Assembly: GCF_000002075.1 (NCBI RefSeq)
Contig: NW_004797773.1
Coordinates: 268,845-332,844, forward strand
DNA length: 64,000 nt
Reading direction: 5' to 3'
From: Aplysia californica
Taxonomy: Eukaryota
Shown here: positions 1 through 64,000 of the stretch, one piece after another
Numbering within the stretch: position 1 is the stretch's first letter
How the letters are laid out: every line of letters begins with the position of its first letter
Program-made: the position numbers and the translations under genes
The notes under the pieces: generated by a model
The model's database searches: none
Told to the model about the DNA's origin: nothing
The model's input: only the letters and a program-made list of their open reading frames with translations

Positions 1-1241
1 TTACAGGGGGTGGGGGGTGGTGGGTGCGAAAAATTTTCAGACAATCTGGTTGAGGCTCACATGCAGGTCTAGTAGTAAGATCGGGGTGCTTGGCTCATAC
101 TGGTGACGACTCTCTTTTCCCAATTATTGGATCTTCCTGTGTGCACTCGCACGCTGTCTCCCACGTCAGGTTCTGGATGACTCTTTGTGTGTCGGTCGTA
201 GTGTTTCTTCTGCTCTATTTTTCTTTGCTGAAGCAGGTTTGGAGCATGAACAGGTAACTGTGGTTTTAAAATCTTGGGATCCGTTGGGACTAGATCTTTC
301 AATTTTCTGCCCATGAGCAGCTGGGCTGGAGAGTACGGCAAACCTGTGATGGGAGTGTTTCTGTATCCGACTAGAGCTATGTTAAGATCAGATCCTTCCT
401 CTGTACATTTCCTGAACAGTGTTTTGACAATGTTGACGAAACGTTCACTTTGGCCATTTGACTGCGGATACCTCGGACTTGATGTTTTGATTTCGAAGTT
501 CCAGCTTGTTGCAAATTCTTTCATCTTGTAGCTGGAGAAAGGCATGTTGTCAGCGAAGAGTACTTGTGGTATCCCATTTCTTCCAAAATTTGGTTTTAAG
601 GACCTGATCACCGACTGTGCTGTTTTGTTGTTCACGTATGCTACTTCAGGATACTTTGAATAATAATCCACCACAAGAAGGTATGATTTTCCCTTAAATT
701 AAAAAATGTCTGCTCCTAGTTTGACCCAAGGGATAGATGGCAGATTGTGAGGAATCATCGATTCCTTACCATTTCGTGGTTGATTGCTAGCGCATATATC
801 ACATTTCTTCGTCTTTTCTTCAATGTCAGTACATATTCTTAGCCAATAGATGCTCTCTCTGGCTCTGGCCTTACTTTTATCGATGCCAAGGTGACTTGTG
901 TGCAGTTTGGTTAATATTTCTTCCCTCATGGTTTCAGGTATGACCATTCTGTTATTGAAGAACAAAATTCCATTTTCCTCATGCATGTCATGTCTGAGTT
1001 TGTAGTTGTGTCTTTCTGTCATTGACATATTTTTCTGTTGAGGCCATGAGTCATTTTTCACCCATTGTAAGACATCTTTCAGTATCTTGTCAGACTTGGT
1101 TTCTTTTTGGATTTCTTTGAGTTTCTCTGTTATGGCAGGCATTGTGGCTGTCGTACAGTGTACTCTCAGTATTTCCTCCAGGGGAATTTCGTGTCTCTCT
1201 TGATGTGTTAATGGTGGTGAGGCTCTTCTCAATGTGTCAGC

Positions 1242-2120
1242 CAGGGGCGAAGCGTCTATATAATCAAATAATCACTGCTTCCCTTTCTAATTTTGAAACA
1301 TTGTCGCTGTCAAATTCATCCTTAAACGTAAACCTCATAAATTAAATGTAAAAAGACGTTCGTAACCAACAACGAACAGTATGCCTAACATTCAAAACGG
1401 TTTCACGGCCACAGAAATAGCCTCCTCACCCCTCTCGGACCACTCCATACGCAGTCGCAAGCTTTGATTAAGTAAGCTTAAAGTGAGGCTGGAATAGAGT
1501 TGAAGGGAACATGTGCATGGCAGTCAAAGCTGTTTCCTTGCCACATATACCCTGTTCACCCCTTTGGGGCCACAGTTAAAATCAATCACAAGCCCTGATT
1601 AAGTAAGCTAACTAACACTGGTCGAGTCTACCTCACAAATGTGAGGGGAACTAACTCTTAATAATCTCTTGACTGCTGCTTGTGCTTGTTTTTTTTCCTC
1701 GACTTTTTACCGTCCTATAATCAGATCGTGACCTCGATTATGACACCAGCTCCTGGCCGCGAAAGGCTAACAAAAACAGCCAAATGTGAAATTTAAAAAA
1801 TAATAATTGTCATGTTCTACCAAAGAGTTAGACTCACTGGTAGATCTATAACATATAGATCTAGTACTGACATCTCTGCTTCTTTGCTTTGTTTATGTAT
1901 TCACATCTAAAGTTAAGTTTAATTTTAGTGGGAACTGATATTTAATAAGATACTTTCCCGATTATTTTGGCGGTTGAACATACAATATGAATTCCGGATT
2001 TGTTTTCATTCACAACTCAGAGTCGCCGCCTCGAGTAAGATTCTTGTGTGATATCTACAGGCCATATCTGGTCCCATTTCACTTTGATTACCCTGTCAAA
2101 CAAGTCAGCCTTCGCCCCTG
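1242..2120. mobile_element. Non-autonomous hAT-type element (879 bp)
   Basis: Perfect 11-bp TIR CAGGGGCGAAG/CTTCGCCCCTG. Perfect 8-bp TSD GTGTCAGC at 1234-1241 and 2121-2128. Splits the Gypsy ADTL codons. Confidence 0.92.
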
Positions 2121-2253
2121 GTGTCAGCAATGTATAGCTGAGATCCGGGTTTGTACTGAACATCCAGTTTGTAATCGGAGTAGTCGTAAGATCATCAGTT
2201 GGGATTCTTGGCGAAGCTTGGTGCAATGGTTTTCTCAAGATCGTCTCTAATAG

Positions 2254-2401
2254 GGAAGGACTTCTGTAACGAGCGACCACTCCATCACACACAATAAAGA
2301 AGAGGCCTAACCCAAACCCAAACCCTAACCCTACGCTAGATTTACCCCTAGCCCTCAATTCTGCTCTGTCTCATAGTGGTCGCTTCTTACGGAAGTCCTC
2401 C
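2254..2401. mobile_element. 148-bp MITE with a telomere-like (CCCTAA/CCCAAA) core
   Basis: About 28-bp imperfect TIR GGAAGGACTTCTGTAACGAGCGACCACT / AGTGGTCGCTTCTTACGGAAGTCCTCC. TSD CTCTAATAG/CTCTAATGG (9 bp, 1 mismatch; 7 bp exact). Interrupts the Gypsy KPLE-TILRK frame. Confidence 0.85.
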
Positions 2402-3077
2402 CTCTAATGGTTTGTAATCACTGATCACCAGTACTTCTCTTCCAAAAATGAATTGGTGGAATTGTTCTGCAGCAAACACTATCGCTAGGAGCTCACGCTC
2501 AATGTTTGCATAGCTTACTTCTGTCTCTGTCAAAGATCTTGATGAATATGCGATCGGTTGGTTGTCCTGGAGCAAGCATGCCCCTAGTCCCTTTGTTGAA
2601 GAATCGCACTTGATTGTCCCTGGCTTCTTTGAGTCAAACAGTTTCAGTACAGGATTTTGGCTCAATATTAATTCTCTTAGTTTGTTCACTGCTTCTGTGT
2701 TTTCAGGGTACCAATGTCTTGGCACATCTTTCTTTAGCAGTATCTCAGTGGGCTTGTTATGGTAGACATATTCGGGATGAATGGGCTCAGGAAATGTACC
2801 TTCCCAAGTAGTCTTTTTGACTCTAGTTTTATCTTCTGGTAGTGGCATTTCACTTATGGCTCTGACCTTTGCAGGGTCTGGTTTTATACCATCCTGGGAA
2901 ATTATTCTTCCCATGTACTTCACTTCTGATTTTCTAAGTTGTGATTTTTTTGCATTAAAATGCACATTGCTTTCTCTTGCTCTGTAAAGCACTTTGCGCA
3001 TGATCTTGTCATGTTCTTCATCGGTTTTGGCTACTATTAAAGTGTCATCAGCCAAACAATGCACTTGCCACGGGATT

Positions 3078-3950
3078 GGTCAGATTTGCGGTCTGGCCCA
3101 AGCTGTACTGTGTCATTTACGTAGCTAGGTCGCTGCTGAAACTAAAGTTTGTCAGATTTGAAAGTTTCCTTTCCAGGTGAAATGATCCATTTCCCTCTCA
3201 CACTCACATTATACTGAATTTTGTATTAAATTAGGCTGCATCATATCATTTATTTGTTTCTCTATGTTCAAGTTCAAGAATATGTTTTTCTTCATTGATG
3301 AAATTGTTTGCCAAATTTAAAGAAGTTCTGAGGCAATTTTTAAAGAAATTTTCTTTCAGTGCTTAAATGGTCAGATTTGCGGTCTGGCCCAAGCTGTACT
3401 GTGTCATTTACGTAGCTAGGTCGCTGCTGAAACTAAAGTTTGTCAGATTTGAAAGTTTCCTTTCCAGGTGAAATGATCCATTTCCCTCTCACACTCACAT
3501 TATACTGAATTTTGTATTAAATTAGGCTGCATCATATCATTTATTTGTTTCTCTATGTTCAAGTTCAAGAATATGTTTTTCTTCATTGATGAAATTGTTT
3601 GCCAAATTTAAAGAAGTTCTGAGGCAATTTTTAAAGAAATTTTCTTTCAGTGCTTAAATGGTCAGATTTGCGGTCTGGCCCAAGCTGTACTGTGTCATTT
3701 ACGTAGCTAGGTCGCTGCTGAAACTAAAGTTTGTCAGATTTGAAAGTTTCCTTTCCAGGTGAAATGATCCATTTCCCTCTCACACTCACATTATACTGAA
3801 TTTTGTATTAAATTAGGCTGCATCATATCATTTATTTGTTTCTCTATGTTCAAGTTCAAGAATATGTTTTTCTTCATTGATGAAATTGTTTGCCAAATTT
3901 AAAGAAGTTCTGAGGCAATTTTTAAAGAAATTTTCTTTCAGTGCTTAAAT
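3078..3950. repeat. Tandem repeat, 3 x 291 bp, apparently identical
   Basis: GGTCAGATTTGCGGTCTGGCCC starts at 3078, 3369 and 3660. No differences seen between copies. Confidence 0.95.
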
Positions 3951-4179
3951 GTTTTTCTTTACCCTTCTTATTTTAAAGTACTCTACTTTCATTCAAGTCG
4001 AAGGTCTTAAACTATTCTCAGTAGCTTGTGTACGAGCCCTTTAAAAAAAATTGCTCTAGTTAGCAAGCTGGTGTGGTGCAGTTAGTTTCTTTCTTGGCAG
4101 TCATGCTGAAGTTAAGTTCACGTTAAGGTGGTGGTGCCATTTTCTTTTTCTCAATGAAAAAATGCAACGTCAGCCCTAT

Positions 4180-4348
4180 CTGTCCCCGTCGTTTTATGCA
4201 AGAAAAATTTTGAAATTATGCCAACTGAGCCCAAAAATGTGAAATTATGTGATTCTGTTAATTTTAACAAAGAATGATAAAGGAAAATAATCAGAAATTA
4301 TGCAAAAAATGATCAAATTATGCGGGATGCATAAAACCAAGGGGACAG
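4180..4348. mobile_element. ~168-bp MITE, CTGTCCCC termini (copy 1)
   Basis: TIR CTGTCCCC..GTTTTATGCA / TGCATAAAAC..GGGGACAG; internal AAATTATGC repeats; flanks CCCTAT/CCCAAT. Closely similar copy at 45695-45861. Confidence 0.8.
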
Positions 4349-6814
4349 CCCAATGCTCTCTCTTGGAAATGACCTGTTATGTGTGTAATAGCTTTTGATA
4401 AGGTGTTTCACTTCAACAATTAGAAGATGAAAAGAATTTGAATATTTTGCCTTGCTCTGCCAATGTTTTTGCATGATTAACCTGGTGCTGGGCTAAATCT
4501 TTTACGAGGTAGCATACATACATGTATATCTGCTGTTAGGTGCATGACCATTCAAGCTCTGTGCTGCAATGACGAATGAAAGATAGACTTGCACGTAATT
4601 GCAGATGTTTTACTGTGATATTTTCTTTGCTTGCATTACAGTTTTTGTTTTTTTATTTGAGCAATATATGTATATAATTATACACCTATATCTGTATACA
4701 TGTGTGTGTGTGTGTGTATGTGTGTGTGTTATTAAGCAGTGAGAGTAAAGAAAGAAATAATATGATTTTAGGATGGGAAAATCATACTATGTATTACTTG
4801 CTGGATCACTGATGACTCTTGTAATTTATGAACTCTGGAGTCAATACTTGATGTGTACAGGAATAGATTTTGAATTGAGACTGAGAGAGAAAGAAAGAAA
4901 AAAGAGAGAGAGCGAGAGAGAGAAGGTATAAAAGACTTCATCATTTGTACAAAGTACCAAAATCAAGATGCTGTAATTGCTTTCAGATATGTGCTTGACA
5001 ATGAGATAAATGGTAGACTTGGAGAAAATGAAATTTTGTTACTGATTTTCTTTTCTAGTATTTCGAAGGATTCGTCTTTTTAAGTTTTGAGCATTTTGTG
5101 TTTTATATGAATACGATTGGAACTTTCTAAAAAGTTTTAGTACTTCAAAGAGCATAGGGGTATATATATGAGGGATAAGTTTTGAGTAAATGAGTTTTAA
5201 AAATTTCCCATAACGAGGTTGCCAAAACGATGAATTGAAAGATGTATCATTGGTTTATCTTTGACTTTGGCTAAGATGCCCATGAACTCTGGGTCTCTCT
5301 TGTAAGGCCATAAGGTTCCCTTTTATCTGATATTATTACACTAGGGGGTTCACGCGAAAATTAATGTCTATCTGCAGGACCAAACGATTTCAGATTTGAG
5401 GGAAATTTGTTTTGACTTCCAAATAATTGTTGAAAAAATAGAAAAGTATTTGTGCAAAATCATGTTGATTTTAGATTTTGAAATGGTTTACTTTTCCTTA
5501 TTCTGATAAAACCTTGTTTGAAATTCTTGATCTATTTTTACTGATCTCTCAAAATAACTTTCTGGTGGGCTTTCACAGAGCCACACTCACATTTTTGTTT
5601 TCTTTTTATACTGTGTGCCGTTGAATATTTCTCTGCCCTGAAGTTTTGAAAGTGGAACATTCCTGGATGCATTGCTGAGGAATTGAATGAGAAATACAAC
5701 TTATTATTGGAATCTGGGTTTATTTATAATATACACCATTCCTTATCCACTGCCATTTCTTCATGAAGATGCATTTTGTCAACAACAAAAAATGCTTTAT
5801 GCTTGGAGTCTTGCAAGTTGAGTTTTTCTTTGGTGAGTTGGTTCTAACAGATCAGAAACTCAAACTGAAATTTTCAATCTCAGTTGTTACTTTGCAATTT
5901 TAATTTGCAGCATTGTGTTTAAACGTTTTGAACAATGATGTAATTTTATTTTTTGCTGTGTTAAAATTTAAGCTGTTTCAACTTTTGCCTCTTTGATTTT
6001 AATTTTTTTTTCAATTAAAAAAATTTAATGAAAATGTTCAAGCCTTTATTTTTTATAACAACACATCTACCTTGTCATTAGCCTCATTTGCCTCCTGATA
6101 CGCCATCACCACAGGTCGTAAAATATAGACCAATACAGAATAAACTCTATTGTATGTTGTGACGCAGCAGTGCCTTCTACTACTACATATATAATATACT
6201 CTTACTTTTTCCCCTTTGAAACATGTGGGCATTCAGTTCTATCAGAAGGACAATTTTTTAGTAAGATACATCTCCCCTCCATCCATCTTGTCTATACATC
6301 GACATTTTTTTCTTGACAGATCTCCTAGTGTAAAAATTTTAAAAATTCTCTTTTGCTTGTAAAGTCAAAAAATTTTGGCTGCCCATCGTCAATTGTTGGC
6401 CTGCAACTAATCCAATTTGTTGATGTGAGTTGCACCCTTATCATCTCAAAATAAAATATGAAAACGAGGTGGTTTGTGTTGGAACTATGTGTGCTTGGCT
6501 GTCTTTGTATGATTGATAGGTGTTTTCGTGGTCACTGTGTATGGCAGGCACTTGTATATATTTAATAAGAAGCTCCATGCCAAATTAATTCTCAAGTGAC
6601 CACCAACAAGCACATGTATCTCTCTTGACGTATCTCCCTGTTTCTGTCTAGTCTTTCTCCCACTCTCTCAGTTTTGTCTCCATCTGTGTGTGTCTAGTCT
6701 CTCTCCCTCTGCTCTGTCAAGTCTTGAAGTCTTGACCCTCCATTAGCTCAGTAGGTATCATGCTGGACAATGGAGCGGATGGCCTCAGATTTTCCCGGAA
6801 AATGTCTCTTGACA

Positions 6815-6935
6815 TACTTTGACATGGGAGAGTCTAGCTCCTGACAGACCCATCTGGAGAGCAGCAGTCACTGTGGGCAGTAAATCATATGAAGCTTCAC
6901 AAATAAGACATGTTGAAACTAACGAAGAAACTCGC
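6815..6935 (+). mobile_element. Short RTE-type LINE 3' ORF remnant
   Basis: TWESLAPDRPIWRAAV resembles the W..LA.DR..WR motif at the C-terminus of RTE ORFs. Confidence 0.55.
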
Positions 6936-7019
6936 ATGATGCTCACATCCACAAGTGGTAGTGGAGCTTTTAAATATATATTTCAAACTGGCAAACTTTT
7001 CTTTACCTGAAGTAGAAGT

Positions 7020-7150
7020 GGTCTCATTGGCCACAGCAGAAGCCACATGTCATTTTAACCTTTAACTTTAATTCTTCAAATTCCTCTATTTCGCTGGAGA
7101 AATATTTTCCTCTTCGGATGTATTGATCACCATCAGACATTGACAGACAA
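7020..7150. repeat. Unclassified dispersed repeat; related copies near 47057-47165 and 54427-54540
   Basis: Shared GGTCTCATTGGC..AGAAG(T/C)CACA..(C/T)TCTATTT..G(C/T)ATTG(G/A)TCA(C/T)C(A/G)TCA blocks at three loci. Confidence 0.6.
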
Positions 7151-7334
7151 GCTTTTATTATTGGCTTCGATTCAAATCCTAGACTGGGCGTTCCTGAACT
7201 GGGGTCGTTTTGTAGAGTTTTCGAGGCTCTCAACCATTTTTGCTCGGTTCTATTGGAGACTGATGTTAAATTCAGAGGTCCCGCCTCTGAAATAACCTGG
7301 GTTGATAGGGTTCAACTCCTACACTTACTTTTTT

Positions 7335-7610
7335 ACTGTCTAGTCTCTCTCTCTATCTCGGTCTAACCTTCCTCCCACTTTCTCTCTCTCTCATTCCCTG
7401 CTCTGTTTCTTTCTCCTCTCGGTCTAGTCTTTCTCCATTTTTCTCAGTCTAGTTTTGCCCTCTATCTCGATTTAGTTTAGGCCTCTGTGTGTGTTCTCTC
7501 TCTCTCTCTCAGTCCAGTCTCTCTCCCTCTAGCTCTCTCTTCCCCTCACTCTCTGAATATTCTCTCTCCCTCTAAATATCTCTGTTTAGTTTCTCTCCCT
7601 CTATTTCCAT
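7335..7610. repeat. CT-rich low-complexity array (degenerate TCTAGTCTCTCTCCC units)
   Basis: Recurrent GTCTAGTCT(C/T)TCTCC motif; similar tract at about 6620-6720. Confidence 0.7.
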
Positions 7611-7778
7611 CTGTATGTCAATCCAATGACTATTTGTGTGTACGTCCGTGTATATAAGTGTATACGTGTCTGTGGTCGGTGTGTTGACGTGTGTGTGCAA
7701 TGTACAATCTATTTACCATGCTACAGAAAATTACTCTTTGTGAAGACCTTATCTTAGTCTCTCTCCCTCTCTCTGTCT

Positions 7779-7963
7779 CCAGTGGGTGGTTGACGGGTGC
7801 TCTGGTGTGGTTTGTTTCTTCTTTCCTGTCAAAGATCTATCGTCCTTATCTCCCCTTTTTCTTTTTTATGTTTGTTACTCTCTTGTAACACCTCTAATCT
7901 TCTGGCGCTCATATGACCTTTTATGCAGTTGCGAGTGCTGTAAAACCTCTACTAAAACTAAAG
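7779..7963 (+). mobile_element. ~185-bp short retroposon with an I/Nimb-type LINE tail and (ACTAAA)n end; best copy of a family
   Basis: 12-bp direct repeat CTCTCTCTGTCT at 7767-7778 and 7964-7975. Minus-strand copies at about 12083-12237, 46205-46275 (partial), 57145-58250 (split by a MITE), 58396-58620, 60655-60838, 62040-62168 (degenerate) and 63520-63681. Confidence 0.8.
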
Positions 7964-10814
7964 CTCTCTCTGTCTAGTCTTTCTCCCCTAATCCTATCGG
8001 ATAACTCTGTTTGGTGGAGGACCTTGTTCGTAACAAACCTTACAACTTAAAACCTCACATTTTTTTAAGGGGCGTTAAACCTGTACATGTACCTTGCCTT
8101 ACACATACACACAGCACAAGCACTACCTTTTACCTCAACATGACACAGACCACTGCAACCATAAACTAACCCTGGCTGTCAGGGAGCTGGGGGAAGGAGA
8201 TTAACTTTCAGTGGGTGCATATCCTTGCATGTTCCACTTGTTCTACCCTCCCCTCCCGCATGATTTTTTGAGTAGCAGATTTCCTTAAATAGATTGGGTA
8301 CAATACTTTCAATTATTAATTTCTTCTCACTCCACTCCCAGACTAGCTATAATTTATTGCTTCAATTATCATCTCTGTAAAAGGACACTGATAAGCACAG
8401 TCTAGCATGAGCATAACAAAATTTACAGGATGTTAAAATCGTAAACGAAATTCACTACAATTTACGTACATGTTTTAAATACAAAGAATATTATAGACAC
8501 GCAATGGGCCCCACCTGGATTTCAGCTACAGCAGGCTGAGTCCGTTCTCTCATAATATATTTAGTAGACCCGAGTTCAATTACCATGTGTAGATAATTTT
8601 TAACGGGTATCCTCATCCCAGATAGGTCCTGACTTGCATAATTATTATTTTATTTTTTCAATCAAAATTAAAATTTAGCAAAATTTGGGGGTAAAGTCCA
8701 AAAGAAAACAAAGACCAGATTATTTATTGATGCATTATCATTTATTCTTTGTATTACAGCACCAACTACCTTTTCCAAATTCTAATTCTTGCAAATCACA
8801 CGAATCATGGTCTATTAATCATGTATGCATCCTTGATCAAGGTCAATATATCAGAAAATATAAGATTTTTTTTTACCTTGTCATGTACATGAAAAAAACC
8901 TGCTAATAGGGCAATAAAGAAATCTACCCCTTCACATTACCTTGACTTTTCTCTCAAGCTTTTCAAATGAAACAGCAAGAAATGAAGATGGGAAAACAAA
9001 TACCTCATCAATAAACCTAATAACTTTGCACCATTTCAGAACATTATCTTTGAAAAAAATATTTCTACAAGAAAATGAAAGAGGACTAGACAAAAAGTTT
9101 TAAAAAAGATGAATAAAATGAGAAAAAGTCAATAGGCCACATTTAAAATAAAAATTTAAAAGAATTTTCAATGGCATTGGTACAGTTTTCTACAATGAGA
9201 CAAAATGTTAATCAACTTAAATTAAATGTCATACAAGCACTAGACAGGTAATACATTTTTACTGTCATACTAGATATAAACAGATCATCATAACAAACGA
9301 TGAATCCTTGACCCTCTGTCAAAAAAAAGTAGCTGCTAATTTACATCATACATATTCACGATGAGTGTTCCATGTCTTACTGTCTAGACTCAAAAAAATC
9401 TATCTGAAGACTTAGCACTTCCCTTTGTGGTAGATCTATGTGTGAGGAAGAAGGTAGGGTAAGAAATATGCAGGAATGATACACCAAAAAGAATATCACA
9501 CTGTTTTTCAACCTCATTGACAAACAGGCTGTTTTCAACTCAAACAACCACTCAATATCACAGACATTCAAATGAACATCTTTCCACAGCAAGTATTCAT
9601 ATATTCCGATTCAAAGAATTTACTGTAAACCTTTTTTTTTGGGGGGGGGGTGGGGGGGAACACATTTAATTTGTGATTTTTGCAATTTTAAAAGAAATTT
9701 GCAAATTCATGTCAGTCTTGAAATGTTAAAAGCAACTGCATAGGAAAATGTGATACTAGGCGACTCAGATCGCTAATTCAAAACATTTGTGAAAAAAAGA
9801 AATGAGCAAAATGTGAAAAAAGAGTAGAGCATGCAGTGAAAAAAAATACTGTGCAAATATATGCTGTTGTGTGAGCCCTGTCCCCTAGGTAATTTGGACA
9901 AAATACCCCTGAGTTTCCTCATGTTGACTGATAGATTTGTACTAGTACCACCACACACAGACAGGCAGTCAGCGCCCAGAAATGTACAGATATCGCATGC
10001 TCAGGTGTGTACTCAGGTCCGTTGGGTTAACATTGCTCTGGGGAATTAGATATTTCATCAAGTCTACTACAACCCTCAGTATAATTAATATAGGCTACAT
10101 ATCTGTCACAGGTATTTCCAGAACTCATGGAAGAAAATATCATTGGAGAAACTCTGATCAAAGTCACTGACACTGAACACAACATGAACAATCTAGAAAT
10201 GCATGTGTTTGTTTTTTCTTTATTACCTCAGCAACTGAGTGATTGTGGAATATTGAAACCACAGACTCCCTGAAATAAGAAAAAAAAATATCCTCAACCA
10301 GCTTCAGTACACCCAAAGTCTATAGGCAACTTGACCCTGTAATGTTTAATAAATCATTTACTTGAGGCTCCAAAATGATCTTATTTCAGGAGAAGGCCGA
10401 CATGGCATACTCTAACCACCGACCGCAGGAAATGGTGATGTTGAGAAGAATGCCCTTTTCTCTCTCTTAGAGAAAATGCCAGTTTCCTGGAAAATAGGTA
10501 CAAAATATATCAATCACGATCTAATGAAAATTCACATCAGGGTAGCTTGAAATTGAGAGCGGCCAAAAAAACCCAACCAAAACCCCAAAACTTGTTCTCA
10601 AAGTCCCCAAAACAAGGAAGACATCAAAATACTAACACTTTAGTACGATGACGTCTCACAAATCCAGTTTGCTTTACAAGTAATATGCTCATGATAGAAT
10701 TCAATAAGATTTCTGTACATTGTGACATCATTTGTATAACAAATTTTAACAAACTTGTATCAAACATAAGTATTTGCAGTATTAAGTCAAGGTAACGGAA
10801 TAGAAACGTTACCA

Positions 10815-13800
10815 TCAGTCTGTTGCCGCCAACATGTCTATCACAGCATCTGCTGATCCCATCTGGTAGAGAAGGTCATTCAAATAACCTTGCTCAACAT
10901 GGGGGAACATCGCTGACACCATCTGAAGGTCAGCATGGTCTGATCTAAGTTCATCAATATGCATCTTTGGTTTCACAGGCGTGTCGCAGCCCACGCTGTC
11001 CCTGAACTGAGGCGGTGAGTTGCGGGTTGTCGGAGAACGACGAGTTACCTGCTGCTGAGTGGCAGTAGCCCGTGCAGCGGTTCTGACTGCCCTAGAGCTG
11101 TACACGGTGCCAGCAGGAGCTGCCTTGACTTGTGGCTTGACATTTTGTGGGGGAGGCTGTCTTTTGGGCTCTGCTTCTCTCAAACGCGGTTGGGGTGGCT
11201 GTTCCGTCGAAGCATTTGAACTTTCAAGCTGCTGTAGAAATGCCTCTCGCTTTCTGTAGAAAGAACAATAAGTAGCAATGATAAGCAACAATAGCATCAT
11301 ATAAAATAAAAATCAATTATACTAAAAAAAAACAAAGACATACAATACAACATCAAGACAAAATACAGCAAAACTTAAGATCAGTCAAACCCCTGCTTGG
11401 CCACCAGTCCAAGTTAATCACATGTAACATACAACCACTTTTCATCCCCCCAGGGCATTAAAAAAATACTATAAAAAAACTGTCCAAGACATATCTAGGT
11501 GTCTAAGACAACCACTGTTCTCCTTGACAATGGGTATCCATCTAGGACAATTTTGACAGGTACCGCATACCTTCAACAAACCATAAATAAATGCACTGTA
11601 AGCCATGAACATAGCAGTCATCTTTCCTTGACCCTGTTAGTGATAATGAATTCCCTCCACATAAAATCACCAGCTGAAAGCTAGAGGTAATTATGTCCCA
11701 ATTTAAAACAGTCAGTTGCAGAAAGTTTTGATTTAAGTTTGAGTAAAGAGAAGCACATCGACACAATAACAGCCATTTTAGGCTGAGGAAAAGCCAGATA
11801 GACAGAGAGAGAGAGAGACAGACAACAGACAGAAAGGAAATTAGTGTACCTCCCAATGGTATCCTCCAATCACTAGTGTTTGGTGTTTTTATCTAAGCTA
11901 AGTCGGAGGGGGGAGCAGACAAAAATTTCCCCAGCACAACATCAGCTCAAAATGTCCCTGCGGTTGACTCTGAATCAGTCACCTGCAACGTAGTTTAGTA
12001 TGATACTTTCTGACATAGACTGCCCCCTCCCACTCTCCCAATTTAGCAAACAGAGAGGAAAACTACACAGAATGTCTTTTTCAGTTTTAGTAATAGTTTT
12101 ACAGCACTTGCAACACAATTAGGTCATATAAGTGCCGAAGATTAGAGGTGTTACAAGAGAGTGACAAACATAAAAAAGGAGGAGAGATATGGACTATAGA
12201 TGGAGCAAACCACACCAGAGCACCCACCAACTGCCCATAGATTATCTTTAAAAAGGTTAAAAAAATCAACAAGACTTCAAAGCTTTTTTTCCTACACAAG
12301 TAAAGAACAGCTCTAAAAATGCTTGTCCCTGTAAATATTTCCTTACCGTCTCACTTCATCTGCTGCAGGAGCTTTTCCTTGACGCATAAGGTTTTGCTCC
12401 GACTGTTCAAGAAATATGGTTAAACACATAATTAAAATAAGTCTTCTTCACACAACTGACATGAAGACGTATCACAATTTGTTTGATTTTCACACTTTTC
12501 CAACAAGTTAATAAGCAATAAGGTCTCCGACTCTGTACAAGGAGGTAACTGACTTATTGAATGTTAGCTTTCCAGATTTAATTAAATGATTTGATCAATG
12601 GCATTCTCAATTTTCTGTTCACCTTCCCCTTGATGCTCTTTCCTTTGGGACTCTTTAAACTATACAGTAGTCTCTGCCTAAACACACAGTGCTTGGGAGG
12701 GCTACTTAGCGTGCGTTTACATGAACCTTTGCAAAGAGATGAAGGGACGCAGTCATCTCATTGCCTTGATATTCTAGTGACCTATTAGTGTAGGGGTCAC
12801 TTTTGCCGATAATGTGACAACACGTGACTGTTGTTTTGTGAAGGATTCCCCGACTGCGGTTAAGAATACAAAGGCGTTCAATGGGGCGGGGGAGGGTAAG
12901 AAAGATAGATGCAAAGTAGTAATGATATGTACAATAAAATGTCGGGAACAGATAGCCTAAGAGGAAACTGTTGGTGATAGTCATAGTCATAGAGACGACG
13001 GCGCAGCCACATGCCTTTCCAAGTGCACACCACCAAACCGTAAATTTACGGATGACATCAAAATCATAGATCTCTATATGTTCAGAGAAACTTTTCTCTC
13101 ATGATTCGTTGAACAAGTACGTTAAATAAGTTCTTTGAGCGCAGCTCATTAGGCTTACTTGACTAATCTTTCATCCTATAGAGGCCTATCTAGTGTTTTA
13201 CAGCATTCACACGTGTTGCACATCATTCATAGGCCTAGGTCTAACTAAAAATTAGTCACCTAAACACCAGTCAGAAACCTTCTCTCAAAGATGCATTTTC
13301 AGTGACCAATCAAAAAGCATTTCAGTTTTTCAGTCCCCCCACCCCCCCTACATTTCACCGACCAGTCCTAGACCTATGTGTCTGCGGAAAGTTGGGTGTG
13401 AAAACGCTGTCCAACACTCTCTTTGTTCGGCGTGAGGGGCAGTCTCACCAAATATCCAGTTGTCTAGGCTTGTCTTATGCAAGCTGTGCAGGTTGTAGAG
13501 AAAATTTCCCCTTGTTTGTCAAGCTTTACCGGTCAGCTTGTTTAGCAGATCGGAGCGTGCGTTTAGAGGGAGTGGCCGTGCGTTTGTACACTGTATCTAA
13601 ATTATACCGTAAAAAACCCATCAGATGACGAAAGCGTGCTTTTGCATGGCATGCGTTTAGGCTGAGACTACTGTACAATTTTATTTTTTTTTAATATTGA
13701 TTTGTTTACTTACTCCTGGGAATATGTCATTTGGTTGTTGCTGACATGCATACATTTATATTCTTTGCCTTATTCTTCTTCGTTCTTAAAATTCACAACA

Positions 13801-16800
13801 CACTAGGCCCACAATGAGAAACAATAGAAGTCAAAATGTTTGGATACAGAGAACGTAAAACTCTACTTACATTCAGAGCACACTATACTTTTATCTTTTA
13901 TCTATTGCATCCTCACTCAAAAACTCAGGAGCCTACCCATAAGCCAATATATTATTTTAAAAATTTCAGTTTGCAACTTTGTTTTTCCATTGTGGTCCTC
14001 ACATTATATTCTCCTACCCACTTGGGTCACTGCATTGCTTTGAATTTTTCTCGTTTTAGTTAGTTTAGTATGGGGTTTTACGGCGCTCGCAATTGCATAA
14101 GGTCATATGAGCGTGCGAAACACAAGTTATTTTTATTCGCAGTTTACTGTACAGCTGGGTACGGGTCATTTGATCTTAAAGCGTTAAAATATTTAAAATT
14201 TGGTGTAAAAATATATTTTCAATCTAAAACAACTTTCATAAAATTTTTTAATAGTTCAATTTTGTTCTACAATGTCCCATAAAGTAAAGGCCAATGGCCT
14301 TCATAAAATCCAAAATTATGTTGGGACCAACAACGGAATAAATGTCATGAAATTTTTTACACTTGAAGTATTTCCTTTGGATCTCTTCGAAGTCTAGACA
14401 TTCGGTTAAAATGTGTCTAATGGTAAAATCTGTGTGGCATAACGGCTTTTCATCTCCCTGAAGAAGGTATTTGTGTGTTAGGGCCATGTGTCCGATGAGT
14501 AATCGAGTAAAAATGACTTTGTCTCTTCTGGAAAGGTCTGAAGGATTTCGCGGTCCCAGTTTGGGTTTAATATTGTGGAGTTTGTTTCCCGTCTGGTTTT
14601 TTCCAGTGGCTCTCCCACAGACTCCATTTTCTCGTTTCCCGCTCTTCAAAAGAGTAATAGTAATAAGCACATAAACCTGCTGAAATATTACAAGCAAAGA
14701 AGTCTTTACTCACTTTTCTTCTTGCCTCAGCCCTTTTCGCCTCAATCTGTTCTTCTTCAGCTCTCTTTGCCGCCTCCCTGTATCCTGCCTGTTTCACCTG
14801 AAACAAAACAAAATAATAATGAAATAATCAACCAAATTTTTATAGCCCCCCCACTCTCATGTGGGTCGCAAGTGTTTTAGATAGATATCAAAATGAACAG
14901 TTTATGGGCCGCCAGGACTGCTTTGGATCTACAATATTGTCCATATTTCAGACATTAAAAGTCTGAGAGCGATGGTTTGCAAAAATCTTCCATTTTGAGA
15001 GTTTGGGTACATTTCTTGCCTTCTACATTCCACTGGGGCCCTGTGGCATCTTTTTCCCAGCTGATGTCATCTATATAACAGTTCTTCTTAAGAAGTTTGA
15101 GAACATGATTGTAAGTGTAAAGTAGTTTCTGTCAGCCTTTTTTCTACCTCTTTCACTGTACCTTTATTGATTTGATGTCTTATCAATGGGGGTGGGGATG
15201 GGGGGATATTGTAGATCCTCTGGGAGATGAGCTTGCTAAATGTTTCTCAACGGTGAAAATGTTATCAAGGCTTTTATGCTTTATGTTTCAATGTTGGTTC
15301 GTTTTTTTAGAAAAAGAGAAGCAAATTGACATAACATGCATAATTTAGGGCAGGGAAAAAGTAAGAAAGACGGATAGAAATATTAGAGGGATTGTAATGT
15401 AAAGGAGTAAAACACACCAGAGGCACCCTCCAACAACCGACAAGATAGTTACATTAAAATATTTGTTTAACTTCCTGTAAGCAGATTAAGTACATGAACG
15501 TTCAGGGTAAAAGATAGTAAAGAAGAGAGTTTAAGGGAAAATTAAAACACATCAACAGTGCTCCGAGAAACAGCCAAACAAGAAGTAGGCAAGAAATGGG
15601 TACCTGGTAAAGTATTGGAAACAAACAGAAAAACCTTAACAATTGAAGAATGTGTGTGTCACGGCGTCCGAAATTCCGTCTCAGCGATCTTTTAGTTAGT
15701 CCGGGCCCCCCGCGGTAGGCCATAAATTAGCGGCAGGTGACCTGCAATTTCACGCGTCAAGTCGGGGATTGACCAGGGTCAACTCGTGCACAGTGCTGTC
15801 CTATCTTGTCCTTATCAGAACGCATTTCTTCCCCTAATTTCATGAGCCGTAAAATGATGCTCACTCTATCCCTAGAATCTATTTCTTCACCAATTCCGCT
15901 TCGTCTACGTCTTCTTGATATCTTGTGAAAGTTTCAACAGTTTTCATTGATTCGTTTGGGAATAATAACAGTTTTAAATTGTGAGTGTTAAGTGATCGGA
16001 AGCGCCGTTAATAATGTTATCTCTTCAAATTTAATTACAAGTCCTTCGAGAATGGAACGATGGTCTTTATTTCTGTTTGCACAGTGTGATAGCCATCAAA
16101 TCATATTTTCTAATGATGTGAATTTTGTTTTTCCAGCACTTTGCGGTGACTGGCAATCAGTTAGTGAATTGTGTTCCTAAGTAAAAATCGTTAAACTGCA
16201 ATGGGTCAGTCACACATATGAGAGGCATAGAGTCTCTGAATGAACTTTGTTGTATGTGTTGGCGTTTAAATTCAACTGTCAAACAAAAAAAGCACAGAAA
16301 GCCCCGACTATGTAAGACAATGGCAGGAGATATTCTCTTGGTTTATGGGATTGATGTGAGGGACGAAAATGAACAGTCGTATTCCGCTAACATTTGTGTC
16401 AAGTGTTTTACCGCGATTTCAACTATCAAAAGGAGATATGGTGTTACGTCACGTCAATTCATGCCGCAAAAAAACAGTTGACACCAGTAGGAACATGTGG
16501 TGTGCGTTTGACAATAGCATAAATGTGAATTCCTTCTCCGTTTTGTCAGTACCGCTTAGGTGGCTGCATACAACGATCCATTTCAAGCTAACATCGTAAA
16601 ACACCCCAATCATACCTCCCCCCATCCCCATGTATGCAAGGAACTAACAAACAATTTATACAGAAACAAGAAAATACTCCCCCGAAACTGCAAAAATTGA
16701 GGAGGCAAGTGGACTGGAAGCAATATTCAATCTTCTCAATGAAAGATTTAGCCATGTTCACACTGCAATATCACATCTGAAACCGTCAAACAATTTTCAC

Positions 16801-19800
16801 TTCCAGAAATCTCCGTAGCAATCGACAATTACATGTCCGCATTCAAACGCTATTTCCCCACAAAGTTATCCCAAAGCCACACATATCATAACAACACTGT
16901 ATTCCACACATACAACAACACATGTTTGCTCTCGGGCTTTTAGGAGAACAGGACACAGAAAGCAGCCACCAAGCGATCTCAAAACTGGAAGCCAGAGCAC
17001 GAAGGATCTCAAACCAGATAGACATAATGCGTTTTATTTTTTGTGTCGCATCTCCTGCAAATAGCCCCCTCATTGCGTGCTACTGGATATGTTTAAAAAG
17101 AAAAATTGTATAAATTTACAGTTTTATTCTGTACATGTTCATTTTGTGAAAAGAAACCGGTGCTGTATATTGAAGATGCGTCAGTATATCATTATTCAGG
17201 AGGATACACAATCCATTGGACACAAAAAGTCATAAATGCAGGGAAGCGTTTTGGCTATCATGCTCATGACAAGTTCCATGTTCGTGCTGGAAACAAAATT
17301 TTGAGTGAGTCAATTTCTAAACACATTTTCCTGTCTTATGTGGCAGTTTTGTAAATATTTATCCTTAGGCTTGTAAGTTATTAGCCATTCAATATGTGTT
17401 TGTTGTTTTGACTAACTATAAATAGACATACATTTTAAGAGCATCTAACTCAAAAACGTGAGCAGCCATGGTATTGCTATTTCGTACCAATAAAGAGGTT
17501 TAGTTGCTTTCTCTAAAGAACAAACTTGTGTTCACGTATTATATTTTTTTGTTTTTGTAAGACGATAAAACATGTGTTGAAAAATTCATTTCACCGGCTA
17601 CCGACGCAGGTAGCGGGAGGGCGGGTTAGTGACCTCTGGGTGACCGGCCCGCCGTGACCCGGTCACTCCATCGCCGATCCAACTAAAAGAGCGCTGTCTG
17701 TACGCCGTGGTGTGCGTATGTGTGTGTTGTGCGTGTGCCTGAGTGTGTGTTTGTGTATTTGGCAGACTCACATCCTGCCATGGCGGTGAGTTTGTGCCAT
17801 TCAATAAACATCATCTCATGGAATTTCCAACCCTGAGAGCCCCAAAGCTACTGAAGACACAATACAGATATTGTTGTAAAGCAAAAAATAAGATGATTTG
17901 TTCCATTTTATTGGAGATGTACATGTTTCTCACCTGTCTGTTATATTTCTGTGCTCTCACTGCGTTGGCCTGTCTGTTCCGCACCTGGTCCTCTGTCAAT
18001 TCACCACCACCTGTGGTTAAGATAAAAATCAATAAAGTTAAATTTGAAAGTTCATAATAAGATCTTAAAATCAAAAGAGGTTATTTATAGACAAAAGTCG
18101 GGCAGGGAAATAAAAGCCCAAAAAGTAAAAAAAATTGTTTAATTCAAAGTCGTTTGTCTCCGTTTTTCTTCATTAGGCTTACTATATCTCCACCTCCTAC
18201 ATGATTGTATGAGAGGATTTTGGAATCTTAAACCCTTCATGCCTAATAATATACATGGTCCACGACGAAAATGCATAATTTTTAGCTTTATGACAAGCCA
18301 TGAAGAAGTTGGAAAAATGTGTCATTCCTGGTTGCTTATAAGACATTACATGCATAAACCACTAATTATCTGGCTCTGATTCTTCTATACAGAAATATAG
18401 CCACAAGAACAGCATGGAATCATATCCAGGAATAAAAAATGCCCATATCAGTACCAAATTTGCAAGCGATCTTGCAGAAAAAAGCTTGCTCTCAGATTTT
18501 TTGATTTTTTTGGTAAGTTTTTTACGGCAAAGTAACTGCATAAGGTTATATGAGCATGCGGGACACATTAAACATTTTCAGTTGGTGGGAAATTTTGAAT
18601 AATTTTGCCCGGGGAGGTGGCCCAAGCCTGCTTTTTCATCGATTTTGGACCACCAAAGGATCTTTAACGTGCTCAACTTGCACACGGGACCTCCGAGATT
18701 TTTCACCCTTGTCCGAGAACGCAATGTGTAGATCTTTCCTACCGTAAAATCAGGAGTGTAGCTGAAAGACAGCAGTAAGAAGGAGCCAAGGAGTAGCAGG
18801 AGAAGGGCTACAGAAAGAGTCAGGAACCCAGAGGAGTGGGCAAAGGAGATGAGGGGCTGGGGGCAGAAAGTGGAGACGAAAGCCAATGACAGAATATTGC
18901 AAGAGAGCAGGAAAGGAGGTGAAAGGAGACCATTTTTTAGAGAAGAAAAGCTTTACTCGCTACAGTCTTGCCATTAAAGGAAGGAACATTCCCGTGCTGT
19001 GGGTGATCAAGGGAGAGTTTATAAATTATTTTCTCAACAAAACTCTACAGAGAACTAAACTAGCACAACAATTTAAACTTCCGTTTTCACCTGATTTGTA
19101 TCTCCTCAAAATCTAAAAGTAGCATTGTATCATAGAATTGACTTTCAATATGAAAAGTGAATATTAATTTTGAAATTTGAAAAGAATGTTGTAAAGAGAT
19201 TATTCTCATACAAACCAGCATGTTAATTAAATTAAGTAAGACAAAATATGAACCATCTCTGAATTACATACCATATATAAGTACCACCATACCATAACAA
19301 TTATTTTACTCAATTTCAAAGCTATGATTTAATAATCCATAAGTATAACCATTATGAAAGAGGTGCTCGAAGGAAGGATGGGGGGGGCAGGAGATCCAGG
19401 AGAAGACAAAGAGAAACATGGGTGAACAACATAAAATTGTGGGCTGGCTTGGATATAGCAGAATGCACAGCGCAACTCACGAGTCAACCCAGAGTCAGAG
19501 ATGACACTTCCAAATTCCATAAGTATCAGCTGCTGAGGAACATACCTACAGTGCCCACATGACGGTAAACTTTCCCAGTATTCTGCTGCTTGTACTGCTC
19601 ATAATTTGCTGTCTCTCTCTGAGCCACTGAAATTAAGAAAGAAGAAAGAATTGAGTGCAAACTTGATGACCTCCAGGCAATGCCTTTCAACAATACAGTT
19701 ATACTTTTGGAATCATAAGTACTGTAATGTATTTTACTGAACTGTACAGGGCAGGGGGTTCAAGAAGTCTTTAGTCTAAATATGAAGGAATAAAGATAGA

Positions 19801-22800
19801 GCTTTGTAACTTGGCACACATACTTTCATTTGTCTACATAGTCACTATGCAGAGTAACGCATTTCTGCCACCTCTCTTAGACCTTCATAGGTTCTTGAGA
19901 AGAAAATGACCCAGAATGAGCCCCTAACTAGTCTTCCACAGCTTCAATGGCGTCCTCATTGTCATGGAAACGACGTCCTTTCAGTGATTTTTTTAAGATT
20001 AGGAAACAGAAAAAAGTCTAAAGGGGCTGGGTCTGGTGAATAAGCAGGGTGTGGCAAGATTACGAAGCCGTTCTGTTCTGCTGTCTGGACTGTTTGTTGT
20101 GCCCTGTACGCAGGGGTGTTGTCATGCAATAGGAGGACCCCATTACAGAGTTTTCCACGCCTTTTTCTCACCAATTCAGACCGCAGTTTTATCAGCAAAC
20201 CCGAATAGTAGTCCCCTGTGACTGTTTTTCCTTTTTCCAGGTAGTCAGTCATGATGTAACCTTCACATTCTCAGAAACACGACAGCATGACCTTTCCACT
20301 GGACGGTGTTATCTTTGCCTTCTTTGGCGAGGGAGAAGAAGGGGTTTTCCATTGCATGGAGAACATTTTTTGTTCTGGATCAAAATGATACATCCATGTT
20401 TCATCCATGTTTTTAAAGAAATTTGCGTCATTGGACTCAATTCGAAGGAGAGTTTTGCAGGACTCAACGCTCTGCTTCTTTTGCTCACTTGTCAAAAAAG
20501 TGGGGAACCGACCACGCACGCAGACACCACTTCTTACCCAGTATGTAACAGTATTATTACGAGGACATTTGTCACCATAAACTTGGACCACTTCCTGAAA
20601 AATGTCTGAAGGGGATTTTCCTTGCAAGTGTAAAAACTTGATAACTGAGCAATATTCAACAGGCTCCATGGCACAGCTTCAGCAAAGAAAAACCAAACGT
20701 TTTTGGGCAGGGTTTCATTGATCACGCTGACTAATGCCTTATTATCGTCGGATTTTCCCGAAAATTTCCATGGTCTGTTCCAAAGAAATTGTCTAGAGGC
20801 TGGTGAAATTTCATAACTCTACCGTGATTCCTTCATACCCATAACAGAGACTTGAACCTCCCTCGTAAGTATGAAGGGATTCAGGGCAAAATACCCTTTA
20901 CCTTAATAATAACTTACATACATTATAGCAAAATGCATGCTGCACAGCATGCTCTATGCGCTTTACAAAAATTAATACCCCAGCAGACCCTAGAACATAA
21001 CTTAGGAAATTCTCCCCTTCCAGGGAAGCTGCAGATTACACGCACTAAAACGTTAACAAATTGACAAGATCAGTTACTGTCTGTAGCAGGGCCCTTCCTA
21101 CCTGAGTGAAGTGAGGAAAATTTATGTAAAGTGCCTTTCCCCAGGCCATGTCAGGCCACCGACGTATTTTGAACACATAACCTTACGGTTGAGAGTTCAT
21201 TCTAAGCTCTCCCAACCATACTTAGCTAGCCTTTTCAATGGGCATTATATTAATAAAAAGCTTCTTTTATTTTTAATCAATACGCCTGAAAGAACATTGT
21301 GCCATTTCCATAAATAGCATAATATAATATTACTAAGGATAGACATAAACTTTTTTTTACACCCCCCATTTATTTTTCAAATGTTTCAAACACTCTGACT
21401 GATGCTTTTGGGCATATTACTTTCAGCTAGGAGAAGACAGTAGTTCAGAACATGTTATATGAAATAACAACTTTCATATACCCAAAAGCCGGAGGGGGGG
21501 GGGGGGGGATGGAGAATGGTTTCTGCAGCAGGACTTGGCTCTCTGCAAGAAACAAAATTCCTTTTTTTAAAGATCTGACAAAATGCGTTTTTGAGATTGA
21601 ACCCTGCAAATCTACATATTTTGTTTATTCATTTAAGAAAGGCAAAAGGTTTCACAGGAGGAACAGTACAGGCTAATATACACAGGAGATAAACTTAGAC
21701 AACAAAAATTATGAAAAACACGCACCAATCAAAGTAAAAAAATTATCAAAGATAAGACCAGAGCTACAGATCAAACGGACCTTGAGTGGAAAGGCAGTAT
21801 TTCAAGACAACTTACTCTGAGCCACCTCCTGTCTCTTCCTTTCATTTGGAGCAAACATTGTGAAGCCACCAGCACTGTGACAGAAAAAAATAGAAAAGTT
21901 AATGAATTAAAGAAAGTTCCTCATTGTGGTAGCAGAACAGGATAATACCTAAGAAAAAGAAGGAATTGCAATGACCCAGATAATACGTACACAGAAAACT
22001 CGAAATTATGGATAGATAATACAATTTGCCATTCCCCGTCTGATTATAATATCTTCCATTTTTCATTATATCGGTAAATCCAAATTATGGATGCATCAAA
22101 CACATTTGGTAATCCCCAACACGTTTGAATTATCTGTGCTCAACTTCATTTATTAATACCTAATTGCTGCCTCAGAATTACAAAGTCATCGGCTCAGTAT
22201 CTAGTTTTGAGAAATTTGACGTAAACATTTTAAAGTTTCACAATATCAAGCTTTTAGAATGCAATTCTTTAATAACTTGATATATCGACTCTGAATATTC
22301 TTACCATTTTGATAGAGCAGACAGCATTTGCTTTCTGACCTCATAGTCTAAGTAACTCAAAACGGTCTTAAATGTCAGACAGAACTTTGTAATTCTGAGG
22401 AAGTGACATTATAATATACCCTTATCCTACTACCGTGTCCAGGAAACACAAGATTGATAACCAGTCTCTGTACAGCTTCTGTGTCTGTACTGAAGAAAAA
22501 AATCTCAGACATCAGTTGGTGCCTGGCCATACATACAGTCGAACCTGTGTAAGACGGCCACATATTGTCAAGGGGAAAAGTGGCCATCTAAGACAGGTGG
22601 CCGTCTTTAGCAGGACTGATCAAAATGTAAAAACCCAAACTATTTACTCCTGAGGTCCCAACTGGAGGTGGTTGCATGCTTAGGACTGCCCTAGGGCTGA
22701 TTAAAATGTGTTGTTGTTGTTGTAGTTTTATTTCTTTTGAAAGGGGGGAGAGGATAGGATGGTTTTGAGGGACTTTTTGTTGTTATTTTTTTAAATTAGT

Positions 22801-25800
22801 AATTATGGTTCCAGGAAAGGTCAAAACAAAATAAACTGTGCCAGACGTGGAAGGCCAAGTGTCATAGTAAAACAAACAAATGGGTCACCACTGTGCGAAC
22901 AAGCAACTCTTCTGTCGTGAGTTTGGGTTAATGTCCATTGTTATGGACCTGGTTTACAGACTGAGTTGTGGGTGGGGCTTATAGGTGGGGCTTATAGGTT
23001 ATGACGGATCACACGCTTCCCTTACCAGCAGCTGGTATTTATGGTTATCCATTGGTCAACTTGGGTAAACATTGGGAGTGACCTAAGCAACATGACCATT
23101 TCATCCATTGGAGGGACTGACAGAAACGACAGGTGAATAAAATATGACGGCTTGTCCACAACGTCAGGGGAAAATGCATAATTTTTTACAAAGTCTGGCC
23201 GCCTTAGGCTGGTAGATTTGACCATGGGTTGATAAAAAAGGGTGGCCGCGGCCGCGTAGGACAGGTGCCCATTTTACACAGTTAAATTATATATAGAAAA
23301 AACGTAGGCGAAGAAATGGGTGGCCGTTTGTACAGGTGCCATAGCCGTCTTATAGAGGTGGCCGTCATGCCAGGTTCGACTGTTACAAATTCAGTCATGT
23401 ATGTTATAGTCGTTGTCTATGTCTGTCATAGCACTAAACATTACAGTGTGAGTAATGCAATAAAAATATTTGGGGGTAAAGTTGAGATCATAGTTCATTC
23501 AAACTAGTTCAGAGTTTTGAAGTTAGTTATTTTTTTCTATACTAGATTTCTAAGCCCAACATAATAAGTCAATAGAAAATGATTTTATCTATATAATTTC
23601 CTCTAATTAATTTTCATGTGATGAAAAAGTTACCTTAAAAGTAGTTCGACATGATTTATAACCGTTAAATCTGAGCGGCACAAACACAAACATGCACACA
23701 CAGCACTTCAAACATATTACTTCTATGAGATGGATTAGGCCGTGCAGTCGAGAAAGTTGAACGCACCCAACAAAGAACCAATGAATGCAAAGGTACCTGT
23801 GTCAGTCAGGGAAAGTGTGTCATAAACTTTCACCCCATTGTCAGGGCTAGGAGAGAGAGAGCCCTCGGTACAGTGTTATTTTTTCCCAGTCTTCTACCTT
23901 TTTACAAGAAGAGTTTCATTAAGGATGGGCCGTGAGAAAGGGCTCCCTTTGCTGAGCCCTAAAGACATTTGATTGGCTGTTAGCATACTATAGTTGTAAG
24001 TGGTGACAACAGTGATTGGATAAACCAGCAATTTAAGCCGCCAAGTTGATCACTTTGTGTTCATTGAGTGCGGTCATAACCGTTTCAACTGCTTATTTCA
24101 TTAGGGAGAAACTTTCGTTTACTTTGGGATAGAGTTGGGGGTGGTGGGTGGGGAGGGGGTATAGGGGCTCAAACCTGTGAGCCCTTCGATCGCACTACCC
24201 ACCGCCACTGGATGTAGATTGAGAGGGGTCATCCCTGAGCAGCCTTGGTTCATGGGATTTCCCCCCGCACAGAGGCCTATTACCTGCGGCACTGAAGGGG
24301 TTAATGGAATTACAACAAAAACTTAATGACAAAATAAGAAAGACTTAATCCTATCCATTCAAAGAGACTGACACAGTGCTTTTACTTTTTTCAACAACCC
24401 AACAAAAATGATTACAGTGAAGTTTGCTGGCTTAAGTTGAAATCTGAGAGACCACCACCCTTCCTTTTCTTTGGAGTACTGTGTTCGGTTTAAATAAACT
24501 CCACTTTACCTGTACATTTCATCTTAAAGAAGCCCTACAACATTAAAATATGAAAGTGGCTATTCTCACCCGCCGGAAGTTCTCGCAAGATCAACTCCTC
24601 CCCTCTTCTCTCTCTCTCTGTCTCTTTCTGAATACTGTCTATCGGTGTGGATGATCAAATTGACCAAAACAAAGTTAAAAAATGATGTTAAAACACAAAA
24701 GTAAATTAATTTGGTTGTCTACAAAGATGCTACGGCTTTTTAACTTTTCGAATCGAGCCGAACTACGCGGGTCGCCATTTTGTTTTGCCCGGAAATTCTC
24801 GCGCTACTCCTCTCTCTCTTTCTCTCTCTCTCTCCACTGCCCACAGACAAAATTGTACGCTTTTAGTAGGCTACAGTTGTAATGGAACGTTTGTTCACGG
24901 CACAGAATTCTACAATTTTTCTGTTATCACAGTGTAGAATTCTGTGGTTTAGGGTGAACGCAAAATTTGGTGAACGCGCATCGGGTGAGAATAGCCACAA
25001 GACTCGCCTGCACTATTCTCACTCCGGGTGAGAATAGAGGTGGCCTTAAAATATTCAAGACTCACTATTGTCCTCTTTGTGGATCTTCCGGTTGGTGGTT
25101 GTTTGTCTCGGAATCACGTCTTTCTGGTCCATAGTTGGGGTTTCCTGATCAGAGACATAACATATATATTATACTACATCGATAAACTTAAAGTCATTTT
25201 TTTTTTACAATTACAAATCTTATATAGGTCAATCAATTTATACTCCCTGTACTTCACTACAGATGCTTACTTTCCAGAAAGGAAACATTGTACTTTCTGT
25301 ATAGATAGCAAGGACACTTCCGCATTTTTTCTTAGAGCAGTCAAACATGGTCTGCAAAATGGCAAGCAAATACAAATCAGTAGGCCTATCTTTTGCTTTT
25401 TGTCAGTTAAGCCATCATTAAGTACGCACGGCTAGCCTGCCAGTCTAGCCCCATCCTTAAGTTTGGCTATAAATATAGCCTCTTCCTAACTAATTAAATC
25501 TGGAGGTAAAACTAAAGTTCACAGAAAAAAGTCATATATATAGGACTTTGAAGTTCTCAGCTCAAGAATTCAGTCATGATGCTAGTCAGCTTGTTGAGTA
25601 GCAGAGAGCTGTTGCCCCCAAAAAATCGCTCAGGTAACAACACTCTAGACTAGTAGATCTAGATTCTTTACAAGAGATGAAATATTTATTCTCGACTATA
25701 GCCTCCTAATTCATAAAGAATCCAGATCTAGAAGCAGGCCTAAACTTAATACCTAGCCTTCCCGGTTCGTTCATACTGAAATTTCTAGATGCTGCTCCTC

Positions 25801-26062
25801 TCCTGGTACTGTAGCTGCCTCTCGTTGAGGGGTTTCCTCCTCTTCCTCTGCTATTTACGTTTCCTAGAAACTGCCTTTCACCTCGAAGATGGGGAGTACC
25901 ACTACCTCGAATTCCTTCTTTGGGAACTTCAGCTCCTGATGGAGTGGCCTCGGAAGACGAGCCTAAGATATTTCCTTCTCTTGATCTACCTCTGGACCGT
26001 GTAGAGTGACCACCTCGACCTCTGGTCTGAACTGAGGGACGGGATGAAAATGTCCGACTCAT
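10815..26062 (-). CDS. EPSTI1: EPSTI1-like protein (epithelial-stromal interaction protein 1 family) with RG/RGG-rich N-terminus and C-terminal CUE-like domain; 8 exons, 394 aa
   Basis: Exons: 26062-25753, 25144-25066, 21874-21816, 19626-19546, 18010-17934, 14797-14714, 12402-12347, 11253-10815. All introns GT-AG, phases 1,2,1,1,0,0,2; total 1185 nt, open. Core FTMFAPNERKRQEVAQMAQRETANYEQYKQQN..VGGGELTEDQVRNRQ..QKYNRQVKQAGYREAAKRAEEEQIEAKRAEARRKS is colinear with the vertebrate EPSTI1 core as I recall it (YTLIAPN..RRNEIQRIAEQE..GGSQSETEVRQKQ..KEAEEAE). C-terminus DLQMVSAMFPHVEQGYLNDLLYQMGSADAVIDML has the CUE MFP signature. Confidence 0.85.
12665..13673. mobile_element. Tc1/mariner-pogo-type MITE (CAGTAGTCTC termini)
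   Basis: TIR CAGTAGTCTCTGCCTAAAC / GTTTAGGCTGAGACTACTG with TA on both sides. Confidence 0.88.
14057..14626 (-). mobile_element. 5'-truncated I-group (Nimb/I-like) LINE: ORF2 C-terminus plus 3' UTR
   Basis: NKLHNIKP..TRLLIGHMALTHKYLLQGDEKPLC..FTIRHILTEC..ILDFMKAIGLY is the typical post-RNase H zinc-knuckle region. Ends in an (ACTAA)n-type tail. 11-bp TSD TTTTCTCGTTT at 14046-14056 and 14627-14637. Confidence 0.85.
15660..17709 (+). mobile_element. Internally deleted Chapaev-like (CMC superfamily) DNA transposon with a RAG1-N-terminus-like zinc finger
   Basis: Ends CACGGCGT / ACGCCGTG; 4-bp flanking repeat GTGT. About 16201-16560 encodes H..ESLNELCCMC..YGIDVRDENEQSYSANICVKC..W. About 16820-17020 encodes YMSAFKRYFP..PKPHI*QHC..LGLLGEQDTESSH (catalytic-Glu region). 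Stops and frameshifts present; middle of the transposase missing. Confidence 0.78.
18630..18725 (-). mobile_element. SINE body fragment (Meta-domain-like)
   Basis: Reverse complement contains GGAGGTCCCGTGTG..GCACGTTAAAGATCC, resembling the MetaSINE core as I recall it. Confidence 0.45.
19745..20867 (-). mobile_element. Decayed mariner (DD34D) transposon
   Basis: Frameshifted transposase pieces with DETWMYHFDPE, HDNTPAY and HPAYSPDPAPLDFFLFPNLK (YSPDLAP motif). Imperfect TIRs TAC..GGGGTTCAAG / CTTGAACCTCCCTCGTA. Internal deletion. Confidence 0.9.
22536..23382. mobile_element. Tc1/mariner-pogo-type MITE (CAGTC(G/A)AACCTG family)
   Basis: TIR CAGTCGAACCTG / CAGGTTCGACTG. Terminal regions are similar to those of the element at 32164-33087. 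Confidence 0.85.
24781..25045. repeat. Left arm of an inverted repeat pair (TATTCTCACCC-motif element, possibly Kolobok-like)
   Basis: Reverse complement matches 26639-27385 once insertions are removed. Ends GGTGGCC|TTAA. Related motifs continue left to about 24556. Confidence 0.8.
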
Positions 26063-26501
26063 TTGTGCTAATCAGTGGTAATTCCTATTGAAACCGAAAC
26101 TGAAATCTGGAATGTTGTGTGAGAAGATCGTAAACGTATTTTTGTTTTGTTTACTGGGAGCCAGGAATGCGAGGTCGAACAAAATGTTCGATCAAATTGA
26201 TTTCCGCCTACGTGGAAAAAAACAACAACTCAATTCCTTTTTTTGGAGGCTAGGCTAGTTCAAAACGAGTCAAGTTGACCATTGTAAAGAGACAGGTGAA
26301 ACTGACTTGGTTTTCAGAACACAGTGGCAGCTGTTTGATGAAATTAAGTTGATAATCCGCCTCAATAAGTTAGAGTGGCCAATATGGCAAGTAAAACAAT
26401 ATTTGGAAAGCTCTGATCTCACATTCTCTACTGCTTGATACTGCTACCCAAAGGCCAAATTTAGTCGGTGTGCTGATAAACAATCTTCAACTTCAAGCAT
26501 C
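26063..26501. promoter_or_regulatory. Candidate bidirectional promoter and 5' UTRs shared by the EPSTI1-like gene and ELP5
   Basis: 439 bp between divergent ATGs; CCAAT at 26379. Transcription start sites are not observable, so promoter function is inferred from geometry. Confidence 0.65.
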
Positions 26502-29500
26502 ATGTTGGAAGATCTGGTAAACGGAATTGAAAACAGCCGGCTCGTGCTTGTTACGGGTAAGTTGCTATAGAGTACTTGATGTTTTCAATCGGCTACTTAT
26601 AGATCTAGATCTAGTCGCTGTTGCAAGCTTTCTACTTAGGCCACCTCTATTCTCACCCGGAGTGAGAATGGCCACCTCTATTCTCACCCGGGATGAGAAT
26701 AGTGCAGGCGAGTCTTTTGGCTATTCTTACCCGGTGCGCGTTCACCGTTATATAGCCTAGATCTAGGCCAACAAATTTTGCGTTCACCCTAAACCACAGA
26801 ATTCTACATTGTGATAACAGAAAAAGGTAAATTTTTACTTTCACTCCCGCACACAGATGCACTGTTTCAGGGGTCAAACTGCTGTACTGTTTGCTGCAGA
26901 TCACACATAAAGCCACCAAAACTGTCGCAAATCAATTATTTTCAAGACAATTTCAAATCTAACTGTAAAATATCAAATTATGGGTGTAAAAACAGGGGGG
27001 CATGCCCCCCTGTAACCCCCCAGATTTTCTTTTACCCCAGTGGGGCAGGCCCCCCTGGAACCCCCCCCCCCCCCCCCCCCCACCCTCGGGAATTTTTCAG
27101 AGGCGGCTGTTGCCTGCGGAAAAAAACCGAAATATTTTCAAAAATGAAGTTGATATTCGTGTTCAGCGCATCAATATTTAGTAGAAAATAGACAACTGGT
27201 AGCTGAGTGTGAGACGGGAGGGAAAGTAAAAAAATACCCAGAAAAATTGTAGAATTCTGTGCCGTGAACAAACGTTCCATTACAACTGTAACCTACTAAA
27301 AGCGTACAATTTTGTCTGTGGGCAGTGGAGAGAGAGAAAGAGAGAGAGAGAGAGAGGAGTAGCGCGAGAACTTCCGGTCAAAACAAGCTAACGAGCCATC
27401 TTTAATTGCTTCTGATGACTTCTTGACAAATAAACATTTATTAGAAACGCTCTAACTTTTCAGGCTGGCCTCAAATTCGTCATAAGATAAAAACTCGGCT
27501 CCGGCACAATTTAACGCCATTTTGCCCGAAGTGATCCCGGTCTCTACCCAGCCTGAGGCAAGTGAGGCAGGACAGGAAGCTGGAGTCACGAGTCACAGGA
27601 AGTCGGAAGTGATGTCATGGTGGACAAGAATCAGAGTCCGAATAACATTTTTTCATATTCGGAATAGTCTGTCTTAGACGGCCACCTTAGTGACTCCATT
27701 ACGTTTTGTCATAAATTGTGCATTGGCCCCTGGTGTTGTGGACGAGTCGTCATAATTTAACTCATCCGCTACCTATTATTTTCGGCTTGTGGACGAATTT
27801 TTTTTCGGGAGGGCGAAAGAGATCAATGACTAGTGGGCAGTTAAAAGGTCTTTGGGGCAACAAATTCAAATAAATATCAACGTATTATATACCAATGTTT
27901 TCAGTATGGTTTGTAGAATACATTTGTAATGTTTATTTATGTATTTTTCAACTTTGGTTCCCGTAAGAGACGATTATGGAACACAATTTTGATTGGATGC
28001 GGAGAAAATTTGAAAATAAAACATTTATAATCTTTCGTGAAACTCAAAAAATAAGTTTGCGCCTAGTCAAATGATACATCAAAATAACCATAAATAAATA
28101 CAGAACTGGAAAATATTGAAAAGTTTGCAGTTATTTACCTACATTCCATAATATTTGTACATTTTGAACACAACATCCGATATTGAAAAAAATATTAAAT
28201 TTTTTATAATCTTGAAAAACGATCACCAACAGAAAAAACCCACCCGTATCTTATATGGAATTATTCAGAATTGCATTTGGAATAAACCTATACATGTCTT
28301 GAGTGGCACTTCTTGTGTAATTTCATCAAAAAGTAGTGATTTTGGGGAGAAAAAAATATTCTGACAATTTAGATCTAGACCTAGATCAAGCACTCAAAAA
28401 TATTGATTTCTCGATAACAGTGCATTGGCAATATGAGTCCAATCGTATCAATATTATAGAAAAGAGTCCTACATTTCTTTAGTGGGTGAAATAATGATAG
28501 ATTTTGTTGTGTAAAATTACTAAGACTGGTGTCTGGGCTATAATTTTAGCATCGCGATAAAACAAAGTCAAATAAACTACGAAATCGCGTTTCGAAACTG
28601 AATCTAAATTTCCGATTTTCAGTGGAAATGCTTGACCCGGAAGTCAGCATTATATTATGACCTTTATTTTAACATGGATATGTGGACTGGAATAGAATCT
28701 AAGCTAAAATTGAAGATTGGTTCTCGAGCCGCCGGGGGCGGCTTAGCGTACTGACGGCACTTTAGCCGCGCCGCCTCCCACGGCTCGGCGTAGCGAATGA
28801 GTTAAAAACCTGTCGTTGTTAGGTAGTCCCTCCAACTGATCATGTTGCGTAGGCCCCTCCCACTGTTGACCAATAGGTAACAAAATTAATTTTCAGCTGC
28901 TGGGGAATGGGGAGGGAAGCGTGTGATCCCTCATAAACCATAAGCCCTGCCCAGAACCCATACACAAATTATCGCAAGTGAGATGAGTGGTCACTGTTTA
29001 CCCAGTCTGTAACAAAGTAACAATGGACATCAGCATGAACTTGTGACAGAAGCGTTGCTTGTTCTCCGAGTGGTAGTACGTGTGTTTGTTTCACCATAGC
29101 ACTTGGTCCTCCTTGTCTGACACATTTTGTTTTATTGTCACCTGTACACAAAAGCAGCAACAAAAGAAAAGAAAACCCAGCCTGGGGTCCAATCTGCTGC
29201 AGAAGAGGAACAGTAAGGAGACGCAGGATTTCCTCCGCCTACTTTGCCGTGGTAAAACTGCCCTATATGGGGGTCCTGTGGTGAGCTGAGAAGCCTCCCC
29301 ACTCCAGAACAGACCCTACACCCTAGGGCGCCACCTGCTGGATGCAGTCAGGGTGGAACCGCTCTCCTCGGAGCCTACAGTCGTGGGTTCACCTGTCTGG
29401 GTGCAGCAAGTTGAATCTGGATTCGTCTGAGAAGACTACCTGGTCCCACTGACGTCGTGTCCACTATGAATGGCAGGCAGACCACGCCCGGTGAGCTGTT

Positions 29501-32500
29501 TTGTGGGCCGGCATGTGCCTTGGGTGCCTGGCATGGACACCAGTAGCAAACCTGGCTCTACGGAGACAGTTCCTCACCATCTCCTCATCCACGTGGACAT
29601 TGGCTGTCTCCCGTAGTTGGTCCCTGGTGCGGTCTGCAATGGTGGTTCGTGACTTCACGGCCTATCTGACGATGAGCCGGTCGATGCTGTCGTTGGTCAA
29701 ATGGGGCCTCCCTGGTCGAGGCCTGTCCTGGACCCTTCCAGTCGCTCGCCATCATTCTTGCAGCCTCCACATGACTGACGGGGACACCCCAAGTGGACGT
29801 GTAAAGACTCGGAACGTGGAGCTATCTTGGAGCCAGGCAAGGGCTCGTCCTCTGTCAACATCAGGCAGCGAACGTCGTTGACCATCGTGTTGTAATGAAA
29901 CATGGCTGAAAAACACTGGCTTATAAAATAGGGTTATCAAGTGAGCGATGTCCACAGCCGAGACATCTGTTTAACACATGCTAAGCTCAGTTTTAGCCCC
30001 CAATCCCTGTGCCAATATGTTACTGAGGCGGAGAAATTTCACCCACTTTAGATTCTTTTCGGCTGTGTTTCGGCATGCCCTGTGCCGTCACTATGAGGCT
30101 CGTGCGGGCAAATTTGCTGTTTTCTCTATACGCTCATATGAGTAGTACTGCGTTTTTGACTAGATCTAGTTCAAACTGTACAGTATTTTATGGTTTTTAA
30201 ACTCCTGCTTTTTCACCACTCTTCTCAGGGTGATGATATCTGCCCATTTTAACTTTATTAAGGTAAGTTAGGTCTACTGCTGACACCTAATTGTAAAGAC
30301 TGAGCCTCAAATTTTCACATCCTGTTCTTACATTAGATGTGCACATTTATGAAGGCATCTGGTGACCAGATGATCATATCAAAAATAGCTCAAAAGACAT
30401 TCAGGGGCTGGGAAGCGCATGGTCTTAGGATCATCATGGCCTCATTTGGAACTAAGAAAGAACTCGAGGTAAGAGATGGTAGGAAGAAGGTCATTAACAT
30501 GAACATCCTACAAGTGTATGCTCCAACCAATGATCCAGAAGTGGAGAATAAAGACGACTTCTACAACCGCCTGCAGAACGTCATCGACAAACTTCCAGGT
30601 AAAGACATCAACATTGTCATGGGAGATCTAAATGCAAAGGTAGGTTCGGACAATAGTCACAATGAGGAAATCATGGGCAGACACGGGTTAAGAGAGGCAA
30701 ATGACAGCGGAGAAAGGTTCGAAAACTTCTGTACATTCAACAACTTGGTCATTGGAGGTACAATCTTCCCACATAAAAGGATTCACAAGGCCACTTGGGT
30801 CTCCCCGGACGGAACAACGGAAAACCAGATTGACCACTTTTGCATCTCCCGAAAGTTTAGACGCTCACTGGAGGACGTCCGAGTCTTACGAGGAGCAGAC
30901 GTCGCATCAGATCACCATTTGATCCTTGGAAAGATGAAACTAAAACTGAGAAGATATGCACAAGTCGCCGCTGGAAATCATCTAAAGTATGAGAAGAACA
31001 GATTTCAAGCCCTTCAAGATCTGGATGAATGTGAAGTCAACGACTTGATAAGATAAGAGAGGCAGTAAATGCAACTTGCCAGAGCACCCTAGGACCCAAA
31101 GACAACACCAGGGATGAATGGATTTCACAGGACTCTCAAGAAAAAGTCAAAAGAAGAAGAGAGCTGAAGGCCTAAGTCAACAACAGCCATACCCGAACTG
31201 AGAAACTCGCTGCACAACAAGAGTACACTGAAGTAAACCGGGAGGTAAAAAATTCCATCAAGAAGGACAAGAATACCTACCTGAATGGCCTGGCCGAAAA
31301 GGCAGAGAAAGCAGCAACAGACGGGCACTTGAGGATTGTTCACCAGACTACAAGAACTCTTTCAGGTAGGTTCAGCAAGCCCACTCTACCAGTGAAAGAC
31401 AAAGAAGGAAAGACTATCTTCCACCCAGAGGGGCAACTTAACCGATGGAGAGAACACTTTGATCAACTATTGAACAGACCACCTCCAGAAAACCAACCAG
31501 AAATTCTTCCAGCCAGAAATGACCTCCCAATAGTCACGGAACCACCTTCAAGAGAGGAAATTGCAGCCGCTATAAAAACACTGAAGTCCCACAAGGCAGC
31601 TGGTCCCGACCATATACCACCGGAAGCCCTTGAGGCAGAGAAAGATAGGTTTGTGGAAATTCTCTATGCTCTATTTGAAAAAGTTTGGCAAAAGGAGGAA
31701 ATACCATCAGACTGGAAGGAAGGCCACCTAATCAAGCTGCCAAAGAAAGGAGACCTCAGCAACTGTAACAACTACAGAGGCATTACACTCCTTTCCATAC
31801 CTGAGAAAGTCTTCAACAGGATACTCCTGGAGAGAATCAAGCTGGCAACAGATGAGAAGCTTCGAGGAAACCAAGCAGGATTCCGCAAAAACTGATCATA
31901 TGTGGACCAGATCGCTACTCTGCGTATCATTGTTGAGGAATCGCTTGAATGGAATTCACCACTCGTGGTCAACTTCATTGACTATGAAAAGGCGTTTGAC
32001 AGCGTGGACAGGGAAACTCTGTGGAAACTCATGCGGCATTTTGGAATACCTGAGAAATCATTAAGTTTGTGAAGGCCACCTATGATGGAACAAGCTGCCA
32101 AGTCTTCCACAAAGGACAACTCTCAGAACCATTCCGGGTACAGACAGGAGTGCGACAAGGATACAGTCAAACCTGTGTAAGACGGCCACCCATTGTCAAG
32201 GAGAAAAGTGGCCGTATAAGACAGGTGGCCATCTTAGGCAGGACTGAACAAGATGAAGAAAACAAACCATTCCCATCTGAAGTCCCAATCGAAAGTAGCC
32301 GCATTGTTGTTGTTTTTGTTGGTGGTGGTGGTTGTTGTTGGTTTGTATTTTGTTTGTAATTTTTATTTGTTGAATATATATAAATATATAGTGTAAAGTG
32401 CATAGAGCCTGCTGTTGAGCGGGGATATGCGCTATACAAATGCTATCTATTATTATTATTATTTATTTGTTGCTGATTTGCACAAGGGTGACAGTAAAAC

Positions 32501-35500
32501 GAAATGTATCAGGCGAGGAAGACCGAGTGCCATGTTAAAACAAACACATGGGTCGCCACCACTTGGAGAACGAGAGACGCTTCTGTCACAAGTTCATGTT
32601 GACGTCCTTTGTTACTTTGTTACAGACTGGGTAAACAGTGACCACTCATCTCACTTACGATTAGTGTAAGAGTTCTGGGCGGGGCTTATGGGTTATGAGG
32701 GATCACACGTTTACCTCACCAACAACTGAAAATTAGTAGCTATTGGTCAACAGTGGGAGGGGCCTACGCAACATGATCAGTTGGAGGGACTACCTAACAA
32801 CAACGACAAGTGATTTAATTATGACGGCTCGCCCACAACGCCAGGAGCCAATGCACAATTTATGACAAAACGTAATGGAGTCACAAAGGTGGCCGTCTAA
32901 GACAGGTATTATTGCTTAGTGTGATAGGGGTTGTGTGTTAAATTATGGTGGCCGCGGCCACGTTGGACAGGTGCCCGTTTTACACAGTTAAATTATATAG
33001 AAAAAAAACGCAAAGGGGGAAATGGAAAGTGGCCGTTTGTGCAGGTGACCGTCTTATGGAGGTGGCCCGTCAGGGCAGGTTTGACTGTACTTGCTCTCAC
33101 CTTTTCTCTTCATACTGGCAATTGACTGGGTCATGAAAGAAGCCACCAGAGGCAAACGTAATGGAATACAATGGATCCCTTGGCAGCAGCTGGACGACTT
33201 AGACTTCGCCGATGACTTTGCACTACCTCTCACACACATGCTCAGATGCAAGAAAAGACCGAGGAACTCAACAGCCTATCAAGGAGTGTTGGCCTACGTA
33301 TACATCCAGGCAAGTCAAAAGTAGTGAAGCTAGGAAAAGTTTCAAGTCTGGAAAGCAAGCAACATCTCACTGCGCACCAAGATTCGACTTTTTAACTCCA
33401 ACGTCAAGTCTGTGCTCCTCTACAGCTGCGAAACTTGGAAGACAACGAAAACAGTACTGAATAAAGTCCAGACTTTCATCAACAGATGTATGAAGAGTAT
33501 TCTAAGAATTAAGTGGCAGGATAGAATAAGAAATGAAGAGCTGTGGGAAAGGACAGGACAAAAGGATATAGAAGTAGAAATAGGACTAAGAAAGTGGCGA
33601 TGGATGGGACACACCAGAAAGCCCAGCGGAAACATCACAAGACAGTCACTGCAGTGGAAACCACAAGGAGCACGAGGCAGGGGTAGGCCACGGGAAACAT
33701 GGAGAAGATGCGTGGAAAGGGACATGAGAGAAATGAAGCTCACTTGGAACGAGCTTGGAAGGATGGCTCAGGACAGAGATAAATGGAAGGAGCTTGTATG
33801 TGGCCTATACCCTGCCAGGGGTGAAAGGCATTGATTGATTGATGACATGTAATTCTAAACAAAGGTGTACCAAATTGTACTTTTTCAAACTTATTGATAG
33901 AGATCATGTGAAAATATTGTCCCTAGAGTGTTTGTTTTTGATATAGCGTAATTTCTATTTTCACTGACCTGAGCACACACATATTATTATATGTTTTCAG
34001 ACACAGCTGATTGTCCTGGTAGAACACTCTTTCTCAACTGGGTGAAGAGTTTGGCTGAAAGGTTGGTAAAAGAGACAGTTTTATGATTTTCTTTTATTTT
34101 TATTGTTTGATTTGTGTCAAATATCTAAGCACTAGCCTTTATGTAAATCTTGTCAAGTGGGACTGTAATGTTTTGTAGTTCAAAAGTCTGCTAATATTTC
34201 AACACAACTTTTTTTCTGTCCTTAGACTTCTTTTATTTTGTGATTTATTTTCTGTTGTACCTGATGTATTTATATGGCTCAACTGAATAGGAGTTTCTGT
34301 GACATGCTGTATCATTTCAAGAAAATGGAATAATGAGGAACAAGCCCCTTTGTTCTTAATACAGTGTATCAAAGTAAACTATGTAAAACTCTCCACCATT
34401 CTAAGCTTGCTGAGTGATTGTTTGCAAACTACCCCATTTATAACTATATTTTTTTATGCTCCTTTATGTTATGTCCTTGTACCTTTCCTTTCTGTGGTAG
34501 CATAGTATAATTTATACTCATGTATATGGTAATATGAAGGGTTGTAACTGGTTACAATATATGAGGTCATCTGAGCTTGAAAACTGAATGTAGATCTAGC
34601 TGCTGGCTGAGAAAGTTGCTGAAAAAGTAAACAAAAATTTAAATTATGAAGATGATAAAAAAAACCTGTAAAGAATTGCTAAATTTTTTCTTCGTGAGCT
34701 TTTGTATTGGAATAAGGAGAGACCCTGAGGAGAATGTAATTTTTTTTATGTCATATTTTTGTTCTCAGACTTGATCGTCTCATTCTCATCTGCTTTGAAC
34801 GCCAACCTGAATTCTTCAAAAGCTGGCTTCCGCTAGGTCTCCAAAACAGGTCAGATATTATGGTGTACATTCCAGAAATTTAGCAAAGTGATAAATTTAA
34901 GAAAGGTAAAAAAAACTCCCCTGTGTTGTTTTCATGTTAGTAACGTGGGTTTTTTTTTCGAAGGCTGCATTATTCTCATGGCCTACATGCTAAAAGGCCA
35001 TGTGTGCCAAAGAAGATATACACAATACCTTCAGGAACTATGAGGCCTTTAAACTTGTCACAAGAGGCTTTGGCCACCACTTGGGCGAAATTGAAAATTA
35101 CTTCCTACCAAAATTGAAAATACCCTATTCTGTATTTAAAAAATCAAATAGAGTACAGTCGAACCTGTGTAAGACGGAATCGCAAGGGAGCCAGAAAAAA
35201 ATTCCATCTTAGACATTTTCCGTCTTAGACGGGAATTTAGTGGGGGAGATGGGGGGGGGGGTTCAAAGGCCCAGCCGGTGGGATCAAGGATTGCTTGTCC
35301 GATCAGCAAGCAACGGTCAAAACTTCACACCTCTCAACTGCTAGCCTGTCTGATAATGACATGCGTCACTCTTACTTGTCCAATCACCACCAGTGCTTGC
35401 CATTAATAGGACCACTGTTTAACCTATTAAAAACAGACAAGTTTGAACATGATCTCCTTTGCTTCCACCCTTAGCCCCACCCATCGGAGTAACAAGCTCT

Positions 35501-38500
35501 GTCAACCAATGCCACCCCTCACTGCAATCATATACCAACGATTCGAGGAACTCTTTTCTCGGCTGGCATACAATCAGGTTGGCAGGCATTGGTCAAACTA
35601 ATTTCACACCTCTGGCTTCTGGCTACCCAGGAAAGTTTCCGTAGTGGCTCGTTATTCGAGCACTCTCATGAGCAGTCGTGAGATTTCACACCCTCACTAT
35701 CCTGACCATCTGCATCCCCCTGGGCTCACATGATAGGGTAACATCTACCCCCCAATTGCACCCCTACTCCCCCTTCCTCGACCAGCGGCATGGCCTTAGT
35801 TTAGAGCCGGCTGAACAAAACTTGCGAGTTTTGTTTCAAATCAGGGCTGAGCGGGCAAAGCATTTTCCCTCTTCGTAGACTTGTGAAACCCTTGGAAGGG
35901 AGCAGATTTTTCTTTCCATTTCCGCGTTGGACAGGTTTCCATTTTATACAAGTTATTAAAGAGGAATATATCAAGATGGGAGCGGGGAGATTCCGTTAAG
36001 ACATGTTTCCGTTTTATAAAGGTTTCCATTAAGGCAGGTTCGACTGTACCTTCAAAATTGGAATGCGGTTACCTGTGGGGCCCTACAAAGTAGGCAAGGA
36101 CAGCCACGTATGTAAAAATCAGTTGTACTGCAGGTTTAAGAACAGGCAGTTGACTGCCCCTGAGATCAAGCTTCAGAATGCAAAGAAGAAGAAGTGTATG
36201 TCCTGTGTTCAGTTAGGATACTGTAAACCTGTTTGTTATTTCCCCTCTCTGCTCACCAGGATAACATTTGTAGATGGTCAGAGTATTACCTGTGATTTTG
36301 AGCTAAAGAACCAGGATCTGTTCAAGGTGACGACTGCTGCTGTGCCTGAGTTCAAAGGTCAGACGGGGGTGCTGATTGACTCACTGTCTCTTCACATATT
36401 GTTCCAGCAGACTCCAGCAGTTTGCTCAGCCCTTCACAGACTGGCTTCAGGTTTGTAATATGTGAGGCATTGTGGTGACATCAGGCGCTCTTCAAAATAA
36501 TAAAAATCGAAGACACCGGCATGTTTCTTCCCATTTGGCAATTTTAAAAGCTCAACAAATGTAAATTTACAGTTTCCAAGGACTCTCAAGCTTTGCAATT
36601 CATCAAACTTCGGCTTCCATTTTCTTTCTAATTTTGCCTCTGAAACCAGGTAACCCCTACCTCCTTCATTCGGAAATATCTCGACTTCTATTGAAGACTG
36701 GTGGGTAAGCAAGATAAATGAACATGTTTTAAGATGATGCCAATAACTCCATGTGCCCAAAAATTGAAGCGAGGCTATTTCCACAGCATCATGACACATG
36801 GTTATTGTACTTACTTATTTTTAAACTTTTTTCTGTCCTCTTATGGATATGCTTTTGTCGTGATATGGGCCAGGTGTGCTGCTATTTGGATTGTCATTTT
36901 GTTCCTTTAAAGGATCTCTTTGACTCTGTCGACCCATCTTTTTCTTTGTCTTCTTTGAAACTATAGAATCATATATTGTAAGCCTTTGAGCCTGGCTGTT
37001 GTGTCCCCATTTTCATTACATCAAACCACCTTATTTGCTGTCTCTCGATGTATTTGATGCCTGATTCGATGCTCACTAGATGTCTGATGTCACCAATTCT
37101 TTGTCTTTCCCTTCTCATAATGTTGAATGTTTTTCTAAGACATTGTTAAAACAAATTAGAATATATATTAACTAAAATCTCAACTCCTAACGCTCTTTTA
37201 GATCCTTTTTTGGGGGGTTTGGAAACGGAATTTTTACTTCATATAATCTTCCCCTTTAATTCCTATGACATGGAATGTGTGAATGTGCTACCTTTGTCCT
37301 TCTGCTCTCCATACTGTGGTGGAGAATCTAACAGCTGACCCTTGGGAGCTCAGTGGCACTGGTTTCTTTAGGCTTTTGGGATGAGGGCTCAAAGAGTAGG
37401 TCCCAGTTTTATGGCTCAAAATTGGCTACAATCCTACTTTACTCAAAACATAATCCTAACAAATTATTTTTTGGACCCACAATTGTATATGATGATGAAT
37501 ATTTTTCAAGACTTGTATGTAAAAAGTGTTTGTTTGGTTGTTGTTTTTTTTATTTATGTTGAATCTATGTGTAACTTGCAAAGTTTCCTCGTGGATTTGT
37601 CTGTTCTTCAGATAAGAGATTTTCACAAGTTGTGGCTGTACTGCATCGAGATGTACACGATCCCCACACTTGTAGCTTGATGGAGCATGTAGCGTCCAGT
37701 GTAATCTCATTGCGGAATGTCCACTCTGGAAAACACATCTGTCACGTCAGGCACTGTCGCCCAACAGGGAAGGTTTTCAGAACTGTGAGTATCTTACATT
37801 TTTTCAGGCTTTCATTCTCTTAAAATGAAGTTTTAATGCCATGTCTTATTCATACATATTTGATACTATGTGTGTTAGGCACAAACCCTTTTAACCTGAA
37901 ATTTTGAGGGGGGAAAAGTATCAAAGGGAAGAACTTAGTTGGGTGTGGCTGACTGAAATAGCGCAGTCATATTTTGATAATTTGGAAACATTCATATACA
38001 ATAGATTCTATACTATATGTGGCATCATGTGGAATAAATAATGACATTGCAGAAACTCACATTTTTCTGCCTATTAGCAATGATAGTACATAACAAGATG
38101 GGCCACTTCTCTCTTTGAGCCAATTAAAAAAGTGTCCTCAAAATTTGGTGGCGCCCTCTTCACAAAAGCGCACTCTTTGCGAACAGAGTTACCCTACTTG
38201 AGTTTTTAAAAATCAAAATGAAACTAGCAAGTTTTGGCATAAATTTCGGAAGAACGCTTTTTTAAAATGGTTACGCTGACAAAAAACCTCTTCCGGAGGA
38301 AAAGGTGATGGTTTTCTTCGTTTAATTTGACTTTAGAATGAAAGGCGAGAGGTCATTAAAATTTTAAAAAACCTAAAACTACGCACTGAACGTACCCGAA
38401 CTGCTGATGAACAGCAGTCGATCTGCGCACGCAAGGAGGTGCTATTCCTATTCTTCTTCTGGAAAAACGAAAGAGAGCTTCAAAACAGACCGCAGCGCCA

Positions 38501-41500
38501 TCTGAAGCAAAGAGCGGACTTCCTGCGGACACTTTTTTGGCTGAGTGAACCATCTTGTTATTCACTATCTTTGGCTGAGTGAACCATCTTGTTATTCACT
38601 ATCTTTGGCTGAGTGAACCATCTTGTTATTCACTATCTTTGCTATTAGGCAATTTGTAAAGATTGTATTTTTCTGGCCTAACACTTTTGATGTCCATTTC
38701 GTAAAGCATTTCTTTGTCCATTTCGTAAAGCATTTCTTTGTCCATTTCGTAAAGCATTTCTTTGTGAATTTTACTGAAAAACACTGATCAAAGGTACAAA
38801 AATGTAAAGTTGCAGTTTCCAAGGACTGTCAAGTTTTGGAAGTCACCAGAGTTTGGCGGACATTTTCTCGCCAGTTTTTTCTCTGACATCAGGTGACCCC
38901 ACTACTTACTTCAATTAATTTCTATTCAAAATAAGCGGATATTTTTTTTTAATGAAAAGCAAGACAAGTAAACATGCTTTGAGCTGATATCAGTAACTCC
39001 ATATGCTTAAAAAATGATGAGTGCCTAAATTCAGTGCTTTGTGGCACATCTATAGACCAGTGTGGGCTCTGTAATTACCCTGTTCAGCTGAGACCTGAGT
39101 TGTAAGTTATGGTGTGTCAACATTTCACCGGGACACCAAAAGAAGTAAAGTACACCAAAAAGAAGAGCAGTCGTACTGCTCTAACGACTACCTGTTCAAG
39201 ACAATTACCTATACAAACGACCAGTTCCAACTTTCCGCTTGCATTTTTTTTCTCTCTATCTATATATATAACAATAACACTGTACAAAATATCCTCCTGC
39301 CTAAGACAGCATTTTAAATTTTTTTTTTTGCGGTAATGGGGGGGCCATCGTGGACAATTTTGAATATATTGTATAGTAGATACAGACCTCTCCTAAACAC
39401 CATTAATAGCTTTGCTCAGCCATGAGCATGTATGTTAATTAATAAGCTTCATCAAAGTACTTCTTCCTTTCCAGGTGGAGTCCTTTACAGTAGATGACAG
39501 CTTTCACATACGCAACTTGAAACCACATCAGTCTGCTTCTGAAAATGTAACACTTTCTCAAGTTACTCCTGAGGTACGAGTTCTATCTTTGGGAATGAAA
39601 TGATTGCCAGGCAATACGAGAATGTTAAAATCATATTACTTATCTATATAATCAAACCTGCTATAAAGACCATCTGTTCAAGACTAATAAACCTGTGCAA
39701 ATGACTACTTTTCACTCCCTCCACCCCTCCCATTTCCCATCTCGCAGTGTTTCTTTATTAAAATGACACTGTCAAGAAACCACCAGTCCAAGATGATCAC
39801 TTTCCTCCTTGACAAAAGGAAATCGTCTTACGCTGGTTTGAAAGTATTTTTTATGGTCCTGATTGTATGTATTAAGAGGGGGTTGCTGTTTTTTCAGTGA
39901 AGACAAAAAAATCTATATTTTCTAAGCTAAGACTTCAATTCACACTTTGCTTCCTTTTGGCAATCATGTGTACATGATAAAAAAAAAGTACAGAGATGGA
40001 GACAAAATTGCTTGCTACATTTTTGAAGTCTTTATGCAGATAAAAATCAACTTCAAGTCCCCACTTAAAATAAGATAATAATAAAAGTGACTTTCAAGCA
40101 TGACATCACAACAACCCACAGATCTCTATACTCTTTTTCATGGCTACACTTTTTTTTTCATTTCACACAAAATAAGAGTATTTTTCAGGCCTGGACTTAC
40201 GAGCTGAAGTCCTCCAGTGGTGCATTGGGAGAGGGCATGAAGAAAATCGTCATGCTCATAAAATAAATGTCTAAGCCATTTTTAGCTTTTTTGAGAAAAC
40301 ATTTTTTTAAAACTGTTACTTTGGAACAATTGACTCTGTGAAACGCTTGAATTTTGGTACCCTCAGTTGATTTTATGTTTGGATTATTCTTTTGTCCAAG
40401 TGAACCATATCACCAAGCTGGCTCTGCTCTTCGTTTCAGAACCATAAACTCCAAACCTTCCATAAATTTCTTAGGCCATTATCTTATGCCAACAGTTTTG
40501 GAGTTACTCCCTCTTTTAGGGGGTCTGCTGACTATGTTTATAATTGTGAATGTTTTTACGGCCACATTGATGAAATTTAAATCACTTATGGGGTGAGTTT
40601 CTGCAAGTGTGGCCTGTCAGGATCGACCTTGGCTGAGTGGAATGCAGCATTCTAGCAGATAGTCAGGGATGCTCGGTAAAATAGCTTCTACATTCGAGAA
40701 TCCACCTCACATCTTGTGTGTGCAATGATGAAGGGCTTAACCATTACACCACAGACAGGGATGGACTTTATTTATTTCTCTACCCACTTTAGATTACATT
40801 GTCTAGGTTAACGAGTGATGTAATTGGGAGGAGCGAAATGGCAAAGAAAAGGCAGAACGCACTACAGAGTTGATCAAATTAGTCACAGTCAAATTCTGCT
40901 ACATTCATTTTCCTGGATGTGGAACCTGAAAAAAATCTTGGTGGAAGTGACTACCATTTGAATCTTTCTTTTTTTTTTCTTGTTGTGTAGCAGTAATACT
41001 ATATATTTTGAATTCTCTAGGCGGATCCCATTAGTCAGCTGTCTTTCAACCTGTCTCTAACGGAAACAGAAAAGGTTGCCCGAAGTCAAGTGAAACTGCC
41101 ACATTTGAAGACTGGGTAATGTATTCATATTTAGGACCATTTTAAAAAACGAATCTAGAACCTGTTTTTGAGGTTTATTACTATTACTTTCAAAATGTAC
41201 CTGTCATATATAATCATTTAACTGAACAGTTGTTTTGAGTCCTTGATGTTTTTTTAGTTGTTGAAGAATGCGTCACTGTTGTTCATAACCCAACATTTCA
41301 CAATCTAAGCTAGGCAGTTTTGAAATCAGGATCATGATGAAATCTGGGACTTAACCTACCGAAATAATGAAATTGAAGATCCTGACTTTTTCGGAACTAT
41401 CAAATATTTTTTGGGGTTCAACACCTTTTTATGTCCATTTAAAAACACATTTCTGTGTGGATGTTACTGAAAAAACATTGATCAAAGACACACCAAAAAA

Positions 41501-44500
41501 TGTTAGTTTATAGTTTCCAAGGAAACTTAAACTTTGAAAGTCACCAAACTTTGGCGGCCCTTTTCTCGCAAAATTTTTCTAACACCAGGTAACCCACCTC
41601 CTTCAATCACAGAAACCTCCATTTCTATTCAAGACAGATGGATTTTTTTTAAAAATCAAAAGCAAAACAAATGAACAAGCTTTAAAATGATACCAACAGC
41701 TTCATATGTCCAAAAAATTGATGAGTGCCTAATTTCACGCTGCATCACATTTTGCTCAGTATCAGATATCTTACAATTTTTATTTTTTCTAAATTTGGGC
41801 TACCACCTCCCTCTACCAACCTTCCCTGTGTATAAAGAGAAAAATTACCAGACCCGGACAGTCTGGGGCACTTATTTATACTGAGAAGACCCGAAAAGAC
41901 ACCCCAAAAAACCCCAAAAGACCCCAAAAGGCAGCCGAAAAGACACAAATAGACAGCCGAAAAGACCCAAGAAGACAGCCGAAAAGACCCGAGAAGACCC
42001 GAGAAAACCAAAAAAGACACGAAAAGACACTAAATGACCCGAAAAGACATACATGATTTATTTATTTGTTGTTTATTTATTGCTACTGGTTGCAAAAATA
42101 AGCAACTTAATATAGCCACATGGAAATGTGAGAACAATGTACCAGAAAGGCAAATTAGATAGTATAGAGCAGGAAATGGACAGGATGAAGCTAAATATGT
42201 TAGGCCTTTCAGAAGTTAGATGGGAGGGGGCAGGCTCGATTAGAAGAGGATCCAAAACAATTATATATTCAGGAGGAAAAACCCATGAAAGAGGAGTCGG
42301 AATTTTATTTGACGAAGCAACAGCAAAGAGCATCAAAGGTTTTTGGGGAGTTTCAGACAGAGTCATAATGGCTAAATTAGAGGGAAAACCTTCTGACATA
42401 GGTGTCATCCAAATATATACACCAACATCAGAGCACGACAACGAGGAAATTGAGACTTTTTATGAAAACCTTGATAAGGCGATGAAACAGTTAAAATCAC
42501 AAGATGTAAAGGTAGTCATAGGAGACTTTAATGCCAAAGTAGGAAGTACACGTATAGAAGATATAGTTGGGCCATGGGGACTGGGTAGAGAGAATGAACG
42601 TGGGGAACGACTGGTAGAATGGTGTAGAGAAAATAATTTTATGATCTCAAACACCTGGTATGAAAATCTCACAAGAAGACGATACACTTGGAAGAGTCCT
42701 GGCGATAGAAGTGAAAATCAAATAGACTTCATACTTATTCAGAAACGTTTTAGAAATACAATAAAATTATCTAAATCACTGCCAGGAGTGGACTGTGATA
42801 GTGACCATGTACCAGTCATCAACTGTCTTTTCGGGTCTTTTCGGGTTTTCTCAGTATAAATGAGTGCCGACGGTCTGTGTCACAACATCACATACAGTTA
42901 ACTGTAACAGCATAAACACACGCTCTGCATTGAGCCCTTTTAGTTGTAATTGTACAGTGCCACTTTGCCCTAAGAAAAACATTAGACTTTAGAAGTGCCA
43001 AAGCCAGGAGTAAGGAAAACTTTGGGTTGACAAGGTGTTAGAAAATCTTTTCCCTGTTTTGTTGTGGGTGACAGCCTAGGTCAATGAGATAATGGTTTTT
43101 TTTTAGTGAATCTTTGTTTGAACTTTGAAACAATTAGTTAAGGTGAGTGCATGGCAAATGGCCATATTTCTCATTTTTAATCCAGATTACTTTTTTGGGT
43201 GGTTGATTGCCAAAACGTCTGCTGGTGGGTAGGCAGCCCTGTTTATATTTTTATCGTCACGGTGGCCTAAAAAAAGTAAAGTTATTTCTGCATCCGATCC
43301 GGACATTGGGGATTACCTTGTTAGTGAGACAACTTCCTGGGCCTTCGACATTTTGTGGTAGGGTGACCTACATTCAGAATGTAATGAGTTTTTATGTGTG
43401 GGTTTCTCCTTTTTCTTTCTTTTTTTTCTTTCAACAAATTGTATTTGATCATTTGTTCTTTGTTCTTGCCTTATACTGTAATAGATTATAATAGTACTTA
43501 TAATACTGTGAACCTCCCTCAACTCAAAGAACACAAGTGCACTTTGGATTAAAAGCCCATGCATGCACATGCGGTGTCAGTGGCCTAGACCTCTGACTCA
43601 ACTGCAAGGTCATGGCTTCAAATCCTGTCAAGGGCCCAGTTTTGTGTCCTTGGGAAAAATACAACACAAATTTTCCTTGAGCATGTAACCCGCTGCATGC
43701 ACAGTGTGCTTCCAGACTGCCTGAGAAGCTGAAAATATTTCCGAGTCGTGTTCTAGGGTCTGCTGGGGTATGAATGGTTGTAAAGCTCATAGACCATGCT
43801 GTAGAGAGATCGGCGACCTCCAACCTTTAGGCTTGTTTTGGCGTAATAAGCATTTCGGTCTAATGCAATGCCCCTCTACTAATTTATTATATAATGTCCA
43901 GGCTAATAACCTTGACTGCGACTATCATGTACATTGTGTCATTCATAGCAATAAGACAGTCCCTGACTGGTTTTTGAGCAGAGACCAAAGTATGCTTCTA
44001 TGATGAGATGCCAATGCTACCGAAAGCTGACAAAATGCCCTTTTTTATTTTGACACTAATTTTTTTAATTTGCTAAATCGAAAGCCTGATAAGTTATCCT
44101 ACCTATGTGAAAAAAATCAAACAAAAACTGTGACTCCTTTTTGAATAAATTAGAATCCAAATTTGAGAAGAACGCTATTTTAAAATGATTGCGCTGACAA
44201 AAAGTCTCTTTGTCTCGAAACTGCTGTAAGTTTTGTCAGCTTACAGCAAAATGCCCCTACCTGCATCACCCCACATCGTTAATCGCTTGTTTTAAAAGTT
44301 TGATTACACATACTCCCCAGATAATTGTTGCTAACGACCAAGGCAGGTTTTTTTTGTTTTTTTAAAAAAGTGTCAATTTGTATATTTCTTTATGTGTATG
44401 TATATCATTAACATTTGTCATTGCCTTTACAAGCTCTGCTTTTTTCAAACGATTCAAAGAAAGTCTATTCTTTGAGGGGGGGAGGGGGTGTTATCCGGCC

Positions 44501-45140
44501 ATGGACAATTTCTGTGAGTTCAGATGTGGCCTTGTTGGCAGAAGAAGGTTGCCGACCCCTTCTTTAGAGGGTGAATATGGGCTATCTTAATGCATTAACA
44601 TTGTTATTCCATAATAAAACTTTACTCTGAAAAAAAAATAATGGTGAAATGGTATGAGTTTAATGCCCTTATCACCATTATTAGGTTATTTAAGAGGCGG
44701 GACCTCCTAGTTTAACGTCCGTCTCCGATAGGACCAAGCCAAGTGGGAAGTTCGTGTAAAGTGTCTTTCCCAAGGACACGACGTCGGACCGAGCTGAGAC
44801 TCGAACCCTCGAACCCGCAATCTCACGATTATGAGTCCAGTAGCCTAACCACTAGGCTACCGATGCCACAAAAACTTAACTCTCGGATATGAGAACTTCC
44901 TATACAAAAATGAGTATGAGTTTTAGTTTCATCAAGTTAAATCTTTACTAATGGGCAAGGTCAACTTTCCAAATCTTCAATTAAAATTTTTTTATTTTTA
45001 AAAAATGAGGCTTGCATTTGTGTTTCAGATTTGACGAAAGTAGTGAGGTTGACAGCACACTTCAGAGCAAGATACATTACGAGGCAGATGATGCTGATGA
45101 CTTTGATGAAGAAGATCCTGATGATGACCTCAATATTTAA
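26502..45140 (+). CDS. ELP5: Elongator complex protein 5; 8 exons, 288 aa
   Basis: Exons: 26502-26556, 34001-34061, 34769-34849, 36260-36450, 37612-37784, 39475-39573, 41021-41115, 45029-45140. Phases 1,2,2,1,0,0,2; total 867 nt, open. Motifs MLEDLVNG..LVTD..GRTL, VLIDSLS, VLHRDVH, DPISQLSFNLSLTETEKVARSQVKLP and the diagnostic C-terminus IHYEADDADDFDEEDPDDDLNI*. Confidence 0.93.
26639..27385. repeat. Right arm of the inverted repeat pair, with a 30-bp terminal duplication and a nested MITE
   Basis: GGCCACCTCTATTCTCACCCGG occurs twice (26639, 26669). The remainder is the reverse complement of 24781-25045. Confidence 0.8.
26826..27238. mobile_element. 413-bp MITE, Merlin-like (GG termini, 8-bp TSD)
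   Basis: TIR GGTAAATTTTTACTTTCACTCCC / GGGAGGGAAAGTAAAAAAATACC. Perfect TSD CAGAAAAA at 26818-26825 and 27239-27246. The sister copy (about 24915-24922) shows the empty site. Confidence 0.85.
27670..29150 (-). mobile_element. Internal fragment of the CAGTC(G/A)AACCTG MITE family, split by a TTAA element
   Basis: 27670-27756 and 28806-29150 match the reverse complement of about 32480-32905. Confidence 0.8.
27761..28801. mobile_element. Non-autonomous piggyBac-like element
   Basis: TTAA at 27757-27760 and 28802-28805. 12-bp TIR CTCATCCGCTAC / GTAGCGAATGAG (1 mismatch). Absent from the homologous host copy near 32815. Confidence 0.82.
29180..30150 (-). mobile_element. Truncated, decayed Tc1-like transposon
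   Basis: DRGRALAWLQ..LGVSPSV (HTH), RPRPGRP, VRNCLR, WDQVVFSDESRF (first catalytic D) and GSVLEWGGFS, across frameshifts. One TIR-like end (CAGTACTACTCAT on the minus strand) at 30138-30150. Confidence 0.85.
30370..33843 (+). mobile_element. 5'-truncated, decayed RTE-clade LINE (AP endonuclease + RT) in ELP5 intron 1
   Basis: QVYAPT, GDLNAKVG, ENQIDH, SDHH (endonuclease); KGDLSNCNNYRGITLL, QAGFR, FIDYEKAFDSV, GVRQG.LLSPFLF, LDFADD (RT); RGRGRPRETWRR..AQDRDKW C-terminus; (TTGA)n tail. Frameshifts and deletions present. Confidence 0.95.
32164..33087. mobile_element. CAGTC(G/A)AACCTG-family MITE nested in the RTE RT domain
   Basis: TIR CAGTCAAACCTG / CAGGTTTGACTG with TA TSD. Excision restores GVRQGYLLSPFLF. 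Confidence 0.92.
35156..36046. mobile_element. Tc1/mariner-pogo-type MITE with the same termini but a different interior
   Basis: TA|CAGTCGAACCTG ... CAGGTTCGACTG|TA. Confidence 0.88.
36975..37142 (-). mobile_element. RTE-type LINE 3' ORF remnant
   Basis: Translates CLRKTFNIMRRERQRIGDIR..IERQQIRWF..MKMGTQQPGSKAY; similar to the remnant at 46430-46775. Confidence 0.65.
38536..38641. repeat. Tandem repeat, 3 x 34 bp
   Basis: TTTGGCTGAGTGAACCATCTTGTTATTCACTATC at 38536, 38570 and 38604. Confidence 0.92.
38691..38762. repeat. Tandem repeat, 3 x 24 bp, inside a dispersed repeat (about 38660-39040; related copy about 41400-41740)
   Basis: TGTCCATTTCGTAAAGCATTTCTT x3. The related copy has a single unit at about 41432. 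Confidence 0.9.
41866..42868. mobile_element. TIR element (MULE/foldback-like) with ~11-bp subterminal repeats enclosing a LINE AP-endonuclease domain
   Basis: TIR GGCACTTATTTATACTGAGAAGACCCGAAAAGAC / GTCTTTTCGGGTTTTCTCAGTATAAATGAGTGCC. Flanks GACAGTCTG / GACGGTCTG. About 15 degenerate GAAAAGACCC-type units in the left arm and 2 in the right. Confidence 0.8.
42105..42820 (+). pseudogene. RTE-type AP endonuclease domain with one frameshift near the N-terminus
   Basis: LNIATW-[+1 A]-VRTM, GLSEVRW, GVGIL, IQIYTPTS, GDFNAKVG, ENQIDFIL, DCDSDHVPV. No RT follows. Confidence 0.88.
43570..43860 (+). mobile_element. Degenerate tRNA-derived SINE
   Basis: B-box-like GGCTTCAAATCC followed by GTGTCCTTGGGAAA, also present in the SINE at 44655-44870. 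Confidence 0.5.
44655..44870 (-). mobile_element. tRNA-derived SINE
   Basis: Minus strand: A box TAGCCTAGTGG, B box GGTTCGAGTCT, then GTGTCCTTGGGAAAGACACTTTAC and GGACGTTAAACTAGGAGGTCCC. Related fragments at about 7245-7320 and 21100-21200. Confidence 0.75.
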
Positions 45141-45164
45141 TCATGTGTGAATGAAATATAAAAA

Positions 45165-45170
45165 AATAAA
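45165..45170 (+). promoter_or_regulatory. Candidate ELP5 polyadenylation signal
   Basis: AATAAA 25 nt after the stop codon, followed by T-rich sequence. Confidence 0.5.
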
Positions 45171-45324
45171 AAGATCATAACTATTTTCTGAGTTACTCTT
45201 TTTTCCTTATTAACCTGACTTATGCCTATGAAAACTGCCCTCATGTCTTGGGAAATGAAAATTGAGAAAACAGGTTCATGGTAAAACTAGGAATGAGCAA
45301 GGTGTTCTTTAAATTTCTCAAATA

Positions 45325-46176
45325 TACTCTTCTAAAAAAGGTTAGGGAACACTTTGAGTTTAAATAAAAAGAGAGTGTAGTGACAAAAATAAGTCTGTGT
45401 TAAAAAAATAAAAATAATGTTAATATCCCCCCCTTTGGGAATGGCCTAAAGCCCGGCATTGGTTGAAACGGTCCTCCCTCACAGTGGTTGACCTGGGCCT
45501 CCCTGACCAACAGGGATCGTCAGTATTTCTGGTTTGTTGGTACCCGTCTTATTGTTGGGTGACAGCAAGACTCCTAGCCACCTCCCCCAATGAAACACCA
45601 CCTTGGAGCCAACCAATGATGACCCTTCCTCTGTCGTGCGAATTCAACTTTATCCTAGGCGTACTGTGTGGCAATCAAATTTTCGAGCTATTGCCTGTCC
45701 TCGCGGTTTTATGCAAAACAAATTTTGAATTTATGCAAACAGCCCAAAAAAGTGAAATTATGCGATTCTGTTATTTTTAACAAAGAATGATAAAGGAAAA
45801 TAATCTGAAATTATGCAAAAAATGATCAAATTATGCGGGGTGCATAAAACCCCGGGGACAGCATTGCACAGGCTTCTATGGTCATTGCGTGAGCATAGTG
45901 TTCACACAACATAATGATTGACTCTTTACATGCCTAAGACTCGGTATCATTTTTCTTTTACCATTTAAAAACAAGCAACTTTTTCATGAACCTTTTAACA
46001 TGTGCCTCGTGTTCACAACTCAAGTTCGAAAATGTTTTCAAAGTTGTTAACAGTACACATAGTTGAATTGGCTGCTCAAATATAACAGGTTTCATTTCTA
46101 AATGCTAACATACATAAATGTCGCATGAAAAATGCATACATATTTAACGTTGTTCCCAAACTTTTTTCAAAGAGTA
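45325..46176 (-). mobile_element. Internally deleted Tc1-like element with a nested MITE
   Basis: TIR TACTCTTCTAAAAAAGGTTAGGGAAC / GTTCCCAAACTTTTTTCAAAGAGTA with TA flanks. Minus-strand remnant DRGRV..WLQGGVSLGEVARSL..SGRPRSTTVREDR at about 45465-45660. Confidence 0.78.
45695..45861. mobile_element. ~168-bp MITE, CTGTCC termini (copy 2)
   Basis: Closely similar to 4180-4348; flanks TATTGC / CATTGC. Confidence 0.82.
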
Positions 46177-46429
46177 TATCATGAGGAATGGCAGATTTTG
46201 TGTTTAGTTTTAGTAACAGTTATACATACAGCACTTGCAACAACACAATAAGGTCAGATAAGTGCTGAAGATTGTGCTAGAAGCACATTTTGGATCTTGC
46301 ACTTGTAGTGAACACTAGAGCTAAATTTGGTTCATTAACATTTCCCTACTCACACATATAGACCGAACTCTGTCGTCAATCTGTCACTTATTATGTGTTG
46401 ATTGATTTAGTTTAATGACATACTTCTCT

Positions 46430-46775
46430 TAAAATTGCTTCTTTTTTTTTTTTACTTTCCTCTTGTACTCAAGGGGAGAAAGCTTTTGGTCTCTGGCAAG
46501 CTGGATGGCCTGGCTGAGTGGAAAGTTGTGTGTCTTAAGGGTATTCTTCACACCGTCGATCCAGGTCTTCCTTTGTCTTCCTCTTGCCTTGGACCCTGAT
46601 ATTCTTTTGTAGTACGCTTTACTGGCAAGTTGGTGAGATGCCATACGTGTCAGATATCCATCCCACCAAATTGTTTGCCTCTGAATGCAGGGACGATAAG
46701 TGTTGTTCCCATCATTTCTCTGATCTTGGTGTTTCTGATCCTAAAATTGCATCTTCACAATATTTCTTCAATGAC
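46430..46775 (-). mobile_element. RTE-type LINE 3' remnant
   Basis: RIRNTKIREM..RMASHQLASKAY..GSKARGRQRKTWIDGVK..ARD. Confidence 0.7.
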
Positions 46776-47299
46776 ATATTCTGTGGGTACTGGAGCACTT
46801 TTTTCTCCCTTTCATTCATCATTATATGGAAAAGGAAGGCGTAAAAGATAATTGGGGAGGGGCAAGCTAGTCCAAAAAGGTATTGGAAAGGAAGTCTTAA
46901 TATCAGAGTTACATGCTTCGAAGTTATGGGTAGGACATTGCAATATTATAAAAGGTATTTATTTTCCATGGCCAGCCTTGATTGGGGGTGTCTGTTTCTT
47001 CAGATCTGGCACTTGAAGAAATACTCAAAATGGGACTAACATTCATCTGCCAGAATTGGTCTCATTGGCAATAGAAGAAGTCACAAGTCCTCTTTACCCT
47101 TATTTCTTCTATTTTGCTTTTAATATATTCTTCTATGTAGAGGCATTGGTCATCATCAATAAAAGTCAAGCTATTGTTATATTATCACTTGGGGGAAAAA
47201 AACCCAGCTTCAAATGGGTTATAATATCACTTAGTGAACAAAAATCCAGTTTCAAATAGGTACTTGGAAATAGAAATAATTTCTAGTAAAATTTCAACC

Positions 47300-47558
47300 C
47301 TAGAAGGTAAAGTTGTTCCCGCATCCAATCCGGACATTGGGGATTGCCTTGCTAGTGAGACAACTTCTTGGGCCTTTAGCTTATTGTGGTAGGGTGACCA
47401 GTTCCTTTTCACGCTGCCTTTACTTCCCTAACTCGAAGTCAGGTACCCATGACTGCTGGGTAGGCAGGAGGGGGCAAAAAAAACATGTGTCCGAACGGAG
47501 GCTCGAACCCGGACTTTCCGCTTCAGAGACAAGTGCACTAACCTCTCCGCAACCGCAT
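47300..47558 (-). mobile_element. tRNA-derived SINE with a Deu/Nin-like central domain; 3' fragment also at about 43275-43370
   Basis: Minus strand: tRNA-like head with B box GGTTCGAGCC, core CTACCCAGCAGTCATGGGTACCTG..GGGAAGTAAAGGCAGCG, ACTTTACC tail. Confidence 0.72.
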
Positions 47559-50500
47559 CATTTCCTAACTTAGGTAAAAACCTTAATTCAAATCTCATTT
47601 CAACAGACTGTGAGATATTTGTTTGGAATTCATGAGTAAAACAAATGTCATATTGCATCATACCAATTATTTTTAAAAAGAATACAACGTACCATAGTGT
47701 TTTGGGGAAGTATTTCTTTATTACAATTCAAAGAGCATTTGGGATTTCTTAGGTCCTTCAGAAATGTTTAAAAATTGTTCTTTGTTGTTGTTAAAACGAA
47801 AACTTGGACTTGTCATTCCGAGAGAGACAAAAGAAGTAAAAAGAATAATACATGACCTACAACAGAAGTTATTTTAAATACATTTTCAAAGCCAATTATA
47901 CCTTAAAAGTGGCCCAGGGATGTCACTCGGATTTTGTGAAAATACCTGAAAATTTACAAAGTTGTAGTTGCAAACAAAAAGAGAGTGAACAAACATGAGA
48001 TTAAACAGAAAATAAATGCTTAGAATAATAACTGTTCTTCTAGCGAAGATAACAGTAACAGGAAAAAAAACGGAAAAGCGGCATCCCTGGTAGAAAGCCA
48101 AGGAATATAGGGGAAACTGGGACAGAGACCATTACAAAGTTCAAGAGTTTCCATGTGATAGCAAGTGAGTATACTGTACTGAAAGTGAACTGTGTTATAG
48201 TTGAGGGAGGGGGTGGGGGGGGAGTCATATCTCAGAGAATGGAGAGAAGATGATCATGCACCATCTTCTCTCCACAAATCCATGGGAAGGACAGGAGCTG
48301 AGGAACTGACCGAAAAAAAAAGGGGGGAGGGGAACAAAAAGCATGGTAGGAGGAGAAGGCAGAGCAATAAGAGGCAGTGTATAAAATATGTACTTTACAG
48401 TATACAGTATTCATTTAAAAAATGGCTACAAGTACAAGAAAAAATAACATATTGGAAAAAAACAAACCAACAACAACAAACCCAAAGCATCCAAAAACCA
48501 AACCATGTGCTGGAAATCAACAGTGTACAGAATGACCAGTTTATGCAATATTGCTAGATATGGCAAAACTACAGGGAAAACAAGAGACAAGGGTATGCAT
48601 ATAATACATAAAAAATAATATTGCCTGTCTCTCATCAACATAAATTGCTCAGCCAAAAGCTGAGGACATCTCTCCATCCCCCCCACCCCCCTTATAAAAT
48701 TATTTCATCATGACAGACAAGGCATGAGAACTATATGAGCCCCAATATTTGGGACCCACTACCTTAAACTCAAACTATTGGTAAGGGTCACCTTTTCAGT
48801 ATATCTATTATTCTGTAGGGCTTTCATATCAAGAAGCCTTGCAAGAAAGTATTTAAGCTTATATCCTGGCCATCCCATCATTGTACGGTACAATGGGATA
48901 ATATACAAAATGCAGTCTAGCACGCACAGCAATATAGGCTCATAGCCAACAGATTTTCAGATTCTGAAATTTTCCGTATATGTATATATATATATATATA
49001 TAGATCTATATGTATTCTTTTAAAACATGTACATAGCGAAATTCGTACATGACAAAAAATGTTGCATCCCGCCAATTTCACGATGTGCATGTTTTTTAAA
49101 AGCAGATGATTCTGCATCCCTTTACACACAATTTAGATCGTTCAAATGGTGGGCTTCGACCCTGCCTGTCACAACCAACTTTGGTTGAGAGAGAGGAATG
49201 ACACAAATTTTCCCGACAAGGCATTTGAACTCAAGGTCTTCTGCATCCAATGGTGAACCACCTAACAACTACACCCCAGACGTCAGTAATGGGATGTGTT
49301 AGTATTTCGTAATCATATATATAGATCTAACCCTCTTTGATTGCCATCTTTGAGCCCCAAAATATAAAATTTAACTCCCAATTGAAAATCATCAGTGTCT
49401 TTCCATACAACCCTAATCAATTTCTTGGGATTTCCAGATAAGGTCATTAACTGAAGAAACACTTCACGGGGCATCTTACAACATATTTTTGTTTTGTTTC
49501 ATTACTTCTTTTCTGGTTTTTAATTGAAAAAATCACCAGTACTATAGGCTATAGTCATGGTTCTGATTTCTGATCAAGGCAATCTGCATGGAACTTAAAA
49601 AAAAAAAAAGGCTAACACACTTATGGAATGACAACAACAAAATGTGTGTGCCTGGAGAAAGGTCCCAGTTGTCGGCAAAGCTATTTATGAGCAAGAGGGT
49701 GGAAAGGCTAAGAAAGTCATACCATGTCAAAAATTTAGTTCCATAAGAAAACACATGTTTAACCATTTAATAAAAACATCTTGAAAGGATTTTATAATAT
49801 TGTAAGTCTAAATATTGTTTCATTAGTTATTTTTGCAACATGTCGGTCTTCACCAAAGGTTAATAAGTTTTTTAAAAAGGGGGTTTTCTCCAAACTTTGT
49901 TTTTACACCTTGAGTTACAAAAAGTGGCATTTAAGCCCTTATTTCAATATTCAAAACATCTGACAACTGGGAGCTTTCTCCAGGTACATACACAAATAGT
50001 TTCAGTGTGTCAGGCATAGGCTGTGCTTTATGTGCTGGGAATTCCCACTGGGAGGATTTTCAGTGTTTAGTTAAGTAAGTCACCAGTGAACGAGTCAAGT
50101 TCTTTACTTTTAACTTTTTCATGTATATCAGCTCTGTGCAGTTAATTCCAAAATACTGAGCATATCTTTTAAAAAAAAGAAACCTGATACTCAGCCCTGA
50201 CCCTTCCTCCATACATTACATCTGCCCAGTCCAATTCACATTTTTCTGTCTTAAAAATGTATCTAAATCGAAAACATAAGTAGGAGAAACCACAGCCAAT
50301 TCTTGAATGTACCAGGTGTGTCTCATAATGCAGTTTCCCTTCTCTGTAACTTCAGAACCATTTTAACAAAAAGGCAGGAATTTTATGACGTTATAGAAAT
50401 ACGCACATTTGTAATCTCTGACCAAAAGTTGTTGTATCATCCTATTTTCATTTGAACTATAATTTTGTGTTGGCAAGTTCCCATTGGCACCACTGTAAAA

Positions 50501-53500
50501 AGTGAATACTTCAGATCAGTAATAAGACAAATTGAGTCCAGCCATTCGTTTGAAAAAATGAGACGGTAAGCTGGAATCTGTCTTGATCTCTCACGATGAC
50601 AATGTAGGCCCTAGCTGTCCAATAAAAGGGTCTCTGAATTCTCAACAGCTATTTGTGGGATTTGCACCCTATTTGCCAGACTCAACCCCTAATGACTTTT
50701 TTATATTTTCTTTTTAACGGAAAGAAATGCTTCATGTTCTGAGATTTAAGGATGCACATGAGACTAAAGCTGGGTCTAAGAAAGGAGTAAGGGCCTTAAA
50801 GACTGGTTCATTTTTTCAAAAGCTGTGTGCATCGCTTGGGAAAATATGTATACCTTTATGGAGCATGAGTTGAATAGGTAATATCATAAAGATTTGTTTT
50901 TAATACTTCAGTTTTGATAAGTATATTTGTGAGCAATGTAACGCAGGGAAACTTCTTTATGAGATACACCTCGTATAACTATTACTGTACACATGTACAT
51001 GTAAAGAAGAGGAGAGTACTTAACAAGCCCAACAGCAAGAACGACAGCGCAAACCATACAGTACAGTGAATTGTTATGGAACACGACAAATACAAAGCTT
51101 TTTCTCCTCAAACTCCATGATGTATTGCGTCTTGAAATCTTGTAAGGATTGTCAATGCATTAGAGACACTAATATTTGAGCTTGGAGAAAATGTATGCCT
51201 CTCTTTGACATGTTTTTTCCACACTTAAAACAACTGGATCAAATACAAGAGAAACAGGCTTCAGGCAGGTAATGATGAGAAGGAGTTGCTCCCAAGACAG
51301 AGAGAATTGTAACTACCGTATCTATTCGGCTTACTTCCAGTGACAGCATCAACAAGATTCAAGTAAGAAAACAAATAGAGAAATTCTCACAAACTTTGTA
51401 CATTCATAGGGGGGAATGTTTAATGCGACAATCATCGTCTTACAGGCTTATTCAATTTCATCCACAAAAAAAAAAAATTCATTCATTTACATTACAATTC
51501 ATTACAATATTACAATGTGATACATGATATTCAAAGACATTATCTGTGTCAGTGACAATCGTAATGAGATATAACATTTCCAGTCAAAAAAGAAAAAGAA
51601 ATTGATCTGACAACTTGCACACTACACTAAAGCAAAATGAAATCATTTGTTCTAATGCCTCAAAAGACACGTTTTCATTCAAACAAACATGCAACTGAAA
51701 CTGGACTTTTCTAGTGACGCAAAATAACTACTTACATGTTAATTTCTAACTCATTGAAAACACATCAGGCCGTAAGGTTATCCTCCTGCACATCAACATT
51801 TCAATATCAACAATTCTTTCTCCCACAAGAAACTCTCAACTGTGAGAATCCAGAAGATTTACTATTCCCAAGAGAGAGTGGACTTCCTATGAATGAATCA
51901 GTTTCTCTCTACAAACTCACTCCATTCGTTGCCATTGAGATGGCTTCCCACTGAGAAATGACACAGTACTTAAAAGATTCATTATCTCCCCCCCCCCAAT
52001 TTCTGAACATCAAAATGCAGTAAAAGAACAGCTATTTTCCACGGATAACATTCTTCAACAATTGACTCGCAGAACAGAATAAAGCTGTCCTTGACTGGAG
52101 TATTGGAAAAACTGGAGTGAGAACTACCACAGTCATCAATCCATAAAAGAGAAGTCACAGATCAAGATTTTGTTCAGACAAAAACAAAGCTAATTGAACG
52201 TAAGAGAGATTCTTCCATAAGTCAAAGTATGTTACGAAGAACAAAGTGGTCACCAACACCAATTAATTACGTATGGTACAATCATTCAACATATATATAT
52301 CTGCTCTTTTCACTCATCCGCCACAGATGCAGAGAAATGAAGAATAGCATCACCATTTCAAGTCAGATCTTCTTTAACGAGTAAATTTCAAAGAGCACAC
52401 AATCTATACCAAAACCCTATCGGGTATCTATAGACCACAATTTTAAATGCACAGGGATCCCAATTGACATAAAAGAGCAAGGACAGTATCAGGTTTGTGC
52501 TTTATATAAACAAAAGATATCAGCAAATGATGCTCATCTAAGGTCAAAGAAACAGCAGGACATCCGATGAGACTCATAAAGGGATAACATTAATATTATA
52601 CTAACTGCCAAACAATTTTTATGAAAAACAATTAGAACGATAAAAAAAGAGGCAAAAATCATAACAGAAAAAACCCTCATTAAAGATACCAAAAGGAGTG
52701 CAATGAGGAAGAATAACCCAAAATGTAAAAAAAAATATCAGCCACTTTACTTAACAAAGGAACAGCCCCTGATTCCAACTTTCAGCCTCACATCTCATTG
52801 CCACTGCCACTGACACAGCAGTAATAAAATGGCACACTTGACACATTACACAGGATTTGTCCATGTTCCTCATACAAGACAATAATAATACATGATATAC
52901 AGGACAGGTAAATAACACAACAACAAAGAACATCTCTCCACTCTGCTGAGCTCACAACACTTTCACATTCACCATCGGTATCAGGCACTCCACACTCCTC
53001 GCTCCATTCATCCTTGAACCAAAGAAACAAGCCAACAAACTTGCATATTATACATATTCCCTTGTGTTGCAAGCAGTTCTTTTCCATATAAAACAAATTA
53101 ATTTTGCCCGTTTCAGTGATTGGGAGCATGCGGAATCTCCCTATACAAGTTTGAAATATTTCGACCACAGTAAAACTTTGATTAAATGAGCATAAAAATA
53201 CATAATAACAATTTGTTCAATCGTTAAGAATTTTAAAAGCAAAATTCATGCCACTTTACTTTAACAACTCTGAAAGCAACAGTCAGCATGTGATTGTGCA
53301 CAAAAATATGAATAGTGTATACACTGTCTTTGCTGTCAACTTGGGAAGGACTTTGTAAAGTTAAATTTAACACTTTTAGTACCCCAGGCTGTAGTATGCG
53401 CTTATTTCCGCCGGCAACTTAAGTCTCCAACTCAACCAGGCACACTAAACATATTTAAACAACAAACCCCCATTGCACTAAATCGAATACCAAAGGAAGT

Positions 53501-56500
53501 CACTCTATGTGACAGCTGAATGGTTGAGAATTTATAAAATATTCTACCATGGCTTCAGCGTTCTAAACTGGTGCGCTACTAGAGGGTTTTTCACTATAGG
53601 AGCCTTTGGTACTGTAAGTGTTAAGGGTCAGGCTTGCATGAACTGCTTGCAACACCAATGACATTTTGACACATACTAGCACAGGTTGCCCAACAACAAC
53701 AACAACAACAACAAATATACACATGTTTAAAAAAACTAAGGTCCAGGCACCAAAACAGAGGAATTCCATCGGTTGTTGGGGGGAATTTTCACGGACTCGA
53801 AAAGACATGCAATGTGTGAGAAAATACACAGCTAACCACTCAGTTCTAAAAACTATCTCCTTGATTTTGTGAATGTAGATTTTTTCAAGCATATAAAAAG
53901 ATGGTGGGGGTGGGGAGATTTCAGACTCAATTCCACAAGTCTAATATTGTGATTCACTTCCTCTTTATAAAATGAAAAACATAAGAATGGCTCGATAGAA
54001 AATCTAATGCTGTCACATTTTCTAACTTCTTGGAAATCATAAATTTGAAGTTTGCCGACAACCACTACTGTTTTCTGTTTATGAATAAACCCTGTCACAT
54101 TTTATTCTTTATTTGCCTTTTTATTCTTAAAAACTAATCCACTCTATTCTCAGCTATCCTTAAGGAAGCATACAGTTGGCACACCAAAGACACCCTGGAA
54201 ATGTCTCTGAAAAACTTCAAACATTAACCCTTTGACTTGGGAGAGCCTTGCTCTTGACAAATCCACTTGGAGAGTGGCAGTCACAGAGTGGGCACCAAGT
54301 AGTATGAGTATTCACAAATAAGAAAACGCTGAAGCCAAGAGGGAAGACCGCAGGCTGCACACATCCACAAGTGGAAACAAACGTCTTAAAAGCTCAAAAT
54401 TTGGCAAACTCTAAACTGCCAAAATTGGTCTTATTCGCCATAACAGAAGTCACGAGTCCTCTTGACCCTTATTTCTTCTATTTCTCTAGAGAAATATTCT
54501 CTGCAGATGCATTGGTCATCGTCAGACATTGACAGTAGAAACTATATTATCACTATTCAACTATAGAAGGTTCATTTCACTTTAAATACTTTAAAAGAAG
54601 TCAGTATATATATAACAATAAAACAATAGTATGACCGACATGGACTTCGAGACTTTTTCCATTAAAACAATCAGTTGTCATACTTGTGCGGTTATTGGAC
54701 ATTTTTTCAGCTTATACAGTGATGAGACAGTCTCCAACGTTAATACTCTGTCACTAGTTGGCTAACTCGTAAATTTAAAACCAAAAAAAAGTAGGTGGTT
54801 TTACTTTGTAGGTTGTCAGTATAATATAAATATCAGCTTATGGTGTTTGTTTCATAATCTTAATGTAGGTGTATCATGCCCCCCACCAACACAACCTACA
54901 TCATTTAGTTAGAGACTTTAAAGCCTACCTGTTAGTGCTAGGGCAAACCCAGGCTGAGTGGCATAACAATGTCCCAGTGGAAAGCCCAAAATACTCGATA
55001 AAAATTTTCCTCACATGGGAATCAACCTCAAGTTTTGTGCATGCAACTGCGAAGCACCTAACCACTACCCACAACCATCTGTATCTCACTCATTCGGCAT
55101 CTTTCCTTACAACGAAAACAGTGAGATATTTCTTACATAATACTAAAAAACAGAAGAATTCCCCCTTTTTGGTGTCTAAATTCCAGACCTCACATTTCAG
55201 ACCCAAGACACACGTTGACCAAGTCACACACCCATCACCAGCTAAGCACAGTTCATAAATATATGTATCCATACTTCAAGCAAATCAAGCAATAAATGTA
55301 TTCACTTTACATAACATTACAACAAACGGTTTTTTACATTATCTCTTATTGTCATTGTTCTCTATTGCTGCAAGACAACTAAGCTGTTCTCTTTGTTTAC
55401 AGTCTTGCTCAAAACTTGTTCCTTAAATGTGAACAGTAGACCACACTCCTTCCTATTTCAGTCTTTCTTGACACTTTGTATTTTTTTCCTCCTTGTCAAA
55501 AATGTATCTAGTGTTAGTACATTTCTCTCTGTTACATCCAGGCCACAAGGGGGTTGGCTGAACTCAACAGAGACAGAGAAAGATGGCGGCAAACTCTGTT
55601 GGCTTTATGTGGAGCTACCACAAACAACAACAGCGATGGAGCCAAATGACAAATGGCATCTTGAATACAAAGGTCCTGCAAATCTTCATGCTCAGTATTG
55701 TGCGGATGTTCATCCTTCTTGCCCTAATTGTTGTAAACATTTGAGCGTGTCTGTTCGTGAAAACAACCCTTAAAAGAATAATAAGGAGAAAGAAAAATAA
55801 GCAGAGCTTTCTATCAACCTTTAAGAAATAAGGCAGATAGTTGTGCTGCAAGACATGTGACTTTGCCACCATAAAAACACACACATGCACAATTCATGTA
55901 CTCTCAGACACTCCCTGGCAGATGAAATAATGATGGCGACTAATGAAAGATAAAAGTTTTGAGACAAAGTTGACCTACTTCTCCATGAAAACTACACTGA
56001 CATTCATTACTGAGACAATGTTACCACCTAAAAAATGTTTAAAGTCCATGTCAAGGAAAGCTCTCAACTGTCATTGTACATAAAATCAAGTATATAAAAT
56101 AACTGTTCAGGATATTTTGATCCAAACTGTCATTCTTAACTAAAACACAGCGCCTGGTGGCATACGCGTCATCTTCACGCTTTCGGCAGAAATTCACAAG
56201 ACATCATTGACATCTATGTGGCATTACCTGTCTTAAAAAGCACCTTATTCTAGTGCTTAAACCCACTCAGTCTACATTATTTATTAGTTAGGTTTTTTAA
56301 ATCTTTATCTAACTTCTTGTATAGTTCTTAGCTTTCATCTGTGCCTATTTTCACTTCTTGCCTTTGCACTCCTTTTCTCTCATTCTGATACAATCTAACA
56401 TGCTTATTTTGTTTTTTGATCCGGTCACTGATCTTTCACACCGACACCACTTCCCACCACTCACATTTACATTTACATTGAAAGAACAACGTGCCCATCT

Positions 56501-56820
56501 TTCACAGCTGCAGAAACCCCTTCTGACACAGAAAGAGAGAAGCCATGGCCTGTTTAAACATATATTTGTTCTCTAGTCACCACCCTAACATCTCACAGCA
56601 CAGCCATCCACACTCCTCCACACCTGGAACTTTCTCCTTTCACACTCTTTAAGGTTTACACTTTTTTTTTTTTTTAAATCGTCATCGTCTCTGTCGTCAT
56701 CCCCATGAGCATGGCACTTGAATATTGAAAGTTTCCACTCAGCCCTCCCCCAGGCACACAGAGTCTGACAGCAGCATCAACACGCGACAAATGTTATGAA
56801 AGATGCCCGTGAGTGTAGGA

Positions 56821-59800
56821 TCAGACTTGGAACACCTGCGGCATGTGAAAGTTTCGTTCACTGTGCCTGGAGCGACGTAGCTCGTTGTGAAAGTACGCGA
56901 TGGTTTTGTTCAGCCCCAACTTCAGGGGAACCTGGGGAAAAGAGAAGTACGGACGAAGGTGGAGGGGGGGCCCGGAGGAAGCAAAAGATTAGTTAGTCAT
57001 ACATCATTTCCATAAAAATCTATGATGTAAACCAAAATGATACCCCCAAATTTTTTTTTCAAATTAAAAACCAAAGTGGTATAATGATAAGTCTCTTCCC
57101 CATTGCAAGCAGAAAATACAAGTCCAGTTCCCTGAGTATGGAAATGTTAGTGTAAATTAGAGTTTTACGGCACTTGCAACACATATACAGTAGTCTCCGC
57201 CTAAGATCCCACCGCTTACGATCCCGGTTCGCTTAAGATCCCATTGTTTTAGGAAAACATAATTCTTACTATACAAAAGTCACCCCTAAGATCCCGCTCT
57301 GATGGTCTACATTCGGCTAAGATCCCGCATTTCAGATCATAATTTGCGAAACAAAAACCCAGGCGGGCACAGCCGATCAACCAAGAGTGAAAAGTTGAGA
57401 TCAATAAACTGTCCGTCGCGTCAAAGATCAGCCACTATCGTGAGTGTGATCACATACACGTTGTAAAACTCGATGAAGCGATACAATGTTTGCCCCAGAC
57501 GGGATCACACCGGGTTGTGAACTAACCGACGTGTTTGTATTTCCCCACACATCGCACTCACACCTGAGCTCGCCACCTAAACTTGCATCACTCGCTGGGT
57601 GGGTAGGGCCTACATGTTCGCTCCAGGCGGGATCACATCGAACCATGAACTCTTCCCTAACCATTGCAGCAGTTGTCTCTACTCCCGAATTTTCTACACA
57701 GACTGAATTTTAATTGGTGTGCTCACAACGTAATGGTGTGTAACGACAAAGGCGGTTTGGGGGACTCGGTCAGAGATGGAAAGCTATAAATTTTCGACAG
57801 GTAAAATGGAGGGGCAACTGGATAAGCGTAGATCTTGAGACTCATGATAGGATAATAAGTGAAAATGGTACGCCTCATGCCACTATGCACCGTGATAGGT
57901 CATCAAGGTTAACCACTCTTTGCTCGCCATATGCCATAAACCCACCAAGCGGGCACGTCAGTTCATTGAAGAGTGTAGGGAGACCATTTAACCGATTGTG
58001 AGCCTTAACATGGGTCACCATAGATTCTTCCCTGGGTTCATCGGTTAAGATCCCAGTTCGCCCAAGATCCCGCATTTCCTTGCTCCTGAGCACCGGGAGC
58101 TTAGGGGGAGACTACTGTATGTCAGAAGTGCTGAAGATTGGAGGTGTGACTTAGAGAATAACATCCAAAGAAAAGGAGGAGATATAGATCATGTCTGAAA
58201 GTGAAAGGAAAGACCATACCAGAACAATGTCAACCATTCACCGAGTACAGAATCAATTTTCTTTNNNNNNNNNNNNNNNNNNNNNNNNNNNNNNNNNNNN
58301 NNNNNNNNNNNNNNNNNNNNNNNNNNNNNNNNNNNNNNNNNNNNNNNNNNNNNNNNNNNNNNNNNNNNNNNNNNNNNNNNNNNNNNNNNNNNNNNGAGTT
58401 TTACAGCATTTGCAACACAATAAGGTCATATATGAGAGATTTAGTTTTAGTACGAGTTTTACAGCATTTGCAACACAATAAGGTCATATAAGTGCCGAAG
58501 ATTAGAAGTGTCACAAAAGAGTAACAAACACCAAAAAAAAAAGGAGGCAAAATCAGGACAATAGATGCTTTATAGGAAAGAAGGAGCAAACCACACCAGA
58601 GCACCCGTCAATCACCCACTTGTTTGAGAGAGAGAGCCTAAAGATTTACGAAACTGACTTAACAGTCAGTTAAAAAACACAACTAATCTGGCCCCGCGGA
58701 AAATTGCATTTTTGAAATAGAAAAATTGCAAAAAAATTGCAAGGTAAACTGCCTAAAAATTGCAAAAAATTGCAACCTTCCCATCCCAGCCCCATTAATA
58801 CGGGCTTAACATTTTTAGTTTAAAAAACATGACAATTTTGAGTACCGGTAGCATAAAAGCAGCACAGCCTTTTCAAAAATCATGACCCACAATACAAATT
58901 CATCAAATGTATTAACAACATTGACTAGTAACAACACACGAGTACGTTAACAATAAAGTTATCGACCAAATATAATATGATAACACGAGACACAAAATAA
59001 CGGAACCCTCGGTTTTGGTAATAACTTTTAAATGAAGGTATAAAATTTGACCAAATTTAGTTAATACCGGGTACTTGGTTCATGCAAAAATCTAGACGTG
59101 TTTGAGGTTTAGTCTATAAAAAAACAAAAGGATTTAGGAAACAACCTCTAAATACAGAATAAGCTTATGCTCCAATCAAACCAGATCCTGTTCTATTTTT
59201 TTCTTGAGACCTTCGATACACCGGTGATCTGTATTTAGATCTATTTCAGATATTTTCTGTTTTAAAACCGGCATGGTATTGTTTTAACACTAAGTCAAAT
59301 CGTAAAATTCTGCAAAAAATGTTTTCCCATTTATAAACAATAATAATACATGTACTAATGTAGTTCTAGATCATTTCTACAGCACCCACTCCTGTGTGAA
59401 CGCAGCTAAAGGCGTTTTACATAACGGGGTGTTTACGTACACCGTACACGAACACCTAGCCTCAGTGTCTACGTACACGGTAACCGGCAACCTGGCATGT
59501 AGTCTCAGTGTCACGTACACGGTAACCAGGCAGTTAAGAATTCCAAGTTCAGTTTTTGTCATGCGGTGTTGCCTTCAACTCCAGCCCTTCCCCGATGGTA
59601 CCTTTAAAAAAAAAATCAATAATTCCCCCATTCCGGAGCTCTAAAACTTCCTTGCGCACAGACTTTGAATGAACTTTGGTGACCCGAACCGGTACTCACA
59701 ATGTGATGCGAAAGCACAGGTTCACTGACCGGTAACTATGGCGAGCCCAACAAGCGCGTGTATAACTTTCTTTTTTTATTTCAACAAGTGACAGCATGGG

Positions 59801-62800
59801 ACAAATATTGGTTTATTTTCATTCCGTTTACCGTGTACGTAGATACTGAGACTAGGTGCCCGGTTACTGTGTATTTAGACACATGCATCATGTACGAACA
59901 ACATTCACGCGCGCACACACACACGCACACACACTCACGTACACCTCACACACGCACACACCTACTTTCTTATCACACGTGCACGCTTACACACATTAGA
60001 TAAAGGCCTAGCCCAGAGAAGGCCATCTTCTCTGCCTAGCCTATGTCTCAGTTTCAGTTTGTGTTGTACATGATGTATTCCGGCCTGAATTTCCAGTTAT
60101 AGCTTTTAGAATATGCTCAGTAGGCTTGAGCTGGGCCGATACCATGATTTACGTAGGCCTATCGGCTCTGTACTCGCACCATTTAGTATTAAAAATTCTG
60201 TTAAAATTAAATCATTGATGTATTTTTGCCTAAAATTGCAAGAAATTTTGAAAATTGCAAAAAATTGCGGGTTTATTGCGGAACTCGACGAAAAATGTGG
60301 CCGCAAGTCCGCGATTTCCTGGGGGGCCAGACTAATAGGGGATTTAACAGAAAGCAAATGCTGAAAATAAGAATAAAAACTTTTCTTCCAATAAAAAAAA
60401 CATATAACAAGAAAAAGCCGAAAAAAAAAAATATAACAAGAAAAAGCCGAAAAAAAACATCCCAGATTTATAAATAAATCAAACAGCTGAATAACCTGTC
60501 AGCTGCACACTCACCATGGGCTTCCACCCCAGGTATTTCATTGCACGGCTAATGTCCGGCTTTCTTCTCTGTGGATCATCCTCCATTGCCGTCTTCTTGA
60601 CTATTTTGCTGCCTCCGCCTGAATTGTTATAAAAAAAACATTAAAAAATTGTTATTAGGTTTTTGTAAGAGTTCTACAGCGCTCGCAACTGCATGATAAG
60701 GTCATATGAGCGCCAGAAGATTAGAGGAGTTACAAGAGAGCAACAAACATTAAAAAAAGAAAAAAGGGGAGATAAGGACGATATGTTTCATAGGAAAGAA
60801 GAAGCAAACCACACCAGAGGACCCGCCAAACACCCACAAAAAATTGTTAGTATAGGGGACGTCTCCATACCAATCAGGACGTAGTGTTAATGAGGACAAC
60901 ACCATACCAATCAGGACGTAGTGCTAATGAGGACAACACCATTACAGAACTAATGAGGACATCACTGTACTAAGGAGGACATCACTGTGTTAATGAGGAC
61001 ATCACTGTGCTAATGAGGACATCACTGTGCTAATGAGGACATCACTGTACTAATGAGGACATCACTGTACTAATGAGGACATCACTGTACTAATGCGGAC
61101 ATCACTGTACTAATGAGGACATCACTGTACTAAGGAGGACATCACTGTGCTAATGAGGACATCACTGTGCTATTGAGGACATCACTGTACTAATGAGGAC
61201 ATCACTGTGCTAATGAGGACATCACTGTGCTAATGAGGACATCACTGTACTAATGAGGACATCACTGTACTAATGAGGACATCACTGTACTAATGCGGAC
61301 ATCACTGTACTAATGAGGACATCACTGTACTAAGGAGGACATCACTGTGCTAATGAGGACATCACTGTGCTATTGAGGACATCACTGTACTAATGAGGAC
61401 ATCACTGTGCTAATGAGGACAACACAGTACTAATGAGAACATCACTGTGCTAATGAGGACATCACTGTGCTAATGAGGACATCACTGTGCTAATGAGGAC
61501 ATGACCGTTCTAGTGAGGACATCTAACGGATGGAGTTGGTATGATGATGTATGAAATTTTCAGAGGGTACGCGTAATTCTGTTTAAAAAAAATTAGGAAG
61601 ATTGGAGGAGGAGGAGAAGAAAAAAGTGTACCTACCGACCATGGAGAGAATGATCTCTGCAAACTCCATGATGGTGTGCTCCTCAGGGTTGCCCAGATTG
61701 ACGGGCTGCGAGAAGTTGGAGTTCATCAGCAACATGAGGCCGTCCACCAGGTCGCTAACGTACTGGAATGACCGTGTCTGCTCACCCTCACCATACACCT
61801 GAGGATAAAAGCAGCCAAATACATTCTCTAATCAGTCTGGAGGGGGGAAAAAAACATCCAAAAGCCATTTGCTATGACAACAATATTCTTTACAGGTACA
61901 CTATGGGTGTTCAGCAATGTAATTATCAACATAAGCAAAACATCAATACTCTTTATAATCACTAATAGTTTAGTTGTAGGTAGTTTTATTAAGCGTTTTA
62001 TGGCACTAGCAATATAAATAGAACATACAAATACAGGTGCCAAAGATTAAACGTATTACTAAAGAGTAGCATAGAAAGAAAAGAAGGCAAAAAAAGAATA
62101 GGATGATAGATCTTTCTTTGGTAAGAAAGAGCAACACACACAAGAGTAGGCCTACCTGTCAACCACGCACATATGTTGAGTTAGGCAAAGTACATTGTAA
62201 TTTCGAACAGAAGTAAAACATTCTCTATACTTACAGTGATAGATTCATTTTGCAATGCTTGTAAAATGAAATTACTGACAACTCTGCCATCATTCATGTG
62301 CATGCGAGGGCCAAAGGTATTGAAGATACGAGCGACGCGAACCTCTACATTCTCCTGGGGATTGAAAAACAAACAAAAAAATGTTATAAACCAAGAGGAC
62401 GAGACAAGTTTGAAAACAACATATATCTGTTAAATATTTCAGAGTGAATCTTATGTGATGCAATATATGGAAATACCGATATGGGACTGATTTATCGACG
62501 ATACATCCTGAAAAGATTAAGATTTTCAATACGGAATGTGCCACTGGTTGGAGGAGCCTCATGGATGTCCTACTTCTTTCCTCTCAAATGGCTGTTTCTG
62601 TCTATCAAAGGAAAAAGTGAAAAATAAAGGTCTAAAAATGGAATGCACTTGAGAAGCTTTTCAGGCGTGCCTACACCAATGCAACAGTGAATATGCGAGT
62701 GGTTGGAGAGTACGTCTGGTTGGCCCTACTTCTTTGCTATTCCTCTGTTGTTTCTATGTGTCAGCCTTGTTATTTCCTAGCACTAAACATATATATGCCA

Positions 62801-63925
62801 CTCTGCCAATGTGCTTCTCATTATTCAAACACAGTGAACTAAAAAACAAAAAACCCAAAATACTGAGCAGCTACTTCTCACACATGTGAGGGAAAAAACA
62901 AGTTGAGTTCTTACTAAAAACGGACAGTTGGAGAAACTGGCAAACTTGCCTTGAGTGAAGAAAAATGATCCAGCATTCAATTTAATTTATAAGTTTCACT
63001 GCAATAACCTTTTCACAATCAGATGCAAACCATACGTGAGGCCACTCTTGTATCGAGCCAAAAGGCATGTGCACAGTTTTTCCTTGTTCTCGTTTTCTTC
63101 TTCTTCCTCGTTCTCGAATGCGTACAGTCATTTACACCACCTTTAGTGTTGAACAACTACTCATGGGGTATACACATCCTGTTTGAATCAGTGGACCATT
63201 TATTCTTTTAACTAAGTTTTCAATTCACCCCAAATTCTACATTTCCTGGGAAGTTCCAGTGTGAGAACAATGCATAATATGTAGAGAATGTGAGCAATGC
63301 AAAAAGGAAATCAGCCGGAACCATAAGCTATCCACATACAAACACAAAAAGTAATTAATTAAGAAGAGACAAGAATTCTTTTTAATCCAATAAAAATTAT
63401 CTTAAAGCGTCCAAGAAAATACAAAATTCTGGTTGCTGAGACGATGAGCATACTTCCCTGCAGATAAAGTTAACAATAATACTGGAAATGAAGTAGAAAG
63501 TTTTAAAAAACCTTTTAGGAAGAGTTTTACTGCATTTACAACACAGTTACATCATATATATGCAGAAGATTAGAGTTTTACAACACAGTAACAAACTCAA
63601 AAGAGAAGGAGGGATAAGGATGACAGATGCTTGACAGGAAAAAAGGAGCTTACCACACCAGAGCATCCATCAACCACCCACAAAAGTAGAAAAAACAGAA
63701 AACACTGAAATACCCACCATCTGCAACAATATATTTGTTATTTAAAAGGCAGGCACAGAGCATGTGCAACTTATCAGAAAAACTTCATCATGCACCACTT
63801 TACCTGCTTCTCATATGCATAGCACATGGTCTCAGCAACTCTCTTCCCCTCATCATAACAGGCACGGGGCCCGATAGGATTTACATGGCCCCAGTAGTCC
63901 TCATTCTGGGGGTGAAGCTCTGGAT
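56821..63925 (-). CDS. UXS1: UDP-glucuronic acid decarboxylase 1 (UDP-xylose synthase); last five coding exons, gene continues beyond the window
   Basis: Exons: 63925-63804, 62354-62235, 61798-61636, 60618-60515, 56931-56821 (122, 120, 163, 104, 111 nt), GT-AG and in phase. Motifs [23 protein letters not shown] (YxxxK), [61 protein letters not shown]. Confidence 0.97.
57188..58117. mobile_element. Tc1/mariner-pogo-type MITE (CAGTAGTCTC termini) inserted into a short retroposon copy
   Basis: TA|CAGTAGTCTCCGCCTAAG ... CTTAGGGGGAGACTACTG|TA; repeated TAAGATCCC subterminal motif. Confidence 0.9.
58265..58395. other. Assembly gap (N run)
   Basis: Run of N. Confidence 0.99.
58688..60330. mobile_element. 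1.64-kb non-autonomous DNA transposon, CTGGCCCC termini, 6-bp TSD
   Basis: Perfect ACTAAT at 58682-58687 and 60331-60336. TIR CTGGCCCC..GGAAA.TTGC / GCGATTTCC..GGGGCCAG. AAATTGCA subterminal repeats; internal inverted block at about 59455-59485 vs 59828-59860. Confidence 0.87.
60865..61522. repeat. 20-bp minisatellite (ATCACTGT(A/G)CTAATGAGGAC, about 28 units) preceded by a ~38-bp duplication
   Basis: Direct reading of the array in the UXS1 intron. Confidence 0.97.
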
Positions 63926-64000
63926 CTGGGAACAAACCAAAAAAAACACCAAAAACACTTTTTTTTGGTCCTGTCTCCCTTTTCGGGTGCAAATGGTGCC

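Follow-up and report, generated by a model that had tools for sequence, protein, structure and literature searches.

The closest described relatives of the element analysed here are the Chapaev transposons (Kapitonov and Jurka 2007; described in PMC4079192, PMC4411706, PMC3985635 and 10.64898/2026.01.24.700457), which are characterized by CAC..GTG termini, a target site duplication (TSD) of 4 bp and a single gene with a Chapa finger, C(2)C and H(4)H motifs and DUF1280, the Pfam domain equated with Chapaev (PMC3985635). All of these features are common to the families reported below. The available portions of those descriptions report plain terminal inverted repeats and name no second block, long/short layout or region resembling the nonamer-binding domain (NBD) of RAG1. 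Chapaev3 (PMC4079192, PMC3014272) has the CAC termini and Chapa domain found here, but its TSD is a 3-bp TWA as opposed to 4 bp without consensus. A mollusc element whose protein resembles the RAG1 N-terminus, as here, is N-RAG-TP of Aplysia californica (Panchin and Moroz 2008, cited in PMC8355894, PMC8374863 and 10.1101/100735). Asymmetric ends have already been published for Transib and RAG-like transposons, namely the RSS12/RSS23-like ends of Transib5, Transib2_AG and TransibN1-3_AG (PMC1131882) and of subgroup I Transibs (PMC9435367), the 10-bp asymmetry of PflRAGL-A (10.1101/2023.08.20.553239) and the 4/13 spacers of AanRAGL (PMC9435367). A 2021 review confines asymmetry of this kind, V(D)J recombination aside, to some Transibs (PMC8355894), and full-text literature searches, whose coverage stops short of the two founding papers and Repbase Reports, returned no report of it for Chapaev.

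How does a Chapaev element of A. californica compare? The window, a 64,000-nucleotide stretch of contig NW_004797773.1, contains an element with the following features.

15656..15659, + strand: left TSD copy, 4 bp, GTGT; runs X6 and X12 have the empty allele
15660..17709, + strand: non-autonomous Chapaev element, 2050 bp; deletion derivative of the 3808-bp parent L021
15660..15666, + strand: 5' (long) end, heptamer-like tip CACGGCG
15667..15688, + strand: 5' spacer, 22 nt; sister families mostly have 23 nt, two of them 25 nt
15689..15697, + strand: 5' second block CTTTTAGTT; TTAGTT invariant in 11/11 families at the 5' end
15718..15729, + strand: 5'-only motif GGCCATAAATTA; in sister families too, at variable distance
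15736..15782, no strand: 5' subterminal TGACC/GGTCA words, partly palindromic
16212..16542, + strand: N-terminal Chapa zinc finger relic, frameshifted
16576..16619, + strand: deletion junction, approximate (family consensus against parent; window positions within a base or two)
16853..17078, + strand: transposase C-terminus relic, PKxH..H zinc ligands with a stop and GEQxxE with the catalytic glutamate
17629..17667, no strand: 3' subterminal TGACC/GGTCA array
17681..17689, - strand: 3' second block CTTTTAGTT
17690..17702, - strand: 3' spacer, 13 nt (13-14 across all sister families)
17703..17709, - strand: 3' (short) end, heptamer-like tip CACGGCG
17710..17713, + strand: right TSD copy, 4 bp, GTGT; runs X6 and X12 have the empty allele

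The initial annotation had described identical tips that match the RSS heptamer CACAGTG at 5/7 positions, spacers of 22 and 13 nt before a shared block, and GGTGACC/GGTCAC-type palindromic motifs further in, and each was recovered at the positions above; the TGACC/GGTCA words number 3 and 4 in the subterminal 260 bp versus 0.18 expected from the interior. It had also held that the block is not the RSS nonamer, and this stands. The block is of YTTAGTT type and, read on the heptamer strand, rich in T, whereas RSS and Transib nonamers are A-rich, an observation that counts against a RAG-like reading of the ends. The GGCCATAAATTA motif is possibly a promoter or host-factor site.

This 2.05-kb internally deleted transposon is present in at least 40 copies in the genome. 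Forty loci of the family were examined for TSDs, four of which lacked an end, and a 4-bp TSD (39% G+C, no consensus) flanks 32 of the remaining 36 two-ended copies; none of the 36 has a 5-bp TSD. At the window site, contigs of runs X6 and X12 skip exactly 2054 bases and the four letters fit both sides, so the insertion is polymorphic. The window copy alone would leave the TSD doubtful because it lies in a (GT)n context; the 36-copy survey together with the empty site settles it at the 4 bp (GTGT) first proposed, and TSDs of 5 or 3 bp are ruled out by the same evidence. The block ends 38 and 29 nt from the tips in 35/36 copies and 38 and 28 nt in the other one; the 22/13 ends are fixed in this family.

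Both peptides that had been read from the letters are present and both are broken: the finger lies at 16212-16433 with its W in another frame at 16477-16542, and the C-terminal segment (16853-17041) has a stop inside PKxH..H. The finger is 44% identical to that of a related family (B). Approximately 1.75 kb of the parent is absent at the junction, taking with it the NBD-like region and both catalytic aspartates, and there is a second small gap; the DUF1280 stretch is deleted and only the E segment of the DDE triad is retained. The assignment to Chapaev is based on DUF1280, the 4-bp TSD, CAC..GTG and the N-terminal finger. The element is almost certainly a young, non-coding Chapaev deletion derivative, broken and recently spread. 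Such a copy is unable to mobilise itself, and a full-length enzyme of its own family would have moved it in trans.

Is the unequal spacing peculiar to this family? Asymmetric ends occur in ten Chapaev families of the genome (A-J), whose transposases share 40-66% identity, and in one element from another assembly, with CAC(A/G)GC at both tips in every case. At the 5' end the block TTAGT(T/C) terminates 38-41 nt from the tip, against 29-30 nt at the 3' end (39 and 28 in RSSs), and the spacers measure 22-25 and 13-14 nt, respectively. The typical cross-family spacing is 13/23 with an offset of 10, of which the 9-nt offset in the window family is one variant. In families A-G the ends were called without reference to the block (CAC..GTG, at least 7/8 tip bases alike, TSD of at least 4 bp; 14/40 loci) and are all asymmetric, while H, I and J derive from single-end scans and pattern hits that do use tip or block. 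The initial annotation had asked whether other copies have symmetric ends; asymmetry was seen in every copy and in each related family for which both ends were called. A private indel is ruled out as the cause by the 35/36 copies and by the sister families. For a 9-nt block ending in TTAGTT, 8/11 families fall within 12 ± 1 and 23 ± 1 nt, a count that depends on where the block boundary is drawn, and the exceptions are C (14/23) and F and I (14/25). In 7/11 families the invariant TTA occupies positions 24-26 and 34-36; nonamer positions 5-6, which are essential (PMC1131882), correspond to 24-25 and 35-36.

Identity between the 11 families is 0.86 at tip positions 1-7 and 0.97-1.00 over the final six bases of the block, against 0.36-0.39 for the spacer and 0.30-0.31 beyond the block. 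The best 5'/3' offset is 9-11 in 12/13 elements; shuffled ends give such an offset in 8% of cases each, a figure that is no independent p-value because the families are kin. That kinship (one tree, from quick trees of these families without RAG1, Transib or named Chapaev rows) would suit a frozen accident, in which a single ancestral insertion was passed down without selection on its length, as would the variation of the lengths by 1-3 nt. However, the spacer letters have almost fully turned over and nearby distances differ by tens of bases, yet the block distance stays within 38-41 and 29-30 nt over 35-66% protein identity (L016 was left out of the divergence range). The next conserved 5' motif lies anywhere from 58 to 147 nt in, so distances in the 5' region are free to drift while that of the block stays put. 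We consider a frozen accident the least probable of the explanations discussed here, with hardly any chance of being correct; very probably, the block and its spacing are kept by selection.

A second alternative is that the extra 10 bp are no spacer, instead forming a further binding site, a duplicated CCGAAA/GAAATC-like unit. The long ends of families B and C contain an internal repeat of ~10 bp, and exactly that unit is lost in the only 5' end seen to be 10 bp shorter, which has only two genome-wide matches with shared flanks. Across families, however, spacer identity (0.39) is near that behind the block (0.31), and no word is shared except the last few bases before the block, which makes a second site very improbable.

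Other assemblies agree with this layout, with blocks at 39, 39 and 40 nt in 5' ends (L061, L065 and L073) and 29 nt in 3' ends (L065, L083 and L131); their transposases, where measured, are 35-48% identical to family B. Genome-wide counts of tip plus block were 740 versus 287 in the control for lengths 29-30, 1090 versus 870 for 38-41, where the control is high, and 148 versus 190 for 31-37, so that a clear excess is seen in the short class only. A 36-nt tip-plus-block family was rejected as internal to an unrelated 1.67-kb repeat, and four off-pattern matches (24, 28, 31 and 36) in other assemblies, which lie internally or face the wrong way, are provisionally taken as chance. TTAGT is missing from the TSD-bounded element L067 (27-35% identical to the others), for which the scan yielded no clean offset, although gapped alignment suggests 11-12. 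Symmetric Chapaev families may exist, since 26/40 loci gave no TSD-bounded pair and the family-less L050 and L059 have tip-like words without the block.

The full-length relative that had been sought was found in the 3808-bp parent L021 and in family B, where L023 encodes, at 2990-5800, a 940-aa transposase that is intact and free of introns and has ends and a TSD of its own, and L024 is a second open copy. DUF1280 scores above its curated cut-off in both (E 1.3e-10 in L021, 5.2e-15 in family B). The family B finger contains H-x3-L-x3-C-R-x-C-G exactly as given in PMC1131882, and in family A the first His is missing at that place; the finger scores against RAG1_imp_bd (E 3e-4) and zf-AD (E 2e-4) are both under cut-off. 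Catalytic and zinc residues in family B are D483, D554 and E888, C573/C576 and H862/H867. The DDE triad is present in 11/11 families, with changes of a single His in copies of A and G. N-RAG-TP or Repbase Chapaev ACa families may be among A-J, since the named homologs of the family B enzyme come from sea slugs; viral contigs held no relative. A RAG2-like partner gene, which the initial annotation had proposed to look for, is absent from nine full-length elements (3.8-5.2 kb), each of which has one transposase gene, with three short frames (167-179 aa) as the only others of at least 150 aa. The lack of RAG2 in these elements counts against RAG-like pairing, and RAG1 alone has no 12/23 preference without RAG2 (PMC8355894).

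The peptides belong to a Chapaev transposase, and the predicted model of the intact relative (pLDDT 93.5) has RAG1 as its top Foldseek match (E 2.5e-15). It superposes on 6oep_A with Z 29.3 (rmsd 3.8, 461 aligned) and on 5zdz_A with Z 27.1 (rmsd 4.4, 522 aligned), where model residues 62-690 align with 391-1008, a range that takes in the RAG1 nonamer-binding region (human RAG1 387-480, PMC1131882). Z values are 24-29 for RAG1, 24.7 for BbRAG1L and 24.9 for HzTransib, and 11.0 for the next family, P element. Structural sequence identity to RAG/RAGL is 14-16% only, and a PDB sequence search with the 940-aa protein gave nothing under E 0.27, for which reason the link to RAG1 needs the fold. The Pfam RAG1 profile (PF12940) had no match on the own genome, and its control was unmatched as well. 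The finger model (pLDDT 94.6) has weak matches to ZAD domains only (Z up to 4.5), the RAG1 N-terminal finger not being among the matches listed. The Chapaev transposase core is predicted to have a RAG1 fold, with a helical region (residues ~300-370) where RAG1 has its NBD. This region joins the RAG1 alignment in some chains only, many rows starting at ~124-127. It carries an xRK motif, with R in 12/12 covering rows of block-bearing families and P before it in 6, that does not match GRPR/K and has no GR before it.

The families resemble Transib in CAC tip, second conserved block, asymmetry of about one turn and a single transposase of RAG1 fold (predicted here), and differ in that Transib has a 5-bp GC-rich TSD, an A-rich nonamer and no Chapa finger, whereas here the TSD is 4 bp, the block T-rich and a finger present. 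The polarity is also reversed, the 5' end being short in Transib (PMC1131882) and long here. With RAG-like transposons and the RSSs of RAG1/2 they share bipartite ends of 9-11 bp asymmetry, the catalytic core fold and a near-RSS block distance, but they have none of RAG2(L), the 5-bp TSD or the GRPR/K of PflRAGL-A and RAG1.

How would such ends be read? We lean towards a RAG1-like transposase that pairs one long with one short end. The catalytic domain would cut at CAC, and the NBD-like region would probably bind the TTAGT block. A tilted dimer of that region, as in RAG, would span blocks that differ by one helical turn in distance from the cut; with such a dimer the two distances, and not the spacer letters, would be under selection. 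An alternative hypothesis is that the block is a real binding site at two distances one turn apart, that the enzyme takes any two ends, and that asymmetry is kept for a different reason such as promoter room or unequal subunit loading. A 10-bp shift leaves the block on one helix face, a further motif occurs at the 5' end alone, no RAG2 partner is present, and rather low sensitivity to asymmetry has been proposed for invertebrate RAG-like enzymes (PMC7204232). However, polarity is fixed in 11/11 families and in four single ends of other assemblies, and 26/26 inward-facing neighbouring motif pairs (contigs C1-C26) are long/short, including the gene-free mini-elements L096 and L101, which at <400 bp have nothing to drive. 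We regard indifferent pairing as rather unlikely. For a true long/short preference the case is evenly balanced in our judgement, and the lack of long/long or short/short elements lends weak support because such hybrids may simply be rare. Of the earlier suggestion that a non-RAG lineage may use an asymmetry of about one helical turn, the layout stands in ten families; its use as a pairing rule is what we infer. The fullest version, in which Chapaev transposases enforce a 13/23 rule without RAG2 via an NBD-like dimer reading TTAGT, and design and reader are unpublished and ancestral to Chapaev and Transib/RAG, is offered tentatively, as possible rather than probable.

Where the 12/23 rule came from is under debate, and later work places the roots of the asymmetry in Transib and RAG-like elements. 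If a separate lineage combines the same distances with reversed polarity, a different block and a 4-bp TSD, then either the geometry predates Transib or the fold keeps arriving at it. A long/short design like the 12/23 rule likely operates in the more distant Chapaev group too, and the intact intronless L023 transposase with its own ends puts a single-protein test of such a rule at hand.

The element considered here is:
15660-17709, Chapaev element between two GTGT copies

A search of the same genome with this element returned 44 matches, most of them full length and 90-98% identical, and because 40 of 158 candidates were scored, the copy number of the family is at least 40. Divergence from the consensus is 0.9-2.8% in 19 of the best 20 copies (L016 left out). 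Both ends are present in 36 of the 40 loci examined, and 32 of these 36 two-ended copies are flanked by a target site duplication (TSD) of 4 bp; a 5-bp TSD occurs in none. Two sequencing runs, each from a different study, have contigs with the empty site of the window insertion, therefore the insertion is polymorphic and its duplication is four bases, the length that the initial annotation had read. The last base of the TTAGT(T/C) block lies 38 nt in from the 5′ tip and 29 nt in from the 3′ tip (38/29) in 35 of the 36 copies, and at 38/28 in one, such that the 9-nt asymmetry first noted in a single copy is fixed across the family.

The two relic peptides of the window copy led to longer relatives. 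The 3808-bp parent of the family (L021) shares its ends, is bounded by a TSD of its own and 83-90% identical, and carries a transposase gene split over three frames. Of this parent, the window family retains nt 1-917 together with the final 1.1 kb; the missing ~1.75 kb holds the region resembling the RAG1 nonamer-binding domain (NBD) and both catalytic aspartates. The window element is a real, young, ordinary deletion derivative. In sister family B, L023 has an open 940-aa frame flanked by TSD-bounded ends. Proteins of both types match Pfam DUF1280 above its cut-off, a domain treated as equivalent to Chapaev in PMC3985635. With this match and the 4-bp TSD, the original assignment holds: the element is Chapaev by every feature tested, and it is not Transib, RAGL or Chapaev3. 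Named homologs, wrongly labelled amine oxidase, belong to two sea slugs, Plakobranchus and Elysia. The suggested search for a RAG2-like partner found neither room nor frame for one inside the full-length elements, which carry one gene each.

Is the asymmetry private to the window copy? Ends around transposase matches in 40 loci were called without reference to the block, which gave TSD-bounded pairs in 14 loci representing seven families; several chance pairs, also listed, were set aside because they lacked sister copies. Three further families were added from end and pattern scans.

Last block base, nt from the 5′/3′ tip, in ten Chapaev families of A. californica and one locus of another assembly
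Family A, 38/29
Family B, 39/29
Family C, 39/30
Family D, 39/29
Family E, 39/29
Family F, 41/30
Family G, 39/29
Family H, 39/29
Family I, 41/30
Family J, 39/29
L065, another assembly, 39/29

The asymmetry is lineage-wide in the families compared: all ten and L065 fall at 38-41 nt (5′) and 29-30 nt (3′), with the long end upstream of the gene in every case, and their transposase cores are 39-66% identical. Between-family identity is 0.86 in the tips, 0.36-0.39 in the spacers, 0.97-1.00 in the block and about 0.30 in the bases behind it. A further 5′ motif lies anywhere from 58 to 147 nt from the end among families, an internal control showing that distances are able to drift. Among 30 loci from other assemblies, five have an end whose block lies on the side and strand predicted by this layout (39, 39 and 40 at 5′; 29, 29 and 29 at 3′), and the remainder are mostly partial or lack recognisable ends. 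In one locus, L067, the TSD-bounded ends lack TTAGT and their offset, near 11-12, is not sharp; it may be a variant of, or a counter-example to, the long/short layout.

The main rival explanation is that both block distances are kept, yet any two ends work. Inward-facing neighbouring pairs are long/short in 26 of 26 cases (contigs C1-C26; copies of about ten families and not independent). A family C copy (L095:2116-3788; G000:C3:342615-344287; TSD TCGC) lacks 10 bp of its 5′ end between two GAAATC words and is thereby nearly symmetric at 29/30. Its shortened end has two matches with shared flanks and no others; a near-symmetric element without spread fits a pairing rule, as a single case. Two mini-elements, L096:4509-4902 (394 bp) and L101:496-767 (272 bp), each retain a long end together with a short one, and both have a 4-bp TSD.

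An AlphaFold model of family B residues 245-935 (70 sequences, pLDDT 93.5) predicts a RAG1-like fold, best matched by RAG1, then BbRAG1L and HzTransib, with P element and Hermes far lower. For several RAG1 chains, the alignment starts with model residue 61-62 opposite residue 391-392 (mouse) or 409-410 (zebrafish) of RAG1, where the RAG1 NBD starts; for others it starts only at the hinge, which is what a mobile domain would give. At the corresponding position Chapaev has xRK and then a helix of basic character (~80% of the 70 rows have the R, and likewise the K). The AT-hook glycine-arginine is absent; in RAG1, GGRPR sits at 389-393. The ends, the TSD and their conservation are direct observations and the fold is a prediction, whereas block binding and long/short pairing by the transposase are inferred. 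Most likely, the enzyme would cut at CAC, its NBD-like region would bind TTAGT, and a long and a short end would be held together in a tilted complex, by analogy with that described for RAG in 10.1101/2023.08.20.553239.

The motif GG(C/T)(C/A)AT(A/T)AAAT(C/T)A is found at window 15718-15729 and in sister families, at 5′ ends only, and family G has it four times in tandem. The motif may be a promoter element, and its reverse complement presumably resembles a Pbx-Hox site. Within the subterminal 40-300 nt, most families have a G+C-rich zone and TGACC/GGTCA words, frequently arranged in inverted pairs, with 0-6 words per end vs 0-0.5 per equal interior length; these are possibly auxiliary binding sites.

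A 28-bp tandem repeat adjoins a Chapaev fragment at L088:1485-1775 (contig Ga0316188_10021331), some units reading CACAGTG, 12 nt and a T/A-rich 9-mer, which may be chance. Downstream of a Chapaev-like gene, L085:4468-4629 (contig WLWI01018979.1) has three repeats of a 55-bp unit, every one beginning with a tip-like CACGG. L131 and L132 (JBHNNM010000362.1, JBHNNM010000856.1), from a bacterial metagenome bin, carry a Chapaev transposase and a 3′ end of the 29 type; these short contigs are most likely mis-binned host DNA. A truncated copy of family C is followed after ~0.6 kb by a 563-aa SHQ1 frame (L036:4008-5696, G000:C40), and L091-L094 contain an unrelated 1.67-kb repeat (~38-bp inverted ends, copies 90-95% identical) without Chapaev homology. 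Retroelement relics occupy window 69-3079, 30337-31895 and 42116-42859. On the minus strand these are fragments of reverse transcriptase, RNase H and integrase, and on the plus strand of endonuclease and reverse transcriptase. Frames of at least 150 aa near the element include no host gene except a weak CUE match at 10818-11312.

Asymmetric bipartite ends have been published for Transib and RAG-like elements (PMC1131882, PMC9435367 and 10.1101/2023.08.20.553239). For Chapaev, no such statement turned up in full-text literature searches, which did not cover the N-RAG-TP paper or Repbase. PMC8355894 cites the N-RAG-TP paper and names Transib as the only known case of asymmetry, wording that suggests the N-RAG-TP paper probably does not describe it. 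The end layout that the window element brings to light is conserved in its lineage and apparently undescribed.
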